Below, one piece after another: positions 1-64,000 of a stretch of 64,000 nucleotides of DNA. Both the position numbers and the translations under genes were made by a program. The first letter of the stretch is position 1, and every line of letters starts with the position of its first letter. The stretch covers positions 1,312,001 to 1,376,000 of the forward strand of contig CAXXTF010000002.1 of the NCBI GenBank assembly GCA_963665775.2. The letters run 5' to 3'. Below the pieces are notes generated by a model. The model had not been told where the DNA came from and searched no databases. It worked only from the letters and a program-made list of their open reading frames with translations. This stretch comes from Dehalococcoidia bacterium (GTDB lineage Bacteria; Chloroflexota; Dehalococcoidia; SM23-28-2; RBG-16-64-32).

Positions 1-1
1 T

Positions 2-451
2 CGAATCATCATCGGCGAGGTGCGGGGCCCAGAGGCGTTCGATATGTTGAACGCCATGAACACCGGCCACGAAGGCTCTCTCTCCACGGTTCACGCCAAC
101 TCGCCCCGGGACGCCTTAGCCCGCATCGAGAACATGGTGCTTATGGCCAACCTGGAGCTGCCCGACCGGGCGATCCGAGAGCAGACCGCCTCTGCTCTAC
201 ATCTGATAATCCAGCTGGCCCGCTCCACGGACGGCGTGCGCCGGGTGACTCACGTTACGGAGGTCACCGGCATGGAGGGGCAAATAGTTACGATGCAGGA
301 CCTGTTTCTCTTCCGGCAGACAGGTGTGGATCAGGAAGGGAAAGTCCTGGGAAGTATGGGTGCTACCGGCATTCGGCCCGGTTTCGCTGAGCGATTTCAG
401 GCGGCCGGGATCAAGCTGCCGGAGCGGCTGTTCCTAGGCGCGATCAGGTGA
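2..451 (+). CDS. tadA: Tad pilus assembly ATPase TadA/CpaF, C-terminal part (5' truncated by window edge)
   Basis: Open frame from base 2: [39 protein letters not shown] (Walker B and His box of CpaF family); directly upstream of tadB/tadC. Confidence 0.93.
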
Positions 452-455
452 TCAC

Positions 456-1433
456 ATGGACCCCATAGTCATTCTGATCGCAGCGATGGTGCTCCTGGCC
501 GTCTTCTCATTGGTGATTGGTCTCGGCGGCTCCCACAACAAGGAAGGGCTGGGGGATCGACTGGAGACATTCCGGTCGGACCAGCAGGCTCAGGCAGACC
601 CAGAAGCGAATAGCCTTAGCCTTCGGAAGCGATCCTATAGCGACTTCCCCATCCTGAACACCTTCCTTTCGCACCTTAAGGGCTCGGAGAAAGTGGCTTT
701 GCAGCTGGATCGAGCCGGAGTCCCGTTACGAGTGGGCGAGTATTACTTGATCCGCTACACTGTGGCGGCGCTCTTCTTCGTGGTACCTTTCGCTTTTAGC
801 CAGACGCTCTTAACGCTGATCCTGAGCGTGCTCCTTGCCACAGTTGGCTATGCGCTGCCCGCAATGTATATAGGGCGGAGGAAAGCATCCCGTATGTCCC
901 GGATGAACGCCCAGTTGGCGGAGCTGCTAGATCTAGTAGCCAATTCCCTCAAGTCCGGTTACGGCCTAATGCAGAGCCTTGATTTCGCGGCGCGGCAGAT
1001 AAGCGACCCGCTTTCCGCAGAAGTGCGCAGGACGTTGCGCGACGCCAACCTGGGCATGAGCACTGAAGAGGCGCTGGACGCCCTGGGGGAACGTGTTTCC
1101 AGTCCGGACCTGGACATGGTTCTGACGGCCATCAATATCCAGCGGTCAGTAGGCGGCAACCTGGCCGAGATTCTGGAGTCTGTTACCTTCACCATGCGAG
1201 AGCGGAAACGTATCCGGGGAGAGATCTCAACCCTGACCTCACAGGGGATAATGACCGGCATCCTCATCGGGGGACTACCCGTAGGCGTAGGCCTGCGCTT
1301 CATGGTCATCAATCCAAGTTACATGAGCTTACTGTTCACGGAGACAGCGGGCCGCATTATCCTCCTCGCAGCCGTGGGGCTGGAGGGCCTGGGCATCCTA
1401 TCGATAAAGCGGGTCCTGGCCATCGAGGTATAG
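456..1433 (+). CDS. tadB: Tad pilus inner-membrane protein TadB (T2SS F family)
   Basis: N-terminal TM, LDLVANSLKSGYGL, INIQRSVGGNLAEIL motifs; position after tadA. Confidence 0.9.
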   Translation: MDPIVILIAAMVLLAVFSLVIGLGGSHNKEGLGDRLETFRSDQQAQADPEANSLSLRKRSYSDFPILNTFLSHLKGSEKVALQLDRAGVPLRVGEYYLIRYTVAALFFVVPFAFSQTLLTLILSVLLATVGYALPAMYIGRRKASRMSRMNAQLAELLDLVANSLKSGYGLMQSLDFAARQISDPLSAEVRRTLRDANLGMSTEEALDALGERVSSPDLDMVLTAINIQRSVGGNLAEILESVTFTMRERKRIRGEISTLTSQGIMTGILIGGLPVGVGLRFMVINPSYMSLLFTETAGRIILLAAVGLEGLGILSIKRVLAIEV

Positions 1434-1445
1434 ATAGTAGGAGTC

Positions 1446-2360
1446 ATGCTGATAGCGCTCATCGCTTGCGCCGTGTTCGGGTCGGTAGCACTTCTGGTCA
1501 TCGGCCTGGGCCGCCGCACGTCCTCAGTTATGGAGTCTCGACTGGACGAGTTCCGCGACCAAACAACGATGTTTGACGGGGAAGAGGCTGACCTAAACAT
1601 ATCCTTCGCCGCCCGCATCCTGAAACCGGGGATGGAAGGTATGGCGGGGGCGTTCGGATCGGTGCTGCCGGCCTCACTACTGACCAAACTAGAACGACAG
1701 CTGGTCATGGCTGGCAACCCAATGACGTTGAACACCTTCGTGGGTATCTGGGCCGCCTGCGTCCTCTTCATGACAGGATTTATCCTGTTTGCTGTGATAA
1801 CGGTAGGCATGACGGTAGGACCTCTGCAGGCATTCATGGTGCTGGTCTTCGGCATAGTGGGGTGGATGTTGCCGCGCATATGGCTAAGCGGAAGGGTGAA
1901 GGCTAGGCAGAAGGAGGTCGTAAAGTCGTTACCGGACGCCCTGGACCTGGTGACGGTGTGTGTGGAGGCAGGGCTGGGCCTGGACGCCGCTCTGGCCCGC
2001 GTGGCCAGTTGGAGCGATGGGCCCCTGGCGGATGAGATCACCCGGATGCTGCGAGACATCACGATGGGAAAGCTGCGCCGGGAGGCCCTCATAGAGCTGA
2101 CTGAGCGCCTGGAGGTGGAGGAGCTAACCAGCTTCGTCAACTCCGTGATACAAGCTGAACAGTTGGGCGTGGGTATAGCCCAGGTGCTCCGTGTGCAGTC
2201 AGAGCAGATCAGGACCCGTCGCCGCCAGAAGGCGGAGAAAGCCGCTCATGAGGCAGCGATCAAGATGCTCTTCCCATTGGTGCTGTTCATATTCCCGGCG
2301 TTCATCCTGGTGATATTGGGCCCAGCCGGGATCCGCATCACGCAGTCACTCGCCAAATAG
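1446..2360 (+). CDS. tadC: Tad pilus protein TadC (T2SS F family)
   Basis: LPDALDLVTVCVEAGLGLDAAL and KMLFPLVLFIFPA motifs. Confidence 0.9.
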   Translation: MLIALIACAVFGSVALLVIGLGRRTSSVMESRLDEFRDQTTMFDGEEADLNISFAARILKPGMEGMAGAFGSVLPASLLTKLERQLVMAGNPMTLNTFVGIWAACVLFMTGFILFAVITVGMTVGPLQAFMVLVFGIVGWMLPRIWLSGRVKARQKEVVKSLPDALDLVTVCVEAGLGLDAALARVASWSDGPLADEITRMLRDITMGKLRREALIELTERLEVEELTSFVNSVIQAEQLGVGIAQVLRVQSEQIRTRRRQKAEKAAHEAAIKMLFPLVLFIFPAFILVILGPAGIRITQSLAK

Positions 2361-2376
2361 GTAAGGAGCGATAGAT

Positions 2377-2754
2377 ATGGCTCTGGGGCAGAAGATCCGC
2401 GCATTACGCGGAGAGCTGGGCATGAGCCAGGCGCAGCTGGCCTCCTCCGCCAAGCTGAGCCAGGGCTATCTGTCACAGCTTGAGAACGACGAGGTGCAGA
2501 ACCCCAGCGCCGCCGTGATCTTCCGGCTGTCCAAGGCTATTAACGCGGATCCGGGCCGGCTGTTCCAGGCGGCCGGCTACTCCGAGATAGAAGCAAGCAA
2601 GAGCAACGGAAGCGACAGCTTCGACGCCACCGTGGACCCAGAACTATTGCGCTTCATGGCCCACCTCCCTCGGGAGCAGCAAACGCATCTCCTCCGCCTA
2701 CTGCGTACATTGGAGCGCAGGACGACCGCGGAGGCGGAGGCCAGCCGCCCCTAA
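2377..2754 (+). CDS. XRE-family HTH regulator (SinR-like), paralog 1
   Basis: LGQKIRALRGELGMSQAQLA...SQGYLSQLE...NPS Cro/C1 HTH; AGGAG RBS; 16 bp after tadC. Confidence 0.9.
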   Translation: MALGQKIRALRGELGMSQAQLASSAKLSQGYLSQLENDEVQNPSAAVIFRLSKAINADPGRLFQAAGYSEIEASKSNGSDSFDATVDPELLRFMAHLPREQQTHLLRLLRTLERRTTAEAEASRP

Positions 2755-2812
2755 TCGAGGCACTCAGGCAAGACAATTCCGCCCTGCGCCAGCCGGCGGT
2801 GCGAGCCTCCAG

Positions 2813-3181
2813 ATGAATGAGATGATCCAGGTAAGAAACGAAACAAAGGGAACGGTAGTGGCAGACGAGACGCAGGTAGCCGACAGTGTCCGCACCCGGT
2901 TCTGGGGCCTCCTCGGTCGGCCTTCCCTGCCGGAGGGACACGGCCTCCTACTGCGACCCAGTTCCAGCATCCATACCGCCTTCATGCGGTTCGCCATCGA
3001 CGTGGTGTTTCTGGACAGGGAGAACCGGGTGGTAAAGGTCGTGCCGGAGATGAAGCCGTTCCGGATGGCGGTAACCTGGCCCTGCGCCCACAGCGCCCTG
3101 GAGCTACCGGCCGGAGCAGCGGCGCAGGCCCGGATAGAGCGCGGCGACCAGTTGGTAATAGCTGGGCAGGTAGCACGATAG
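2813..3181 (+). CDS. DUF192-family protein
   Basis: ADSVRTRFWGLLGR, SIHTAFMRFAIDVVFLD, ALELPAG motifs. Confidence 0.85.
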   Translation: MNEMIQVRNETKGTVVADETQVADSVRTRFWGLLGRPSLPEGHGLLLRPSSSIHTAFMRFAIDVVFLDRENRVVKVVPEMKPFRMAVTWPCAHSALELPAGAAAQARIERGDQLVIAGQVAR

Positions 3182-3239
3182 GCGGATGAAAGTGTGCATA
3201 TTGGCATACCAATCAGATACAGACGACCCATATCTTATA

Positions 3240-3269
3240 TTGACAGGCAGAGGGGAACCGACGGACAAT
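3240..3269 (+). promoter_or_regulatory. Putative sigma70-type promoter of second XRE gene
   Basis: TTGACA (3240-3245), 18 bp, GACAAT (3264-3269) in an AT-richer intergenic region. Confidence 0.5.
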
Positions 3270-3300
3270 CTGGAGAGCCCCGTGCTGAGAGTAGGAGCAG

Positions 3301-3768
3301 ATGAACCTAGGAGATAGGATACGCGGGCTGCGCGACACGCTTGGCCTGACTCAGGGTCGACTGGCCAACAGTGCCTCGCTGAGCCAAGGCTATCTGTCAC
3401 AGCTGGAAAAAGGGGACGTCAAGAACCCTTCCGCAGCTGTCCTCCTGCGGATAGCGCGGGCCACGGATGTGGACCCTGACGAACTGTTCGAGGCGGCCGG
3501 TTACCCCACAGTACGAACCCTGCGCCAGATCTATCGGAGCTATGAGTCGACCATAGAGCCAGACCTGCTGAGTTATCTCGGTCGCCTTCCCCGGGACCGC
3601 CAGAGACGCCTCTTCCACCTCCTGGAAGGGCTGCAGAGCCTGCTGCAAGGCACGGACCGAGATGGAGACATAGACGGATTCCGGAGGGGAGGCGATGAGC
3701 CGATGGCCGGCCCCCGTAGCGAGGAGCGCCACCCTCATCTCGAGCCCCTTCCCGTCTCAAAGAAATAA
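3301..3768 (+). CDS. XRE-family HTH regulator (SinR-like), paralog 2
   Basis: LGDRIRGLRDTLGLTQGRLA...SQGYLSQLE...NPSAAVL; AGGAG RBS; clearly paralogous to 2377-2754. Confidence 0.9.
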   Translation: MNLGDRIRGLRDTLGLTQGRLANSASLSQGYLSQLEKGDVKNPSAAVLLRIARATDVDPDELFEAAGYPTVRTLRQIYRSYESTIEPDLLSYLGRLPRDRQRRLFHLLEGLQSLLQGTDRDGDIDGFRRGGDEPMAGPRSEERHPHLEPLPVSKK

Positions 3769-3771
3769 AGC

Positions 3772-3951
3772 ATGGCAGACTCGTCGGAGAATCGATCGTC
3801 GCTTGCGGATAAGATCGACCCTGACCTGCTCCAGATGCTGGCCAGAATGCCCAGGCGCCAGCAGCGACAGGTGCTCCTCCTGCTCATGGTGGTGGAGAAC
3901 CTGCTACATGAGATGATGCGGGAGCGGCGCTCAAGGGAAGAGCTGGAGTAG
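3772..3951 (+). CDS. 59-aa protein homologous to the C-terminal (non-HTH) domain of the two XRE proteins; SinI-like anti-repressor candidate
   Basis: Manual translation MADSSENRSSLADKIDPDLLQMLARMPRRQQRQVLLLLMVVENLLHEMMRERRSREELE; starts 3 bp after XRE-2 stop; not listed in the ORF track. Confidence 0.8.
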   Translation: MADSSENRSSLADKIDPDLLQMLARMPRRQQRQVLLLLMVVENLLHEMMRERRSREELE

Positions 3952-3981
3952 CGCCTAAGAGGGGGATCGAGGACGGTGATG

Positions 3982-4009
3982 GCCCGCCAATCAGGCGGGC
4001 TTATTTTAT
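3982..4009 (+). terminator. Intrinsic terminator
   Basis: GCCCGCC-AATCA-GGCGGGC followed by TTATTTTAT, between convergent genes. Confidence 0.7.
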
Positions 4010-4035
4010 GTGGGCGCAGTCGTCCCCCGTAGCAG

Positions 4036-5220
4036 CTAGGGAATGACCACCGCTCGCATACTTTCGGCGATGGTCTGCAGGTCACCAGGACCCATCACGG
4101 GTCCATCGATGAAGTGGATGATCGTGCGCAGGCCGGCCCGGTCGAACACCAGGCTCTGAGCGCCGCCTTCACCCCAGACTATCTGGCTACCGGACGTCTG
4201 CCAGGACCCCTGGACGTAGGTGGCAGGGGTCCCATCAGACAGGATGCGGTCCAGAGCGAAGCCCTGCAGAACCGCGATGTCGTCGCCGGAGGCGCGCTCC
4301 TGATAGATAAGGATTGTGGGCGGGCTGATCGACTCCAGGCCGACATCCCCTGCGTAGGCGAGGAGGAATACACCGCCTTCGCCCGCTGTCAGGGGCTGCG
4401 GGTAGTAGGTGGAGGAGACCTGCCGAAAGCCGGGAGGGATACTCGTTGGCTCCCACACCGGCTGCCCCAGCAGCGCTGAGGCCTCACTGAGAGTGACATC
4501 GGCACCCTCCACGACATCGGCGTAGGAAGGGACGATGGGTGGAGCGCCGGTCTCAGATACGCCCATATAGTCGCCCACGATCCGGACCACTTGAGCCACC
4601 GGATGGTTGGCGAGGCCGGTGGCCGGGATAGGCCCCAGGGCAGCTACCAGGAGGGCGGCGGCGGCACCGGAGGCCGCGAGCCTGGGCCAAAGACGGCCCC
4701 CGAGGTCCCCGAAGAGCCGGCCACGCGGATGGGCTGGTCGGAGCGGAGCCTGCGGCTTCAGTCCCGCACCCTCCCGGGTGGGCTCGGCCAGGGCCAGCTC
4801 CCCCTCGCGAGCGCGGATGCGGGCCTGTACCTGCTGCCAGACGGCACCCCGCTGTTCTTCGGCAAGGATCGCGCCCTGCTCAGCCACGCGGCGACGGAGA
4901 GCGCTGATATCCTGCAACCCCTGGTTATCGAACTCCAGCCCGCTGTCGGTGACAGCCGACTCGACAGGGCCCTCAATCGAATCCGTGAACCTATTGGGCT
5001 CTTCCGTCTTCGTGTGCCGGAGGCGGCTGAGCACCTCCCGCCAGACTACCGCCTCATGCTGGGCAGCCGCGTGGGCCGAGGAGCGAGCGGCCTCCAGGCG
5101 AATCCTGGCAATACCCAGCAGTTCCTGCAACTCGTAGTCATCTAGGGGGTCGGGCTGACGCCCCTGAACGAGAGCTTCGACAGCGCGGGCCAGCTGACCA
5201 GCCCGCTCATACTCTCTCAC
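4036..5220 (-). CDS. Putative membrane-anchored anti-sigma factor with extracytoplasmic C-terminal domain
   Basis: 4-bp overlap with ECF sigma stop; central hydrophobic segment LAASGAAAALLVAALG; C-terminal PTSIPPGF-type domain (DUF4367-like by recollection). Confidence 0.6.
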   Translation of the reverse strand: MREYERAGQLARAVEALVQGRQPDPLDDYELQELLGIARIRLEAARSSAHAAAQHEAVVWREVLSRLRHTKTEEPNRFTDSIEGPVESAVTDSGLEFDNQGLQDISALRRRVAEQGAILAEEQRGAVWQQVQARIRAREGELALAEPTREGAGLKPQAPLRPAHPRGRLFGDLGGRLWPRLAASGAAAALLVAALGPIPATGLANHPVAQVVRIVGDYMGVSETGAPPIVPSYADVVEGADVTLSEASALLGQPVWEPTSIPPGFRQVSSTYYPQPLTAGEGGVFLLAYAGDVGLESISPPTILIYQERASGDDIAVLQGFALDRILSDGTPATYVQGSWQTSGSQIVWGEGGAQSLVFDRAGLRTIIHFIDGPVMGPGDLQTIAESMRAVVIP

Positions 5221-5866
5221 CGGCCGACACCCCCTGCGACTTGTATGCGGTCCCGCAGTTTGCGAAGGGCACGGAAGACGGTAACCCGCACGTTGACTTC
5301 GCTGGTCTTGAGGACCTCCGCTATCTCCCTATTTGTGAGTTCGGCGTCAAACTTCAGGGAGATAATCTCCTGCTCGCGCCGAGGCAACGTTCGAAGGACG
5401 GCACTGAGATCCCTGATACGCTCCTTGCGAAGGAGCGTATCCTCCGGATCACGAGATTGCTGTATGAACTCGTTCTGCCGGACCGCCTCCTGGACGGCCT
5501 TGGCGGCGGGCTTCTCTTTGCGCCAGTGAGAGGACACCTCATTACGGGCTATGAGGACACCTCATTACGGACTATAGTGAATAGCCAAGGGCCGAAGGCA
5601 TCTGGCGACCGCAGGGCATGTACCTTGATGAAGGCCTTCTCGAAGATATCGGATACGATGTCCAGGGACAGCTCCTTATCTTGAACCCGCCCGTACACGT
5701 AGGCGAACACCTTCGAGAAGTGCCGGCTGTAGAGCTCAGCGAATTCGCCGGCCGGGCCGCTCTGCAGGCTGGGCTCAGGGGCCGGGCCGGCCTTCGATTT
5801 AAGCCTGGTGCGAGCGGCGGTTCTATCAGTAGTGCGCTGGGGCAGGGCTGCGCGAGCTGTTGTCAT
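5217..5866 (-). pseudogene. ECF sigma-70 factor split by a 23-bp tandem duplication
   Basis: 5549-5866 encodes region 2 (FAELYSRH...DIVSDIFEKAF...WLFTI); 5217-5537 encodes region 4 (LPRREQEIISLKF...EIAEVL...VFRALRKLR); removing one repeat copy restores one frame. Confidence 0.85.
5530..5575. repeat. 23-bp tandem duplication (1 mismatch)
   Basis: GAGGACACCTCATTACGGGCTAT (5530-5552) and GAGGACACCTCATTACGGACTAT (5553-5575). Confidence 0.95.
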
Positions 5867-6067
5867 CCTTCGCTCCTCGTCATCCGCCGGACCGATCGGT
5901 CGGGGGCGGTGGGGAGGCCGCTTGGCCTTCTGGAATCTGGATGAACAATAGACGCGGCATGGCCAAGCCCGTTACACATTGGAACAAAGAGATTGGTAGG
6001 TCTTTTGGGGCTTGATAGGCTGGATTCTCCCGTAGCTATGGTTCTCACCGGCTGTTCTGTCAAGTGT

Positions 6068-6136
6068 AGTATCTCACGGGGACGGTTGATTGACAGTTAA
6101 CGGGGCGGGCTGGCCGGTTAACAAGAGGTAAATATC
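6068..6136 (-). promoter_or_regulatory. Shared promoter motif, copy 1 (upstream of ECF sigma)
   Basis: Plus strand CAGTTAAC-N15-GTTAACA-N4-GTAAATATC at 6094-6136; minus-strand -10-like GATACT at 6073-6068; same spacing at 62835-62903. Confidence 0.6.
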
Positions 6137-6237
6137 GGTGCCGGCGGTTCGGAGAGGGACCAGGGACCGAGCACCATCGCGACCTCGCGTCGCCTTGAGC
6201 AACCCCGGACGAACGGCGGTCGCCAGCCGGGCCGGAA

Positions 6238-7521
6238 CTAGGCTCCGTCCACCGAGAGCGCGTACGCCTCGTCCAACAGCTCCACCACGTGGACGACCCG
6301 ACCCGACAGGCGATGTCGACGCAGACCGGCCTGAAGCTGGGCCATACAACCGGGATTAGCGGTAGCGATGACCTGGGCCCCTGTCCGCGCCACCTCCCGC
6401 ATCTTGTCATCCAGAAGGCGCAGGGCCATCTCGCGCTGGCTCAGGGAGTAGACGCCGGCGCTGCCGCAGCAGCGGTCGCCCCGCTCCATCTCGATGAGGC
6501 GAAGGCCGGGGATAGCCGAGAGAATCTGGCGGGGGGCGCGGGAGATGCCCTGGGCGTGGGCCAGATGGCAGGGGTCCTGGTAGGTGACAGGGACGTCCAC
6601 CCTACCGGTCGGCGCCTGGAACGGCAACTCGACCAGGAATTCGTGGATGTCCTTGACCATCGACGAGAAGCGGCGGGCCTTGTCGGCATAGGCCGGATCG
6701 GCGCCCAGGAGGTCGCCGTACTCCTTCATCGCTGATCCGCAGCCGGCGGAGTTGACAACGACGGCATCGACATCGGCGGCTAGAAAGGTGTCAATGCTGC
6801 GGCGGGCCAGGGCCACGGCGGTCGGGCGGTCGCCGTTGTGGTGATGGAGGGCGCCACAGCACCCCTGTCCGGGAGGAGCGATGACCTGGCAGCCGTTACG
6901 GGCCAGAACACGGATCGTCGCCTCGTGCACGCGACCGAAGGCCAGGGGCATGATGCAGCCGGTGAGAAGGGCGACCCGCATTCTGACTGGCCCATCGGGA
7001 GTGGCGAGGACGCCCCTACGGCGGAAAGGACGTCCTTCGATGGTCGGCGCCAGTAGAACGCGATCCCGCAATACGGGAACTCGCTCCGCCAACGAGCGGA
7101 GGCCGGAGGCGCGGTAGAGGCGGAGGAGAGCGGCCAGAAAGGCGAGCCGGCCGGGCCTGGCGATGACCTGCCGCAGAAAGAGGGCGCGCAGACGCCAGGC
7201 GAGGGGGGCTTTCCCGCCCGCCAGGATGCTGGCGCGGGCGTCCCCCATGATGCGACCGAAGGGAACGCCGGAGGGGCAAACCGCCTCGCAGTTGCGGCAC
7301 TGGAGACAGAGGTCGAGATGGCCGGTAGTGACTGAGGTGGGCTCGATACGGCCCTCGGACAGCGCCTTAATGAGGTAAAGTCGGCCACGGGGCGATTCGG
7401 TCTCCAAGCCCAGCTCCGTGTAGGTCGGACAGTGTTGGAGACACAGGCCGCACCGGACGCAGCGCGAGAGGTCAGCATCGGCTGGGGCGAAGGGCCCAGC
7501 GAAGACCGATGGCTCGGCCAT
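6238..7521 (-). CDS. glcF: Glycolate oxidase Fe-S subunit GlcF-like
   Basis: Two CxxCxxCxxxCP motifs plus two CCG domains. Confidence 0.88.
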   Translation of the reverse strand: MAEPSVFAGPFAPADADLSRCVRCGLCLQHCPTYTELGLETESPRGRLYLIKALSEGRIEPTSVTTGHLDLCLQCRNCEAVCPSGVPFGRIMGDARASILAGGKAPLAWRLRALFLRQVIARPGRLAFLAALLRLYRASGLRSLAERVPVLRDRVLLAPTIEGRPFRRRGVLATPDGPVRMRVALLTGCIMPLAFGRVHEATIRVLARNGCQVIAPPGQGCCGALHHHNGDRPTAVALARRSIDTFLAADVDAVVVNSAGCGSAMKEYGDLLGADPAYADKARRFSSMVKDIHEFLVELPFQAPTGRVDVPVTYQDPCHLAHAQGISRAPRQILSAIPGLRLIEMERGDRCCGSAGVYSLSQREMALRLLDDKMREVARTGAQVIATANPGCMAQLQAGLRRHRLSGRVVHVVELLDEAYALSVDGA

Positions 7522-8813
7522 CAGAGCCTGCCCACGAAGCGGCCAGGACTGAGAACGCCCTGGGGGTCGAACTGCTGCTTGACGCTGCGCATGAGCCCGA
7601 AGGAAGGGGGCGAATCGCCGAAGACGTCGATACGTCGCTTCATCTCAGGATGGCAGTGCTCGACGACGAGGGTGCCGTCCAGCTCCGAGGCCACAGCCCA
7701 GAGGCGTCGCACCGTTCCCTCGTCGTCGGCCAGCGCCGGCCAGGACGCGTATACAACGCCCAGGGTGGGCCAGGCGAGGATATGGAGCGCCCCATCTATG
7801 GCCTCAAGGGCCTCCATGAGAGCTGGCAGTTTGGTGGGAAGGGCGCTGGCTCTGCATGTGAGGATGGGCTCGGACGGCGACACCAGGCGGGGCCTGCTCT
7901 CCCAAGCAGTGGCGGGATCGATCTCGGCGAAGTCGGCAAGGAGCTCTCGCGCCAGCCCCGCGATCTCCCGATAGGAGCGCTCTACGGCCTGGGCGTTGCC
8001 TGCCAGATCGATGACGAGCGCACAGAGGCCCTCCGGCGCCAGGCGAGCGGCAGCGGTAGCGGTGGGATTGAGGAGCTGGAAGGCCCGGAGGCTGAAGCCG
8101 CGGCGGTGCAGCTCGGCGGCGAAGGAGCAGGCCTGAGCGGGCGTCTCGAAGGCGGCAACCGCCGTTCGCTCTGCCTTGGGCAGAGGCCAGAGCTTGAAGG
8201 TGGCCTCGACGATGACGGCCAACGTGCCCAGGGAGCCGATATAGAGCTTGCACAGATCATATCCGGCCACGTTCTTGACCACGCGGCCGCCGGCCCTGGT
8301 GATGCGGCCGTCGGCGGTAACCACGCGGAGGCCGATGGTGAAGTCGCGGGGGCCGCCGTAAGCGTGGCGAGAGGCCGAAGAGGCGTTAGCGGCCAGGACG
8401 CCACCGATCGTCGCCTCTTCTCCCCAGGGCGGGCCGAGGGGGACGAACTGATCGTGCTGCGCTAGGTGCCACCGGAGCGCCGCCAGGGGGATGCCGGCCT
8501 GGCAGGTGACGGTGAGGTCGGCCGGCTCGTGCTCCCCTACCTTGTCTAGCCGCGACAGGCTGAGGGCGATGTCGTATCGCCGGGGGACGTTGCCGATGTG
8601 CATATGGGAGCCACCACCCCAGGGGATGACGGCCAAACCATCGCCATGGGCGTAACGCATCACCTGGGCGACCTGCTCGACGGTGCCCGGCGTAACGACT
8701 GCCTGCGGCACCTGGCCGTCAACGGCGAAGGCGACGGACCGCTCGCACGGCAGAACGGCATCAGAGCCGAGGAGAGACTCCAGATCAGCGGCCAGGCTCT
8801 GCTGCTTAACCAT
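7521..8813 (-). CDS. glcE: Glycolate oxidase FAD-binding subunit GlcE-like
   Basis: GGRVVKNVAGYDLCKLYIGSLGTL; FDPQGVLSPGR C-terminus; between glcD and glcF. Confidence 0.85.
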   Translation of the reverse strand: MVKQQSLAADLESLLGSDAVLPCERSVAFAVDGQVPQAVVTPGTVEQVAQVMRYAHGDGLAVIPWGGGSHMHIGNVPRRYDIALSLSRLDKVGEHEPADLTVTCQAGIPLAALRWHLAQHDQFVPLGPPWGEEATIGGVLAANASSASRHAYGGPRDFTIGLRVVTADGRITRAGGRVVKNVAGYDLCKLYIGSLGTLAVIVEATFKLWPLPKAERTAVAAFETPAQACSFAAELHRRGFSLRAFQLLNPTATAAARLAPEGLCALVIDLAGNAQAVERSYREIAGLARELLADFAEIDPATAWESRPRLVSPSEPILTCRASALPTKLPALMEALEAIDGALHILAWPTLGVVYASWPALADDEGTVRRLWAVASELDGTLVVEHCHPEMKRRIDVFGDSPPSFGLMRSVKQQFDPQGVLSPGRFVGRL

Positions 8814-8824
8814 CCGGTATCCCT

Positions 8825-10270
8825 CTAGACATAGGCGTCGGGACCAACCCGCTCAATGGCCGAACGCCCCTGGAAAGAGAACTTGCGGCCGTCGCCGTCG
8901 GGGAAGATCTTGCCCGGGTTGAGGCTCTCGCCGGCGCCGAAAGCGATCTTGAGACCGGCCATCACGGCCAGATCGTCCGGGGAGAATATCCAGGTCATGA
9001 ACTCGCGCTTCTCGTATCCCACACCGTGCTCGCCGGTTATGGTCCCGCCGGCGTCGACGCAGAGGCGCATGATCTCCTTCCCCAGCTCCAGGACACGTTC
9101 GGTAGCGCCGGGGACGGCCTCGTCGAACATGATGTTCGGGTGGAGGTTGCCGTCGCCCGCGTGAAAGACGTTGGCAACACGGAAGCCGAAGCGGTCGCAG
9201 GCCTCGTAAACGCCGCGGAGCACGGCGGGCAACCTGGTGCGGGGCACCACCCCATCCAGGATGTAGTAGGCGGGGGCGAGGCGGCCCAGGGCGCCCAGGG
9301 CCCCCTTGCGGCCAGCCCACAGCCGCTCCCGCTCCTCGGCGGCGAAGCCGATACTCAGCTCGCGAGCGCCCAGCTCCCGGCAAACGCCACGGACAGCCTC
9401 CGCCTGCTGGCGGGCCTCCTCTTCCAGCCCCTCAACCTCAATCAGGAGGACGGCGCCCGCGTCGGGCGGGTAGCCGGCATGGATGGCCGCCTCCACCGCC
9501 TCCATCGTAGCCTTGTCCATCATCTCCAGGGCGGCGGGAACGATGCCCTGACCAATGATGGCGGAGACAACCTCGGAGGCCTGGTCAACCTCGTCGAAGA
9601 TGGCCAGGAGAGTGATGGTGGACTCGGGCCGGTGAAGGAGACGGACGACGACCTTGGTGACGACGGCGAGTGTGCCCTCCGAGCCGACCACGACGCCGGT
9701 GAGGTCGTAGCCAGGCGGGTCGGCCGTCCTGCCGCCCAGCCAGTGGAGAACGCCGTCGGCTGTGACGACCTCCAGGCCGAGCACGTGGTTGGTGGTGACG
9801 CCGTAGCAGAGACAGTGTGGGCCGCCGGCGTTCTCGGCCACGTTGCCGCCGATGGTACAGGCCTTCTGGCTGGAGGGATCGGGGGCGTAATAGAGGCCAT
9901 GGGGGGCGGCGGCCTTAGAGATGTCCAGGTTGATTACGCCGGGCTCCACAACAGCGATGCGGTTCTCCGGGTCCACCTCCAGAATGCGGTTCATGCGGGC
10001 GGTGGCGATAACCACACCGCCGGCGCTGGGGACGGCGCCGCCCGAGACGCCGGTACCGGCACCCCTAGCGGTTACCGGTGCCCCGTGCCGGCGGGCGATG
10101 CGGACCACTGAGGCCACCTGCTGAGCGCTATTAGGCAGAACGACCGCCGCGGGCAGACCTCGCTCGATCGTCGCGTCATATTCGTAGACGATCAGGTCCT
10201 CGGGCGCGTGAACGACCCAGCGGCGGCCGACAGCGGCCTGGAGATCACGGACGAGCTTGCCTTGAGCCAC
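8825..10270 (-). CDS. glcD: Glycolate oxidase subunit GlcD-like FAD oxidoreductase
   Basis: PDPSSQKACTIGGNVAENAGGPHC, HAGDGNLHP, GEHGVG motifs; GTG start chosen (ORF extends to 10321). Confidence 0.88.
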   Translation of the reverse strand: MAQGKLVRDLQAAVGRRWVVHAPEDLIVYEYDATIERGLPAAVVLPNSAQQVASVVRIARRHGAPVTARGAGTGVSGGAVPSAGGVVIATARMNRILEVDPENRIAVVEPGVINLDISKAAAPHGLYYAPDPSSQKACTIGGNVAENAGGPHCLCYGVTTNHVLGLEVVTADGVLHWLGGRTADPPGYDLTGVVVGSEGTLAVVTKVVVRLLHRPESTITLLAIFDEVDQASEVVSAIIGQGIVPAALEMMDKATMEAVEAAIHAGYPPDAGAVLLIEVEGLEEEARQQAEAVRGVCRELGARELSIGFAAEERERLWAGRKGALGALGRLAPAYYILDGVVPRTRLPAVLRGVYEACDRFGFRVANVFHAGDGNLHPNIMFDEAVPGATERVLELGKEIMRLCVDAGGTITGEHGVGYEKREFMTWIFSPDDLAVMAGLKIAFGAGESLNPGKIFPDGDGRKFSFQGRSAIERVGPDAYV

Positions 10271-10438
10271 TAAGGATAAGTCTACCACCCACCCTATGAG
10301 CCGTACACTTGATCGCCCCACCCGGGGTTCAGACCAGCAGAAGGCCGGACGGCCGGGTGAACAACGATGCCGGGATCATCCCTTTCACCGGCTAGGGCGG
10401 CCAGCAGAACACGTACGCCAGCTGCTAACATAGACGCG

Positions 10439-10744
10439 ATGGCGCTGCGATTCCTGGAGGTCCGTCTACGACGAGAGCTGGCCAAGCTTGGCCATGAAGA
10501 GTTGATGGACGCCGCGGTGGGGAGCATCGGCCTGACCGACGACGGCAGCACCATCTACGTGCACCTGTTCCCGCATCCGGGCTGGCCGCACAAGGTGCGG
10601 GGCCAGGCCTACGTCTTGGCCTGGCAGGACTACGCCCAGGATCCGTCGCAGCGGCTGGACTGCTACCGCTGGCTTATCGGCGAGGCGAAGTTAAGCCTGC
10701 TGGACAACGCGGACGGCGTCGCGCGTTGGCTGGAGAGACGCTGA
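10439..10744 (+). CDS. Hypothetical protein, probably leaderless
   Basis: Coding-like composition from ATG 10439; TGCTAACAT -10-like element 7 bp upstream; no recognised family. Confidence 0.6.
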   Translation: MALRFLEVRLRRELAKLGHEELMDAAVGSIGLTDDGSTIYVHLFPHPGWPHKVRGQAYVLAWQDYAQDPSQRLDCYRWLIGEAKLSLLDNADGVARWLERR

Positions 10745-10871
10745 GCTTCTCGAAAGCGGAATGTCTACGGGTAAGCCGCCGCTGGGATATAATGGTGGCA
10801 TGCCCCGGCTAACGCCCGTGCCACAAGAGCCTCATTCGCCGCGCCAGGACCAAGCTAGAAGCGGATAAATA

Positions 10872-12074
10872 GTGCCGATAGGGAACGAGCTGCGACCCGA
10901 GACCGAGGAGCTTCTGGCCCAGGCCCTGGCCGAAGAAGAAGTGACCAGGCACGAGGCCCACCGCCTCATGCGCCTCCATGATAGCGAGCTGCCCGCCCTC
11001 ATGCGGACTGCCAGCCTCCTGCGTGACAGGCACAAACCTAACGTCGTCACCTACTCCCGCAAGATATTCGTTCCCCTCACCAACCTCTGCCGCGACATCT
11101 GCGGCTACTGCACCTTCGTTCGGCAACCGGGGGACCCCCTGGCCCACACCATGACCCCCGAGGAGGTCCTAGCCCTCGCCCGGGCCGGCCAGCAAGCCGG
11201 CTGCAAGGAGGCCTTGTTCAGCCTGGGAGACAAGCCCGAGCTCAAGTACCCGAGCCACCGTCGTTGGCTGCGGGACCGGGGCTACGACACCACCCTCGAC
11301 TACCTCCGGGATATGTGCGAGATGGTATTCCGGGAGACCGGCCTCCTTCCTCACGCCAATCCCGGCATCATGACCGCTGACGACATCGCCGCCCTCAAGG
11401 AGGTCAACGTCAGTATCGGCATCATGCTGGAGAGCGTCAGCGACCGTCTGCTCCGCCCGGGCGAAGCCCATCACCGCTGTCCGGACAAGCTCCCGAAGCA
11501 GCGGCTGGCCACCATCGAGGCTGCCGGCCGCCTCAAGGTCCCCTTCACCACGGGCATCCTGATCGGCATCGGTGAAACCCCGGAGGAGCGCGTGGACTCC
11601 CTGTTCGCCATCAGGGAGCTCCACCAGCGCTACGGCCACATCCAGGAGATCATCATCCAGAACTTCCGGGCCAAACCGGACATCTCCATGCGAGATCACC
11701 CCGAGCCAACCCTTCTGGAGATGCTACGGACTATCGCCACCGCCCGCCTCATCCTGGGCGGCAGCATAAACATCCAGGCGCCGCCCAACCTGGCACCGGA
11801 TTCCTATCCGCTCTACCTTCAGGCCGGCATCAACGACTGGGGCGGCGTCTCTCCCGTCACCCGCGACTGCATAAACCCCGAGGCGCCCTGGCCGCAGCTC
11901 CTCACCCTCCGCGAGATCACCGAAGGGGCGGGCTTCGAGCTAAGGGAGCGGTTGGCCCTATACCCGGAGTACGTGATACGGCGAAACGGCTTCATCCCTC
12001 AGGCGTTCAGCGAGCGCATCTTCGCGCTTACCGACGGCGAGGGGCTAGTAAAAAGGAAGGCCGAACAGTGGTGA
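10872..12074 (+). CDS. cofG: FO synthase subunit CofG (F420 biosynthesis)
   Basis: TYSRKIFVPLTNLCRDICGYCTF radical SAM motif; GINDWGGVSP; TATAAT at 10788-10793. Confidence 0.93.
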   Translation: MPIGNELRPETEELLAQALAEEEVTRHEAHRLMRLHDSELPALMRTASLLRDRHKPNVVTYSRKIFVPLTNLCRDICGYCTFVRQPGDPLAHTMTPEEVLALARAGQQAGCKEALFSLGDKPELKYPSHRRWLRDRGYDTTLDYLRDMCEMVFRETGLLPHANPGIMTADDIAALKEVNVSIGIMLESVSDRLLRPGEAHHRCPDKLPKQRLATIEAAGRLKVPFTTGILIGIGETPEERVDSLFAIRELHQRYGHIQEIIIQNFRAKPDISMRDHPEPTLLEMLRTIATARLILGGSINIQAPPNLAPDSYPLYLQAGINDWGGVSPVTRDCINPEAPWPQLLTLREITEGAGFELRERLALYPEYVIRRNGFIPQAFSERIFALTDGEGLVKRKAEQW

Positions 12075-13387
12075 AGGACTTCAACCCAGAGCTGCCGGCC
12101 CTCAGAGGGGCCCTGGACCAGCTTCTCGCCAACGTCGACGTTCAGGTCGCCCGCATCCTAGACCGCTCCCTCTCCGGTCAGGATATCAGCGCCGAGGAAG
12201 GGGCCCACCTGTTCGAGGCGCAGGGCGCCGACATCAACGCTATCGTCCTCGCCGCCGATGAGCTCCGTCGGCGCAGCGTGGGCGACCGCGTCACCTATAT
12301 CATCAACCGCAACATCAACTTCACCAACGTCTGCATCAAACGATGCGGCTTCTGCGCCTTCAGCCGCGGCCACCGCGAGGAGGAGGGCTACTATCTGCCG
12401 ATGTCGGAGGTCGTCCGCCGAGCCAGCGAGGCCTGGGAGCTGGGGGCCACCGAGGTGTGCATCCAGGCCGGCCTGCCGCCCAAGATGGAGGGCGACTACT
12501 ACATCGAACTCACCCGCGCCATCAAACGGGAGCTGCCGGAGATCCATGTCCACGGCTTTTCGCCGGAGGAGGTGCTCTACGGCGCCATCCGCTCCCGCTG
12601 CTCCATCGAGGAGTACCTCAAGGGGCTGAAAGAGGCGGGGGTAGGCAGCCTGCCCGGCACCTCCGCCGAGATCCTGGACGACGAGGTACGAGAGCAGATC
12701 TCCCCCGGCCGCATCAGCACGGCCCAGTGGGTGGAGGTCGTCACTACGGCCCACAGCCTGGGCATTCCCACGACCGCCACCATCATGTACGGCGCTGTCG
12801 AAAGCTCCCGCCATAAAGCGGCGCACATCGCCCTTCTCCGCGATATTCAGCGTCAGACCGGCGGCTTCACGGAGTTCGTGCCGCTGGGCTTCATCCACAC
12901 CGAGGCGCCCATGTATAACAAGGGACTCGTGGCCGACGTCCGCCCCGGTGCCACCGGCGCCGAGGTCGTGAAGATGTACGCCGTCTCCCGCATCATGCTC
13001 AACAGCTCGATCAAGAACCTGCAGGTATCCTGGGTCAAGGAAGGGCCGAAGCTGGCCCAGCTCTGCCTCAACGCTGGGGCCAACGACTTCATGGGCACGC
13101 TCATCAACGAGAGCATCTCCACCTCCGCCGGCGCCATCTACGGACAGTGCCTGAAGCCGAGGGAGATGAGACGCCTCATCCGCGACATGGGTCGCCTTCC
13201 CGCTGAGAGGACGACTACGTATGAGATACGCCGCTCCTTCCCCGCCGAGGCTGACGACCACGTCGATCCTCTGGACCTCATCGAGGAGAGCGCCGAGGAA
13301 AGGTTCGGCTCCTACGCCCAGCTCTCCCAGTCCCAGGACTTCCGCTTCCGTGACCACTATCCCCACCCTCTCACCGTGCGCCCGTAA
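12068..13387 (+). CDS. cofH: FO synthase subunit CofH
   Basis: NRNINFTNVCIKRCGFCAF, LPGTSAEILDDEVR, QVSWVK, GTLINESIS; adjacent to cofG. Confidence 0.93.
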   Translation: MVKDFNPELPALRGALDQLLANVDVQVARILDRSLSGQDISAEEGAHLFEAQGADINAIVLAADELRRRSVGDRVTYIINRNINFTNVCIKRCGFCAFSRGHREEEGYYLPMSEVVRRASEAWELGATEVCIQAGLPPKMEGDYYIELTRAIKRELPEIHVHGFSPEEVLYGAIRSRCSIEEYLKGLKEAGVGSLPGTSAEILDDEVREQISPGRISTAQWVEVVTTAHSLGIPTTATIMYGAVESSRHKAAHIALLRDIQRQTGGFTEFVPLGFIHTEAPMYNKGLVADVRPGATGAEVVKMYAVSRIMLNSSIKNLQVSWVKEGPKLAQLCLNAGANDFMGTLINESISTSAGAIYGQCLKPREMRRLIRDMGRLPAERTTTYEIRRSFPAEADDHVDPLDLIEESAEERFGSYAQLSQSQDFRFRDHYPHPLTVRP

Positions 13388-13503
13388 CCGTCCCATAAAT
13401 TGTAGCCGGGCCGTAGCCGGGCCTTCGCCTCACCCCCGCCCGCTCACGACCAGAGCCCAATCCTCTCTGGTATTCGTACCTTATAGGGGACACTAGTATA
13501 GCT

Positions 13504-14715
13504 ATGCGTCGTTTTCTCATCTCCTACCTCGCCCTTCTCGCCATCCTCGTCGCCGTCGCCGTGGGCGGCGGCCTGTACGTACTCCGCCAGACCGGCCCTT
13601 CCGGCTCTATCGAAGCGGCCGCCGATGCCCACGCCTACAACCTCCTCGGCTGGGAGATCCGCCACTTGCCCGGCAAGTGGCTCTACAAGCTGAGCCACCC
13701 GTTTGATGGCCGCGACCAGGCTCAGGAAGAGGAGACCCTCCGCCGCTACTTCGCCCTCACTCAAGAGATCGAGGAGCTGGAGCGCGATTCAGACGCCAAC
13801 GCTCCCAGGCTCCAGGAGGCCCGTGACGGGCGCGCCGACCTGGAGAACGAGGTGGAAGATATCCTGGAAGGCCGTATCACCGCCCTCCTGGAGGACCAGG
13901 GTCTGGTCATCAATCCTCCCCTCTTCTCCGAGCTGGACCTCGTCTTCCCGCCCGTGGACTTCGAGTTCGACTCTCCGCCCCGCGTGCTGGTTATCTCCCC
14001 CCGCGACAGAATAGACCTCGATCGCAGCTATCTCCTCACCCCCGGCCTCGATCTGAACACCATTATCGGCATCGAGATCGACTCTGAAGGCGCTAAGCTG
14101 GACGATGGTTCAGGGGTCTCGTCGGTGATACTCCAGACCGGCGGCGTCGCCACCTATCCCAGCGTCGTCAACGAGCTAGCCTCCTACCACTCCCTGATCC
14201 GGACCGTCATCCACGAATGGATACACCAGTACCTGGCCTTCTTCCCCTTGGGCCGCAGCTACTTCTCCTCCAACGAACTGCGCACCCTGAACGAGACGGC
14301 GGCCAACCTGGCCAGCCAGGAACTAGCCCGCTTGTTCGTCGACCGCTACGGCTCGCCCGCGCCGCCGCCGTCCACAACGGCCGCGCCCTCAAGCGACTTC
14401 AACTTCTTCTCCGAGATGCAGACCCTGCGGCTGCAAGTAGAGGCGTTGCTGGCCGAGGATCACGTCGAACAGGCGGAGGCGCTCATGGAGCAAAAGCGCC
14501 AGGAGTTCGAGGATCAGGGCGTGTACATCCGTCGCATCAACCAGGCCTATTTCGCCTTCCGAGGCTTCTATGCCGACTCCTCAGCCTCCATCGATCCTAT
14601 AGGCCCCAAGATGCGACAGCTACTCGAGACGGCCGGCTCCCCCGGCGAGTTCGTCCGCCTCGCCTCCGGTCTCACCAGCGAGGCCGACCTGGACCGCCTA
14701 CTCGCGGCTGGCTAA
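13504..14715 (+). CDS. Membrane-anchored putative zinc metallopeptidase
   Basis: N-terminal TM; HEWIH followed by NETAA (gluzincin-like HExxH...E). Confidence 0.55.
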   Translation: MRRFLISYLALLAILVAVAVGGGLYVLRQTGPSGSIEAAADAHAYNLLGWEIRHLPGKWLYKLSHPFDGRDQAQEEETLRRYFALTQEIEELERDSDANAPRLQEARDGRADLENEVEDILEGRITALLEDQGLVINPPLFSELDLVFPPVDFEFDSPPRVLVISPRDRIDLDRSYLLTPGLDLNTIIGIEIDSEGAKLDDGSGVSSVILQTGGVATYPSVVNELASYHSLIRTVIHEWIHQYLAFFPLGRSYFSSNELRTLNETAANLASQELARLFVDRYGSPAPPPSTTAAPSSDFNFFSEMQTLRLQVEALLAEDHVEQAEALMEQKRQEFEDQGVYIRRINQAYFAFRGFYADSSASIDPIGPKMRQLLETAGSPGEFVRLASGLTSEADLDRLLAAG

Positions 14716-14781
14716 CCCACGTACTGCCCAACGCTGGACGGTTGCGGGGATGTCCCTACGTTATCTAGATCTCGACGGCGG

Positions 14782-15423
14782 TCACTCACCCGCCGGCGAG
14801 TGACCCCCCGTATGAGCGTGGCTGTGGCGACTCTCCAGCTCCGCCCGATCCTTGGCCGTCCGGAGAAGCCCCTGGGTGATATCTTCCAGGTCCTCTAGCT
14901 CCTCCACCGACAGTTCGTCGATGCGCTGCAGATAGTAGTTGACCGTGTCGACGAGCTGGCGCTTGGGCCGGCGCCAGGTCAGCAGGAAGTAGGAGCTGAA
15001 GGCGGCGATCACGCTTCCGAAGAATAGGCCAACGCTGACCACGGTGTAGATAGACCCAACTATTCGCCCACCCACGGTCAGCAGCTCAACGTTGCTGTGT
15101 CCAACCGTGCTGAATGCTGACACCGCCCACCAAAGCCCTACCCAGTAGGACGTTACCTGCGAATCGTCGGCCGCCCGCTCAAGGAAGAAAATGGGGATGG
15201 GCGCCAGCGCAACCAGAAGCGCAAGGACAGCCATGACCGGCAGCACCGGCGTCTGAGTTAGGAGATCGGTGAAGAAGTCGAACGCCGCTACGAAGGGTCC
15301 GCCCACCCTCCGTTCGATGATCGGAAGGCGATGCCTGTGGCTCCGCATGCGCAGAACCCGGTCGCCCGGTTTGACCGTGCGGATCTCGCGCGGGTCAGCC
15401 CCCTGTCGTAGATCATCAGCCAT
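14782..15423 (-). CDS. 2-TM potassium-channel-family protein with atypical filter
   Basis: TM, pore helix GLWWAVSAFSTVGHSNV, GRIVG, TM. Confidence 0.75.
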   Translation of the reverse strand: MADDLRQGADPREIRTVKPGDRVLRMRSHRHRLPIIERRVGGPFVAAFDFFTDLLTQTPVLPVMAVLALLVALAPIPIFFLERAADDSQVTSYWVGLWWAVSAFSTVGHSNVELLTVGGRIVGSIYTVVSVGLFFGSVIAAFSSYFLLTWRRPKRQLVDTVNYYLQRIDELSVEELEDLEDITQGLLRTAKDRAELESRHSHAHTGGHSPAGE

Positions 15424-15574
15424 AGCAGCAGTCAGCCTTCCGCCTCATCTTACCCCCTGGGAGAACGTCAGGCACGGGGCCAACAGGCGTCGTACAACGA
15501 TTAACGACCGGATCCACCACAGCCGCAAACGGCGGCCCGGCCAGAGAGCGTCTGCTTCGCCTGACTGCCGGTGG

Positions 15575-18277
15575 TCATTCAGCCAAACCCCGACCGCTGC
15601 CTCGGCTAACGCCCTGTTCAGCTTCACGGTCACCGGCTTCGCCGGCGCCCTGCTCCGCCGATTCCTCACCTGGCTGCTCTTGCCCGCCCACCGGTATGAA
15701 CAGGATATCACCCGCCCCGACCTCGCTATCCTCGGTCAGACCGTTGGCCAAGAGCAACGCTGTCAGATCGACTCCAAACTGCTCGGCGATGCTGACCAGC
15801 GTGTCGCCGTCCTTAACCACATATAACGCTCGGGCCGGTTCCTCACCCGGCTGCTCTTGCCCGCCCACCGGTATGAACAGGATATCACCCGCCCCGACCT
15901 CGCTATCCTCGGTTAGACCGTTGGCCAAGAGCAACTCTGCCAGACCGACCCCAAACTGCGCGGCGATGCTGGCCAGCGTGTCGCCGTCCTTAAACACATA
16001 TATCGCTTGGGCCGGTGGCGTGGCCGTAGGATCGGGGGTCGGCGTTGGCGTCGCTCGGGGTGGGAATACGGGCACGCTGCCTTCGTACGGCGACCGGCAG
16101 GCACCGGGCTTCGTCGGGCCCACATTCAGGACGAAGAACTCCGTGCTCCCATCACTAGCGCTGCAGGTGCTGGTAACCACGCTGGCGGGAACGACAAATG
16201 ACCGCGGCGGCAGTTCCAGGTAGGCGTGGGCCTCCAACATGAAACTGTTCCACATGGGCCCCGCTCCATCACCGCTGAACGTCTTCTCAGCCATGGCCAC
16301 ATCGTCCGCGTTGCCCATCCACACCCCCACCGCCAGATCCCGCGTGTACCCCAATAGCAGGCTGTCCCGGAACTCCTGGCTGGTCCCCGTCTTGGTGGCC
16401 GCTGGCCGATCGATGGTCAACCGGCTCCAACGGATGGCGTCTTTGGACAGGATATCGGTGATCAGGTAGGCGTATGCCGGCTCCACGACCTGCCGCTCTT
16501 CCGGCGTCGTGTATTCGTAGATCAGGCTGCCGTTGGCATCCTCGATCCTCAGCACCGCCACGGGATCGAGATCCCGTAAGCCGTCCGGTAGATCCAGCAA
16601 GGTGGGCTGACCCTTCATCACGCCGGTATTGGCGAAGACGCTATAGGCGTAGGCCATATCCAGCAGCTTCACCTCGCAGGAGCCCAGGGTGATCGACCAG
16701 CTACAGTCGTCAAGCCGCCGGTCTGTGATCCCCATGCTGTACGCCGTCTTCCGCGCCTCATCGACCCCCACCTCGACCACCGTCGTCACCGCCGACACGT
16801 TGATCGACTGTGAAAGCGCCGTGCGGACGGTTATTTCCGGTGGGTCGTGATGGCTCAAATTCCAGTTCTCGACCTCGTGCGCTCGTCCCAGATCATCATC
16901 CAGCTCCAGCGGCTCGTCCAGGACGATGGTTGATGGCAGCCACCCCTGCTTAAACGCGGCCAGGTAGGTGAACACCTTCATCGTTGAGCCCTGAGACTGC
17001 AGAGAGGTGATAATGTCCACCTGGCCGTCGATATCCTCCCGGAAGAAGTCGCGGCTGCCTACGTAGGTCAGGATCTCGCCGGTCTCCGGCCGTATCGCCA
17101 CCAGGGCCCCGTTGTGGCCGCCGGTGGCCTCCTCGTTGGCGCTGATGACATCCTCCACGATCCGCTCGCCGATGCCCTGCAACTCCAGGTCTAGGCTGGT
17201 GACGATACGGAGCCCGCCTCGGATTACAACGTTGTCACAGGTGATTCCGTCCGAGGGCTCGAATATCCTCTGCTCGCACATAGTGGTGACCTGTTCCTCC
17301 ACGTATAGCACGAAGTGCGGAGCCCTAATCGTCAGGTTCGGATCAACGAACTCCAACTCTTCCCGCCTGGCAGCCTCAATCTCCGCCACCGTGATGGGCT
17401 GGCCCATATCGACTACCCAGGAGATCCTGTTGATCGTATCCAGGTGTTTAAGCATCAGGTCCAGGACATCGGATTGGCGAGCCTTGGCCCGCTCCAGATT
17501 CTCGGGCAGCGCCGGCGTGAACAGGCCGGGGGCCTGCGGGATACCCGCCAACATCGCCGCTTCGGCCAGGGTCAGGTTCGCGACGTTCTTGCCGAAGTAA
17601 CGCTGGGCCGCCGCTTCGGCGCCGATGGCGAAGTTGCCGTACGGTATCTGGTTCAGATACCACTCCAGGATCTGGTCGTTGTCGTAGGCGCGCTTGAGCT
17701 CCAGAGCGACTACCGCCTCCTTAATCTTCCGCTCGATCTTCCGGTTGATATCCTGATCGAACCGCTCCTCCGGAGTGAAATAGACGTTCTTCACCAGCTG
17801 CTGGGTGATGGAGCTGCCCCCGCTCCCCTCGCCGAACCCCTCTCCCCCCAGGGACTCCGGCAGGTTCGTGCGGAAGGCCCGCAGGAGTCCGTTCACGTTT
17901 AGCCCTGGGTTCTCGTAGAAGCTGGCGTCCTCCGTGGCTACCGTCGCCGCGATCAGATAGGGCGAGATATCAGCTATGGGTACCGGGTCCCGTAGCTCGC
18001 CCACCGGGTCGATGAACTCGAACAGGAACTCCCCATTACGGTCGTAGACCAGGCTAGTCCTGATGCTGGCCTCGCTGATCAGCTCCTGCGGCGACTTCAG
18101 GTCACTGGCGTACGACTGATACACCAGGAACCCAACTACAGCCGCAGCGATAACGCCAGAGAAAGCGAACAGGAAGATTAGGCCCAGCAGCATGCTCCAG
18201 CGCGACCGCGCAGTGCGGCCCCGCTGGATCTGAACCCGCCGGGCACGATTCCGCCTAAACCGGTATAAGCTGGACAC
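15575..18277 (-). CDS. Class A penicillin-binding protein (transglycosylase-transpeptidase) with two C-terminal LysM domains
   Basis: ATEDASFY, GGSSITQQLVKN, RKIKE, YLNQIPYG; STMK, SIN, KTGT; two YVxKDGDTLxSIAxQFGV LysM repeats. Confidence 0.9.
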   Translation of the reverse strand: MSSLYRFRRNRARRVQIQRGRTARSRWSMLLGLIFLFAFSGVIAAAVVGFLVYQSYASDLKSPQELISEASIRTSLVYDRNGEFLFEFIDPVGELRDPVPIADISPYLIAATVATEDASFYENPGLNVNGLLRAFRTNLPESLGGEGFGEGSGGSSITQQLVKNVYFTPEERFDQDINRKIERKIKEAVVALELKRAYDNDQILEWYLNQIPYGNFAIGAEAAAQRYFGKNVANLTLAEAAMLAGIPQAPGLFTPALPENLERAKARQSDVLDLMLKHLDTINRISWVVDMGQPITVAEIEAARREELEFVDPNLTIRAPHFVLYVEEQVTTMCEQRIFEPSDGITCDNVVIRGGLRIVTSLDLELQGIGERIVEDVISANEEATGGHNGALVAIRPETGEILTYVGSRDFFREDIDGQVDIITSLQSQGSTMKVFTYLAAFKQGWLPSTIVLDEPLELDDDLGRAHEVENWNLSHHDPPEITVRTALSQSINVSAVTTVVEVGVDEARKTAYSMGITDRRLDDCSWSITLGSCEVKLLDMAYAYSVFANTGVMKGQPTLLDLPDGLRDLDPVAVLRIEDANGSLIYEYTTPEERQVVEPAYAYLITDILSKDAIRWSRLTIDRPAATKTGTSQEFRDSLLLGYTRDLAVGVWMGNADDVAMAEKTFSGDGAGPMWNSFMLEAHAYLELPPRSFVVPASVVTSTCSASDGSTEFFVLNVGPTKPGACRSPYEGSVPVFPPRATPTPTPDPTATPPAQAIYVFKDGDTLASIAAQFGVGLAELLLANGLTEDSEVGAGDILFIPVGGQEQPGEEPARALYVVKDGDTLVSIAEQFGVDLTALLLANGLTEDSEVGAGDILFIPVGGQEQPGEESAEQGAGEAGDREAEQGVSRGSGRGLAE
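15662..16002. repeat. Near-identical LysM-coding duplication, 177-bp period
   Basis: 15662-15825 is nearly identical to 15839-16002. Confidence 0.9.
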
Positions 18278-18284
18278 AGATCGA

Positions 18285-19028
18285 TTAAACCTTCTCTAAT
18301 ACAACGAAGTGCGAGAGTCCGAAGATTCGCAACGGCGTTGTCTCCAGGGGATAGAGCAGCGCCCGCAGCGCCCGGCCCACCAACTTCCGTCGCGCCGCCA
18401 CATGGTCAAAGCCCGGAAAGACGTAGCTGTGCACCAGCGGCCGCAACCCGGCCCACCGGTACAGACGACGCAGCCTCCCCCTGGTGTAGGCCCGGGCGTG
18501 AGGCACCAGCCGCCCTCTGAGAATGTCCGGCAGGTAGTTCACCAGGGGCACGTTACCGAAAACATACCGCTTGCCGAGGAAGACCCCGTGCGTCTCAAAG
18601 GGATACAGACGGTTAGGGCAGAAGACCACAACCCGCCCTCCCGGCGCCAGCACCCGCCCCGCCTCGCGCAGCGTCCTCCGGTCGTCCGTCACGTGCTCCA
18701 GCACCTCGTGCAGCAGCACCACGTCGAACGACCGATCGGCGAAAGGTAGGTTCTCGCCGACGGCCAGCGCCAGGTTCGGCACCTCCTGGCCCCCCTGGGC
18801 CACCCACTCGGCGTCCACGTCCACGCCACACACCCGGGGCGAGAACTCACGCAGGCGCCTCACGAAGGCCCCCACCCCACAGCCGATGTCCAGGATGCGC
18901 CTATCCTCAAGGCTAACGTGGCTGCGCATCATCTCCAGCCGCCGCTCCAGCCCCCGCGTCCATATCTGGCTAGGATGCCCCAACCTTGCTCGTTTGTCTG
19001 CGGTTTGAACCGCCACCCTTCCGCTCAC
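18285..19028 (-). CDS. Class I SAM-dependent methyltransferase
   Basis: ILDIGCGVG, LPFADRSFDVV, VLEHV motifs. Confidence 0.85.
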   Translation of the reverse strand: MSGRVAVQTADKRARLGHPSQIWTRGLERRLEMMRSHVSLEDRRILDIGCGVGAFVRRLREFSPRVCGVDVDAEWVAQGGQEVPNLALAVGENLPFADRSFDVVLLHEVLEHVTDDRRTLREAGRVLAPGGRVVVFCPNRLYPFETHGVFLGKRYVFGNVPLVNYLPDILRGRLVPHARAYTRGRLRRLYRWAGLRPLVHSYVFPGFDHVAARRKLVGRALRALLYPLETTPLRIFGLSHFVVLEKV

Positions 19029-19114
19029 GGTACTCCCATGCTATCAACTGCAGCGTCTCTCGTTCCATCCCCTGCCCGGCCTCATCACCCCACTCTTCCT
19101 GTTAAACGTGCCGC

Positions 19115-19123
19115 TGATATAAT
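19115..19123 (+). promoter_or_regulatory. Extended -10 element for gatCA
   Basis: TGATATAAT upstream of AGGAGG RBS. Confidence 0.6.
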
Positions 19124-19150
19124 GGTTTCCGTTCAGACAGAGGAGGTGCT

Positions 19151-19441
19151 TTGCCCTTATCCCGCGAAGAGGTCCAGCATATCGCCCAACTCGCCCGCGT
19201 CGGCCTTGACGAGGACGAGACCGCCCGCTTCCGCGACCACCTTTCCCAGATCCTGGACTACTTCGAGCGCCTGCACCAGGTAGACACCGAAGGCGTCCCC
19301 CCCACCGCCCACACACTGCCCCTCCAGAACGTCGTGCGGGCCGACGAGCCACAACCATCGCACGACAAGGAGGAGGTGCTGGCCAACGCCCCCCGCCGCG
19401 AGGAGGACCTCTTCCGCGTGGAGGCGATCCTGGAAGAATAG
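19151..19441 (+). CDS. gatC: Glu/Asp-tRNA amidotransferase subunit C
   Basis: LSREEVQHIAQLARV...LANAP; AGGAGG RBS, TTG start; precedes gatA. Confidence 0.93.
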   Translation: MPLSREEVQHIAQLARVGLDEDETARFRDHLSQILDYFERLHQVDTEGVPPTAHTLPLQNVVRADEPQPSHDKEEVLANAPRREEDLFRVEAILEE

Positions 19442-19462
19442 GATTGACCACATCCATCTGTC

Positions 19463-20941
19463 ATGCCTGACCCCCTCTACAGCCTGACCCTCCAGGAGGC
19501 CGCCAACCTCCTGCGCCGCCGCGAACTCTCCTCCCTCGAACTGACCCAGGACGCCTTTCAGCGCATCCGCCAGACGGACGAACGCATCCACGCCTTCCTC
19601 ACCGTTACCGAGGAGCTGGCTACGGAGCAGGCCCGCCAGGCCGACGAGCGCATCGCCCGCGGGGAAGGCGGCCCGCTCACCGGCATCCCCGCCGCTATCA
19701 AGGACCTGATCTGCACCAGGGGCGTCCGCACCACCTGCGGCTCCCGCATCCTGGAGAACTTCGTTCCCCCTTACGATGCCACCGTCGTCCGGCAGCTCCA
19801 AGAGGCCGGCCTCGTCATGGTGGGCAAGACCAACATGGACGAGTTCGCCATGGGCTCCTCCGGCGAGAACTCCGCCTTCGGACCTACCCATAACCCCTGG
19901 GCCCTGGACCGGGCCCCCGGCGGCTCCTCCTCCGGCTCGGCCGCTGCCGTCGCCGCCGGCATGGCCTTCTACGCCCTCGGCTCCGATACCGGGGGCAGCG
20001 TGCGTCTGCCCGCCAGCTTTTGCGGGGTCGTAGGCCTCAAGCCCACCTACGGCCGCGTCTCCCGTTACGGCCTGGTTGCCTTCGCCTCCTCCCTGGACCA
20101 GATCGGCCCCTTCACTCGCTCCGTCCGCGACGCCGCCCTCGTCTTCCAGGGGATCGCCGGCCACGATCCCCACGACTCCAACTCCGCCCCCCTGGACGCC
20201 CCGGACCTGACCGAGGCCCTCGTGCCCGACCTGCGGGGCACCCGCGTCGGCGTCCCACGGGAGTACTTCGTGGAGGGGATGGACCCCGCCGTCCGTGAGG
20301 CCGTGGAGGCCGCCGTCAACCAGATGGGAGCCCTGGGCGCCGAGATTGACTGGGAGGTCTCCCTGCCCTCCACTCCTCACGCCCTGGCCGTCTACTACAT
20401 CATCGCTCCCTCCGAAGCCTCCGCCAACCTGGCCCGCTACGACGGCGTCAAGTACGGCTACTCCTATATCGAGGGCGATAGCATGTGGGAGAACATGGAG
20501 AAGACCCGCCAGCTGGGCTTCGGCGACGAGGTGAAGCGCCGGATCATGCTGGGCACCTACGCCCTCTCCGCCGGCTACTACGACGCCTACTACCTGAAGG
20601 CCCAGAAAGTGCGCACCCTCATCCGGCGCGAGTTCGACGCCGCCTTTCAGACCCACGATGTCCTGGTCACCCCCGTCTCGCCCACGCCCGCCTTCAAGCT
20701 CGGTGAGAACATCGACGACCCCCTCCAGATGTATCTAGGCGATGTGTGCACCATACCCGTCAACATCGCCGGTCTGCCCGGCATCTCGGTCCCCTGCGGC
20801 TTCAGTGAGGCCGCCGACGGCGCCCGTCTCCCCATCGGCGTCCAGATCCTGGCCAAGCCGTTCGACGAAGCCGCCCTCTTCCGCGTCGCTCACGCCTACG
20901 AGCAGGCGACGGACTGGCACACGGCGCGGCCGCCGCTCTAG
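19463..20941 (+). CDS. gatA: Glu/Asp-tRNA amidotransferase subunit A
   Basis: [52 protein letters not shown]. Confidence 0.96.
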
Positions 20942-21040
20942 GCGCCCTCCGGCACCGGTAATCGCTACGCCCTACGAACCTGGTGACATTAAATTAGGCC
21001 TCTGTTACCATTCCCCTATCCCCCCAGCAGACGGACGCAC

Positions 21041-22237
21041 TTGGAAGGAACCAGGTTGACCGAAGGCCCCCGTACCAGCCAAAGAGATCGGTACTCCCGG
21101 AAGGTCCAGGCTATCCCCTCTTCCGGCATCCGCCGCTTCTTCGAGCTCACGGCCAACATGGACGACGTCATCTCCCTGGGCGTGGGCGAGCCCGACTTCG
21201 TGACGCCGGAGCGCTTCTCGGCCGCCGCCTTCGACGCCGTCCGCCGGGGCGACACCCACTACACCTCCAACTACGGCCTCCCGGAGCTGCGCGAGGCGAT
21301 CGCTGACCATCTGGAACGGCTCTACGGCGTCCGCTACGACCCTGCCAGGGAGATCGTCGTCACCGTCGGCGTCTCCGAGGGCCTCCTGCTGGCCACACAC
21401 GCCCTCCTGGACCCCGGCGACGAGCTCCTCTCCCCTGACCCCTACTACGTCGCCTATCTGCCCGCCTGCATCCTCGCCGGCGGCACCTTCGTCCCCGTTC
21501 CCACCTCCATGGAGCACGGCTTTCGCGTCTCCGCCCAGGAGCTGGAGGCGAAGATCACGGATCGCACGAGAGCGATCCTCCTGGGCTACCCCGCCAACCC
21601 CACCGGCGCCCAGATGACCCGCGAAGAGCTGGCCGAGATAGCCGACCTCGCCGCCCGGCGCGACCTCGTCGTCATCTCCGACGAGATCTACGACCGCCTC
21701 TCCTACGGAATCGATCACACCTGCTTCGCCTCCCTGCCCGGCATGCGCGAGCGCACCGTCCTCCTGGGCGGCCTCTCCAAGGCCTACGCGATGACCGGCT
21801 GGCGGGTGGGCTGGGTGTGCGCCCCCACCGACATCCTGGAAGCGATGATGAAGATCCACCAGTACATCATCATGTCGGCGCCCACCCCCTCCCAGTTCGC
21901 CGCCCTGGAGGCGCTCCGCCACGGCGAGGAGGACGCCCAGCGCTTCCTGGCCGAATTCGACGCCCGCCGCCGGCTCATCGTCCCCGGCCTCAACGATATC
22001 GGCCTCACTACGTCCGAGCCCAAGGGGGCTTTCTACGCCTTCCCGTCCATCCGCTCAACCGGCCTCAACGAAATTGAGTTCGCCGAGCGGCTCCTTAAGG
22101 AGGCGAGGGTGGCGGTCATCCCCGGCTCCGCCTTCGGCGAATGCGGTCGCGGCCACGTCCGCGTCTGCTATACCGCCCCCCGGCCGCTGCTGGAAGAGGC
22201 GCTGGAGCGCATCCGCCGGTTCGTGGCCGGACTCTAG
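21041..22237 (+). CDS. Class I/II PLP-dependent aminotransferase
   Basis: SLGVGEPDF, NPTG, SDEIY, SKAYAMTGWRVG. Confidence 0.92.
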   Translation: MEGTRLTEGPRTSQRDRYSRKVQAIPSSGIRRFFELTANMDDVISLGVGEPDFVTPERFSAAAFDAVRRGDTHYTSNYGLPELREAIADHLERLYGVRYDPAREIVVTVGVSEGLLLATHALLDPGDELLSPDPYYVAYLPACILAGGTFVPVPTSMEHGFRVSAQELEAKITDRTRAILLGYPANPTGAQMTREELAEIADLAARRDLVVISDEIYDRLSYGIDHTCFASLPGMRERTVLLGGLSKAYAMTGWRVGWVCAPTDILEAMMKIHQYIIMSAPTPSQFAALEALRHGEEDAQRFLAEFDARRRLIVPGLNDIGLTTSEPKGAFYAFPSIRSTGLNEIEFAERLLKEARVAVIPGSAFGECGRGHVRVCYTAPRPLLEEALERIRRFVAGL

Positions 22238-22244
22238 CCCTTAG

Positions 22245-23948
22245 CCCGAATCCACCGAAGGACACGGATGGACGGCGTGAGGACAGCGGAAGGGGGTGGG
22301 TGAGGGAGCTACAGGGGAGATGGCCTGGGGTCTTGGGGTAGATGGGAGGCCGGCGGACGGTCTTCAGTCGCCGCACAGGGCCCCTAAGGCCCTATGCGGG
22401 AGTTGCGATGCGCGGGATGACGAGAGGATACGCAGCAGGGGACTCTCGCGACCGGGGTGGCGCGAGATTGCGGGGACGTTGGGTCAGTTGCAGGCTGGCC
22501 GTCAGGCCGGGAATGGAATGGCTTGCAGCCGGGCCAAGGCGCGACTGAACTGGGTTTCCCAAGGCCAGCGCCGGGGGAGATGCAAAGTGAGGCGGCGCGC
22601 CGAGCGGGTGATCCGTCCCACCAGAGCGAAGACCCGCCGCCTGAGGGTCTTGGTGGTCACGATCTGCTGACCCAGGCCGATGCGGGCTGTCCAGCGGGCC
22701 AGGTTATGCGCCATCACCTGGACCGCCAGCCAGGCGCCGTTGGCGGCGAAGCGCCCCGACGGCATGTGGTTCAGCCCGACGCCGTACTTGAGGTCGCGTA
22801 TGGCGTTCTCGACCTCGGCGTGGCGGCGATGATCGGCCTCCAGTTCCAGCGTCTCCCCATCGCGGTCGGTGATGAAGGCGTGATAGCTGTATCTGGCGAA
22901 GAGGGCGAGCTGGGAACCGGGCGTCGGCTTCACCCGCCGGACAATGAGCCGCACCGGCGCGGCGTCCGGCTTGGTCTGGAACGGGGTGTAAGTCGTCTCG
23001 GCGACATCGGCGGCGCCGTCCATCCAGTAGGGAATGGGAGTCCAGTCCTCCTCTGGTATCGCCTCGATCAGGTCCCGCAGGCTGGCGCGCTGGCGGATGG
23101 TGATAGAGAAGCGGACATCCATTTCCCGGCAGGCGGCAACGACAGTGTGGGCGTAGAAGCCGCTGTCGGCCCGCACCGTGAGTTGTCCCCTGGCCCCGCC
23201 GTAGCGCACCCGCCCCACCGTCTCACGCAGGAAGTGGGCGGCGCCACGGGCGGTGTTGGCCCGGCCCTCGCGCAGCCGGGACATCAGCACCTCGCCGGTG
23301 CCGGCGGCAATGGCCAGCAGCGGGTGATAGCCGCGGGCGCCGGTATAGCCGTGGTGGCGCGCTCCCTCCTTGGCCAGTCCATAGGTCTCGCAGATGGTCG
23401 AGTCCAGGTCGATGGTCAGGGGCGAGTCGCCGGGTCCGGCCCCAGCGGCCCAGGCCCGGGCCAACAACTGGCGGCTCACGCGGTCGAGTTGACGGACATG
23501 CCCCCACCGGAAGCTGCGCAGGAAGGTCCCCAGGGTGGATGGCGCCTTGACCACGCAGCCTAGAACACCGACCGTCCCACCAGCGCGCAGCGCATCGGCG
23601 TCGTCGATGCAGTCGCCGCCTGCCAGCGCGGAAGCGACCAGCGTCAGCATCTTGTCCCCAGTGTTCGCCCGTCCCGGCGCTCCGCCGAGGTCAAGGTGAT
23701 GGTCGACGAGTTCCCGCAGGCCCAGGTGCCGGGCTAGGGTGGCTGGCAGGAGCAGGCCGGCATTGGCCACCAGGCGATGGTCGTCAAAGAGGATGCGGAT
23801 ACGGTCGGGTTTGTTCTGTGGCAGCATCTATTGGGTGCTCCTTATTTCCGGGCTGGTTTCTGTTCCAAAACCATTATCCCAGATTCAGAGGAGCACCCGA
23901 TGGCTTCTTCAAGGACTGTCCCCAAGGCCGTCCTTCGGTGGATTCGGG
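22245..23948 (-). mobile_element. IS1380-family insertion sequence, 1704 bp
   Basis: Perfect 19-bp terminal IR CCCGAATCCACCGAAGGAC (22245-22263 and 23930-23948); 5-bp direct repeat CTTAG at 22240-22244 and 23949-23953. Confidence 0.93.
22502..23827 (-). CDS. IS1380-family DDE transposase
   Basis: LTIDLDST, GYHPLLA, LREGRAN, RADSGFY, HRRHAEVENAIRDLK. Confidence 0.92.
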   Translation of the reverse strand: MLPQNKPDRIRILFDDHRLVANAGLLLPATLARHLGLRELVDHHLDLGGAPGRANTGDKMLTLVASALAGGDCIDDADALRAGGTVGVLGCVVKAPSTLGTFLRSFRWGHVRQLDRVSRQLLARAWAAGAGPGDSPLTIDLDSTICETYGLAKEGARHHGYTGARGYHPLLAIAAGTGEVLMSRLREGRANTARGAAHFLRETVGRVRYGGARGQLTVRADSGFYAHTVVAACREMDVRFSITIRQRASLRDLIEAIPEEDWTPIPYWMDGAADVAETTYTPFQTKPDAAPVRLIVRRVKPTPGSQLALFARYSYHAFITDRDGETLELEADHRRHAEVENAIRDLKYGVGLNHMPSGRFAANGAWLAVQVMAHNLARWTARIGLGQQIVTTKTLRRRVFALVGRITRSARRLTLHLPRRWPWETQFSRALARLQAIPFPA

Positions 23949-24020
23949 CTTAGGGAACCCGCGGACTCCTAACGTTTCACCTGCGCCGGGTCACAGCCTC
24001 GCCTAGCGCCGGGGCATCTC

Positions 24021-24818
24021 CTACCTCCGTCCGAGGTATTCCCTCACGGCAGCGGGTGCCCCCGACACCACCCCCCGGCTGCGGAGGCTCGGCGGGCCGC
24101 CATCCTCATCGACCACGAGGCCACCGCCCTCGCCGGCCAGAACGATCCCCGCAGCCACGTCCCAAGGGTACAGGAAACGGTGCACGAACAGGTCGTAGCG
24201 GCCGCAGGCGGCGTAGGCCAGCCCCAGGGCGGCGCTCCCCATTATCCGCACGCTCTGCACCCCGGGCCAGAGCCCGCCCAGCACCGCGATGAGCCGCGCC
24301 GCCCGCTCGTCATCGTAGCCCAGGTCCATCCCCAGAACCGACTGCTTGAGGGAAGGGCTGCTCGATGCCTGCGCCGGCTCTCCGTTCACGGTGAGACCGC
24401 TGCCCGTCTGGGCGAAGAAGACGTCGCCTGTGGCCGGCGCGTAGGTCAGCCCCAGCACCGGCTCCCCGTCACGACAGAGGGCGATGTTGAAGGCGAAGTA
24501 GGGGATCCCCTGCGTGAAATTGTGGGTCCCGTCCAGGGGGTCCACCACCCACAGCCATCCTTCCTCCGTAGAACCATCGTTCGCGGCCTCCTCGGAGAGG
24601 ATGGCGTGCTGCGGGTACTCATCGCGCAGCAGCCCCAGGACGGCACGCTCGGCGGCCAGGTCGGCGTCGGTGACGAAGTTGCCGCGGCCCTTGGCCACAG
24701 CCACCATCCGCTCGTGCCGTCCGAAGTGGGCCATGATAATCCGACCCGCCTCCTGGGCGCACAGCCGGGCCACTTCCTCGGCGCTCTTGCCGCTGGCCGA
24801 GGCGGGGAGTTCAACCAT
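24021..24818 (-). CDS. Inositol monophosphatase family protein
   Basis: VTDAD, SEE, WVVDPLDGTHNF, PWDVAAG; start moved to ATG 24818. Confidence 0.9.
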   Translation of the reverse strand: MVELPASASGKSAEEVARLCAQEAGRIIMAHFGRHERMVAVAKGRGNFVTDADLAAERAVLGLLRDEYPQHAILSEEAANDGSTEEGWLWVVDPLDGTHNFTQGIPYFAFNIALCRDGEPVLGLTYAPATGDVFFAQTGSGLTVNGEPAQASSSPSLKQSVLGMDLGYDDERAARLIAVLGGLWPGVQSVRIMGSAALGLAYAACGRYDLFVHRFLYPWDVAAGIVLAGEGGGLVVDEDGGPPSLRSRGVVSGAPAAVREYLGRR

Positions 24819-24826
24819 CGGCTCGC

Positions 24827-26488
24827 CTACATCCGCTCCGGGGCGGTCATCCCCATCAGCCCCAGGGCGCGGGCCAGCACCTGCTTGGCCGCCGCCACCA
24901 GCTTCAGCCGTGCCTTGGACAGCGGCAACGGCACCTCGTCGGACACCACGCGGCACCTCTCGTAGAAGTCGTGGAAGGCCGTAGCCAGCTCCACGGCGTA
25001 GTACGGCAGCTGGTGTGGCTCCAGGCTGACGGCGATGGATTCCACCAGCTCCGGCAAGAAGAGCATCTTGCGGACCAGCGCCAGCTCCGCCTCGTGGGTC
25101 AGCAGCGACACGTCGCCATCCGCGTAGTCGCCGATCCGCTCGGCGTGGGAGAGGATGCCGGCGATGCGGGCGTGGGCGTACTGCACGTAGTAGACGGGAT
25201 TCTCGGCGCCCTGACGCTTGGCCAGCTCCAGATCGAACTCGATGTGGGAGGCCGCGGCCCGCCCCACGAAGTTGAAGCGAGCGGCATCGGCCCCCACCTC
25301 CTCGATGACATCCCTGAGGGTAATGATCTCGCCTGCCCGCTTGGAGAGGCGAACCACCTCGGCGCCGCGCTTCAAGGTTACTAGCTGGTAGATGATGATC
25401 GTCAGCCGCTCCGAGTCGACGCCCAGGGCCGACGCCGCCGCCTTCATCCGCGGCACGTGCCCCTGATGGTCGGCGCCCCAGACGTTAATGACCCGATCGA
25501 AGCCCCGCCGCAGGAACTTGTCGTAGTGATAGGCGAGATCCGAGGCGAAGTAGGTCGGCGCGCCCGAGGAGCGGACCAGGACGTTGTCCTTCTCGTCCCC
25601 CAGGGCGGAGGAGACGAACCAAACGGCGCCTTCCCGCTCCACCACGTAACCGCGCTCCCTGACAAGGGCCAGCGCCTCCTCATACGTGCCGGACGTGTAC
25701 AGGGCCTGCTCGGAGAACCAGTTGTCGTAGTGGACGCCGACGGCCGCCAGATCCTCCTTGATAACGCCCAGCATCTTCGCCACACCCAGGTCGTGCAGCT
25801 CCTGCGGGTAGGGCTCTCCCGGCGGCCGCAACAGGGAATCGCCGTGCTCCGCCAGCAGCTCCTGGGCCAGCTTGAGCATGTACTCTCCGGGGTAGCCACC
25901 CTCCGGCAGCTCCACCTCTCGCCCCAGCAGCTGCTGGTAGTGGGCGTACAGGGTGGCCGCGAAGATCTGTGTTTGAGTCCCAGCATCGTTCACCAGGTAC
26001 TCCCGTTGGACATCGTAGCCGGCGGCGGCCAGCACCCTGGCCAGAGTGTCGCCCAGGGCCAGGCCACGGCCGTTGCCCACGTGCAGCGGCCCCACCGGGT
26101 TCGCCGACACGTACTCTACCTGCACCCGACGACCCTGACCCAGCGGCACATCGCCGAAGGCCGGGCCCTGCTGGAGAATAGCGTTCACCTGCGCCACCAG
26201 CCAGGCCTCCGAGAGGTGGAAGTTTATGAACCCTGGCGCAACAACCTCAACCAACGACAGCTCATCCCCGCCCTTTATATGCCGACCAATTGCACTGGCA
26301 ATATCCATAGGGTTCATGCGGGCAGAGCGGGCTATGCGCAGCGCAAGGCTGCAAGCGTAGTCGCCGTGCAGCGGCGACTGCGGCCGCTCAACAGCCACCG
26401 CCGGCACCGGAACGGCCGGCACCTCCCCAGCCTCTTGCGCCCGCCGGACGGCCCCCGCTATGAGGTTCTCGATGTCGTCTCTGATCAC
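24827..26488 (-). CDS. argS: Arginine--tRNA ligase
   Basis: VEYVSANPVGPLHVGNGR, WGADH, LSKRAG, NPVYYVQYAHAR; GTG start chosen. Confidence 0.96.
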   Translation of the reverse strand: MIRDDIENLIAGAVRRAQEAGEVPAVPVPAVAVERPQSPLHGDYACSLALRIARSARMNPMDIASAIGRHIKGGDELSLVEVVAPGFINFHLSEAWLVAQVNAILQQGPAFGDVPLGQGRRVQVEYVSANPVGPLHVGNGRGLALGDTLARVLAAAGYDVQREYLVNDAGTQTQIFAATLYAHYQQLLGREVELPEGGYPGEYMLKLAQELLAEHGDSLLRPPGEPYPQELHDLGVAKMLGVIKEDLAAVGVHYDNWFSEQALYTSGTYEEALALVRERGYVVEREGAVWFVSSALGDEKDNVLVRSSGAPTYFASDLAYHYDKFLRRGFDRVINVWGADHQGHVPRMKAAASALGVDSERLTIIIYQLVTLKRGAEVVRLSKRAGEIITLRDVIEEVGADAARFNFVGRAAASHIEFDLELAKRQGAENPVYYVQYAHARIAGILSHAERIGDYADGDVSLLTHEAELALVRKMLFLPELVESIAVSLEPHQLPYYAVELATAFHDFYERCRVVSDEVPLPLSKARLKLVAAAKQVLARALGLMGMTAPERM

Positions 26489-26568
26489 AGCCTGTCCAAA
26501 GCTTCCCCCGCCCCACCTACCGGAGCGGCACATAACAGTCCGATTCTAGCCCAGATGCAGAACAAGCG

Positions 26569-29127
26569 CTATGACGCCTCCGCCGATACGCGGCCCCACA
26601 GCTCGTCCACCCGCGACCGCAGCCCTGCATGCTCCGGCCTTCGCAGCTCCGGGTCAGCCGCCAGCAAGCCGGTCGCCTCGTCCCGCGCCTGCTCGATCAA
26701 TGCCACATCCGTTAGCCTGGCCACCTTCAGGTCGGGCAGGCCGGACTGCCTCGTCCCGAAGTATTCCCCTGGCCCACGGATACGCAGATCCTCCTCGGCC
26801 AGCGTAAACCCATCGTCCACCGTCTCCATGATTCGTAGTCGCTCCCGCACCTCCGGCGACTGCCCCTCTGAGAGCAGCAGGCAGAAAGCCTGCTCCCTGC
26901 TGCGCCGCACCCGCCCCCGGAACTGGTGCAGCTGGGCCAGGCCGAAGCGGTCCGCCCCCTCCACCAGCATCACGGTGGCGTTCGGCACGTCAATCCCCAC
27001 CTCCACCACCGCTGTGGCGACGAGGATATCCAGATCCCCATCCCGGAACGCCCGCATCGCGGCGTCCTTCTCGGCCGGTGTAACCCGTCCGTGTACCAGA
27101 CCCAGGCGCAGCTCCGGAAACACCTCCCGGGACAGCCGCTCGTACTCCTGGACAGCGGCCCTGGCCGCCACCGCATCCGACTCCTCCACCAGGGGGCAGA
27201 TGACGTACGCCTGCCGGCCCTCCTTCACCTTCCGGCGCACGAAGTCGTAGGCCTGTACCCTCTCCTCGGAGCGCAGACGATGGGTCTTCACCGGCGGCCG
27301 CCCCGGGGGCATCTCGTCGAGGACAGTGATATCCAGGTCTCCATACACAGTGAGGGCCAGCGTCCGCGGTATGGGCGTGGCCGTCATCACCAGCATATGG
27401 GGACTTAGCCCCTTCTCGCGCAGGGCCGCCCTCTGCGCCACGCCAAAACGATGCTGCTCGTCCACCACGATCAGCCCCAGCCGGGGGAACTCCACCCCTT
27501 CCTGGATCAGAGCGTGCGTGCCGATGGCTATGTCCACCTCGCCGCCGGCGATGGCGTCCTGAGCGGCAGTCCTCTCGGCGGCCTTGAGGCTGCCCGTCAG
27601 AAGCGCCATCCGCAGCGGCCGTTCCATATAGGGCACGTTAAGGGCGACAAACCCGGGGCCTGCGGCCTCAAACCACAACCCACTGCCCCCTCCCCTCGTG
27701 GTATCCGGCTCCAGCAGGAGGTTGAACGTCCTGAAGTGCTGTTCAGCGAGAATCTCCGTGGGGGCCATGATCGCCCCCTGGTAGCCGCTGGCCACGGCCG
27801 CCAGTAGAGCCGCCACCGCCACCACCGTCTTGCCGCTGCCCACGTCCCCCTCCAGCAGGCGGCCCATGGGCACATCGCGCCCCATGTCCGACAGGACACC
27901 GCCGATCGCCCGCTTCTGGGCGCCCGTCAGCTGAAAGGGAAGCGCCCGCGAAAAGCCATCGTGGGCCGCCGCCGGCAGGGCCAACGTGGGCGCCCCGCCT
28001 GCGGCCTGCCACTCTCGGCGCCGGCGCACGACCCCCAGCTGTATGTACAGCAGCTCCTCCAGGGCGAAGCGCCGCCGGGCCGCCTCTGCCTCCTCCGTGG
28101 AGCTAGGGAAGTGCATCTGTCTCAGGGCGGCAGCCACTGGCGGCAGACGCAACCGACGCCGGAATGGCTCCGGCAGCGGCTCCGCCACCTCCCCAGCCAA
28201 GGCGTCGATCGCTTCCCGCGCCAGCCGCCGGACCAGCCGTTGCGGCAACCCCTCCGTGCCCGGGTATACGGGCACCAGACGCCGCGTATGCAACGACTCA
28301 TCGTCCAGCGGCTCGAACTCCGGGTTCTCCATCTGCGGCCGGCCGCGAAAGACGGTCACCCGCCCGCTAAAGGCCACCTGTTCACCCTCCCGCAGGCGTC
28401 GGGCCACGTGCGTCTGTCCCCACCAGATCACCCTCAGCGTCCCCGTGTCGTCGCCCACGATCGCCTCCGTAGCCTTACGCCGCCCGATCACGGTCGCGCC
28501 CGCGGACCAGACGTTCCCCAGGACAGTCTGCTCACCGCCCACCGCCAGCTCGGCGATGGGCCGCACCTGCGAGTAGTCGTGGTAGCGGGAAGGGAACAGG
28601 AATAGGAGATCATTGAGCGTCTCCACGCCGAGCTTCCTGAACTTCGCGTCGTAACTGCGGCTTACCCCCTTGAGCGCGCTCAACGGCGAGTCCAGAGTGG
28701 CGATGATCCGACCCGCTGGAGGTTTCGCGGCGCGCCCAGCCGAGGGGGCCGGGGAAGGCGTCCTGGCCGCCGCCGCCGGTTTGGGGCGCGGGGGCTCCGG
28801 CCCGCCTTCCGCCACCACCGTGGGGCGCGGGGGCTCCGGCCCGCCTTCCGCCACCGCCGTGGGGCGCGGGGGCTCCGGCCCGCCTTCCGCCACCGCTTTC
28901 AGTAGCTCCTCCAATACCCGTCGCCGCTGCACTGGGTGAAGCACCCGATAGCCTCCGGGCGGCAAGGACCGTAGCACCTGAGAGAAGCGGTGAGTAGGAG
29001 GGAATCCCATCTCCTGAAGGGAGCGCAGCAGGTAGGCGTCCAGGCCGCCGATGACAGCCGTGTCGGCGAACCGCCGCCCCTTCTCCAGGGCCAGAACCTT
29101 GCGCAGCCGATCTACTGCCCCGGCCAA
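26569..29127 (-). CDS. recG: ATP-dependent DNA helicase RecG
   Basis: GDVGSGKT, MAPTEILAEQH, DEQHRFG, TATPIPRT, QLHQFRGRV, RGPGEYFGTRQSG. Confidence 0.96.
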   Translation of the reverse strand: MAGAVDRLRKVLALEKGRRFADTAVIGGLDAYLLRSLQEMGFPPTHRFSQVLRSLPPGGYRVLHPVQRRRVLEELLKAVAEGGPEPPRPTAVAEGGPEPPRPTVVAEGGPEPPRPKPAAAARTPSPAPSAGRAAKPPAGRIIATLDSPLSALKGVSRSYDAKFRKLGVETLNDLLFLFPSRYHDYSQVRPIAELAVGGEQTVLGNVWSAGATVIGRRKATEAIVGDDTGTLRVIWWGQTHVARRLREGEQVAFSGRVTVFRGRPQMENPEFEPLDDESLHTRRLVPVYPGTEGLPQRLVRRLAREAIDALAGEVAEPLPEPFRRRLRLPPVAAALRQMHFPSSTEEAEAARRRFALEELLYIQLGVVRRRREWQAAGGAPTLALPAAAHDGFSRALPFQLTGAQKRAIGGVLSDMGRDVPMGRLLEGDVGSGKTVVAVAALLAAVASGYQGAIMAPTEILAEQHFRTFNLLLEPDTTRGGGSGLWFEAAGPGFVALNVPYMERPLRMALLTGSLKAAERTAAQDAIAGGEVDIAIGTHALIQEGVEFPRLGLIVVDEQHRFGVAQRAALREKGLSPHMLVMTATPIPRTLALTVYGDLDITVLDEMPPGRPPVKTHRLRSEERVQAYDFVRRKVKEGRQAYVICPLVEESDAVAARAAVQEYERLSREVFPELRLGLVHGRVTPAEKDAAMRAFRDGDLDILVATAVVEVGIDVPNATVMLVEGADRFGLAQLHQFRGRVRRSREQAFCLLLSEGQSPEVRERLRIMETVDDGFTLAEEDLRIRGPGEYFGTRQSGLPDLKVARLTDVALIEQARDEATGLLAADPELRRPEHAGLRSRVDELWGRVSAEAS
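28782..28896. repeat. In-frame 39-bp tandem repeat, about 3 copies, in recG N-terminal linker
   Basis: TGGGGCGCGGGGGCTCCGGCCCGCCTTCCGCCACC(A/G)CCG units; encodes (A/V)VAEGGPEPPRP(T/K). Confidence 0.93.
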
Positions 29128-29131
29128 GTGG

Positions 29132-29977
29132 CTATTCTTCCCCCTCTAGCAGGACGATCCCCAGCACTCCCGGCCCGCAATGGGCGCCGATGACTGGTCC
29201 TACACGCGTCGTCTGGATGTCGGCGGCGGGGAACGCCTCGGCCAGCCTACGCCGCATCTCCCCCGCTTCCTCCGGGTTGGTGGAGTAGCCGACGGCCAGC
29301 TCCTGGAGCCCGGTGTAAGACGAGGCGATCTGAAGGACCTTGTCCAGGGCGCGGGCCCGCGTACGTAGCCGCTCCTCCGGGTGCACCTCCCCGTCGCGAA
29401 CAGAGAGGATCGGTTTCACCCCCAACACCGTCCCCAGGAAGGCTCCGGCCCGCCCTATCCTGCCCCCTCGGCGCACGTACTCCAGGGTGTCCAGAACGAC
29501 GAAGATGTGTACCCGCGGGATGAGCCGCTCCACCACCTGCCCGACCTCCTCCAGGCTGGCCCCTCCCTTGGCCGCTCGCGCTGCCGCGGCGGCCACGTAA
29601 GTCATACCGAAAGTGACCAACCGGGAGTCGATCACCTCGACACGGGCGCCGCGCTCCGCCAGGATCTGGGCCGCCTGGCAGGCGTTGCTGTATGTGGCCG
29701 ACAGCTTGGACGAGAGGTGGATGGAAACGATCTCCTCGGCCTCGGCCAGCAGTGGCTCATACACCGCCAAGAAGTCGCCCACAGAAGGGGCGGAGGTTGT
29801 GGGCAGCTCTTTGCTGCGAACCAGCTTTTCGTAGAACTGGTCGTGACTGATATCAACCCCTTCCCGGTACCCCTCGTCACCGAATATCACACTCAGGGGG
29901 ACGACGGAGATGTTCAGCTCCTCGGCTAGGGGAAGAGGCAGATCAGCGGTGCTGTCGGTGACAATACGAACGGCCAA
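29132..29977 (-). CDS. DegV/FakB family fatty-acid-binding protein
   Basis: IVTDSTADL, PTTSAPS, SSKLSAT, GGRIG, GAHCGPG. Confidence 0.92.
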   Translation of the reverse strand: MAVRIVTDSTADLPLPLAEELNISVVPLSVIFGDEGYREGVDISHDQFYEKLVRSKELPTTSAPSVGDFLAVYEPLLAEAEEIVSIHLSSKLSATYSNACQAAQILAERGARVEVIDSRLVTFGMTYVAAAAARAAKGGASLEEVGQVVERLIPRVHIFVVLDTLEYVRRGGRIGRAGAFLGTVLGVKPILSVRDGEVHPEERLRTRARALDKVLQIASSYTGLQELAVGYSTNPEEAGEMRRRLAEAFPAADIQTTRVGPVIGAHCGPGVLGIVLLEGEE

Positions 29978-30067
29978 GGCAGCCTCCTATGGACGTAGTA
30001 TAGCAGCCGGGAGGCAGACCAGGGAGCATATAGTGCCTGGAAGCCAGCCTACCTACAAACCGATGCC

Positions 30068-30155
30068 AGACCCTTCGCTGAGTTTATCCTGAGCGTAGCC
30101 GAAGGGCTCAGGGCGACATCTACGACAGCATCATTCTGAGCGAACCGAAGAATCC
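30068..30155. repeat. REP-like palindromic doublet, copy 1
   Basis: Reverse complement GTCGCCCTGAGCCCTTCGGCTACGCTCAGGATAAACTC matches 41243-41280; second half TCATTCTGAGCGAACCGAAGAATCC. Confidence 0.8.
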
Positions 30156-30227
30156 CCACGGAGCGATCACCCGATCAGCCCCTACCCGGGCACGAGCGAT
30201 GCCGGGCCGGCATCCACCCCAGCACCC

Positions 30228-31877
30228 CTATTCGACGGAGACGATGTACTGATAGTGCGGCTGCCCGCCGAACACCACCTCCACCTCGTGGGCAGGGTAG
30301 CGCTCTCGCAGCTCCTCGGCCAGGGCCTCAGCCCCGGCCTGAACGATCTCGGCGCCATAGTAGAGGGTTACCAGGCTATTTCCTTCGCCGACCAGCCCCT
30401 CCAGGGCTCGACCTACAGCCTCCTCGGCCGACTCCGCCACCAGCCTCAGCTCATCGTCCACGATGGCAATGATCTCACCCTCCGTCACCATTACCTCGCG
30501 AAGGCTGGTAGAACGAGCAGCGCGACACACCTCTACCGTCCGCACGCCTTCCCGTGCCGCCCCCATCGCCCGCACGTTCGCCTCCAGATCGGCGTCCTGA
30601 CTCAGCGCCAGCAAGGCAGCGACGCCCTGGGGGATAGACCGCGAATGCACAACCCGCATCCGCTTCTTGGTCAGCGCCGCGCCCTGCTCCGCGGCCATGA
30701 TGATGTTCTTATCGTTGGGCAGCACGATAACGTCGTCCCTGGGGCAATCCTCCACCGCCGCCAGAATGTCCCCAGTGCTGGGATTCATCGTCGGCCCGCC
30801 GGACAGCACCCGGTCACAACCCAGGCTGCGGAACACCTCCGCCATCCCCTCCCCCGCAACCACCGCCACCGAGGAGATCGGCCCGGCTTCCGGCTCGGCC
30901 TCCCGCCGCGACTCGTGCCCCTCCAGGAAACGGTCCGCCTGCCGCCGGATGTTGTCCACCTTCACCTGAATCAGGCCCCCGATGTCCGTCCCGTAGCTCA
31001 GCACGGCCCCGGGGTCATCCGTGTGCAGATGCACCCGCACGACGCGATCCTCTCCCACCACCAGCACGGAGTCGCCCAGCTCAAGCATCCGATCCCGGAT
31101 GGAATCGGGCTCCAGCGCCTCACCGCCGATAAGGATCTCCGTGCAGTAGCCGTACAGCGACTCCTCGACATCGTGGATCTGCTCGGTGACAGCCAACCAA
31201 TCGCTGCCCACACGCTCCCCGACAGCGGCGACCGCCACGTCCAGCGGTTCGCCCTTCAAGCCGCGAAGCATCCCTTCCAACAGCACGCATAGCCCCTGGC
31301 CGCCGGCGTCCACCACACCCGCATCGGCCAGCACGGGCAGGAGCGTGGGCGTCCTAGCCACGCTATCCCTGGCCGCGGCTACCGCCACCTCCAGCAACTC
31401 AACGATATCCCGCTGGCCGCCGCTCAGGCTCTCCCGCGCGGCCTGGGCCACCTCCCGCATCACGGTCAGGATCGTGCCCTCCACCGGCTTGGTCACCGCC
31501 CTGTAGGCCACCGACGATCCTTCCTCCAGGCCCAGCACGAGCGCCTCGGCGTCGAGCGTCTCGGCCCCATCCGCTGCCTGCGCCATACCCCGAACGATCT
31601 GGGAGAGGATAACGCCGGAGTTCCCGCGGGCCCCCATGAGCGCCCCGTAGGAGAGGGCCGCCAGTATCGCCCCCACGCCCTCCTCCCCACAGCGCTCCGC
31701 CTCCTCCAGGGTAGAACGCATGGTAAGGTGCATGTTCGTGCCGGTATCCCCGTCCGGCACGGGGAACACGTTGATCGCGTTCACCTGCTCCACGTGTCGC
31801 TCCAGCCAGGCGGCGGCGGCGGCGAACGATTCTCGCAGTTGGGAACCGGACAGGGTTTCCAGAGTAGGGGTGGTCAT
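30228..31877 (-). CDS. DAK2-domain fatty acid kinase subunit (FakA/YloV family)
   Basis: NVFPVPDGDTGTNM, GARGNSGVILSQ, GVVDAGG, GGQPHY; neighbours degV and rpmB. Confidence 0.92.
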   Translation of the reverse strand: MTTPTLETLSGSQLRESFAAAAAWLERHVEQVNAINVFPVPDGDTGTNMHLTMRSTLEEAERCGEEGVGAILAALSYGALMGARGNSGVILSQIVRGMAQAADGAETLDAEALVLGLEEGSSVAYRAVTKPVEGTILTVMREVAQAARESLSGGQRDIVELLEVAVAAARDSVARTPTLLPVLADAGVVDAGGQGLCVLLEGMLRGLKGEPLDVAVAAVGERVGSDWLAVTEQIHDVEESLYGYCTEILIGGEALEPDSIRDRMLELGDSVLVVGEDRVVRVHLHTDDPGAVLSYGTDIGGLIQVKVDNIRRQADRFLEGHESRREAEPEAGPISSVAVVAGEGMAEVFRSLGCDRVLSGGPTMNPSTGDILAAVEDCPRDDVIVLPNDKNIIMAAEQGAALTKKRMRVVHSRSIPQGVAALLALSQDADLEANVRAMGAAREGVRTVEVCRAARSTSLREVMVTEGEIIAIVDDELRLVAESAEEAVGRALEGLVGEGNSLVTLYYGAEIVQAGAEALAEELRERYPAHEVEVVFGGQPHYQYIVSVE

Positions 31878-31999
31878 AGCTAGCCTAACCCCGGCGATGT
31901 AGAAACAGGGGACTCACCTTGCTCCTACGGAAGCGGGATGATACCATGCGTGCTGCTGCATTCTAGCAAGCCCTATTTCAGGGGTAAAGGGGACTATCG

Positions 32000-32218
32000 G
32001 TGGCGAAATGCGACGTCTGCGGTAAAGGCACCAGCTTCGGCCGCAACATCCGGCACAAGCACTCAGGTCGCTGGGAGCGCAAGGCGCCCCGGACGAACCG
32101 CACGTTCAAGGCGAACATTCAGAAGAGGAACGTCATCGTTGGCGGCGTGCCCGTGCGCCTGAGCATCTGCACCCGCTGCCTGCGCACCTCCCTCAAGACG
32201 ACCAAGACGACGGCCTAG
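32000..32218 (+). CDS. rpmB: 50S ribosomal protein L28
   Basis: AKCDVCGK...TNRTFKANIQ...CTRCLRT. Confidence 0.95.
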   Translation: MAKCDVCGKGTSFGRNIRHKHSGRWERKAPRTNRTFKANIQKRNVIVGGVPVRLSICTRCLRTSLKTTKTTA

Positions 32219-32226
32219 GGGCGACC

Positions 32227-32910
32227 TTACACCCCCCGCTCGACCCGCGCCAGCGCCTCCTGCAGGCGCACCATATTGTCGGCCACAGACGCACGGTCGT
32301 TGAACACGGCCGAGGCCGCCACCAGCACGTTGGCCCCCGCCGCCGAGCAGCGGGGCGCGACCTCCGGGGTCACCCCCCCGTCCACCTCGATCTCGGCCCC
32401 CAGGCCCCCCTCATCGATGAGCTGTCGCAGGCGTCGCACCTTCTCCAGCGCCCCCTCGATGAACCGCTGGCCGGACCAGCCGGGGTTCACGCTCATCACC
32501 ATCACCTGGTCCACCTCCGGCAGGATCCCCTCCAAGGCGCCGACCGGCGTCCCCGGGTTCAGACAGATCCCCGCCCGCTTGCCGCGGGCCCGCACCTCCT
32601 GAGCGATGCGGTGGGGGTGAACGGTCGCTTCCACGTGCACGTTGATGATGTCGCCACCGGCGTCCATGAACGCCCCCATGTGGCGCTCTGGCTCCACCAC
32701 CATCAGGTGGATGTCCAGGGTCAGCGAGGTGACCCGCCGCACCGCCTCCACGACGGGCGTGCCCATGGAGATGACGGGTACGAACCGCCCGTCCATCACA
32801 TCGATGTGGATGTACGCCGCCCCCGCGGCCTCTGCCTCGCGCACCTGCTCCCCCAGCCGCCCGAAGTCCGCCGAGAGGATGGAGGGGGCGAGCTTAACGC
32901 CGTTCGTCAT
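32227..32910 (-). CDS. rpe: Ribulose-phosphate 3-epimerase
   Basis: LAPSILSADF, HIDVMDGRFVP, MSVNPG, EVDGG; ATG overlaps argH stop. Confidence 0.95.
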   Translation of the reverse strand: MTNGVKLAPSILSADFGRLGEQVREAEAAGAAYIHIDVMDGRFVPVISMGTPVVEAVRRVTSLTLDIHLMVVEPERHMGAFMDAGGDIINVHVEATVHPHRIAQEVRARGKRAGICLNPGTPVGALEGILPEVDQVMVMSVNPGWSGQRFIEGALEKVRRLRQLIDEGGLGAEIEVDGGVTPEVAPRCSAAGANVLVAASAVFNDRASVADNMVRLQEALARVERGV

Positions 32911-34292
32911 TGCGCTGTCTCCAGCCGCTGTCGGGCCCGCTTGAGGGCCGCCGCCACCTGCCTCGATGACGTGCCGCCGGGCGCGTCCCGGGCCTCGATG
33001 GCCGACCACACGTCCAGCCGCAGCACGTCCTCCTCGAACAGGGGCGAGAAACCTCGGTACTCCTCCAGAGTCAGCTCGTTCAGCGCCTTGCCTTCAGACT
33101 CAGCCTTCCGCACCAGCTCAGCCACCGCCTGGTGCGCCTCCCGGAAGGGCACCCCTTTGCGGACCAGGTAATCTGCCACGTCGGTCGCCACGGTATAGGA
33201 GCCAGCGGCAGCAGCCTCTGCCCTGGCGGCGTTCACGCGCAGCGCCGGCAACAGCGCCGCCAGCACCTCCAGGCTCGGAAGCAGCGTATCCACCGTGTCG
33301 AACAGCGGCTCCTTATCCTCCTGCAGGTCGCGATTGTAGGCCAGGGGCAGCCCCTTGAGCGTCGTCAGGATCGCCATCAGGTTTCCGTAAACACGGCCGG
33401 TGCGGCCGCGGGCCAGCTCGGCCACGTCCGGGTTCCGCTTCTGAGGCATGATGCTCGATCCGGTGGCGAACTCCCTCGGCAGCTCGATGAATCCGAACTC
33501 GCCGCTCGACCACAAGACGATCTCCTCCGCCAGCCGCGAGAGGTGCATCATCGTGATCGCCGCCGCCGCCTGGAACTCCACCACGAAGTCGCGGTCGGCC
33601 ACGGCGTCCACGCTGTTCTCGGCGATGCGCGAGAACCCCAGTTCCCGCGCCACGAACTCGCGATCGATCGGGTATGGCACGCCGGCCAGGGCACCTGAGC
33701 CAAGGGGCAGCTCATCGGCTCGGCCACGGCAGTCGGCGAACCGCCCGGCGTCCCTCTCCAGCATCTGGAAGTAGGCCAGCAGGTGATGGGCCAGCAGCAG
33801 GGGCTGTGCCCGCTGCAAGTGGGTGTAGCCGGGCACTACCGTCTCCTGGCTGACCTCCGCCAGCTTCAGCAGGGCCGCCAGCAGCCCCGTGAGCCCCGCT
33901 ATCGCACCGTCACAGGCCTCCATGACGAACAGACGCACATCCGTGGCCACCTGGTCGTTGCGGGAGCGCGCTGTAGGCAGCCGGCCGGCCGCCTCGCCGA
34001 TCTTCTCGCGCAGGCGCGCCTCGATGTTCAGATGGATGTCCTCCAGCTCCTGGAGGAAGGAAAATTCGCCCCGCTCGATCTCCTGGCCTATCTCCTCCAA
34101 ACCTCGCTCGATGGCTTCAGCATCGGCGGCAGGGATGATCCCCTGCCGGGCGAGCATGCGGGCGTGCGCTATGGAGCCGGCGATGTCGTGCCGGTACAGC
34201 CGACGGTCAAATGCGACGGACGCCGTGTAGGCCAGGGCCAGCCGGTTCAGGCCGCTGGCGGTAGGGCTTTCGACAGGGTTACGTTCGGACAT
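32907..34292 (-). CDS. argH: Argininosuccinate lyase
   Basis: RSRNDQ, PGYTHLQRAQP, GSSIMPQKRNPD, YNRDLQEDK; TATAAT about 9 bp upstream of ATG. Confidence 0.96.
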   Translation of the reverse strand: MSERNPVESPTASGLNRLALAYTASVAFDRRLYRHDIAGSIAHARMLARQGIIPAADAEAIERGLEEIGQEIERGEFSFLQELEDIHLNIEARLREKIGEAAGRLPTARSRNDQVATDVRLFVMEACDGAIAGLTGLLAALLKLAEVSQETVVPGYTHLQRAQPLLLAHHLLAYFQMLERDAGRFADCRGRADELPLGSGALAGVPYPIDREFVARELGFSRIAENSVDAVADRDFVVEFQAAAAITMMHLSRLAEEIVLWSSGEFGFIELPREFATGSSIMPQKRNPDVAELARGRTGRVYGNLMAILTTLKGLPLAYNRDLQEDKEPLFDTVDTLLPSLEVLAALLPALRVNAARAEAAAAGSYTVATDVADYLVRKGVPFREAHQAVAELVRKAESEGKALNELTLEEYRGFSPLFEEDVLRLDVWSAIEARDAPGGTSSRQVAAALKRARQRLETAQ

Positions 34293-34353
34293 TGCGGGCT
34301 CATTATACGCCACGACGCCGCACGGGCCTTATACGAAGCCTTGCCGCCAGCAC

Positions 34354-35130
34354 CTAGCCAAAGATGGGCAGGCCCTTCAGATCGCTAAGCGTTTCGATGA
34401 CGTAGTCGGGAACGACGGACGCCGGCGGCTCCGGCCTGTCCTCCGTCTCCCGCGCGTCTTCCCTGGGCGCGGGAGACCGCCACACGGCGGTCATCCGCAG
34501 CGCCTGCGCCCCCTCCACGTCGCCCCGCAGGCTGTCACCCACCATGACCGCCGCCTCCGGCTCGATCCCCATATGGTCGAGGGCGTGCTGGAAGATGCGG
34601 GGATGCGGCTTCAGGTACCCCACCTGACAGGACATGGCAACGACTTCGAACAGCTCCGCCAGCCCCAACTCCCGCATCTCCTGCTGGAAGCGCAGTCCAT
34701 CCCAACCCCGGTTCGTCACCGAACCCAGCCGGTAGCCCCTCTCCTTGAGCCAGCGCAGGGTCTCCAGGACATCCGGGAAGAGCGTTCGCCCCACGAAGGC
34801 GCCTTCCAGGTTCCAGGCCTCCCATAGCTCCTCCGACTGCTCCGGCGTCAGCGCCAAGCCGTGCCCAGCGGAGACGCGGCGGCAAACGTCCGGATAGCCG
34901 GGGTCCCGGCAGTCGCCGTGAAAGGCCTCTCCCGTTGCCTCCTCCGTGGCCGCCCGGATATCGCGAGCCAGGAAGAAGCGCTCCGGCGTCACCTCGAACC
35001 CCCAACGCCTCAGGAGACCGAAGATGCGCCGCCGCGTCTCCGCCGCCACCACATCCTGAGGCGGCCGGTCCGGGAAATGCCACAACGTGTTGCCCAGGTC
35101 GAAGAGGACAGCAATGATCCGAGCGGTCAT
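34354..35130 (-). CDS. HAD-family hydrolase
   Basis: FDLGNTL, KPHPRIF, MVGDS...D. Confidence 0.88.
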   Translation of the reverse strand: MTARIIAVLFDLGNTLWHFPDRPPQDVVAAETRRRIFGLLRRWGFEVTPERFFLARDIRAATEEATGEAFHGDCRDPGYPDVCRRVSAGHGLALTPEQSEELWEAWNLEGAFVGRTLFPDVLETLRWLKERGYRLGSVTNRGWDGLRFQQEMRELGLAELFEVVAMSCQVGYLKPHPRIFQHALDHMGIEPEAAVMVGDSLRGDVEGAQALRMTAVWRSPAPREDARETEDRPEPPASVVPDYVIETLSDLKGLPIFG

Positions 35131-35252
35131 GACGCCCGGATGAAGGTGACCACCTGGCGCGCCAAATCGACCTGAGCGAACGATAGGATAACGGTCCCCT
35201 CCGTCCGCGCGGAATCACCCAGGAACTTGGCCAAGGGGCCGTATTTAGGCAT
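35127..35252 (-). CDS. 41-aa small ORF, possibly an internally deleted gene remnant
   Basis: MPKYGPLAKFLGDSARTEGTVILSFAQVDLARQVVTFIRAS; ATGA overlap with HAD start. Confidence 0.5.
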   Translation of the reverse strand: MPKYGPLAKFLGDSARTEGTVILSFAQVDLARQVVTFIRAS

Positions 35253-35306
35253 CACCGCCCGCCTTGCGGACACCTAACACAAACGGTACGGTGGCGACGG
35301 TCGGAG

Positions 35307-36515
35307 TCACTTCTCTTCCTCCTCCAGCATCTGCGCCCTGGCTTGCACGCGCACCGGCAGTCCCCAGATGTGTATGAAGCCGGGCGCCGCCGTCCGGTCG
35401 AAGGCGTCCTCCTTATCGTACGTCGCCAGGGAGAAATCGTACAGGCTCCGGGGCGACTTCCGTCCCACCACCGTCGCGCTCCCCTTGTGTAGCCTCACCC
35501 GCACCAGCCCGCTGACGTGCCGCTGGCTGGACTGCACGTAGGCCGCCATGTCCTGATGATGCGCCGTGAACCACAGCCCGTTGTAGATCAGCTCCGCGTA
35601 TTCCTGGGCGATACGCGCCTTCAGCCGTATCTGATCCTTAGACAGCGTCAGCGCCTCCAGCCCCTCGTGGGCGGCCAGCAGGGTCACCGCCGCCGGCGCC
35701 TCGTATATCTCGCGCGACTTGATCCCCACCAGCCGGTCCTCCACCATGTCCACCCTTCCCACCCCGTGCTCGCCGGCCAGTTCGTTCAGCCCCTTCACCA
35801 GTGACACGGCATCGATCTCCCGACCGTCCAATGAGACCGGCAGCCCGCGCTCGAAGCCGATCTCCACGTAGGCCGGCTTCTCCGGCGCCTCCACCGGCGA
35901 CTTCGTCCAGGCGTAGATCTCGGCCGGCGGCTCCTGCCAGGGGTCCTCCAGCCGCCCGCACTCGATGCTGCGCCCCCACAGGTTCTCGTCGATGCTGTAC
36001 GGGCTCGCCTTCGTCACCGACACGGGGATGGCATGCTCCTGGGCATAGACGATCTCCCCCTCGCGATCCATATCCCATTCCCGCAGCGGCGCCACGATCT
36101 GTAGCTCCGGCGCCAGCGCCTGCACTGACACGTCCAAGCGCACCTGATCATTCCCCTTGCCGGTGCAGCCGTGGGCCACCGCCGTTGCCCCCTCCGCCTT
36201 CGCCGCCGCCACCATCTCCCGAGCGATGAGGGGCCGCGACAGGGCCGTGGCCAGAGGGTAGTGCCCTTCGTAGCGAGCCCCCGCCGCCAGGGCCGGGAAG
36301 GCGAAGTGCCGCAGGAACGTCTCCTGAGTGTCCTGCCACAGACACTTGGCCGCCCCCGCCGCCATCGCCCGCGAACGCAGCGCCTCCCGCTCCCGGTCCA
36401 TCCCGACGTCCACCGTAAGGGCGACAACGTCGTAGCCCCGCTCCTCCTTCAGCCAGCGGATGGCCACGGAGGTGTCGAGGCCGCCGGAATAGGCCAGCAC
36501 TATCTTCTCAGACAT
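35307..36515 (-). CDS. argG: Argininosuccinate synthase
   Basis: LAYSGGLDTS, HGCTGKGNDQVR, SIDENLWGRSIE, GIKSREIYE. Confidence 0.97.
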   Translation of the reverse strand: MSEKIVLAYSGGLDTSVAIRWLKEERGYDVVALTVDVGMDREREALRSRAMAAGAAKCLWQDTQETFLRHFAFPALAAGARYEGHYPLATALSRPLIAREMVAAAKAEGATAVAHGCTGKGNDQVRLDVSVQALAPELQIVAPLREWDMDREGEIVYAQEHAIPVSVTKASPYSIDENLWGRSIECGRLEDPWQEPPAEIYAWTKSPVEAPEKPAYVEIGFERGLPVSLDGREIDAVSLVKGLNELAGEHGVGRVDMVEDRLVGIKSREIYEAPAAVTLLAAHEGLEALTLSKDQIRLKARIAQEYAELIYNGLWFTAHHQDMAAYVQSSQRHVSGLVRVRLHKGSATVVGRKSPRSLYDFSLATYDKEDAFDRTAAPGFIHIWGLPVRVQARAQMLEEEEK

Positions 36516-36524
36516 ATCTCACCC

Positions 36525-37727
36525 TCACTTCGATGCGTCAGCCTCGATGCCGGCCAGCACCCGGTCCAGGATCTCCACCGCCTGATCGATCTCGCCCTCG
36601 CTCACCGTCAGGGGCGGCATCAGCCGCAGGGCCGTGGGCTTCACGTTGTTGGCCAGCAACCCGCCCGCCAGGCAGAGACGCACCGCCTCCTCCGCCGCCT
36701 CGCGGCCCAGCTCGACGGCCCACAGCAGCCCCCTGCCCCGCACCTCCGTCACGATCGGATGCCGGTCCGCCAGCGAGTGCAGCCGTCGCTCCAGATGCTC
36801 GCCCTTGCGGGCCACCTGGGCCGAAAGATCATGCTCGATGACGTACTTCACGACCGCGTATCCGACCGCCGTGGCCAGCGGGTTACCGCCGAAGGTGGTG
36901 CCATGCTCCCCCACGCCCAGCGCGGAGCAGTGCTCCTTGACCAGGAAGGCGCCGATAGGGAAGCCGCCGCCTAGCCCCTTGGCCAACGCCATCACGTCCG
37001 GCTCTACCCCGTAGAGCTGGTGCGCGAACAGCTTCCCTGTGCGCCCGATCCCCGTCTGCACCTCGTCCAGCATCAGGAGGAGCCCCGCCTCGTCGCACCA
37101 GGCTCGGACCTGGCGCAGATAGCCGTCGGCGGGCACGTTGACGCCGCCCTCGCCCTGAATCGGCTCCAGGAGGACGGCCGCCGTCCTCTCCGTCGTCGCC
37201 TTCCTGATCGCCTCCGCATCGTTGAAGGGCACCCGCACGAACCCCTCGGGCAACGGCGTAAAAGGGGCCCGATACTTCTCCGTACTGCCGGCCGTCAGCG
37301 TAGCCAGCGTACGGCCGTGAAAGGAACCCTCCGCCACGATGATCTCGGAGGCGCCGTCGCGCTTCTCCTTCCCCCACTTGCGGGCCAGCTTGATGCAGCC
37401 CTCCACCGCCTCCGCGCCGCTATTGCAGAAGAACGCCTTATCCAGGCAGCTGTTCTCGCACAGGAGCTGGGCCAGCTTGAGCTGCGGGATCGTGTAGTAG
37501 ATGTTGGAGACCTGCATCAGCTCCCGCGCCTGCTCCGTCACCGCCTTCACCACCGCTGGATGGCTATGACCGAGGCTCACCACCGCGATTCCGGCCACAA
37601 AGTCCAGATATTCGCGGCCCGCGTCGTCCCAGACGCGGCTGCCCTCACCTCGCACCAGCGTCACCGGCAGCCGCTTACCGGTAGGGAGAAAGTAACGACT
37701 CTCCAGCTCGATCCAGTTCTCGCCCAT
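36525..37727 (-). CDS. argD: Acetylornithine aminotransferase
   Basis: NSGAEAVE, FHGRT, EPIQGEGG, DEVQTG, AKGLGGG; arg operon context. Confidence 0.92.
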   Translation of the reverse strand: MGENWIELESRYFLPTGKRLPVTLVRGEGSRVWDDAGREYLDFVAGIAVVSLGHSHPAVVKAVTEQARELMQVSNIYYTIPQLKLAQLLCENSCLDKAFFCNSGAEAVEGCIKLARKWGKEKRDGASEIIVAEGSFHGRTLATLTAGSTEKYRAPFTPLPEGFVRVPFNDAEAIRKATTERTAAVLLEPIQGEGGVNVPADGYLRQVRAWCDEAGLLLMLDEVQTGIGRTGKLFAHQLYGVEPDVMALAKGLGGGFPIGAFLVKEHCSALGVGEHGTTFGGNPLATAVGYAVVKYVIEHDLSAQVARKGEHLERRLHSLADRHPIVTEVRGRGLLWAVELGREAAEEAVRLCLAGGLLANNVKPTALRLMPPLTVSEGEIDQAVEILDRVLAGIEADASK

Positions 37728-37740
37728 CCTTACTCCCCCT

Positions 37741-38517
37741 TCATCCTACGATGGTCCCTGCCGGCTCGCCCTCCACAAGGGAGAGCAGGGCGTGCTCGTG
37801 GCGGCCATCGGCGATCACGCTGAGGCTCCCCGACCGGGCCGCCTGCAGACAGGCCTCCACCTTGGGGATCATGCCCCCCTCCACGACACCGGAATCGATA
37901 AGCCGGGCCGCTTCCTCGACCGAGAGGCGGGCAGCAGTCTGACCGTCGTCGGAGCGGACGCCTTCCACATCGGTCAGAAAGGCCAGCCAGCGCGCCCCCA
38001 GCGCCGCGGCCACGGCACCGGCCGCGGTGTCGGCGTTCGTGTTCAGAAGCTGATCCGTGGGCCGCTCCCCCTCCCACTGCGCGGCCACCGGCGCCACCAC
38101 CGGCACGTATCCGTCGTCCAGCAGCCGCAGGAGAGGACGGCTATCCACCATGTCCACATCCCCCACGAAACCCAGCCTCTCATCGCGAATGTGGGCCCGC
38201 AGCAGCCCGCCGTCCGCCCCCGAAAGGCCGACGGCGCGTCCCCCCAGGGCCGCCAGAGATGCCACCAGCGTCTTATTAACCAGCCCGGCCAGCACGGCCA
38301 CCACAACCTCCAGCGACTCGCCGTCCGTAACGCGCAGGCCCCGCTCGAACCGAGTAGGCACGTTATGTCTAGACAGCCACTCGCTGATGAGGGCGCCCCC
38401 TCCGTGCACCACCACCGGTCGCAGCCCTCGACGCTGGAGCGCCACCAGATCCTCCAGCGCCGTGTCGTGGCTGCCCAGGGTGGAGCCGCCTATCTTCACC
38501 ACCAGAATGTCAGACAT
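37741..38517 (-). CDS. argB: Acetylglutamate kinase
   Basis: VVKIGG, VHGGG, GLRVTD, NADTAA, GGMIPK. Confidence 0.95.
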   Translation of the reverse strand: MSDILVVKIGGSTLGSHDTALEDLVALQRRGLRPVVVHGGGALISEWLSRHNVPTRFERGLRVTDGESLEVVVAVLAGLVNKTLVASLAALGGRAVGLSGADGGLLRAHIRDERLGFVGDVDMVDSRPLLRLLDDGYVPVVAPVAAQWEGERPTDQLLNTNADTAAGAVAAALGARWLAFLTDVEGVRSDDGQTAARLSVEEAARLIDSGVVEGGMIPKVEACLQAARSGSLSVIADGRHEHALLSLVEGEPAGTIVG

Positions 38518-38645
38518 GCCTTCCCATCCTGGCATCTCCTCCGCCGCACCCTCTGGGCTGCGGCATCAATTCGCATTTGCCTGACCCGGCCTTCAGGCTG
38601 GGGTGGTCGCACAAGAACCCGTGTCCCATCTGTGCCCTGCTATCG

Positions 38646-39866
38646 CTAAGTAGTGTAAAGACTGTTCAGGCGCACGTACTCCTCCGTGATGTCCGAGCCC
38701 CAAGCCGTGGCCTCCGCCTCCCCCAGCCCCAGGCCCACCCGGATGCGCACCTCGCGCGGCGCCAGGCAGTCCGCCGCCTGTGCCTTGTCGTAGGGTTGCG
38801 GCGACCCGTCCCGAAACAGGCACAGCTCGCCGCCGTCAGGGGTGCCCAGATACAGCGCCACGCTCTCCTCCCCCATCTCGGCGCCGCTGTTCCCGACCGC
38901 CGCCAGGATACGGCCCCAGTTGGGGTCGCGCCCGTACACCGCCGTCTTCACGGCCAGCGAGCGTACCACCTCCCGCGCCGCCTTACGGGCGTCCGCCAGC
39001 GAGCGAGCGCCACCCACCTTCGCCTCGATCACCTTAGTCGAACCCTCAGCATCGGCCACGATGGCCCCGGCCAGATAGGTGCAGACCTGGGCCAGCGCCG
39101 AGGCGAAGGCGTCCGACCGGAGCTGTCCCCGGTCGATAGCCTCACCGCCACCCTGACCGTTGGCCAGCACCACCACCATGTCGTTCGTGCTGGTATCGCT
39201 GTCCACATCGATCATGTTGAAGGAGGCCGCCACCGCCTCCCCGAGGGTCTCTGCCAGGAACGCCGAGGCCACTGGCGCGTCGGTCGTGATGAAGGAGAGC
39301 ATCGTGGCCATGTTGGGATGGATCATGCCCGCCCCCTTGACCACGCCGCCCACCGTATACGCTCCGAATCGCACCGCGACACGCTTGGGCCGCGTGTCCG
39401 TAGTCATGATGGCGCGGGCGAAGTCCAGGCCACCCGCCGCCGAGAGCTCTATCCGCTCGACGCCGCGACGGATGCGATCCATGGGGAGGTAGGGGAGGCC
39501 GATGATCCCGGTTGAGGCCACCACCACGTCGTACGGGTCGACGTTCAACTTACTTGCGGCCAGCGCTGCCATCTCCACCGCATCCTGCATCCCCTGCTGG
39601 CCGGTAGCGGCGTTGGCGCAGCCACTGTTGGCGATGACCGCCTGCCCGCGGCCGCCAGCCAGGTGCTTCTGGGTGATCAGCAGAGGCGCCGCCTTCAGCC
39701 GGTTACTGGTGTAGACCCCGGCGGCCGTACAGGGCGTCTCCGAATAGAGGAGGCCCAGATCGAGCCTCTCAGCGTCCGGCCGGATATCGACCCTGGCGGC
39801 TCCGGCCAGGAAGCCAGCGGGCGTCGTTACGTCGCCATCCGCTATCAGTTCCGTATCTTCGACCAT
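38646..39866 (-). CDS. argJ: Ornithine acetyltransferase
   Basis: NSGCANA, IMTTD, KGAGMIHPNMATML, DTSTND, DPNWGRI. Confidence 0.96.
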   Translation of the reverse strand: MVEDTELIADGDVTTPAGFLAGAARVDIRPDAERLDLGLLYSETPCTAAGVYTSNRLKAAPLLITQKHLAGGRGQAVIANSGCANAATGQQGMQDAVEMAALAASKLNVDPYDVVVASTGIIGLPYLPMDRIRRGVERIELSAAGGLDFARAIMTTDTRPKRVAVRFGAYTVGGVVKGAGMIHPNMATMLSFITTDAPVASAFLAETLGEAVAASFNMIDVDSDTSTNDMVVVLANGQGGGEAIDRGQLRSDAFASALAQVCTYLAGAIVADAEGSTKVIEAKVGGARSLADARKAAREVVRSLAVKTAVYGRDPNWGRILAAVGNSGAEMGEESVALYLGTPDGGELCLFRDGSPQPYDKAQAADCLAPREVRIRVGLGLGEAEATAWGSDITEEYVRLNSLYTT

Positions 39867-39903
39867 CTTTTCAGACCCCCCTCAGGATACAGGCCGGCAG
39901 AGC

Positions 39904-40956
39904 CTACGGGTAGACGGACGGGGCCTCCAGCCCCATGGTCTCCGGAAGGCCCAGCACCAGGTTCATATTCTGGATCGCCTGCCCAGCCGCCCCCTTCACC
40001 AGGTTATCGACGACGCTGACCACCACCAACCGCTCCGTGCGCGTATCCACTGTGGGATAGAGCAGGCACACGTTGCTGCCCTGCGTCTGCTTGGTGGAGG
40101 GCGGCCTGTCCACCACCCGCACGAACGGCTCCCCCTGATAGTAGTACCGGTACAGCTCCCGCACCGCCTCCTTGGCCGCCTCGCCTGCCGGCAGGCGGCC
40201 CTCCATCAGGGTCGCGTAGCAGGTGGAGAGGATGCCCCGCGTCATGGGGATCAGATGGGGCGTGAACGTCACCCGGGGCCACGACGGCTGTGACCCCGCC
40301 GAGAGCGGCCACATCCGCGCCAGCTCCTGGACGATCTCCGGCAGGTGCCGGTGCCCGTCCAGGCCGTAGGCGGAGACGCTCTCGTCCGCCTCGGCAAAGT
40401 GATAGGTCAGGTCCAGGGTACGCCCGGCGCCAGATATGCCCGATTTGGAGTCCACAATGATCTCCGTGCCGACGATCCCCGCCTTCACCGCCGGCGCCAG
40501 ACCCAGGAGGGCGCTCTCCGGATAGCAGCCCGGGTTAGCGATGAGCCTGGAGGCGCGCACCGCCTCCCGGTTCAGCTCCGTCAGGCCGTAGGTCGCCCGG
40601 AGCAGGAGGTCCGGCGCTGGATGCTCCGCGCCGTACCAGGCGGCGTACTCCTGGGGATCGCGCAGGCGAAAATCGGCGCTCATATCGACGATCGGCAGGC
40701 CGGCGCGGGCCAACGGCGCCACCGCCTCAGCGCTGGCCACGTGAGGCAGGGCCGAGAAGACGAAGTCCACCTCGCCCATCTCCGGCTCCACCACCAGATC
40801 GTAGCAGGCCAGGTGGGGAAAGACCTCGGCCAGGGTCTTACCGGCGGCGCTGCGACCGCTGACGCTGGTCAATCGGGCCTCCGGGTGGGTGTACAGCAGC
40901 CGGGCCAGCTCGGCCCCGGCGTAACCTGTCACATTAATGATCCCTACCCTGACCAT
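39904..40956 (-). CDS. argC: N-acetyl-gamma-glutamyl-phosphate reductase
   Basis: TGYAG, ANPGCYP, SGISGAG, DNLVKGAAGQAIQN; GGAGGAG RBS. Confidence 0.96.
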   Translation of the reverse strand: MVRVGIINVTGYAGAELARLLYTHPEARLTSVSGRSAAGKTLAEVFPHLACYDLVVEPEMGEVDFVFSALPHVASAEAVAPLARAGLPIVDMSADFRLRDPQEYAAWYGAEHPAPDLLLRATYGLTELNREAVRASRLIANPGCYPESALLGLAPAVKAGIVGTEIIVDSKSGISGAGRTLDLTYHFAEADESVSAYGLDGHRHLPEIVQELARMWPLSAGSQPSWPRVTFTPHLIPMTRGILSTCYATLMEGRLPAGEAAKEAVRELYRYYYQGEPFVRVVDRPPSTKQTQGSNVCLLYPTVDTRTERLVVVSVVDNLVKGAAGQAIQNMNLVLGLPETMGLEAPSVYP

Positions 40957-40967
40957 GGCGCTCCTCC

Positions 40968-41006
40968 AAAAAGTAAACCGCCCCACCACTGTTCAGCGGT
41001 GGGGCG
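40968..41006 (-). terminator. Intrinsic terminator in arg operon leader (attenuator)
   Basis: CGCCCCACCGCU-GAAC-AGUGGUGGGGCG then GUUUACUUUUU immediately before argC RBS. Confidence 0.88.
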
Positions 41007-41041
41007 TCTTCGTCTCCCTGTGTGCTTCTGCCGCTGGGCGT

Positions 41042-41128
41042 CTACCCGCTGGCACACCAAAGCCCACCGCTCCTCGAGCCAAGTCGAGGTCGTCGCTGGG
41101 CGATCCTGACGCCTGCCTGCGTTGCCAT
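41042..41128 (-). CDS. Putative Arg-rich leader peptide (28 aa) of arg operon
   Basis: MATQAGVRIAQRRPRLGSRSGGLWCASG; Arg codons AGG, CGA, CGA, CGA, AGG; contains a segment complementary to the terminator 5' arm. Confidence 0.7.
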   Translation of the reverse strand: MATQAGVRIAQRRPRLGSRSGGLWCASG

Positions 41129-41138
41129 GTCAGTGCCC

Positions 41139-41168
41139 ACGATAGCCAGCCACCCCTCGTGCTGTCAA
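41139..41168 (-). promoter_or_regulatory. sigma70-type promoter of arg operon
   Basis: TTGACA (41168-41163), 18 bp, TATCGT (41144-41139). Confidence 0.7.
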
Positions 41169-41203
41169 GGCCTACCAACCTGCCTGGGGAGTAGCCCTCC
41201 CCT

Positions 41204-41292
41204 GGATTACTCGCTCCACTCAGAATGACAGCCGCACGGCCCGTCACCCTGAGCCCTTCGGCTACGCTCAGGATAAACTCCGTGAACGGTCT
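41204..41292. repeat. REP-like palindromic doublet, copy 2 (inverted relative to copy 1)
   Basis: GGATTACTCGCTCCACTCAGAATGAC...GTCACCCTGAGCCCTTCGGCTACGCTCAGGATAAACTC. Confidence 0.8.
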
Positions 41293-41370
41293 CTAATCCG
41301 GGAGGCGCCTCGGGTCGTGAGGCCGCGTCGCCGCCGGCGCCTACCGATACCTATCGCGGCCGATCCGGGG

Positions 41371-41427
41371 TTGCCGGCGGCGACGTTGGCCGCTAGTATG
41401 GAAACCAACCGACGCGTCGGTTGGTTT
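41371..41427 (+). promoter_or_regulatory. Promoter plus TetR operator of tetR-men operon
   Basis: TTGCCG, 17 bp, TAGTAT, then perfect 26-bp palindrome AAACCAACCGACGCGTCGGTTGGTTT (41402-41427). Confidence 0.8.
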
Positions 41428-41432
41428 TGAGC

Positions 41433-42056
41433 ATGACGACACAGCAACCTCGGGCCCAGGAACGGCGACATCGCATTCTGGACGCGGCCCTGCGCACCTT
41501 CTCCCGCAGAGGATATCGTGACACTAGCGTGGATGAGATCGCAGAGGGGTCCCGCACCTCCAAGGGCGGCGTCTACTTCCACTTCCCCAATAAGGAGGCG
41601 ATCTTCCTCGCCCTCCTCAACAGATCCACAGCCCACCTGTTGGAGAGGATCGAGACGGCGATGGCCGCCCAGGAGGACCCCATCGCCAAGGCCGACGCCG
41701 CCCTGCTCACCGTTCTCCGCACCTTCGCCAATCACCGCGCCCTCGCCCGCTTATTCATGCTGGAGGCCCTGGGGGCCGGCCGCGACTTTCACCAACGCAT
41801 GTCGGAGATCCGCAGCGAGTTCGCCGCAATCATCCAGAGGCAGCTGGACGACGCAGTCCGGCAGGGCATCCTCCAGCCTCTCGACACGGAGGTCGCCGGC
41901 CGCGCCTGGTTCGGGGCTCTGGCCGAGATCACAACGAACTGGGTCTTCTCCGGCCAGCCGGAACGACTGGAGGACGCCTTCACCGCCCTCAGGCCGCTCC
42001 TGATGCGAAGCGTGGGGCTCACCAGCAACTCTCATCTCGAGATTCGACAGCGATGA
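41433..42056 (+). CDS. TetR/AcrR family regulator
   Basis: ILDAALRTFSRRGYRDTSVDEIA...SKGGVYFHFPNKEAIF; stop overlaps menF start. Confidence 0.93.
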   Translation: MTTQQPRAQERRHRILDAALRTFSRRGYRDTSVDEIAEGSRTSKGGVYFHFPNKEAIFLALLNRSTAHLLERIETAMAAQEDPIAKADAALLTVLRTFANHRALARLFMLEALGAGRDFHQRMSEIRSEFAAIIQRQLDDAVRQGILQPLDTEVAGRAWFGALAEITTNWVFSGQPERLEDAFTALRPLLMRSVGLTSNSHLEIRQR

Positions 42057-43471
42057 GCACGCCCGATCTGTACACGGCCCTGGCGGAGAGGCTGCGCCCC
42101 CTTATGGAGAGAGGCCTGAGCGAGGCCTCACGCCGCGGCGAGTCGATCCTCGTCAGCACGGCGGCGGCGATACCATCTAACGACCCGATACGCCTGTTCC
42201 AGCGAGCCGAGGCGCAGGAGCGGGCACTGTGGGAGCAGCCCAGCGAGGGGTTCTCCATGGTGGCCGTGGGCGCGGCGGCGCGGCTGACCGGGAGCGGAGG
42301 CAACCCGTTCCCGGATGTGACCGCCGCCTGGCGCCGTCTCACCTCGGACGCCCTGATAGAGTCCGGGGACGGCCTCCCCCTCGCCTTGCCTATCGGCCTG
42401 GGCGGCTTCGCCTTCGACCCCGTTCGCCCACGCGACCCCTGCTGGAAGGAGTTCTCGGACGCCCTCCTCATCGTTCCCCGGCTCCTTTTCGTCTCCCACC
42501 GCGGCTCCTCCTGGCTCAGCATCAGCCTCATGGCGACCCCCGGCGACGACGCCATCGCCGCCTCCGAGGGCGCCGTGGCCGAGCTCCGCCGCCTCCTATC
42601 CCACCGCGACACTGAAGAGAGGCGAAATCCATCCGCAGGCGACCCGACGCTGGAAGAGGAGGTCACGCCGCAAGCCTGGAGGGGTGCGGTAAGCCAGATC
42701 CTGCGGAACATCCACCAGGGCGATATGGAGAAGGCGGTGCTGGGTCGCAGGCTGCGCCTCCGCAGTGCGGCGCCGCTGGACCCCGGCCCGGTCCTGGACC
42801 GGCTCCGCCCCGCTTACAGCAGCTGCACTATCTTCGCCTTCACCCTCGGCGCCAGCACTTTCCTGGGAGCGACCCCCGAACGACTGATCCGGCTGCATGG
42901 GCAGAGCGTGCGCGCCGACTGCCTGGCCGGATCGACGGCCCGAGGGGCCAGCGAGCAGGAGGACCGATCGCTGGGGGCGGCGCTCCTGGCAGACGCCAAG
43001 GAGCGGCATGAGCACGCCCTGGTGGTCCGCGCCGCCCGCGACACGCTGGGGCCCCTCTGCTCGCAGCTCAGCCTGCCAGAGACGCCGGCCGTCCTGCGGG
43101 TGCCCACCGTCCAACACCTGCACACGCCCGTGGAGGGCCTGTTGCGTGGCCAGACCCACATCCTCGATCTGGTGGAACAGCTCCACCCCACGCCGGCCTC
43201 CGGCGGCCTCCCGCGCGAGGCTGCCCTGCCCCTCATCCGGGGGCACGAAGCCTTCGATCGGGGGTGGTACGCCGGCCCCGTGGGCTGGGTAGACGGGAGC
43301 GGCGGCGGCGAGTTCGTGGTCGCGATCCGATCCGCCCTGCTACACGAGCGTGAAGCCCTGCTCTACGCCGGCTGCGGCATCGTGGCCGGCTCCAACCCCG
43401 ACCACGAGTACCAGGAATCCTGCCTGAAGCTGCGAGCGATGCTATGGGCGCTGAACGGCAAGCGGACGTAG
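42053..43471 (+). CDS. menF: Isochorismate synthase
   Basis: FLGATPERL, LAGS, KERHEH, LHPTPA, RGWYAGP, YAGCGIV; men operon context. Confidence 0.9.
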   Translation: MSTPDLYTALAERLRPLMERGLSEASRRGESILVSTAAAIPSNDPIRLFQRAEAQERALWEQPSEGFSMVAVGAAARLTGSGGNPFPDVTAAWRRLTSDALIESGDGLPLALPIGLGGFAFDPVRPRDPCWKEFSDALLIVPRLLFVSHRGSSWLSISLMATPGDDAIAASEGAVAELRRLLSHRDTEERRNPSAGDPTLEEEVTPQAWRGAVSQILRNIHQGDMEKAVLGRRLRLRSAAPLDPGPVLDRLRPAYSSCTIFAFTLGASTFLGATPERLIRLHGQSVRADCLAGSTARGASEQEDRSLGAALLADAKERHEHALVVRAARDTLGPLCSQLSLPETPAVLRVPTVQHLHTPVEGLLRGQTHILDLVEQLHPTPASGGLPREAALPLIRGHEAFDRGWYAGPVGWVDGSGGGEFVVAIRSALLHEREALLYAGCGIVAGSNPDHEYQESCLKLRAMLWALNGKRT

Positions 43472-45246
43472 CGCCGGGCCAGCTCCTCCAGCAGTTCGTC
43501 GGCGCTTTCGTCAACGAGCTCGTGCACTCGGGGGTGACGCACGTCTGCCTCTGCCCTGGCTCCCGCTCCACACCCCTCGCCCTCCTCCTGCGCCGGCACC
43601 CAGCCATCCGGGTGTGGAGCCACCTGGATGAGCGCTCGGCCGCTTACTTCGCCCTCGGGATGGCCAAGGCGCTGCGGCAGCCGGTAGCCCTGGTCTCGAC
43701 ATCGGGCACCGCGGCGGTCAACTTCGCGCCGGCGGTGGTAGAGGCGCGATACTCGCGCGTCCCCCTGCTGGTGCTCACGGCGGACCGCCCGCCGGAGCTG
43801 CGAGAAGTCGGCGCCAACCAGACGATCGACCAGACACACCTGTACGGGCGGCACGCCAAGTGGTTCGCGGAGATGCTCCTGCCAGAGACCTCGGAGGCAG
43901 CGATACGCTACGCCCGTACGATGGCCTGCCGGGCGGTGGCCACTGCCCGCTCCAGCCCCCCCGGCCCCGTCCACATTAACTTCCCCTTCCGCGAGCCCCT
44001 GATACCGGCGATACCGGCGACAGGGAGCACCGACGACGCCGAGACCGACGGCCAGACCCCTTTCGTCGCCGTCCAGCAGGCACCGCGACGGCCGGCCCCG
44101 GCCGACCTCACTGCGCTGGCGGTGGCACTGCGGGCCGCCCGCCGGGGGCTCATCGTCTGCGGGCCGCAGGATGATCCGGCTCTCCCCGAAGCGGTGGCAG
44201 GGCTGGCCGAGGAGCTGAACTTCCCGCTTCTGGCGGACCCCCTATCCCAGGTGCGCTGCGGCCCTCATCATGGCCCCCGCGTTATCGACAACTACGACGC
44301 CTTCCTGCGAGACGAGGCTACAGCCCAGTCCCTGGCGCCCGACCTGGTGTTGCGGTTCGGCGCCACGCCCGTCTCCCGAGCCCTCCTGCTCTACCTCGAA
44401 CGCAACCCTCTGGCCCGCCAGGTCGTCGCCGGCGAGGGCGGCTGGAACGATCCGGCGCTCGTCGCCAGCCAGCTAATCGACGCCGACCCACCTTCCCTGT
44501 GCCAGGCCCTCCTGGAGGCCCTCCGCTTGGAAGGCCCGCGCCCACCTGCGTCCGATTGGCCTCTACACTGGCAGCGGACGGCCGGACAGACCCGCGCCGC
44601 CCTCCAGGGCTGCCTCGCGGCCCAGCCAGGCCTGTCGGAGCCAGCCGTCATCCTCGATCTCGCGGAGACGCTGCCGGCAGGGGCTACCCTCTTTGCCGGC
44701 AACAGCATGCCGGTGCGGGACCTGGACACCCTCTTCCCCGGCGGAGACCGCCCGCTCCGCTTCCTGGCCAATCGGGGCGCCAGCGGCATCGACGGCGTGG
44801 TCTCGACGGCGCTAGGGGCGAGCGCCGTCAGCCCAGAGCCCCTGGTGCTGGTCATCGGCGATATCTCCTTCTACCACGACATGAACGGGCTGCTGGCTGC
44901 CAAGCGGTACGGCCTCAACGCCACCATCGTCCTGCTACACAACGACGGCGGCGGCGTCTTCTCCCTGCTGCCGCCGGCCGACGACCCTGAGCACTTCGAG
45001 GAGCTGTTCGGCACCCCTCACGGCCTCGACTTCCGACCCGTGGCCGAGATGTACGGCCTCACCTACCGGCAGGTCCAGGGCCGCCAGGAGTTCCGCGCCG
45101 CGGCACGGGAATCGATCTCCGCCGCCGGGACCACTATCATCGAGCTGCGCACGGACCGGGCGGCCAACGCCCGCCTGCACCGCGACCTATGGGAGGCGAC
45201 CTCCTCTGCCGTCCGAGAACCCGCCGCCCGGGGGACAGGGCGGTGA
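43444..45246 (+). CDS. menD: SEPHCHC synthase
   Basis: PGSRSTPL, DERSAAYFALG, NSMPVRD, NRGASGIDG, GDISFYHD. Confidence 0.95.
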   Translation: MGAERQADVAPGQLLQQFVGAFVNELVHSGVTHVCLCPGSRSTPLALLLRRHPAIRVWSHLDERSAAYFALGMAKALRQPVALVSTSGTAAVNFAPAVVEARYSRVPLLVLTADRPPELREVGANQTIDQTHLYGRHAKWFAEMLLPETSEAAIRYARTMACRAVATARSSPPGPVHINFPFREPLIPAIPATGSTDDAETDGQTPFVAVQQAPRRPAPADLTALAVALRAARRGLIVCGPQDDPALPEAVAGLAEELNFPLLADPLSQVRCGPHHGPRVIDNYDAFLRDEATAQSLAPDLVLRFGATPVSRALLLYLERNPLARQVVAGEGGWNDPALVASQLIDADPPSLCQALLEALRLEGPRPPASDWPLHWQRTAGQTRAALQGCLAAQPGLSEPAVILDLAETLPAGATLFAGNSMPVRDLDTLFPGGDRPLRFLANRGASGIDGVVSTALGASAVSPEPLVLVIGDISFYHDMNGLLAAKRYGLNATIVLLHNDGGGVFSLLPPADDPEHFEELFGTPHGLDFRPVAEMYGLTYRQVQGRQEFRAAARESISAAGTTIIELRTDRAANARLHRDLWEATSSAVREPAARGTGR

Positions 45247-46115
45247 GCCGAATCGCTGTCAACGGCGTCCAGCTCAACGTGGAGGTACGGGGCGAGGGCC
45301 CGGCCCTGCTCCTGCTCCACGGCTTCACCGGCAGCGCTGCCACCTGGACACCCTTCCTGGACGCCTGGCAGGGGTTCACCACCATCGCCGTGGACCTCCT
45401 GGGGCACGGCACCTCGGACTCCCCGCCCCAGCCCGATCGCTACCGAATGGAGCGCTGCCTGGATGACCTCGTGACGCTCCTCGACCGACTAGGCTTAGGG
45501 CAGGCCGCCGTTCTAGGCTACTCGATGGGCGGACGCATCGCCCTGCGACTCGCCCTCCAGGCGCCGGCACAGCTCCGGGCCCTCGTCCTGGAGAGCACGT
45601 CGCCGGGGATAGACGACGCCACTGAGCGCGAGGCGCGCCTTCGCAGCGACGGCTCCCTGGCGGAGGCCGTCGAGCGGGACGGGATCGAGCCGTTCGTGGA
45701 GCGCTGGGAGGCGCAACCCCTCTTCGCCAGCCAGGCCCGGCTGCCACCCGCCCTACGGGATGGGTTGCGGCGGCAGCGGCTGGCCAACGACCCGCAGGGG
45801 CTGGCCCAAAGCCTGCGCGGCATTGGCGCCGGCCTCCAGGAGCCGGTGCTGAAGCGGCTGGGCGCACTGCGGCTGCCGACGCTGCTGCTGGCCGGTGCCC
45901 TGGACGAGCGGTACAGCGGTCTGGCCCGGCGCCTGGCAGCGGCCCTGCCCGGCGCCCGCCTGGAGATCGTGGCCCAGGCCGGACACGCGATCCATCTGGA
46001 GCAGCCGCAGCGCTTTTCGAAGCTGGTTAGGGGTTTCCTGGGCGAACTCCTACAGGAGACCACAGAGAGGAAGGTGGATCATGCCGGTAGCCTGGCGACC
46101 GACAAAGAGCTATGA
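45243..46115 (+). CDS. menH: SHCHC synthase
   Basis: [25 protein letters not shown]; GTG start overlaps menD stop. Confidence 0.9.
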
Positions 46116-46899
46116 GGACATCATCTACGAGCAGGCGGAGGGGATAGCGAAGATCACCATCAACCGGCCGCAGGTGAGGAACGCCTTTCGGCCCACGACG
46201 TTGTTCGAGATCCAGGACGCTCTGGCGGAGGCCAGGGAGAACAGCGATGTCGGCGTTGTGGTCCTGACGGGAGCCGGCGAGCAGGCGTTCTGCTCCGGCG
46301 GCGACCAGCGGGTCCGGGGCGACGGGGGATACGTGGGCGAGGACAGGGTGCCCCGGCTCAACGCCCTGGACGTACAGCGCCAGATCCGCTACCTGCCCAA
46401 GCCGGTCATCGCTATGGTGGCGGGATACTGCATCGGTGGCGGCAACGTCCTGGCCCTGGTCTGCGACCTCACCATCGCGGCCGATAACGCCATCTTCGGA
46501 CAGACCGGACCCAGGGTCGGCAGCTTCGACGCCGGCTACGGGGCGACCATCATGGCCCGCATCGTCGGCCACAAGAAGGCACGCGAGATCTGGTACCTCT
46601 GCCGGCAGTATACGGCCCAGGAAGCGCTGGCGATGGGGCTGGTCAACGCCGTCGTCCCCCTGGCGCAGCTGGAGGAGGAGACGGTGCGCTGGGCCCAGGA
46701 GATCCTGGAGAAGAGCCCCATCGCCATCCGGGTGCTGAAGGCGGCCTTCAACGCCGATACCGACGGCCTGGCCGGCCTCCAGCAGCTGGCCGGAGACGCG
46801 ACGATGCTGTTCTACATGACGGACGAGGCCAAAGAGGGCCGCGACTCCTTCCTGGAGAAGCGCAAGCCGGACTTCTCCCGGTTCCCGCGTCTCCCCTGA
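46081..46899 (+). CDS. menB: 1,4-dihydroxy-2-naphthoyl-CoA synthase
   Basis: [32 protein letters not shown]. Confidence 0.96.
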
Positions 46900-46909
46900 G
46901 GACGAACGA

Positions 46910-47809
46910 GTGATCGATAGCCAGCTCTCCTCCTCGATCGGCCCCTGGGCGAAATGGCTCCTGGCCATCCGGCCTGCCACCCTGTCAGCAGCGGTGGCCC
47001 CCGTGCTCGTCGGCACCGCCGCCGCGACCAACGAGCGGTTCCGCCTGGAGCTCTTCGTGGCTACCCTGACCGCCGCCCTACTCATCCAGATCGGCACCAA
47101 CCTGACCAACGACCTGTTCGACTACCAGCGGGGAGCGGACAGGCCGGACCGGCTGGGGCCCCCGCGGGTCACCCAGAGCGGCCTCATAACCCAGACTCAG
47201 GTGCGGAACGCCGCCTACCTCGCCTTCGGTGCGGCGGCCGCCATTGGCCTCTACCTCGTGTACGAGGGCGGCTGGCCCATCCTAGCTATAGGCATCGCCT
47301 GCCTCGTCGCCGCCGTCGCCTACACCGGGGGACCCTGGCCCCTGGGCTACCACTCCCTGGGCGAGGCGGCCTGCTTCCTCACCTTCGGCCTCGCCGCTGT
47401 CATCGGCACCTACTACCTTCAGGCCGAGGAGGTCCGCCTGGTGGCCATAGTGGCCGCCCTGCCCGTGGGGCTGTTGGTAACGGCTATACTCGTCGTCAAC
47501 AACCTGCGGGATATCGAGACCGATCGCAACGCTAGCAAGGTGACCCTGGCGGTACGGCTGGGGGCCAAGGCCACCCGCCTGGAGTACGTCTCCTTCGTCC
47601 TGGGCCCATACGCCCTGCTGCCGCTCTTGCTGCTGGCGGACGTGGAGGCCTGGTCCCTGCTCCCCTGGCTGACCCTGCCCCTAGCGCTCCGCCTCAGCCG
47701 AACGGTGCTGTCCGGCAGCGACGGACGCGCCCTCAACCCCGTCCTCAAACGGACGGCCCAGCTCCACCTCGCCTTCGGCTCCCTGCTGGCCGTGGGGCTG
47801 CTGCTATGA
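46910..47809 (+). CDS. menA: DHNA polyprenyltransferase
   Basis: RPATL, NLTNDLFD, YTGGPWPLGY, NNLRDIETD. Confidence 0.94.
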   Translation: MIDSQLSSSIGPWAKWLLAIRPATLSAAVAPVLVGTAAATNERFRLELFVATLTAALLIQIGTNLTNDLFDYQRGADRPDRLGPPRVTQSGLITQTQVRNAAYLAFGAAAAIGLYLVYEGGWPILAIGIACLVAAVAYTGGPWPLGYHSLGEAACFLTFGLAAVIGTYYLQAEEVRLVAIVAALPVGLLVTAILVVNNLRDIETDRNASKVTLAVRLGAKATRLEYVSFVLGPYALLPLLLLADVEAWSLLPWLTLPLALRLSRTVLSGSDGRALNPVLKRTAQLHLAFGSLLAVGLLL

Positions 47810-48906
47810 AGGTGATCGGGCTCACCTGGACGGCCTTCCGGCTACCGTTCCGAGAGGCCTTTCACACGGCCGGCGGTAGCTTAACGCAGCGCCAGGGGCT
47901 GCTCCTACGCCTGGCCACCGATGCCGGCTTCGAGGGGCTAGGGGAGGCATCGCCTCATCCGGCGCTGGGCCCGCTGGCCCTACGGGATGTCCAGGAGGCG
48001 CTGGAGCGCCTGGGGCCACGCCTCCTGGAGACGGAGGTGGCCGATATCGAGTCCCTCAACGTGGACATCCCACCGGCGCTCGCCTGCGCCCTGGATGTCG
48101 CCGCCTGCGACGCCCTAGCACGGGCCCGAGGCATCGGCATCGCCCGCCTCCTGAGCGAACAGCTCCAGCCTACCGTGCCCGTGAACGCCCTCATCGGCGC
48201 CGAGACCGTCGCTCAAGCGGCGTTCGAGGCAGCCGCCGCCCGCAGGAACGGCTTTCGCTGCGTCAAGCTCAAGGTGGGCACGGCCATGACCCCAACCGCC
48301 GAGGCGGAGCGGGTCGCCGCCGTGCGCCGGGCGCTGGGGCCGCACATCGAGCTACGGTTGGACGCCAACGGCGCCTGGGGCCCGGAGCAGGCGATCGTCA
48401 CGATCAGAGCCCTGGCCGGATTCGACCTGGAACTGATTGAGCAGCCGGTGGCGGCCGCCGACCTCGATGGGCTGGCCCGCCTGCGGGCGGCGGTGAACGT
48501 CCCCATCGCCGCCGACGAAGCCGTGGCAAGCCTGGAGGCGGCCCGGCGAGTCCTGGAGACGGATGCCGCCGATGTTCTGGTGGTCAAGCCGATGGTGGTG
48601 GGAGGGCTTCGCCCCGCCCGTCGCATCATCGAGCTGGCCGCGGCGGCCGGCGCGGAGGCGATTGTGACCACCACCATCGATTCGGGAGTGGGGACAGCCG
48701 CCGCCCTCCATCTGGCGGCCACGCTGCCCCCCGGCTCCCGGGCCTGCGGACTGGCCACCGGCACCCTCCTGGCCGGGGATCTGGTGAGGAACCCGCCCCT
48801 AACGCGGGCCGGAGAGATGGATCTGCCGGACGGACCTGGCCTGGGCGTCGACCTGGACGACGAGCTCCTCGCTCGGTTCACCGTCAAACAGGGGGCGCTG
48901 GCGTGA
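47806..48906 (+). CDS. menC: o-succinylbenzoate synthase
   Basis: KLKVG, RLDANGAW, EQP, ADE, KPMVVGG; operon context. Confidence 0.9.
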   Translation: MKVIGLTWTAFRLPFREAFHTAGGSLTQRQGLLLRLATDAGFEGLGEASPHPALGPLALRDVQEALERLGPRLLETEVADIESLNVDIPPALACALDVAACDALARARGIGIARLLSEQLQPTVPVNALIGAETVAQAAFEAAAARRNGFRCVKLKVGTAMTPTAEAERVAAVRRALGPHIELRLDANGAWGPEQAIVTIRALAGFDLELIEQPVAAADLDGLARLRAAVNVPIAADEAVASLEAARRVLETDAADVLVVKPMVVGGLRPARRIIELAAAAGAEAIVTTTIDSGVGTAAALHLAATLPPGSRACGLATGTLLAGDLVRNPPLTRAGEMDLPDGPGLGVDLDDELLARFTVKQGALA

Positions 48907-50423
48907 CGGTCGGCTCCGGCGGCCTCGACAGCCCTATCCCCGAGTGGCTGGGGCAGCGCGCCCTGCTCTCGCCGCAGCGACTGGCCCTCATCTTCGGGGC
49001 CGAGCGCTGGACCTTCGCCGAGCTGAACCAGCGCGTGGCGGCGGCGGCCCGCTCCCTCGCCGGCCTGGGCATCGAGCCGGGCCACCGGGCGGCCCTACTC
49101 GTGCCTAACACGCCTCGCTTCGTGGAGATGGTGCATGCCATCCCTCGCCTCGGTGCGGTTGCCGTCCCCCTTAACACGCGGCTAACCGCGCCCGAGCTCC
49201 GCTGGCAGATGGAGGACGTGAGCGCGACCGCCCTTCTGTACGACGACCGCCACGGCGAGACGGCGCTGGCGCTGGCTGACGCCCTGCCCGGTCCGCTCAC
49301 GGTATCCCTCTCAGAGCTGGCTCCAGGGGTGGAGGCGCTGCCACCCGAGTCGCGCCCGGCGCCCATCGATTTGTCAGCCGTCCACACCATCATCTACACC
49401 TCCGGCACCAGCGGGCGGCCCAAAGGGGCGATGCTCACCTTCGGCAACCACCTCTGGAGCGCGGTGGGCTCGGCCCTCAACCTGGGCCTGCACAGCGACG
49501 ACCGCTGGCTGGCCTGCCTGCCCCTCTTCCACGTGGGCGGCCTGTCCATCCTCCTGCGTAGCGTCATCTACGGCATCCCCGTACTCCTCCAGAACGAGTT
49601 CGATCCAGCGGCGGTAAACCGGGCCATCGACGACGAGGGCGTCACCATCGTGTCGGTGGTGGCGAACATGCTCCAACGGATGCTGGAGGCCAGGGGAGAT
49701 CGCCCGTATCCGCCGACGCTCCGCTGCGCGCTGCTGGGGGGCGGTCCGGCGCCCAGGCCCCTCCTGGAGGAGTGCGCCCGGAGGCAGGTGCCCGTGGTCC
49801 AGACCTACGGCCTCACCGAAGCGGCCTCCCAGGTGGCGACCCTGGCGCCGGAGGATGCCCTGCGCAAGCTGGGCTCAGCCGGCAAGCCGCTCCTACCCAC
49901 GGAACTGCGCATCGTCGGTGACGACGACGGGCCCCTTCCCCCCGAAGAGGCGGGCGAGATCGTGCTCCGGGGGCCCACCGTTACACCCGGCTACTTCAAC
50001 CGACCAGAGGAGACAGAGCGCAAGCTGCGCGACGGCTGGCTGCACACCGGCGACATCGGCTACCTGGACGGGGAGGGCTACCTGCACGTGCTGGACCGGA
50101 GCGACGACCTCATCGTCTCCGGCGGCGAGAACGTCTACCCAGCCGAGATCGAAGAGGTGCTCCGCTCTCATCCTGATGTCCTCGACGCGGCTACGATAGG
50201 GTTACCGGACGATCGTTGGGGCCAGATGGTGGTCGCCATCGTGAGCCTCCGGGAGGAAGCGACGGTAGGGCAGGAGGAGCTGCTCCAGTTCTGCCGAGAG
50301 AGGATCGCTCCCTACAAGCTACCCAAGCGAGTGCGGTTCGCCCAGGCGCTGCCCCGCAACGCGGCCGGCAAGCTCCTGCGGCAGGCCCTACGTGAGGAGT
50401 GGCTAGGAGAGACCGCCTCCTGA
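48903..50423 (+). CDS. menE: o-succinylbenzoate--CoA ligase
   Basis: YTSGTSGRPKG, SALNLG, YGLTE, SGGENVYP. Confidence 0.93.
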   Translation: MTVGSGGLDSPIPEWLGQRALLSPQRLALIFGAERWTFAELNQRVAAAARSLAGLGIEPGHRAALLVPNTPRFVEMVHAIPRLGAVAVPLNTRLTAPELRWQMEDVSATALLYDDRHGETALALADALPGPLTVSLSELAPGVEALPPESRPAPIDLSAVHTIIYTSGTSGRPKGAMLTFGNHLWSAVGSALNLGLHSDDRWLACLPLFHVGGLSILLRSVIYGIPVLLQNEFDPAAVNRAIDDEGVTIVSVVANMLQRMLEARGDRPYPPTLRCALLGGGPAPRPLLEECARRQVPVVQTYGLTEAASQVATLAPEDALRKLGSAGKPLLPTELRIVGDDDGPLPPEEAGEIVLRGPTVTPGYFNRPEETERKLRDGWLHTGDIGYLDGEGYLHVLDRSDDLIVSGGENVYPAEIEEVLRSHPDVLDAATIGLPDDRWGQMVVAIVSLREEATVGQEELLQFCRERIAPYKLPKRVRFAQALPRNAAGKLLRQALREEWLGETAS

Positions 50424-50544
50424 GGCCGCGGCTCCTTCTCCCGGTACCGCCTGGCATGGCCCCAGGACACAACCGGCAGCCGGTATAGAGGAGGACAAAT
50501 CCGGCCACCGACCCTCGCTCGTAAGCGAGAACAGGAGGAGAAGC

Positions 50545-50946
50545 ATGGCATTTCGGGACGCCGGTTACGACGACGAGGGGTTCTGGGAGCAGGTGAACTC
50601 GGAGAACCCAACGTTCCTCGGCTTCTGGACACATACCTGAGGTAGCTGCCAAGTAATGGCCCCCGTGTTTGGGCGCCTCGCGAAGCACTACCGAAAGCGC
50701 ATCGAGTTCATAGCCGTAAACGCCTATGACCGCCCCGATATCGCCAAGCAGTTCGGCGTGAAGGGCACACCAACCTTCATCCTGACCCGTAAGGGGAAAT
50801 CCCTGCGCCACTTCTACGGCAACATCCCCGAGCCCTTGCTCAAGCAGCACCTGGCCTCATACGCCCCGCCCGCGCCGGTGGGCGAGCCGGAGGAGACCGA
50901 GCCCAGCCTCTTCTCCCGCCTGCTGAAGGTATTCGGCCGGAATTAG
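50545..50946 (+). CDS. Thioredoxin-family protein with in-frame UGA (UxxC), probable selenoprotein
   Basis: AGGAGG RBS; MAFRDAGYDDEGFWEQVNSENPTFLGFWTHT-TGA-GSCQVMAPVF...FGVKGTPTF; TGA at 50638-50640 sits at the first Cys position of CxxC. Confidence 0.82.
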
Positions 50947-51246
50947 GCCACCGCCTTCACCAGGGCTGAGCCGGCGAGGTCAAGTGGCCGGCGGCGCCGT
51001 CGGCCTTCGTCCGAGACAGCGGCCTGACCCGCGCTCGTTGCTCAGAGCAACACTCCTACGCTAATATGCCCTCGTGAAGGCACGGCCGGGCCCACACCGG
51101 TGATCGGTCAAGTCGGCCCTGCCACTCTCTGCTGGCTCCCCTTATGACAGAGGCACCCCCTGACACATTCTCCAGTACCGACGCGTACACAGTGCTGACG
51201 GGCGCGGCAGGCCGCCTTCCGGGCTGCCGAAACAAGGCGTCCTGAG

Positions 51247-52689
51247 ATGGACTCAGACCTTAGGAAGTACCTACTCTTCGGCCTCCTCGGCTTGGCCAGT
51301 CTCCTCTCGGTGATGCAGTTCTCGATGATCGCCATCACCCTCCCCGTTATCGAGGACGATCTCAACGCACCGCTGGGCCCGCTGAGCTGGGTGATCACCA
51401 TCTACATGCTCACCCAGGCGGTGGCGCTGCCCACCATGGGCAAGCTGGCCGACCGGTTCGGACCCCGCACCCTCTTCACCAGCGGTCTAACCCTCTTCGC
51501 CCTCGCCTCTCTGGCCGGCGCCCTCGCCCCTAACATCTATCTCCTCATCCTCGCCCGGGGGCTCCAGGGGCTGGCCGGGAGCAGCCTCATGCCGTCCTCC
51601 ATGACGATAGTCGGGGATGTCTTCGCCAGCAACCGTGCTCGCATCATCGGCCTCCTCGGCTCCATCGGGCCTGCCGGCACCATCGTCGGACCGACCCTGG
51701 GAGGCGCCATCGTGGAGCATCTCGGCTGGCGCTGGACGCTGGCCATCAACGTGCCGGCTGGGCTGTTCATCGTGGCGGCTGCCTTCTTCCTCATACGCCC
51801 CAGTGCCAGCAAGGGCTCGGCGCGCATCGACTTCACGAGTGTAGCCTTGCTCAGCCTCGCTCTATCCTCGCTCATATTCTCCCTGACCGAACTGTCCAAG
51901 AGAGACAGTGACCCTAACCTGCTTATCGTCGCTATCGGTGTCATCCTGGCCGCCGCTGGAGCGGTAACCTTCTGGCGCCGGGAGTCGAGCTCAACCAAGC
52001 CTCTCCTGGACCGCGACCTGCTGAAGCGGAGGGAGTTCCGCTTCATCTTCGCCCTGAGCTTCTTTTACGGAGCCATCATCTTCGGCGCTACCTCGTTCGT
52101 ACCGTTGTACGCGCAGGAAGCGTACGGCTTCACGACCGGCCAGAGCGGCTCTCTCCTGACGGCGAGAGCGATTACGATGGTCATCGCCGCCGCGCTAGCC
52201 GCCCTATTGCTGCCGCGCACCGGCTACCGGGTACCGATCGCCCTCAGCCTCCTATCGATAGGAGCCGTCCTGGCAGTCATGTCCCTCGGCATCGAAGAGC
52301 CGGAGATCGCCGGCAGCCGACTCTCCAACTTCCTTTACCTGACCATCCTTATCGCTATGACCGGGGCCGCTCTGGGGATCTTCAACCCGGCGGCAAGCAA
52401 TGCCGGCATCGACGTCGCCCCCGACCGTATAGCGGCTGTCACTAGCCTGCGCGGTATGTTCCTTTTCCTGGGAGGCAGCATCGGTACCCCGATCATGGTC
52501 CTCGTCACCTCCCGAGCCTCCTCGCAGGCGAAGGGGCTGGAGCTGGCCTTCCTGGGCCTGGCCGTGGTCTCCTGGCTAACCATCCTCCTGGTCTGGGGTA
52601 TTCCGGAGATGGTCAGGAAGGGCGCCAAGGCCCGGGACGGCCAGACGGCTACGGAAGGCCGGGCCCTCGACGCCAGGGAGGGCAAATAG
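51247..52689 (+). CDS. MFS transporter, DHA2-like
   Basis: GKLADRFGPR motif A, ARGLQG, GPTLGG, WRW; many TM segments. Confidence 0.88.
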   Translation: MDSDLRKYLLFGLLGLASLLSVMQFSMIAITLPVIEDDLNAPLGPLSWVITIYMLTQAVALPTMGKLADRFGPRTLFTSGLTLFALASLAGALAPNIYLLILARGLQGLAGSSLMPSSMTIVGDVFASNRARIIGLLGSIGPAGTIVGPTLGGAIVEHLGWRWTLAINVPAGLFIVAAAFFLIRPSASKGSARIDFTSVALLSLALSSLIFSLTELSKRDSDPNLLIVAIGVILAAAGAVTFWRRESSSTKPLLDRDLLKRREFRFIFALSFFYGAIIFGATSFVPLYAQEAYGFTTGQSGSLLTARAITMVIAAALAALLLPRTGYRVPIALSLLSIGAVLAVMSLGIEEPEIAGSRLSNFLYLTILIAMTGAALGIFNPAASNAGIDVAPDRIAAVTSLRGMFLFLGGSIGTPIMVLVTSRASSQAKGLELAFLGLAVVSWLTILLVWGIPEMVRKGAKARDGQTATEGRALDAREGK

Positions 52690-52921
52690 CAGGTCGGTGC
52701 GGTGCTGGTTGGCTATCTCGACGAGGCGGGCCTCCTGGGCCACATAATAGAGATGCAAGAGTCCAGCCCCGACTTGAGAAAAGAGTTGGAAGAGAGCAAC
52801 GCCTTCCTGGCCTACGTGAAGCTCACTTCACCAGAGCTCTGCGCCCAGACGAACGCTCACAGTTATCGCCGTGGCGCCGGTGCCGGCCTCACGGCGGCTC
52901 CTTTTCTGGGACCCCGCGCGG

Positions 52922-54256
52922 TCATACCGGCTTCGTGCCGGCAGCGCAATGGTATGGCGTCGCGATGAAGAACGTGTTGTCGCCTTCAGAGCGGGCAACT
53001 GCGTCCCGCCACTCCTCGGCTTCCTCCGCGTTCAGCGTGCCCAGAACGAAGCCCTGAACCAGCTGCATGTAGGGCTGATCGGCGGCGGTGACGACTCCAT
53101 ACTGCGGGAACATCTTCACCGGCGCCAGTCCGGCCTCATAAAAGCGGCGGTAGAGGCTGATGTCCCCGCAACCACTCTCCTCGACGCCGCCAAACCGGGC
53201 CGACGCCGCCTTCGCCTTCAGCGCCTCGCTCAACTCAAAGTTAGGCAGCAGCGGCATATCCACCGCCCGCACTATCACCCCAACTCTCCCCCCCGGCCGG
53301 GTCACGCGAACCAGCTCAGCCATCATCCGGTCCGCATCCAACTCCTCCATCACCGTAGACGACATCACCACATCGAAACTGCCGTCCGGGAACGGAATGT
53401 CTTCGGCATTCCCTTGACGCAGCTCCACCTGCCCCTCAAGACCTTCCTTCTGAACCAGAGCCGTTCCCTCTCGAAGCAGATAGCGGTTGATGTCCACCCC
53501 GACGATGCGGTTCGCCCCAGCCGTGCGACGGGCCAGCCAGCGGTCCAGGACCCCCGTTCCGCAGCCCACCTCCAGCACATTCTCCCCGGGCTTCAGCTGC
53601 ACCTCCCGCACCAGCCGCTCCACCACTCCCAGGTATCCGGCCTGGCGGCCCCGTCTCTCCAGGATATGGGCCATGCCCAGCTCCGTGCCGCCGATGGTGA
53701 TGGTGGCGTAGCGCTCAGCGAGTTGGGGCACAATTGGCTCCCACTGAGAGGGAGCGAAGCCCAAGGGAAACAGCAGGAGAGGCGGACCGAAGCCCTGTAT
53801 CCGGTAGGAGACGCCGACAACCTCGCCCTCGCCTTCCTCCAGGGGAGACGCCGTCTCCTCTTCCTCCCGATCGATGCGGCCCAGGTGGTCAATCATGGCG
53901 GCGCTTATAACCTCCCCGCGCTCCGCTACCATGTCAGTCGTGTAGGACACGGAGTAGTCGGCGAGCGTAACAAGCGTAGCTCCCGGAAGGTTCGCCACGC
54001 CGCGACGGATGCCCTCGGTGCCCGCCCCCTGCTCCGGGGCGAAGATCAACACCCGAGAGGAGATGGGGCCAAGCACGCCCACGTTGAGGCCGCCCGGGCA
54101 TACGAGAGTCAACGAGGAGATCATCTCCGGATGCGCGGCGATGAAGCTTTCCCAGTCCATCGGGCCCCTTGCGGCGAGGTGCACCCGCTCGATCCCCAGG
54201 TGACGGAGAAGCTGGCACAGACGCTCCTCCACAGTTAACGACGTCTCTCGCACCAT
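52922..54256 (-). CDS. Class I SAM methyltransferase with N-terminal alpha/beta-hydrolase-like region
   Basis: C-terminal VLEVGCGTG, PFPDGSFDVV, RVTRPGG; N-terminal hydrolase-like segments. Confidence 0.8.
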   Translation of the reverse strand: MVRETSLTVEERLCQLLRHLGIERVHLAARGPMDWESFIAAHPEMISSLTLVCPGGLNVGVLGPISSRVLIFAPEQGAGTEGIRRGVANLPGATLVTLADYSVSYTTDMVAERGEVISAAMIDHLGRIDREEEETASPLEEGEGEVVGVSYRIQGFGPPLLLFPLGFAPSQWEPIVPQLAERYATITIGGTELGMAHILERRGRQAGYLGVVERLVREVQLKPGENVLEVGCGTGVLDRWLARRTAGANRIVGVDINRYLLREGTALVQKEGLEGQVELRQGNAEDIPFPDGSFDVVMSSTVMEELDADRMMAELVRVTRPGGRVGVIVRAVDMPLLPNFELSEALKAKAASARFGGVEESGCGDISLYRRFYEAGLAPVKMFPQYGVVTAADQPYMQLVQGFVLGTLNAEEAEEWRDAVARSEGDNTFFIATPYHCAAGTKPV

Positions 54257-54268
54257 TTCAGCCCCCTT

Positions 54269-55003
54269 CTATTCGTCCTCCTCATCGGACGGTGGGACTG
54301 GGCGGGGGAACCCGAACGAGTCCAGGGCAGCGATGAGCAGCCTCGACACGCCCCGGAAAAAGTCTAGCTTCGTATCCTTGATTACCGCCTCGGAGTATTT
54401 AGGCACCCACATGATCACATTATCTCGCACGAACTCGTCCCGTATTTCGATGAAGTGACCGGCATCGCCGCCCCCTTCCTGCACCTCGGCAATCCTCTGG
54501 CACAGCAGCGACAGAAAAGAGAGCTCCACGCCGATATAAGTCGGATTCTCGCTATTGGGGGCAGAGAAATCCAGCTCCTCGAAGAACCTGTTCAACCTGC
54601 CCATGTCCCCTTGCGAAGGAGCCTTCCAGGTCATCCCGTAGGGAGGGGGTGGCCCATAGCCGCGAGCTATGCCCCGCACCAGGCGTGTGCGCTCGATCCC
54701 CAAGTCCGTCTGGACAGTCTCCAGTGGCACACCCTTGCACGCCTCTGCATGCTGTTCAATATCCGCCAGCCCGTCTCTCATCAGATCTGCCGCTGTGGGC
54801 ATGTCGACGAGCAAGTTAATCGCTGCCGGCTGGGCCGTCGGGATGGGGACGATCTCCTCTATGGCATCGAAGCCAGCAGCCGTGACGTAGCGACCCTCCG
54901 CTATCGCCTTCGCGAGGTCAAGGTCGGGCAGCTTTAGAAAGATGGCGGCGAAGTTCCCGAAAATATCCGCCCGTAGTCGCTCCAAACGTACACCTGTCTC
55001 CAT
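54269..55003 (-). CDS. TorD/DmsD-family molybdoenzyme chaperone (divergent)
   Basis: ERTRLVRG, PPPYG, ENPTYIGVELSFLSLL, WVPKY, FFRGV. Confidence 0.65.
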   Translation of the reverse strand: METGVRLERLRADIFGNFAAIFLKLPDLDLAKAIAEGRYVTAAGFDAIEEIVPIPTAQPAAINLLVDMPTAADLMRDGLADIEQHAEACKGVPLETVQTDLGIERTRLVRGIARGYGPPPPYGMTWKAPSQGDMGRLNRFFEELDFSAPNSENPTYIGVELSFLSLLCQRIAEVQEGGGDAGHFIEIRDEFVRDNVIMWVPKYSEAVIKDTKLDFFRGVSRLLIAALDSFGFPRPVPPSDEEDE

Positions 55004-55178
55004 TTAGCGCCTCTCCTGTCTGGCGTCTTGCCCCTCATGGCGCGCCATGCTCCAGCGAGTCGGCCGCAACGCAGGCGTTCTCGAGGGGTCGTACAGCCGC
55101 TGGCCGTCTACGCCGCTAAATATAGCGTACTTTGACACCTGATAGCCAACTATAGCGCTCCTCGCTACTGCCCTCAGT

Positions 55179-56273
55179 CTAGCCTTCCGACCGCTCCAGG
55201 GAGCCCTCGACACCCTCCAGGATCAGCCGCGCCATAATCTTCCCCGTGATCGGCGCCAGAAGGACACCGTTGCGGAAGTGACCCGTGGCGATGAAGACGT
55301 TCTCCTTGCCGGGCAAGGCGCCGATCATCGGCTGGCCATCGGGCGAGCCGGGCCGTAGCCCGGCCCAGGCGCTGGCCACCTCAGCCCGCCGCAGTGCCGG
55401 CACCATGGCCGCCGCCGTTCGGCGCAGCGATGCCTCGCCGCGACGGGTGGTCCGGGGCCGGAACCCCACGTCCTCCACCGTGGCACCGGCGAAGAGAAAG
55501 CCACCGGCCTTGGGCACCAGATAGCCACCCTCACCCCACAGGATGTGGCGAACAGCCGTGGAGCGGTAGGCCAATATCTGGCCCCGAATGGGGCGGGTAG
55601 CGATATCGACGCCCAGGCGGCGGGCCAGATGCCGCGTCCAGGGCCCGGCGGCCAGCACGACACGGTCCGCCGCGATCCTCTCTCCGTCGCTGGTGCGGAC
55701 GCCGGACACGCGGGAGCCGGCGGTCAGGAAATCGACGACCGCTGTCCCCCGCCGCAGCACAGCCCCTCGGTGGCCGGCGGCCCGGGCCAGGGCCTGGGTC
55801 AGGAGGCCGGGATTCAGATGGCATTCCGCGGGCGAGTAGGCCGCTCCTAGCACGGTGTCGGAGAGGGCAGGCTCCAGACCACGCAGGGGGCCGCCCTCCA
55901 CCCATTCCAGGCGGCCCCCCAGCTCGAGGCCGCCGCGACACACGGCCCGCAGCTCTTCGGCCCTACCCTCTGTCTGCGCCACCAGGAGAAGGCCAGAGGC
56001 CCGATACTGAAGATCGAGGCCGGTCTCCTCTTGCAGCAGTTCTACGAGGGACGGGTACAGCTCCTGGCTGGCCCGACAGAGATCACGAAAGGGAGCCGAC
56101 GAGGCCTCCTCCAGGGACGGGACGAGCATCCCGGCCGCCGCTCCCGAAGCCTGCCCGGCCAGCTCGCCCCCTTCCAGAAGGGTGACGCTGGCGCCGGCCT
56201 TCGCCAGGTAGTAGGCGATGGCGCAGCCGATGACGCCGCCGCCGACGATCAGGACATCCGGATTCCGTTGCAC
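55179..56273 (-). CDS. thiO: Glycine oxidase
   Basis: GGGVIG, ASGAAAGML, WAGLRP, GHFRNGVLLAP; thi operon context. Confidence 0.9.
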   Translation of the reverse strand: MQRNPDVLIVGGGVIGCAIAYYLAKAGASVTLLEGGELAGQASGAAAGMLVPSLEEASSAPFRDLCRASQELYPSLVELLQEETGLDLQYRASGLLLVAQTEGRAEELRAVCRGGLELGGRLEWVEGGPLRGLEPALSDTVLGAAYSPAECHLNPGLLTQALARAAGHRGAVLRRGTAVVDFLTAGSRVSGVRTSDGERIAADRVVLAAGPWTRHLARRLGVDIATRPIRGQILAYRSTAVRHILWGEGGYLVPKAGGFLFAGATVEDVGFRPRTTRRGEASLRRTAAAMVPALRRAEVASAWAGLRPGSPDGQPMIGALPGKENVFIATGHFRNGVLLAPITGKIMARLILEGVEGSLERSEG

Positions 56274-56308
56274 GCTGCTAGTTTAGCTGATAGCGAGCGC
56301 TTCCTTCG

Positions 56309-57124
56309 TCACGCAGCTTGTTGGCCGCACTCGATAGTGATGGGTGCATCGAAGTCGCCATAAAGGCGAACGATAAGGGATCGCGACCCGAAGGGGTCAT
56401 TATCGCGCTGCTCCTGTCGAAGCAGAAGGAAGCTGTCCTTGGCAATCCATTCGGTACGCCATATCGTGAAGGCGCCCTCTTCGCCGACCGTACGGAACTC
56501 ATAGCTGATGACCCAGGCGGGTCGGCCCCCGTAATCTTCCTCTCTTTTTATTGCCACGTTAGTGGCCGCTGTAGCGAACTCTCTCAGCGCTTCTTCGACC
56601 CAAGCTAGACCACCAGCGGTTCGTTGTAAGGCTTCCGGAAAGATGTCCGGCCAGCTGAATGGCCGAGGCAACGGGTCCTTGCCTTCCCAAAGACCCCAAT
56701 TCCCGCTTTGATCGCGGCTCCGCTCCAAGTGAGCGATGCCGATGATGCAAGTCTCCCGACCGCCTTCTATGGGGTCTAAATAGATGAACCGGGCACGCTC
56801 TGCCGCCAAATACTCCTCAACGTGCTTGAAGACGGGAATGCCCGCGACGGATGGCCGGACATCGACGGTCACCCGCAGCGAGGTCAGTCCGTTCATCGCC
56901 TCATCCGAGCGGCTCAATATCTCCAAGGCAGTTGGCGGAGACGTCGGCTCTGGTGTTGGCGTCGGCGGTATGGTGGTCGGCGTCGGCGTGGGAGCGGCGG
57001 TAGGCTCTGCGGTAACTATTGGGGTCGGCGTGACGGGTGGCTCCGTAGCTGTGGGCTGCGTGTTCCCCCTGCCACAAGCGGCCAGGATCGCGACGAAGAA
57101 AGTGACGGCAAAGAGGACACGCAC
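56309..57124 (-). CDS. Putative lipoprotein with Pro/Thr linker
   Basis: Signal peptide with lipobox LAAC; PT-rich linker; C-terminal YGDFDAPITI; own TATAAT at 57147-57142. Confidence 0.75.
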   Translation of the reverse strand: MRVLFAVTFFVAILAACGRGNTQPTATEPPVTPTPIVTAEPTAAPTPTPTTIPPTPTPEPTSPPTALEILSRSDEAMNGLTSLRVTVDVRPSVAGIPVFKHVEEYLAAERARFIYLDPIEGGRETCIIGIAHLERSRDQSGNWGLWEGKDPLPRPFSWPDIFPEALQRTAGGLAWVEEALREFATAATNVAIKREEDYGGRPAWVISYEFRTVGEEGAFTIWRTEWIAKDSFLLLRQEQRDNDPFGSRSLIVRLYGDFDAPITIECGQQAA

Positions 57125-57375
57125 GATGCTGACCCTCGAGCATTATACTCGCCCCAGTGTGTGGACGCGGCGAGACTGCCCCCACCCACGGCGCGAACCA
57201 CCTCCACCGTGTCGCCGTCCCCGATAGCGACCTCGGGCCAGCGGTCGCGGGGCAGCACGTCGCCGTTCAGGGCCACCGCCACCTGCCGGGGCGTTATGTC
57301 AAGCGAGCACAGGAGGTCGGCGATCGTCACCGGCCCCGCGATCTCGCGAGGCTTCCCGTTGAGGGTGACGATCAT
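57016..57375 (-). CDS. thiS: Sulfur carrier ThiS (canonical domain ends at 57178; frame continues 53 aa)
   Basis: MIVTLNG...VAVALNG...GDTVEVVRAVGGG. Confidence 0.88.
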   Translation of the reverse strand: MIVTLNGKPREIAGPVTIADLLCSLDITPRQVAVALNGDVLPRDRWPEVAIGDGDTVEVVRAVGGGSLAASTHWGEYNARGSASCVSSLPSLSSSRSWPLVAGGTRSPQLRSHPSRRPQ

Positions 57376-58016
57376 CACGGGCGGGCGACCCGCTCGCCAG
57401 CGGCGGCGGCCTTCAGGGCGCCACGGAGATCGCGGGCGGCCTCGCCCGACGAGGGCGCGGCCAGGACGGCGGAGATGACGGCGACGCCGGCCGCCCCGGC
57501 ACGGATCACCTCCGCCACCCGCTCAGCGGTGACGCCGCCGATGGCGAGGATCGGCGTGCGCACGGCACCGGCGACCGCCGCGATGAGCGCGGGGCCGGCA
57601 GGCTCGGCACTGGGATGGGAACGAGTGGCGTACACCGGGCCGGCGATAACGTAGTCGGCGCCCTCGGCCTCGGCGCGGCGGGCGGCATCCGGCGAGTGGA
57701 CGGAGCGGCCCACCAGGAACTGCGCCGGGGGCCGCTCGATGGCCGGGGCCGCCTCCGGCAGGTGAAGGCCGTCGGCCCCGCAGGCCAGAGCAGCCTCCAG
57801 CGAGCCGTTGACGATGAGGAGGGCCCGCCCCTGCGTGACGGGTCGCAGGCGGCAGGCAAGAGCCAGAAGCTCGCCGGGCGGCAGCTCCTTCTCCCGAAGC
57901 TGGACGGCGTCCACGCCGCCGCGGATAGCGTCCACCACAGCATCCACCAGGCCATTCGGCCCGCCGCAGAGGGCGCGGTCGGTGACCAGCATGAGGTGGG
58001 GAACGGGCAGGGGCAT
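57375..58016 (-). CDS. thiE: Thiamine-phosphate synthase family (ThiE/TenI)
   Basis: VQLREK, ADGLHL, GRSVHS, GPVYATRSH, AIGG. Confidence 0.8.
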   Translation of the reverse strand: MPLPVPHLMLVTDRALCGGPNGLVDAVVDAIRGGVDAVQLREKELPPGELLALACRLRPVTQGRALLIVNGSLEAALACGADGLHLPEAAPAIERPPAQFLVGRSVHSPDAARRAEAEGADYVIAGPVYATRSHPSAEPAGPALIAAVAGAVRTPILAIGGVTAERVAEVIRAGAAGVAVISAVLAAPSSGEAARDLRGALKAAAAGERVARP

Positions 58017-58798
58017 CAGGTGGGTCGAGCGACGCCCTCGACGGGGCTGGATGCCTCGGCCAGCTCCTTCCGGGGGATGCGCCCGGCCAGGTAGGCCCGG
58101 CGGCCCGCCTCGACACCCAGCCGGAACCCCTCGGCCATCGCCACCGGGTCTTCGGCCTGGGCGATGGCGCTGTTGACCAGGACGGCATCGGCGCCGATCT
58201 CCAGGGCCAGGGAAGCGTCGGAGGGGGCGCCCAGTCCGGCGTCGACGACGACGGGGACGCGGGCGTTCTCGATGATGATCTCGATCTCCTCCCGGGTGAA
58301 GATGCCGCGGCCGGAGCCGATGGGCGAGCCCAGGGGCATGACGGTGGCGCAGCCGATCTCCTCCAGGCGACGGGCCAGGATGGGGTCAGCGTGAATGTAG
58401 GGGAGGACGACGAACCCCTCGTCGATGAGTTGGCGGGCGGCCTCCAGGGTGCCCACGGGGTCCGGCAGGAGGTACTTGGGGTCCGGGATCACCTCCAGCT
58501 TGAGCCAGGTGGAGCCGGTCAGCTCGCGGGCCAGGCGAGCGGTAAAGACGGCCTCCTCCGGGGTGCGGCAACCCGCCGTGTTGGGGAGGATCGTGTAGCG
58601 AGACCAGTCCAGGTGGTCCATCAGGTTGGGCTCGTCGGGGCGGTCCAGGGGCAGGCGGCGGATGGCCACGGTGATGATCTCGGCGCCGGAGGCGTCGATG
58701 GCGTCGCGCTGCTCCTCCATGCTGCGGTACTTGCCAGTGCCGGCGATGAGGCGGGAGCGAAAGCGCTTGCCGGCGATAGTGAGCGAGTCCTCGGTCAT
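58016..58798 (-). CDS. thiG: Thiazole synthase
   Basis: [36 protein letters not shown]. Confidence 0.96.
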
Positions 58799-58807
58799 TG
58801 GCTGTCC

Positions 58808-60346
<1,539 letters not shown>

Positions 60347-60453
60347 TCACGTTGAACGTACCACCCGATGTTGGCCGTGTCAACGCGGGCACCGCGTCAG
60401 GGAGGGATCGGAGCCATCTTCTGAGGGTGATGCCGATGCTATACTGGGGCTCA

Positions 60454-61011
60454 ATGACACGACCCCCACTCGCCCTCTCACTCGCTGCTGCCCTTCTACT
60501 CGCCCTTGGCACGATCGCTGCGGCCTGCGGCGGAAGCAACCAGGAACTGACCCTCGAGGAGTACTTCCTGCGGTTCGAAGAGCTCGGTGATCGCACCGGC
60601 GAGCAGCTCGAGGCGCTACTGGCGAAGCTTGACGAGGAGCCGGAAACAGAGGAGGAGCGACTCGCTATTTTTCAGGACTGGTTCGCTGCATCCCTCCAGC
60701 TCCAGAGAGACTTCCTGGACGATCTCGACGACATCAATCCGCCGCTGGAGGTGGAAGACGCACACCGGCAACTTCTGGACACCAGAGGGGCACTCATGGA
60801 CACCTTCGCCGATCTATTCGGAGACCTGGAGTCGGCCTCCGAACTGATGGCGGTGTTTTTCGCCGCTCCTGACGGCGAGCTTGTGGCAGCCCGGGAGCGC
60901 AACTACGAGGCCTGTAGCAGGCTACAGGAGATCGCCGACGCCAACGGCTTCGATGTGAGCGTGCGGGATTATTGCGGTCAAGACGAGGCCGGAGACATCA
61001 CGGGCCAGTGA
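60454..61011 (+). CDS. Putative lipoprotein
   Basis: MTRPPLALSLAAALLLALGTIAAAC lipobox; acidic helical domain; TGCTATACT 8 bp upstream. Confidence 0.75.
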   Translation: MTRPPLALSLAAALLLALGTIAAACGGSNQELTLEEYFLRFEELGDRTGEQLEALLAKLDEEPETEEERLAIFQDWFAASLQLQRDFLDDLDDINPPLEVEDAHRQLLDTRGALMDTFADLFGDLESASELMAVFFAAPDGELVAARERNYEACSRLQEIADANGFDVSVRDYCGQDEAGDITGQ

Positions 61012-61047
61012 CCTGGCCGCATCGTTGAGCAGCAGACAGCCAAGGGG

Positions 61048-62091
61048 TTATTCGTCGCTGTCCACCGGGAGCGGCGCTCCCGCGAAGCGATAGGGAGCGA
61101 CTGGCAGGTCGCGCATGGAGAGGAGGCCGCTGACCTCATTGCGCACCACGGCCGGAATGCAGTTGATCATGATGGCAGCGGTGGAGAGCTGGCCCGGAAG
61201 ACCGCCTGGGATGGACAGCTTGATCGGGGGCTTCCCATCGATGTCGATCTCGTCGCGGGGGTTCTCAGGGCTTAAGGACAACTCCAGCCCCAAACGGAGG
61301 ACCTGGCGCCCCGCCATAACACCGCTGACGACGTGGCGCAGACCCTGGACATACCCCTTGCCCACCACGTAGTAGTCGGTTCGCAGGCGGTTGCGGGCCA
61401 GGACTGGCTCCACCGTTTCGCTGATATCGTCCAGAGGCCAGCTCAGGGTATGAGCGATCATGAGGAGGGACTCCCGGAGACCGGGAAGACCGGTGCCACG
61501 GCTACCGAGGAGCTGCCGAAAACCCTCCGGACTCAGGCCGAGGCCCACCGTGTCGCGTAGCTCCAGCGCTCGCGGAGCGACATCCGCGACGCGCGTGACC
61601 CGCACGGCGCTGATCTGGTGACAGGCGGTGGCCAGAAGCAAGGGCAAGGTAGCCATGACGAAGCCGAGGTTAGCGCCGGTGCCCAGGACGGCGACCCCTG
61701 ACTCGCGGGCCAGCCTATCCAGTCGCTGCGAAATGTCGGGGTGTCGAAGCCAGGGGAAGACGAGTTCCGCGCAGTCGGAGATGACGTTCTTCCCGGCCGC
61801 GACGGCCTGGGCGATCTGGGGGTAAGCGGCGGTCAGGCCGGGCACGCCGGTGTGGAGAACGACATCAGCATCGACGCCGCTCAAGACCTGCTCCGGGTCG
61901 TAGGCGATGGTGCTGCCCAGCCTGCGGTCTAGGCCGGCTACTTCGCCCAGATCCCGACCCGCCTTCGCGGGATCGATGGCGGACACGCTATCGATGTGGG
62001 GTTGCTCCAGGACGAGACGCACCACTTCAGCGCCGATAGACCCAACACCGTAATGGATGGCCCGAATCCTTGCTCCCTTAGGGCTCCTCAC
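61048..62091 (-). CDS. DapB-like / 2,4-diaminopentanoate dehydrogenase family NAD(P) oxidoreductase
   Basis: YGVGSIG Rossmann, AKAGRDLGEV, AGKNVIS, GTGANLGF, GGLPGQLSTA. Confidence 0.75.
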   Translation of the reverse strand: MRSPKGARIRAIHYGVGSIGAEVVRLVLEQPHIDSVSAIDPAKAGRDLGEVAGLDRRLGSTIAYDPEQVLSGVDADVVLHTGVPGLTAAYPQIAQAVAAGKNVISDCAELVFPWLRHPDISQRLDRLARESGVAVLGTGANLGFVMATLPLLLATACHQISAVRVTRVADVAPRALELRDTVGLGLSPEGFRQLLGSRGTGLPGLRESLLMIAHTLSWPLDDISETVEPVLARNRLRTDYYVVGKGYVQGLRHVVSGVMAGRQVLRLGLELSLSPENPRDEIDIDGKPPIKLSIPGGLPGQLSTAAIMINCIPAVVRNEVSGLLSMRDLPVAPYRFAGAPLPVDSDE

Positions 62092-62241
62092 CTGTTTGCC
62101 TCAACCTTCTTAATGAGAGAAGTCGCTGCACATGTCGATACCCAATGCCGCTGCGCTATCCCCTAACGGCCAGCGAGAGACGCCCCGAAACACGGAGAGT
62201 CTGAGGGCCAACCGGGAGGGGCCGGCCGCTCTAGACACACT

Positions 62242-62793
62242 CTAGGCACTCTGGAAACGGACGACCGGCCTGGAGCTGACATCGAAATCGAGCCCGGACG
62301 CCCGATAGGCCTCAATGGATTCCCGGTCCACACCCTGGCTCAGCAGCTCCTCAAGGAAAGCCTGAGCCTCATCATCGCTATCGAAAGAGTCGACTTTGAG
62401 CCCGTCACGCTCGTCGTGGTGAACGAGCAAGATGGTCCGGCCGCGCGTCTCAGAATCGGGACTGCGGTCGAGAACCGCATCCGAAAGGCTAGGCGAGAGC
62501 TCCTGCTCGTGGGGATCGCCCAGGCGTCCTACCGACTCGGCCAGGCGCTCGATGTCACTTCCGAGAGTCACGCTTGCGGGCAGGCTCTCTCCATGGCCAT
62601 TGGCGCTAGATACCATACCAGAATCTCCTTCCTCGAGGCCGTCCGTCTCGGCAGCCTGGGCCTCAGCGCTACCCCATTCAGGATGAACGTCAGAGCACCC
62701 ATGGGTGCCGGGACCGCTGGGAATCTCTATCTCGAAACTCCTCGCGTCTCCCACGTCACCGTTGCGCCGATTCTCATCCTTGCCGAACAACAT
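62242..62793 (-). CDS. Hypothetical acidic protein
   Basis: Open frame with GGGGG RBS-like site; disordered N-terminus, compact C-terminal domain; alternative ATG at 62829. Confidence 0.6.
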   Translation of the reverse strand: MLFGKDENRRNGDVGDARSFEIEIPSGPGTHGCSDVHPEWGSAEAQAAETDGLEEGDSGMVSSANGHGESLPASVTLGSDIERLAESVGRLGDPHEQELSPSLSDAVLDRSPDSETRGRTILLVHHDERDGLKVDSFDSDDEAQAFLEELLSQGVDRESIEAYRASGLDFDVSSRPVVRFQSA

Positions 62794-62834
62794 TTGGAAT
62801 CCCCCTTTGCTAACACGGTCTGCTTGCATGTTTT

Positions 62835-62903
62835 ATTATCGGGGGGCTAAGGACAGAAATCAGTTAACTGAACCTAAACCAGGGTGAACATCGGGTAAAT
62901 ATC
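62835..62903 (-). promoter_or_regulatory. Shared promoter motif, copy 2
   Basis: Plus strand CAGTTAAC-N15-GTGAACA-N4-GTAAATATC at 62861-62903; minus-strand GATAAT at 62840-62835. Confidence 0.6.
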
Positions 62904-62931
62904 CGGGTTCGCCGTATCGCTCGGCCGGCCT

Positions 62932-63723
62932 TTATCCCCCCCAGAAACGGTAGAAGTGATGGACGGGGCCGTGACCCTGGCCGATAGGGTAGGAATGGCG
63001 TAGCGCCTCCGTCAGATACTCCTTCGCCCGGCCAACGGCCTCGGGCAGCGGCTCGCCCCGCGCCAGAAAGGCGGCGATAGCGGAGGCGAAGGTGCAGCCG
63101 GTGCCGTGAGTGCCGCTCGTCTGGATGCGAGAGACGGTGTACTCGCGGAAACGCCGTCCGTCGTAGAGAAGGTCCACGGCCGTATCGCCTTCCAGGTGAC
63201 CACCCTTAATCACTACGGCCCGGGCACCCAGGGCCACGATCTCCCTCGCCGCCAGGCGGCGATCAGCCTCTGACGCCACGTCGTGGTCCGTGAGGACGGA
63301 AGCCTCGGGCAGGTTCGGCGTGACGACGTCGGCCAGGGGCAAGAGGAGGTCACGCAGAGCGACCACTGCATCCCCGCGCAGGAGAGAGTCGCCGCTCTCG
63401 GCCACCATTACCGGATCGACGACCAGGTTGGGCAGAGCGTGCTCCTTCACCTTCCGGGCGACCACCTCGATGATCGGAGCGCCGGCCAGCATCCCGGTCT
63501 TTACAGCGTCCGGCCGGATGTCGCTGACGACGGCGTCGATCTGGGCCGCCACGACCTCTGGCGGCAGCTCGTGAACGGCCGTAACGCCCAGGGTGTTCTG
63601 AGCGGTGACGACAGTGATAGCGGAGGTGCCGTAGACCCCCAGGGCGGCGAAGGTCTTGAGGTCGGCCTGAATGCCGGCGCCGGCACCAGAGTCGGAGCCG
63701 GCGATGGTGAGAACAGAGGGCAT
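62932..63723 (-). CDS. thiD: HMP/HMP-P kinase
   Basis: LTIAGSDSGAGAGIQADLKT, KTGML, VDPVM, TPNLPE, THGTGC. Confidence 0.95.
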   Translation of the reverse strand: MPSVLTIAGSDSGAGAGIQADLKTFAALGVYGTSAITVVTAQNTLGVTAVHELPPEVVAAQIDAVVSDIRPDAVKTGMLAGAPIIEVVARKVKEHALPNLVVDPVMVAESGDSLLRGDAVVALRDLLLPLADVVTPNLPEASVLTDHDVASEADRRLAAREIVALGARAVVIKGGHLEGDTAVDLLYDGRRFREYTVSRIQTSGTHGTGCTFASAIAAFLARGEPLPEAVGRAKEYLTEALRHSYPIGQGHGPVHHFYRFWGG

Positions 63724-63894
63724 CGCTACTCCAACGTAGGCGGGCCGGGTTTCGCGGTCAAGCCCGCCGCAGCGGAGTCGCCAGGGCCCTGTTCGCGCCG
63801 CCCATGAATGAGACTGCTGGGCTATAATAGGGCGCTGAAGGAGGCTCAATGTGATCGAGCGACGCCAATTCGCCACGGGAACCCGGAAGAGGAG

Positions 63895-64000
63895 ATGACA
63901 CAGGCGCTTGAGGGGATCCGCGTCCTTGATCTGACCATCTGGCAGCAAGGGCCGGTGGCCACGACGATGCTGGCGGACTGGGGCGCCGACGTCATCAAGA
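63895..64000 (+). CDS. CaiB/BaiF family III CoA-transferase, N-terminus (truncated by window)
   Basis: [35 protein letters not shown]; GAGGAG RBS; TATAAT at 63823-63828. Confidence 0.88.

Follow-up and report, generated by a model that had tools for sequence, protein, structure and literature searches.

Two paralogous XRE regulators and an HTH-less paralog of their C-terminal domain form a conserved regulatory module attached to a tad/flp pilus locus in one order of Dehalococcoidia

Introduction

What does a protein of 59 residues do that is encoded behind two related XRE-type regulators, beside an operon for Tad/Flp pili, and that resembles the C-terminal domain (CTD) of both regulators and lacks their helix-turn-helix (HTH)? 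The question is raised by a locus of an uncultured Dehalococcoidia bacterium (Chloroflexota). That a free copy of the oligomerization domain can titrate a regulator is textbook knowledge for Bacillus (SinI) as well as for plants and animals, where microProteins and Id-type proteins, which are small single-domain paralogs, titrate transcription factors into complexes that are unable to bind DNA; to our knowledge, few bacterial cases outside the Firmicutes are known. In Bacillus subtilis, sinI lies upstream of sinR and is transcribed from its own Spo0A-controlled promoter. In the CapH/CapP and DdrO/IrrE systems, an M78 peptidase removes the C-terminal oligomerization domain of an XRE repressor.

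SinI binds SinR via residues that are conserved between both and thereby abolishes DNA binding by SinR (PMC3163267; PMC3917956). DNA binding by CapH and DdrO likewise depends on CTD-mediated oligomerization, in that the CapH CTD oligomerizes, the CapH HTH on its own is a monomer unable to bind DNA, and DdrO dimerizes via its CTD (10.1101/2022.04.27.489752). The locus described here had been read as a SinI-like three-protein switch. All coordinates given are positions in the window, the whole stretch of 64,000 nt that was analyzed (contig CAXXTF010000002.1, 1,312,001-1,376,000, assembly GCA_963665775.2), and G000 designates the genome to which the window belongs (2.35 Mb, 91% complete).

Results

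The features of the locus are collected in Table 1. The genome contains a complete Tad/Flp set in one cluster, comprising Flp pilin(s), prepilin peptidase, the TadE/TadG pseudopilins, CpaB/RcpC, TadZ/CpaE, the CpaF ATPase, TadB and TadC, and all of these components score above the Pfam cut-offs save two Flp pilins (24.1 and 21.9 bits; cut-off 32.2). A receiver domain is present at the N-terminus of the TadZ-like protein. XRE-1 (HTH_3, PF01381, 47 bits against a cut-off of 23) starts 16 nt past the tadC stop codon and is the final regulator gene in the tad transcription unit, and its attachment to the tad operon, which was part of the original prediction, is borne out in relatives, where XRE-1 follows tadC in 19 of 20 loci. 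The cpaF/tadA-like ATPase gene is syntenic in 19 of these 20 loci, and the tadC orthologue that adjoins XRE-1 in relatives is 49-63% identical (tblastn; 51-64% in a second genome search).

Table 1. Features of the XRE/tad locus, in window coordinates.
Feature	Position	Strand	Evidence or remark
cpaF/tadA-like secretion ATPase gene, 3' end	2..451	+	full gene G000:C2:1311099-1312451; T2SSE E 3e-71 (full protein)
tadB-like inner-membrane platform gene	456..1433	+	PF00482 T2SSF, E 1.2e-16
tadC-like inner-membrane platform gene	1446..2360	+	PF00482 T2SSF, E 5.3e-20
XRE-1, HTH regulator with shared helical CTD, 125 aa	2377..2754	+	HTH_3 E 2.6e-12
DUF192 gene, between XRE-1 and XRE-2	2813..3181	+	PF02643 E 9.7e-20
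16-bp palindrome TATTGGCATACCAATC, candidate operator	3199..3214	.	about 25 nt before the -35 element of the XRE-2 promoter
sigma-70-like promoter of the XRE-2/small-ORF unit, TTGACA-18-GACAAT	3240..3269	+	1 promoter-like site vs 0.3 expected (shuffles)
XRE-2, HTH regulator, 155 aa	3301..3768	+	HTH_31 E 1e-12
small ORF, HTH-less paralog of the XRE CTD, 59 aa	3772..3951	+	homology to both XRE CTDs
terminator-like hairpin (3981-4001) and T run, closing the XRE-2/small-ORF unit	3981..4011	+	hairpin + T run
presumed membrane anti-sigma factor gene, 393/394 aa, directly behind the ECF sigma gene	4036..5220	-	role from position only
ECF sigma factor gene	5217..5866	-	Sigma70_r2 E 4e-9; Sigma70_r4_2 E 2e-12
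ECF-type promoter of the sigma gene, GTAAC-N16-CGTCTA	5949..5975	-	motif

XRE-2 (HTH_31, PF13560, 48.6 bits against a cut-off of 27) consists of an HTH (residues 1-68), a three-helix CTD (71-120) and a variable, disordered tail (122-155), with CTD helices at residues 71-84, 87-95 and 98-120 of its AF2 model (pLDDT 80.6), and pN/pS is 0.23 in the HTH, 0.31-0.34 in the CTD and 0.90 in the tail. The two regulators are 48% identical over 113 aa (E 1e-37) and have LSQGYLSQLE...NPSAAV in common. The DUF192 gene that separates them is found in 10 of the 20 loci of relatives and is thus an optional part of the module; its product has no match in PADLOC or PHROGs, and a literature search on DUF192 returned nothing of relevance. 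This gene and the convergent ECF sigma/anti-sigma pair described below were both missing from the original prediction.

The small protein is aligned by BLASTP with XRE-2 (40% identity over 42 aa, E 3e-8) and XRE-1 (40% over 30 aa, E 1e-6), and by profile-profile comparison (hhalign) with residues 82-119 of XRE-2 (96.8% probability, E 2e-10) and 80-112 of XRE-1 (96.5% probability, E 1e-9). The coordinates, the identity between the two regulators and both kinds of match agree with what had been proposed, namely two paralogous XRE proteins and an HTH-less paralog of their CTD. The small protein itself has no match in Pfam (HTH families included), NCBIfam, PADLOC or PHROG, and the shared CTD has none in Pfam, NCBIfam or PDB; against PDB sequences the small-protein profile gave a chance match only (E 0.31) and the shared-domain profile nothing below E 0.15. 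In the AF2 model of the small protein (pLDDT 87.5) there are three helices, the third of which is longer and more hydrophobic than in the XRE CTD. Searches with this model gave nothing at E <= 0.001 in Foldseek and a best Z of 5.4 (NblA) in VIA-align wide, which is within the range of common helical arrangements, and the ESM Atlas returned only the protein's own unnamed cluster. A complex prediction for XRE-2 residues 66-120 and the small protein (both as alignments) scored 0.18 against a mark of 0.32 and gave no verdict on binding in either direction.

The small gene was found in 33 of 41 related genomes, with 69-88% identity and across six genome families, and it was found only in the host's order of Dehalococcoidia. 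The length of its product is 58-59 aa in 20 of 21 loci, and at the 90% identity level there are 352 clusters of the protein, which among those listed are 58-60 aa long and all named hypothetical. In the eight of 41 genomes that have no small gene, XRE-2 is absent too and tadC is only paralogous (39-46% identity). Purifying selection in the locus is strongest on the small-protein core (residues 13-52; pN 0.111, pS 0.676, ratio 0.16 with synonymous sites saturated), compared with pN/pS of 0.23-0.27 for the HTH domains and 0.34-0.40 for the XRE CTDs. In addition, 22 of the 59 alignment columns are invariant, and the contigs of strains X8 and X12, both slightly divergent, show zero differences within 3772-3951. 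These data show the small ORF to be a genuine gene under selection, and the 59-aa proteins are a new, previously unannotated and extremely conserved family. A core common to all three proteins of the module (D16, L19, L20, L23, Q31, L35, L37 and L38) is invariant or nearly so. The best-conserved part of the small protein is residues 34-53, helix 3 (consensus VLLLLMVVENLL.EM.RERR), and this helix, which is conserved up to residue 53, reaches past the region shared with the XRE proteins, which hints at an additional or different partner.

The distance from the XRE-2 stop to the start of the small gene is -1 to 18 nt (median 3) in all 21 loci, and the small gene is never without XRE-2 in the loci examined; conservation and tad synteny, proposed as a check of the original reading, both came out in its favor. 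The gene is also present in 94 of another 109 loci (some of them shared with the first 20), and the other 15 are made up of 11 loci that reach a contig edge <=282 nt from the last XRE match, one unrelated match and three loci of fusion proteins. As had been claimed, XRE-2 and the small ORF form a unit with a separate promoter and terminator, and a TTGAC element at the matching relative position occurs in 57 of 90 distinct regions upstream of XRE-2. The sole promoter-like site of the unit lies upstream of XRE-2, and no promoter of its own was found for the small gene.

The palindrome TATTGGCATACCAATC has only two sites in the 2.35-Mb genome, versus none for the control pattern. With up to two mismatches allowed, 8 of 21 loci have it before XRE-2. 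Of the 17 genomes of relatives in which the pattern occurs, 10 have it beside XRE-2; in the window's own family most genomes have no copy upstream of XRE-2, and 0 of 6 genomes of a family in which the module is absent (f2) have the pattern. The second copy (G000:C1:269610) is about 200 nt upstream of a DUF5317 gene at a place that is not orthologous in relatives, and the genes adjoining copies in other genomes of the window's family are unannotated, except one ECF sigma paralog. Inspection of the flp and sigma promoters for a common XRE operator defined none.

Just downstream of the XRE-2/small-ORF unit, and convergent to it, lies the ECF sigma/anti-sigma pair (4036-5866), and this convergent arrangement of the unit and the sigma gene is seen in 19 of 20 loci, including that of genome G026, where tad is not adjacent. 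In G000 the sigma gene is split into a region-2 ORF (5549-5866) and a region-4 ORF (5217-5537) by a 2 x 23-nt tandem duplication (5530-5575), and both parts share one frame in the relatives checked. The duplication is also carried by contigs from runs X1, X4 and X8, since these cover the site of the split with zero gaps. The gene of the presumed anti-sigma factor overlaps the sigma stop by 4 nt; homologues of this 393/394-aa protein are found at the same position in 15 of 20 loci, and it has no match in Pfam (anti-sigma families included), PADLOC or PHROG. The ECF-type motif of the sigma promoter occurs also before the flp-tad operon, outside the window (G000:C2:1306256-1306283). The motif precedes the sigma gene in 13 of 20 loci and flp in 10 of 15, against a background of 18 matches per 715 kb on both strands in which the sigma-promoter matches are included. 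The neighbors of the four other sites of the motif in the genome were uninformative. Judged from these motifs, the pair probably drives the tad operon, XRE-1 included.

XRE-1 and XRE-2 also occur naturally joined in one polypeptide of 262-285 aa, arranged as HTH-CTD-linker-HTH-CTD (at the 50% identity level 5 clusters, at the 90% level 13), and three fusion loci with 419-861 nt of downstream DNA contain neither the small ORF nor tad genes. These fusions are Rosetta-stone evidence in support of XRE-1 and XRE-2 acting together. The XRE genes and the small gene co-occur with one particular tad/flp locus and the convergent ECF sigma/anti-sigma pair, and they are a conserved regulatory module of one Dehalococcoidia order, attached to that pilus locus. 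The link to tad is not obligatory, because G026 (93% complete) has kept XRE-1, XRE-2 and the small gene with no tadC found, and the fusion lineage does not adjoin tad.

Discussion

On balance, the most probable role of the small protein is to form mixed oligomers with XRE-2 and/or XRE-1 and so to modulate DNA binding that depends on oligomerization, a role that would be SinI-like in logic, not in ancestry. XRE-1 and XRE-2 would be paralogous repressor-type HTH proteins whose shared three-helix CTD mediates oligomerization, and, given recognition helices that hardly differ, they may bind a common set of operators, either as homo- or as hetero-oligomers. The small protein would be a free copy of the CTD without an HTH, translated in a fixed ratio with XRE-2, and mixed oligomers could lower or re-partition the pool of bivalent regulator that is competent to bind DNA, a dominant-negative logic like that of SinI and of microProteins that would have arisen independently of SinI. 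The input probably comes via the neighboring ECF sigma/anti-sigma pair. Since the flp-tad operon, in which XRE-1 is a late gene, shares the ECF-type promoter of the sigma gene, induction of the pilus should raise XRE-1 relative to XRE-2 and the small protein, which are driven by sigma-70, and the pairing equilibrium would shift. Within this scheme every contact between proteins is inferred, as are the sign of the effect (antagonistic or otherwise), the operators and any bistable behavior. Because the small gene is coupled to XRE-2 and has no promoter of its own, an antagonist made in a fixed ratio would need a further layer of control, such as competition by XRE-1 or turnover. Counted against mixed-oligomer titration are the stronger conservation of the small protein than of the domains it would bind, the reach of its conserved helix 3 past the shared region, the lack of a detectable relation of the CTD to those of SinI/SinR, CapH or DdrO, the split ECF sigma gene in G000, the lack of the palindrome before XRE-2 in most genomes of the window's family together with the unconserved place of its second copy, and the occurrence of the regulators away from tad in G026 and in the fusion lineage.

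The tight coupling would fit an obligate subunit equally well, and a doubtful but serious alternative is that the small protein is such a structural subunit or a co-repressor, in which case XRE-2 would work only as a hetero-oligomer with it and dimers on DNA would be stabilized or bridged, not antagonized. A fixed stoichiometry is suggested by the invariable position behind XRE-2 without a separate promoter, no other component of the module is as conserved as the small protein, and its loss in the fusion lineage would also suit a bridging role that had been made redundant. However, an oligomerization-domain copy without an HTH cuts the number of DNA-binding heads per complex, and the known cases of this layout end in lost binding (SinI, PMC3163267; the monomeric CapH HTH, 10.1101/2022.04.27.489752).

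Less plausible still, the small protein may act on another target, such as RNA polymerase or the ECF sigma/anti-sigma pair, and its resemblance to the XRE CTD would then be no more than a trace of origin. Conserved helix 3 does exceed the XRE-shared part, and the XRE-2/small-ORF unit faces the sigma gene in nearly all loci, G026 among them, but the shared core from D16 to L38 is invariant or nearly so across all three proteins, the small gene always accompanies XRE-2 in the loci examined, and it is missing exactly where the XRE proteins are fused. The notion of a functionless ORF, be it a remnant of a decaying third XRE paralog, which the original prediction had named as its possible undoing, or a chance ORF, has only small size and the lack of a family annotation to cite; it is hardly credible and is refuted by the conservation data, i.e., 69-88% identity across six families (33 of 41 genomes), a length of 58-59 aa in 20 of 21 loci, 22 of 59 invariant columns, a core pN/pS of 0.16 with saturated synonymous sites and identical sequences in strains X8 and X12.

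As for mixed-oligomer titration, its closest likeness is to SinR/SinI/SlrR (and SlrA) of B. subtilis, which also combines an XRE-type HTH repressor with a helical C-terminal oligomerization domain, a second HTH paralog with the shared domain, a protein of <60 aa that is this domain alone, and a surface or adhesion program under control. The CTDs are unrelated in sequence, however: PF08671 is matched by none of XRE-1, XRE-2 and the small protein at E <= 1, and a six-frame search of the whole genome gave three sub-threshold matches (best 11.2 bits; cut-off 31.4), none at the locus. The SinI/SinR domain is a two-helix hook, and the domain predicted here, from AF2 models of the small protein and the XRE-2 CTD, would have three helices; the full-length XRE-2 model compares poorly with SinR (1b0n_A, TM 0.39, rmsd 10), fold searches with the small model being non-specific. 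The small gene lies downstream of and is coupled to its regulator, in contrast to sinI, the locus includes an ECF sigma factor, and the phylum is Chloroflexota, with a Tad pilus as neighboring output instead of the matrix genes of Bacillus. Of the SinI-like switch originally proposed, the architecture, the paralogy, the separate promoter and terminator of the XRE-2/small-ORF unit and the link to tad survive; the domain is not that of SinI/SinR, and the small gene is not regulated separately in the manner of sinI.

The HTH is closest to those of CapH and DdrO, its best PDB matches being the CapH NTD (7t5u, E 1.2e-9) and DdrO (E 3e-8), and the PADLOC capH model matches XRE-1 (residues 1-113, E 1.5e-9) and XRE-2 (E 3.8e-11); the layout of an HTH with a small helical CTD is likewise shared. 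The XRE CTD alone has no match in PADLOC (capH model included) at E <= 10 and none to a PDB chain, and Foldseek superimposes the XRE-2 model on full-length DdrO with TM 0.39-0.47 and rmsd 11. At the level of these searches, the XRE CTD has no detectable relation to the CTDs of SinI/SinR, CapH or DdrO. The free CTD is encoded here as a gene, unlike in CapH/DdrO, where it is made or destroyed by cleavage. The M78/COG2856 peptidase (PF06114) was not found in G000 at E <= 0.01 by a search that was positive in 7 of 14 control genomes, and removal of the CTD by proteolysis is therefore apparently unavailable in the host, given a genome that is 91% complete.

Paralogous XRE regulators are also known without a small partner. 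In Clostridioides difficile, both SinR and SinR' keep the HTH, the downstream paralog reportedly antagonizes the upstream one, and we know of no free oligomerization-domain protein in this system. The two genes are co-transcribed XRE paralogs (PMC5864091). In Caulobacter, another non-Firmicute, the RtrA/RtrB/Cdx cluster and the phage protein TgrL are physically interacting paralogous XRE proteins with shared targets that control adhesin (holdfast) development, and the abstract of that account does not mention an HTH-less paralog (PMC10688885). The XRE subfamily there is another one, and the output is the holdfast and a gene transfer agent, not a Tad operon. With eukaryotic microProteins and Id proteins there is an analogy of logic only, as kingdoms and folds differ. 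The titration logic seems to have arisen here from unrelated sequence in uncultured Dehalococcoidia. Literature searches on Dehalococcoidia, tad, pili and ECF sigma factors and on SinI-like truncated XRE paralogs returned no description of the module.

A more elaborate version of mixed-oligomer titration places the small protein at the center of a bacterial partner switch of the microProtein kind that evolved independently, and with its steps of capping, XRE-1 competition and feedback it is speculative and, taken as a whole, unlikely. The small protein, co-made with XRE-2, would cap the pairing domain of XRE-2 in the ground state, and once the pilus operon is switched on by the ECF sigma factor, XRE-1 would compete for this domain, such that XRE-2 would be freed or re-paired into XRE-1/XRE-2 hetero-oligomers. 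Feedback of the latter on the promoters of the pilus operon, the sigma gene and XRE-2 could make adhesion an all-or-none decision. If this were true, the loss of the small gene exactly with the fusion of XRE-1 and XRE-2 would show that its job is the control of pairing.

Conclusion

Paralogy alone is enough to find short unannotated ORFs next to regulators. The three proteins of the module are a compact system of small parts that are producible in Escherichia coli, for which the natural fusions are a control, and they would provide a first handle on the regulation of surface attachment in a group that has no genetic system.

Organization and synteny of the module

The open reading frames lie where the original prediction had placed them, with tadB- and tadC-like genes followed by XRE-1, XRE-2 and the 59-aa small ORF, and the separate promoter and terminator that it assigned to XRE-2 and the small ORF are matched by a sigma-70-like site and, at the 3′ boundary of the unit, by a terminator-like hairpin with a T run (Table). 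The DUF192 gene was omitted from that prediction. Upstream of the window is a complete tad/flp cluster, which comprises a divergent prepilin peptidase, the Flp pilin genes (two intact and mutually 83% identical, then a degenerate third copy), TadE- and TadG-like genes, CpaB/RcpC, a TadZ/CpaE-like ATPase, CpaF and then tadB and tadC. At its N terminus the ATPase has a response-regulator receiver domain (PF00072, E 9e-14), a possible further signaling input to the pilus. The stop of the convergent ECF sigma gene is overlapped by the gene of a 393-aa protein that has no family match and is presumed, from position alone, to be an anti-sigma factor.

Table. Coordinates of genes and candidate sites (window positions unless a contig or locus is named; G000:C2 is the window's contig, G000:C1 belongs to the same genome, and L numbers are fetched loci, L047 being that of the upstream tad/flp cluster)
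Feature	Position	Strand	Details
Flp pilin genes	L047 8827-8910 and 8432-8831 (degenerate third copy included)
TadZ/CpaE-like ATPase	G000:C2:1309841-1311094 (L047 11841-13094)
GGTGAA-N6-TTCAC inverted repeat	L047 8224-8240
ECF-type motif before flp-tad operon	G000:C2:1306256-1306283 (L047 8256-8283)		GTAAC-N16-17-C[GA]TCTA
tadB-like gene	456-1433		T2SSF
tadC-like gene	1446-2360		T2SSF
XRE-1	2377-2754		125 aa; start 16 nt past tadC; AAGGAG box ahead
DUF192 gene	2813-3181		PF02643, E 1e-19
Candidate operator, 16-bp palindrome	3199-3214		TATTGGCATACCAATC; ~25 nt upstream of XRE-2 promoter -35
Other copy of the palindrome	G000:C1:269610-269625 (L049 1501-1516)		AT-rich intergenic
Sigma-70-like promoter of XRE-2 and small ORF	3240-3269		TTGACA-18-GACAAT
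XRE-2	3301-3768		155 aa
Small ORF	3772-3951		59 aa
Terminator-like hairpin	3981-4001		plus T run
ECF sigma gene	5217-5866	minus	convergent, downstream of module; regions 2 and 4
Tandem duplication in sigma gene	5530-5575	minus	2 x 23 nt
ECF-type motif (GTAAC-N16-17-C[GA]TCTA) before sigma gene	5949-5975	minus
Fused XRE genes	L102 5079-5930; L114 1778-2602; L118		records P0145, P0153-P0155, P0160, P0161-P0168

Synteny with tad loci is extensive: among 20 loci fetched with long flanks, 19 keep the order cpaF-tadB-tadC-XRE-1-(DUF192)-XRE-2-small, with DUF192 present in 10, the convergent sigma gene behind the small gene in 19 and the 393-aa protein recognizable in 15. The exception is the relative G026 (genome 93% complete), which has XRE-2, the small gene and the sigma gene side by side and XRE-1 on a separate contig, and which yielded no tadC; orthologous tadC was likewise not found in two other module-bearing genomes, G008 (71% complete) and G021 (82%). 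Many relatives have a second, paralogous tad locus, while the window's own genome has a single tad locus. The module accompanies the first tad type only, and family f2, G012 and G016 have only the paralogous type.

A narrow and highly constrained protein family

The small protein has strong matches (E <= 2e-18, 69–88% identity) in 33 of 41 genomes, these being the window's own and 40 relatives of the same order, which are kin, so that counts across them are not independent. It is absent from G012 and G016, both of the window's family, and from all six genomes of f2. These eight are also without XRE-2, and their tadC is only a paralog of 39–46% identity, against 51–64% for the tadC adjacent to XRE-1. 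Among 301 sampled genomes of the class it occurs in 12, every one in the window's order. A large protein collection holds 352 clusters of it at the 90% identity level; the 120 listed are all 58–60 aa, come from MAGs of Dehalococcoidia or Chloroflexota and, where a name is given, are called "hypothetical protein". When 1.84 billion representative proteins were searched with a profile, no more than 41 clusters reached E <= 0.001, and two of these, long repetitive proteins, were regarded as false. The small protein represents a narrow and so far undescribed family.

Pairwise Nei-Gojobori counts on codon alignments of 21, 18 and 21 sequences, in which synonymous sites are saturated (pS about 0.67), gave pN/pS of 0.16 for the small protein core (residues 13–52), 0.23–0.27 for the two HTH domains, 0.34–0.40 for the C-terminal domains (CTDs) of the XRE proteins and about 1 for their tails. 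Since 22 of its 59 columns are also invariant, the small protein is the most constrained in the module, and the same figures rule out a decaying third XRE paralog. The XRE-2 tails evolve neutrally (about 0.9) apart from the final few residues ahead of the small gene start, and in one genus (L032 9186-9743) the tail contains tandem 7-residue, AEDTRRG-like repeats.

A probable XRE oligomerization domain without a DNA-binding domain

Identity between XRE-1 and XRE-2 is 48% over 113 residues (E 1e-37). As predicted, the small ORF lacks an HTH and resembles the C-terminal parts of XRE-2 (E 3e-8) and XRE-1 (E 1e-6); profile–profile comparison aligned its residues 12–49 with XRE-2 82–119 (96.8%, E 2e-10) and also matched it to XRE-1 80–112 (96.5%, E 1e-9). 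Pfam, NCBIfam, PADLOC and PHROGs contain no family that it matches. AF2 models built with natural alignments place helices in the small protein at 4–13, 17–25 and 28–58 (pLDDT 87.5), and in XRE-2 an HTH domain followed by helices 71–84, 87–95 and 98–120 and a disordered tail (pLDDT 80.6), so that the third helix of the small protein outlasts its counterpart and reaches beyond the shared region. The common core, from a joint alignment of 37 sequences, is [VI]-D-P-[DE]-L-L-x-x-L-x-x-x-[PS]-R-x-x-Q-x-x-L-L-x-L-L. A hydrophobic run, VLLLLMVV, is unbroken in the third helix of the small protein, whereas in the XRE proteins the second half of the matching stretch contains charged residues or glycines; such a run would need burial on several sides, which is compatible with an oligomer interface.

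The original prediction of a SinR/SlrR/SinI-like switch holds only in part. The logic, as read from sequence, is the same, but the module fails as a member of that family both on sequence and on gene organization: the SinI domain (PF08671) was matched neither in the proteins nor at the locus in a six-frame genome search. PDB sequence searches gave matches confined to the HTH (CapH NTD, DdrO, C.AhdI and SinR) and nothing for the shared domain alone, and Foldseek with the full-length XRE-2 model found DdrO, RghR and SinR at TM of only 0.39–0.43. The PADLOC capH model matched XRE-1 (E 1.5e-9) and XRE-2 (E 3.8e-11) but not the CTDs alone. CapH and DdrO are nearest to the XRE HTH halves, although their peptidase partner is missing here.

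Natural fusions of XRE-1 and XRE-2

The search of representative proteins also found fused proteins of 262–285 aa, each an HTH-CTD-linker-HTH-CTD chain whose first half resembles XRE-1 and whose second half resembles XRE-2; they form five clusters at the 50% and 13 at the 90% identity level. By the classical Rosetta-stone criterion, such a fusion of neighboring genes is evidence that XRE-1 and XRE-2 act jointly. A further 109 loci were examined, 80 of them metagenomic and 29 from species genomes, some of these genomes being already represented among the first 20 loci. The small gene is present in 94 of the 109; 11 stop within 282 nt of the last XRE match and are uninformative on this point, one is unrelated, and three carry the fused gene in a different, low-GC context. 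These three, with 419–861 nt of downstream DNA, have no small gene and no tad genes; for three loci of one lineage, the absence of the small gene would fit a role in controlling pairing. The low-GC lineage of the fusions, one record of which bears the source name Candidatus Woykebacteria, suggests transfer of the regulator pair between phyla.

Candidate operators and an ECF-type promoter

The palindrome upstream of XRE-2 is a candidate operator of this promoter region. Its degenerate pattern has two sites in the 2.35-Mb genome, against none for a control pattern, and 8 of 21 loci have it upstream of XRE-2 with <=2 mismatches. The pattern is found in 17 of 41 genomes of the order, adjoining XRE-2 in 10, and in none of the six f2 genomes, where the module is absent; in most genomes of the window's own family it is missing, and only the extended -35 region (TTATTGACAAG) is conserved. 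The sole other copy in the genome precedes a DUF5317 membrane protein gene by ~200 nt, with a BTAD-domain regulator nearby, and is not conserved in place in relatives. Where DUF192 abuts XRE-2 (L038, L046, L066, L069, L076, L081, L103 and others), a conserved GC-rich palindrome, about CGCGCGTC-T-GACGCGCG, takes the place of the sigma-70-like promoter 30–40 nt ahead of the XRE-2 start codon; this palindrome could be either an RNA hairpin or a further operator. A different inverted repeat of the type GGTGAA-N6-TTCAC, about 15–20 nt upstream of the flp promoter -35 in several genomes of the family, is a candidate second operator.

In relatives, 10 of 15 flp-tad promoter regions contain GTAAC-N15-18-C[AG]TCTA and some others contain CATCTT variants; of 20 loci, 13 have the same motif ahead of the ECF sigma gene (background over the 20 loci, 18 matches in 715 kb on both strands, sigma-promoter matches included). 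Genome-wide there are six sites, against one for a control, the flp and sigma promoters being two of the six. Because no terminator-like site lies between tadC and XRE-1/DUF192, both genes would be expressed with the pilus operon, and we infer that the neighboring ECF sigma factor drives this operon together with XRE-1 (and DUF192).

Proposed mechanism and implications

Excerpts of 10.1101/2022.04.27.489752 report that CapH oligomerizes through its CTD, its isolated HTH being monomeric and without DNA binding, and that DdrO dimerizes through its CTD, while those of PMC3163267 report that SinI binds SinR via residues conserved in both and abolishes SinR DNA binding. These cases indicate that in XRE repressors of HTH plus CTD layout the CTD-made oligomer enables DNA binding. 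No M78 peptidase able to remove the CTD was found in the genome. By analogy, co-production of a free CTD with XRE-2 would be likely to yield mixed oligomers with fewer HTH heads, and hence the small protein is proposed to set the amount and composition of DNA-binding-competent XRE-2/XRE-1 oligomers, a balance that ECF-driven XRE-1 would shift when the pilus operon is on. Alternatively, the small protein may be an obligate subunit rather than an antagonist, as favored by the coupling of its expression to XRE-2, the small start following the XRE-2 stop by -1 to 18 nt in all 21 loci examined, with a median of 3 nt; its extra conserved helix length favors the further alternative that it may act on another partner.

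The logic of the proposed oligomer control is already known from SinR/SinI/SlrR, and heteromerizing XRE paralogs that control adhesion are described for Caulobacter in the excerpt of PMC10688885. Full-text literature searches found no description of the XRE/small-protein module; rated as new are the small-protein family and what appears to be an independently evolved regulator paralog consisting of the oligomerization domain only.

In the window, the tandem duplication splits the sigma gene into a region-2 ORF and a region-4 ORF. Contigs of three runs from three studies (X1, X4, X8) span the site with 0 gaps, one differing from the window at 15 positions, so that an artefact of a single assembly is excluded; two of these runs may be the source of the window DNA. 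Contigs of a further run, X12, break at the site. If the sigma factor drives the tad operon, this strain may not express pili.

Follow-up and report, generated by a model that had tools for sequence, protein, structure and literature searches.

The window, by which we mean the whole 64,000-nucleotide stretch that was analysed, carries on its minus strand a run of arginine biosynthesis genes, argC-J-B-D-G-(HAD)-H. Family models assign them as follows:

32907-40956, minus strand: the operon argC-J-B-D-G-(HAD)-H as a whole, putatively regulated from upstream of argC
39904-40956, minus strand: argC (NCBIfam equivalog model, above cut-off)
38646-39866, minus strand: argJ (NCBIfam equivalog model, above cut-off)
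37741-38535, minus strand: argB (NCBIfam equivalog model, above cut-off)
36525-37727, minus strand: argD (subfamily model, above cut-off)
35307-36515, minus strand: argG (NCBIfam equivalog model, above cut-off)
34354-35130, minus strand: HAD hydrolase gene between argG and argH (best model TIGR02253, below its cut-off)
32907-34313, minus strand: argH (NCBIfam equivalog model, above cut-off)

The argF gene stands alone elsewhere in the genome (G000:C2:823971-824867, minus strand), and its short upstream region contains neither a leader nor a terminator of the kind described below, so that the candidate attenuator covers the arginine pathway only in part. In the carB region (G000:C2:1250616-1259005), a weaker carbamoyltransferase-family match lies approximately 4 kb from carB, and we have assumed it to be pyrB.

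Upstream of the arg promoter lies a divergent gene for a TetR-family regulator (41421-42056, plus strand), for which the best models are FadR- or ScbR-like and score below their cut-offs; a minus-strand ORF that overlaps it (41268-41735) gave no family match. Just upstream of the promoter there is also a 34-nt element with the hairpin CCTGAGC...GCTCAGG (41247-41280, minus strand), which has one further copy in the genome, inverted, at window positions 30080-30113. Similar repeats of the GAGCGCAGCGAAGG type are found between the terminator and argC in two relatives (L021 and L028).

The region between this promoter and argC contains the following elements, some of which are named for the RNA segments that they encode:

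41163-41168, minus strand: -35 hexamer TTGACA (consensus scan)
41139-41144, minus strand: -10 hexamer TATCGT, separated from the -35 hexamer by an 18-nt spacer
41042-41128, minus strand: leader ORF of 28 codons plus TAG (ATG at 41128-41126, stop TAG at 41044-41042)
41084-41095, minus strand: arginine cluster CGA CGA CCT CGA (codons 12-15, R-R-P-R)
41093-41101, minus strand: segment 1, the 5′ strand of the 1:2 hairpin, overlapping the first arginine codon of the cluster
41062-41071, minus strand: segment 2, AGCGGTGGGC (codons 20-23), whose predicted partner is either segment 1 or, as the antiterminator, the 5′ arm of the terminator
40995-41006, minus strand: segment 3, the terminator 5′ arm CGCCCCACCGCT (consensus scan)
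40979-40990, minus strand: segment 4, the terminator 3′ arm AGTGGTGGGGCG (consensus scan)
40968-40978, minus strand: T-tract GTTTACTTTTT (sequence and consensus scan)
40961-40967, minus strand: argC Shine-Dalgarno sequence GGAGGAG, with the argC ATG at 40956

Consensus scans of positions 40700-41500 found one promoter-like site, versus 0.1 expected from shuffles, and one terminator-like site, versus 0.4 expected. The leader ORF encodes the peptide MATQAGVRIAQRRPRLGSRSGGLWCASG, with arginine codons at positions 8 (AGG), 12, 13 and 15 (all CGA) and 19 (AGG). The original prediction, which had described on the minus strand a TTGACA-18-TATCGT promoter, an ATG 10 nt later and a 28-residue ORF with five arginines, all encoded by CGA or AGG, was correct on each of these points. 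Only ten bases, GGGCACTGAC, separate the -10 box from the ATG, and they include no Shine-Dalgarno sequence. The same holds for the relatives described below, in all of which the start codon lies 9-10 nt past the -10 box without a Shine-Dalgarno sequence, implying leaderless or nearly leaderless translation. We infer that in the window the ORF is read from a leaderless message, or from one with a 5′ UTR of no more than about 3 nt. The 5′ leader of this biosynthetic operon thus contains a short and presumably translatable ORF.

Conservation of the leader and of its reading frame

Of 41 related genomes, 39 proved to encode ArgC, and we compared 30 of the loci. The same layout is present in the 150-260 nt before argC in 27 of them and absent at the other three (L020, L029 and L030), so that the expectation that an ORF with clustered arginine codons would be kept upstream of argC in relatives was borne out. 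At one locus (L008, on G015:C55), approximately 100 extra bases and a further small ORF lie between the leader terminator and argC.

A covariance model built on 26 related leaders extended this distribution: among 65 genomes, all from the same Dehalococcoidia order, 52 have a single full-length match each. The matches span 24 of the order's 26 genera and include 20 of its 22 genomes with a completeness of 90% or more; the model found none in one genus (0/10 genomes) and none in one genus represented by a single genome. Second matches proved to be the palindromic terminator read on the opposite strand, and three weak extra matches in relatives were rejected since they fall inside open coding frames. 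Outside the order, 151 genomes sampled evenly across the class gave no convincing match, the best being a 30-nt match to the terminator only (E 1.4e-4). Likewise, among 20 argC upstream regions gathered by a protein-based search, mostly from other Dehalococcoidia or Chloroflexota, the leader was seen only in L031. The neighbors that bear names put the window's organism in the class Dehalococcoidia.

Within its own genome the element is single-copy, as its terminator motif occurs once. A genome-wide scan for short ORFs with an arginine cluster followed by a terminator gave five hits, one of which is the leader; two others, on inspection, lie antisense within long ORFs, and the remaining two are on contig C1. 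A second genome-wide scan, for a promoter, a 5′-terminal start codon, a short ORF and a terminator, gave four hits. One of these, at G000:C2:176269 (minus strand; locus L156, approximately 2380-2510), has TTGACA-17-TATGCT, a 5′-proximal ATG, a 25-codon ORF (MWSWSYIRAELKWG...) and a terminator, and lies directly before a 174-aa ORF; with its short ORF beginning MWSWSY it was considered as a trp leader and judged not to be one.

For analysis of the reading frame we used a sample of 42 distinct leaders, in which the elements, their order and their spacing can be read directly. All 42 have TTGACA or TTGACT at -35, and their -10 hexamers, at the same place, are TATCCT, TACCGT, TAACAT and similar sequences. 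The start codon lies 35-40 nt past the first base of the -35 hexamer in every leader (38-39 nt in 37 of them), and in a few ATG and GTG are exchanged at this position. In 35 leaders the start window offers a single ATG or GTG, which without exception shares the frame of the arginine cluster. The frames vary from 21 to 44 codons and end 27-46 nt before the terminator core. The first CGA of the cluster can be codon 8, 10, 11, 12, 14, 16 or 17; preservation of the frame through these seven N-terminal lengths implies that insertions and deletions occurred in multiples of three. Within the first 66 nt, CGA trinucleotides number 108 in frame 0 and only 11 and 13 in frames 1 and 2. Codons for the pathway's end product are clustered in every leader, at least two arginine codons per cluster in 42 of 42, and little is shared among the peptides beyond this RR[PA]R[PR]-type cluster and a Gly-rich stretch that is encoded by segment 2.

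These data bear on the possibility that the leader acts in cis as an untranslated RNA (a riboswitch, or a leader that binds a protein), in which CGACGACC and the G-run of segment 2 would bind a ligand or protein that chooses between antiterminator and terminator, the ORF being incidental. In keeping with such an RNA, the conserved columns are few and are conserved at the RNA level (the arginine cluster, the G-run and the terminator), and the CGA bias may be partly structural. However, it would not be expected to hold its promoter-to-start distance fixed in all 42 leaders while interchanging ATG and GTG, to keep a frame through seven N-terminal lengths with a strong excess of in-frame CGA (108 vs. 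11 and 13), or to retain arginine through synonymous changes to CGC, CGT and CGG. The leader also lacks a conserved multi-stem core (RNAalifold recovers the terminator alone) and has no counterpart in Rfam. We consider this explanation unlikely.

The regulators that might be expected at such a locus appear to be missing. The original prediction noted no argR in the neighborhood, and we found none in the genome as a whole (91% complete): neither PF02863 nor TIGR01529 has a match. PF02863 is also without a match in all 65 genomes of the order, the controls having matched in 8 of 14 well-known genomes. Its statement that no T-box consensus was visible is also upheld, as cmscan of positions 40500-41800, with E values up to 10, returned no riboswitch, T-box or leader family from Rfam, the sole hits being two lncRNA matches that fall short of their gathering scores and are attributed to chance. 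The leader families covered by this comparison presumably included His_leader, Trp_leader, Leu_leader and Thr_leader, among others.

This distribution also speaks to a less specific role, in which the hairpin would be a partial terminator or a stabilizing structure and the ORF would report general translation capacity. In a layout of this type, any slowing of translation would indeed give read-through. Against this, the element is tied to argC and occurs once per genome (the three weak extra matches being within coding frames), its arginine cluster is conserved while the adjacent codons vary, and the entire order lacks ArgR. We therefore find a constitutive or non-specific element to be quite improbable, and prefer a leader that responds specifically to arginine.

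Predicted alternative RNA structures

The 191-nt leader is predicted to be unusually stable for its composition (z = -2.94; 0 of 200 shuffles were equally stable), and its minimum free energy (MFE) structure consists of a long 1:2 hairpin, 41101-41062, plus the terminator. In that hairpin, 41101-41093 pairs with 41070-41062, and the helix CCUCGA/UCGAGG (41089-41084 with 41077-41072) forms the cap. The latter had been described as a hairpin overlapping the arginine codons, and it is present as such, but it is not conserved among the relatives and here is the apical part of the 1:2 stem. This longer 1:2 hairpin extends across the regulatory codons and would keep the antiterminator strand paired.

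The leader ORF is separated from argC by an intrinsic terminator (41006-40968), CGCCCCACCGCT-GAAC-AGTGGTGGGGCG, whose 12 base pairs (41006-40979) are followed by the tail GTTTACTTTT; the hairpin is predicted at -24.0 kcal/mol. Segment 2, AGCGGTGGGC, is complementary over 9 bp to CCCACCGCT within the terminator's 5′ arm, with a predicted duplex energy of -19.8 kcal/mol. This agrees with the earlier assertion that 41071-41062 is complementary to the 5′ arm of a 12-bp terminator with a U-tract, just before the argC ribosome binding site. In the relatives, the 14 nt past the core of the terminator stem include at least 5 T (median 7). Per-sequence duplex searches place their segment 2 at about codons 17-21, as a G-run such as GGUGGGG, GCGGUGGG or GGGGCUUUAG that is complementary to the 5′ arm of the terminator as well as to a segment 1 that coincides with the arginine cluster or immediately precedes it.

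The two conformers fold as the original prediction anticipated across the 42 leaders. The full-length MFE structure includes the terminator in all of them. When a stalled ribosome was mimicked by masking from the first bases to 14 nt past the A-site of the second cluster arginine codon, and the RNA was cut before segment 4, the core of segment 3 paired with segment 2 as the antiterminator in all 42. When the ribosome-free RNA was cut before segment 3, segment 2 paired in the 5′ direction, giving the 1:2 hairpin, in 41 of 42. By folding, then, the antiterminator is exclusive with the terminator and is exposed by a stalled ribosome, covariation in support of this being weak.

In each of the 27 leaders examined, the 2:3 duplex is more stable than dinucleotide shuffles are on average (z from -0.98 to -5.46, median -2.65), and in 18 of the 27 no more than 5 of 200 shuffles match it. 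The window's own antiterminator duplex, taken alone, is not significant (10 of 200 shuffles were as good), and the strength of the case is its conservation in relatives.

The original prediction had also expected covarying terminator-antiterminator pairs, and here the data did not bear it out. In a MAFFT alignment RNAalifold found compensatory changes in none of the 8 predicted pairs and recovered only the invariant core of the terminator; this alignment misplaces segment 2 between subfamilies. The lack of compensatory changes can be explained by invariance of the cores themselves, CCCCACC and GGUGGGG: the former is found in the terminator's 5′ arm in 25 of 26 aligned leaders, the remaining one having CCCTACC. 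An arm-swap control for covariation in the flanks was weak, with the cognate pair outperforming the mean non-cognate pair in 26 of 42 leaders (mean -22.6 vs. -21.4 kcal/mol) and no cognate advantage for the window's own leader. In some lineages the registers are shifted yet still complementary, and in one family the partner of CUAA(A/G)GCCCC is GGGGCUUUAG, a stretch that takes in the stop codon of the leader.

The geometry is tight. In the window, segment 2 begins 15 nt past the first base of the last codon of the cluster and 21-24 nt past those of codons 13 and 12. In many relatives, stalling at the last codon of the cluster would bring the ribosome over the start of segment 2.

Arginine codons and the proposed mechanism

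The arginine clusters of the 42 leaders contain 138 arginine codons, of which 108 (78%) are CGA, 11 CGT, 10 CGC, 6 CGG and 3 AGG; CGA is thus the conserved sensor codon, and the two AGG codons are specific to the window's genome. The leader's arginine codons had been described as scarce in nearby GC-rich genes. Both are minor codons, at 10.6% (CGA) and 10.8% (AGG) of arginine codons in a set of 1725 non-overlapping ORFs, each 150 aa or longer, from this genome, but they are not very rare: CGC accounts for 34.5%, CGG for 28.7% and CGT for 10.7%, and the lowest share is that of AGA (4.7%). Of the 168 arginine codons in the six arg genes, 11 are CGA and 16 are AGG.

The genome encodes tRNA-Arg with the anticodons UCG, CCG, GCG, UCU and CCU; tRNA-Arg(ACG) was not found (genome 91% complete), nor, in the same sequence, was TadA above its cut-off, the best match being 37 bits against a cut-off of 150, in a 381-aa frame (G000:C1:588287-588577). 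Given the lack of both, CGA would depend on a single isoacceptor, presumably tRNA-Arg(UCG), and decoding of the CGN box seems to follow the archaeal style, without inosine. Attenuators reportedly use codons read by the isoacceptor that is most sensitive to starvation (Elf and colleagues are said to have proposed this in 2003). The CGA bias could also come in part from the base-pairing needs of segment 1. In the ribosome-free 1:2 fold, the third base of the cluster CGA codons is paired in 46 of 108 cases and unpaired in 62, which implies that pairing is not the whole reason for the choice of CGA.

Taken together, the conserved ORF, its codons and the predicted folds support the trp/his/leu-type layout and the ribosome stalling that the original prediction put forward, and we think it probable that the region upstream of argC is a trp/his-type ribosome-mediated transcription attenuator that senses charged tRNA-Arg. 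The series of events that we infer is as follows. The transcript would begin with the leader AUG or no more than about 3 nt from it, and this 5′-terminal start codon would be where a ribosome loads. When Arg-tRNA(UCG) is scarce, the ribosome would stall at CGA codons 12-13 and cover segment 1, leaving segment 2 (AGCGGUGGG) free to capture the 5′ arm of the terminator as it emerges; the terminator would then not form, and transcription would read through into argCJBDGH. When Arg-tRNA is plentiful, the ribosome would reach the stop codon and segment 2 would be either covered or re-paired with segment 1, such that segments 3 and 4 would form the terminator and transcription would end at the T-tract. 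If the leader were not translated at all, the 1:2 hairpin and the terminator would both be expected to form. The operon is thus most likely switched on when charged arginine tRNA is low, a response whose sign fits a biosynthetic operon.

That sign also helps to distinguish tRNA sensing from arrest by the nascent peptide, as occurs in TnaC, SpeFL and the fungal arginine attenuator peptide. In that case the signal sensed would be free arginine or ornithine rather than tRNA charging, and the R-R-P-R-P peptide itself would bring the ribosome to a halt. The RR[PA]R[PR] motif, with its conserved proline, is indeed kept at the amino-acid level across the 42 leaders. However, a stall at high arginine would in this layout free segment 2 and activate the operon under arginine abundance, a response of the wrong sign. 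Moreover, the rest of the peptide is not conserved, and the preference for CGA among synonymous codons is a feature of codons rather than of the peptide. Arrest by the peptide itself thus seems very unlikely, and we favor sensing of charged tRNA-Arg by the translating ribosome.

More broadly, we lean towards the view that this whole Dehalococcoidia order, which has no ArgR, controls arginine synthesis by a leaderless leader peptide whose sensor is CGA, read through tRNA-Arg(UCG), with a CGN box that is decoded without tRNA-Arg(ACG) or TadA.

Relation to known regulatory systems

The layout of the enterobacterial leader-peptide attenuators (trpL, hisL, leuL, thrL, pheL and ilvL) is said to have been set out by Yanofsky in 1981 (cited in PMC4007540). 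The argC leader shares with these a short ORF in which codons for the amino acid made by the pathway are clustered, four segments that can pair as 1:2, 2:3 and 3:4, and a terminator that precedes the first biosynthetic gene. It differs from them in that the amino acid is arginine, in that its ORF has no Shine-Dalgarno sequence and starts at what is probably the 5′ end of the transcript, and in that sensing is proposed to depend on just one of the synonymous codons, CGA, and on the one isoacceptor that presumably reads it; nor is there any relationship in sequence or in Rfam. Arginine biosynthesis is the textbook case of control by the ArgR repressor, as opposed to the attenuated trp, his, leu and thr operons. 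Repression by ArgR/AhrC and arginine T-boxes perform the same task as that proposed for the argC leader, feedback control of arginine genes; a T-box, however, binds uncharged tRNA directly, whereas the proposed sensor of the argC leader is the translating ribosome.

The original prediction knew of no well-characterized arginine leader-peptide attenuator for an arg operon, and our search of the literature, which left most subscription journals outside its scope so that a prior description is possible, found no leader-peptide attenuator of an arginine biosynthetic operon. The nearest parallels each share part of the design. In Deinococcus deserti, leaderless leader peptides and attenuation by them have been proposed, with leaders named for cysS, tyrS and thrS; in the parts of that report available to us, the rows for argS and argG list no adjacent leader, and the organism has argR (PMC4007540). 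Two uORFs are described as sensing through arginine codons: Salmonella speF orf34, which acts on polyamine synthesis via Rho, RNase G and structure at the ribosome binding site (PMC6386406), and S. aureus rbfL, which acts on a biofilm regulator via occlusion of the ribosome binding site (PMC13009471). As far as the accessible portions of these two reports go, in both, as proposed for the argC leader, ribosomes that pause at arginine codons when arginine is limiting cause the mRNA downstream to be remodeled; unlike the argC leader, neither controls arginine biosynthesis or uses an intrinsic terminator and antiterminator. According to the portion consulted of a survey of Actinobacteria, no RNA element for arginine was found there, arginine being T-box regulated in other species (PMC1262725). 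A 2010 account, to judge from its main text, in which the word "arginine" does not appear, placed leader peptides in Proteobacteria and Actinobacteria only (PMC2965389).

The mechanism that we propose is itself a textbook one. Its use for arginine, with a leaderless start and one codon as the sensor, would be new, as would its occurrence in this lineage. An attenuator for arginine, conserved in bacteria that lack ArgR, would fill a gap in surveys of attenuation, and would extend leader-peptide attenuation to the Chloroflexota and to leaderless translation. It would also offer a natural test of the idea that attenuators sense through the isoacceptor most sensitive to starvation, and the element improves the annotation of many genomes of uncultured Dehalococcoidia.
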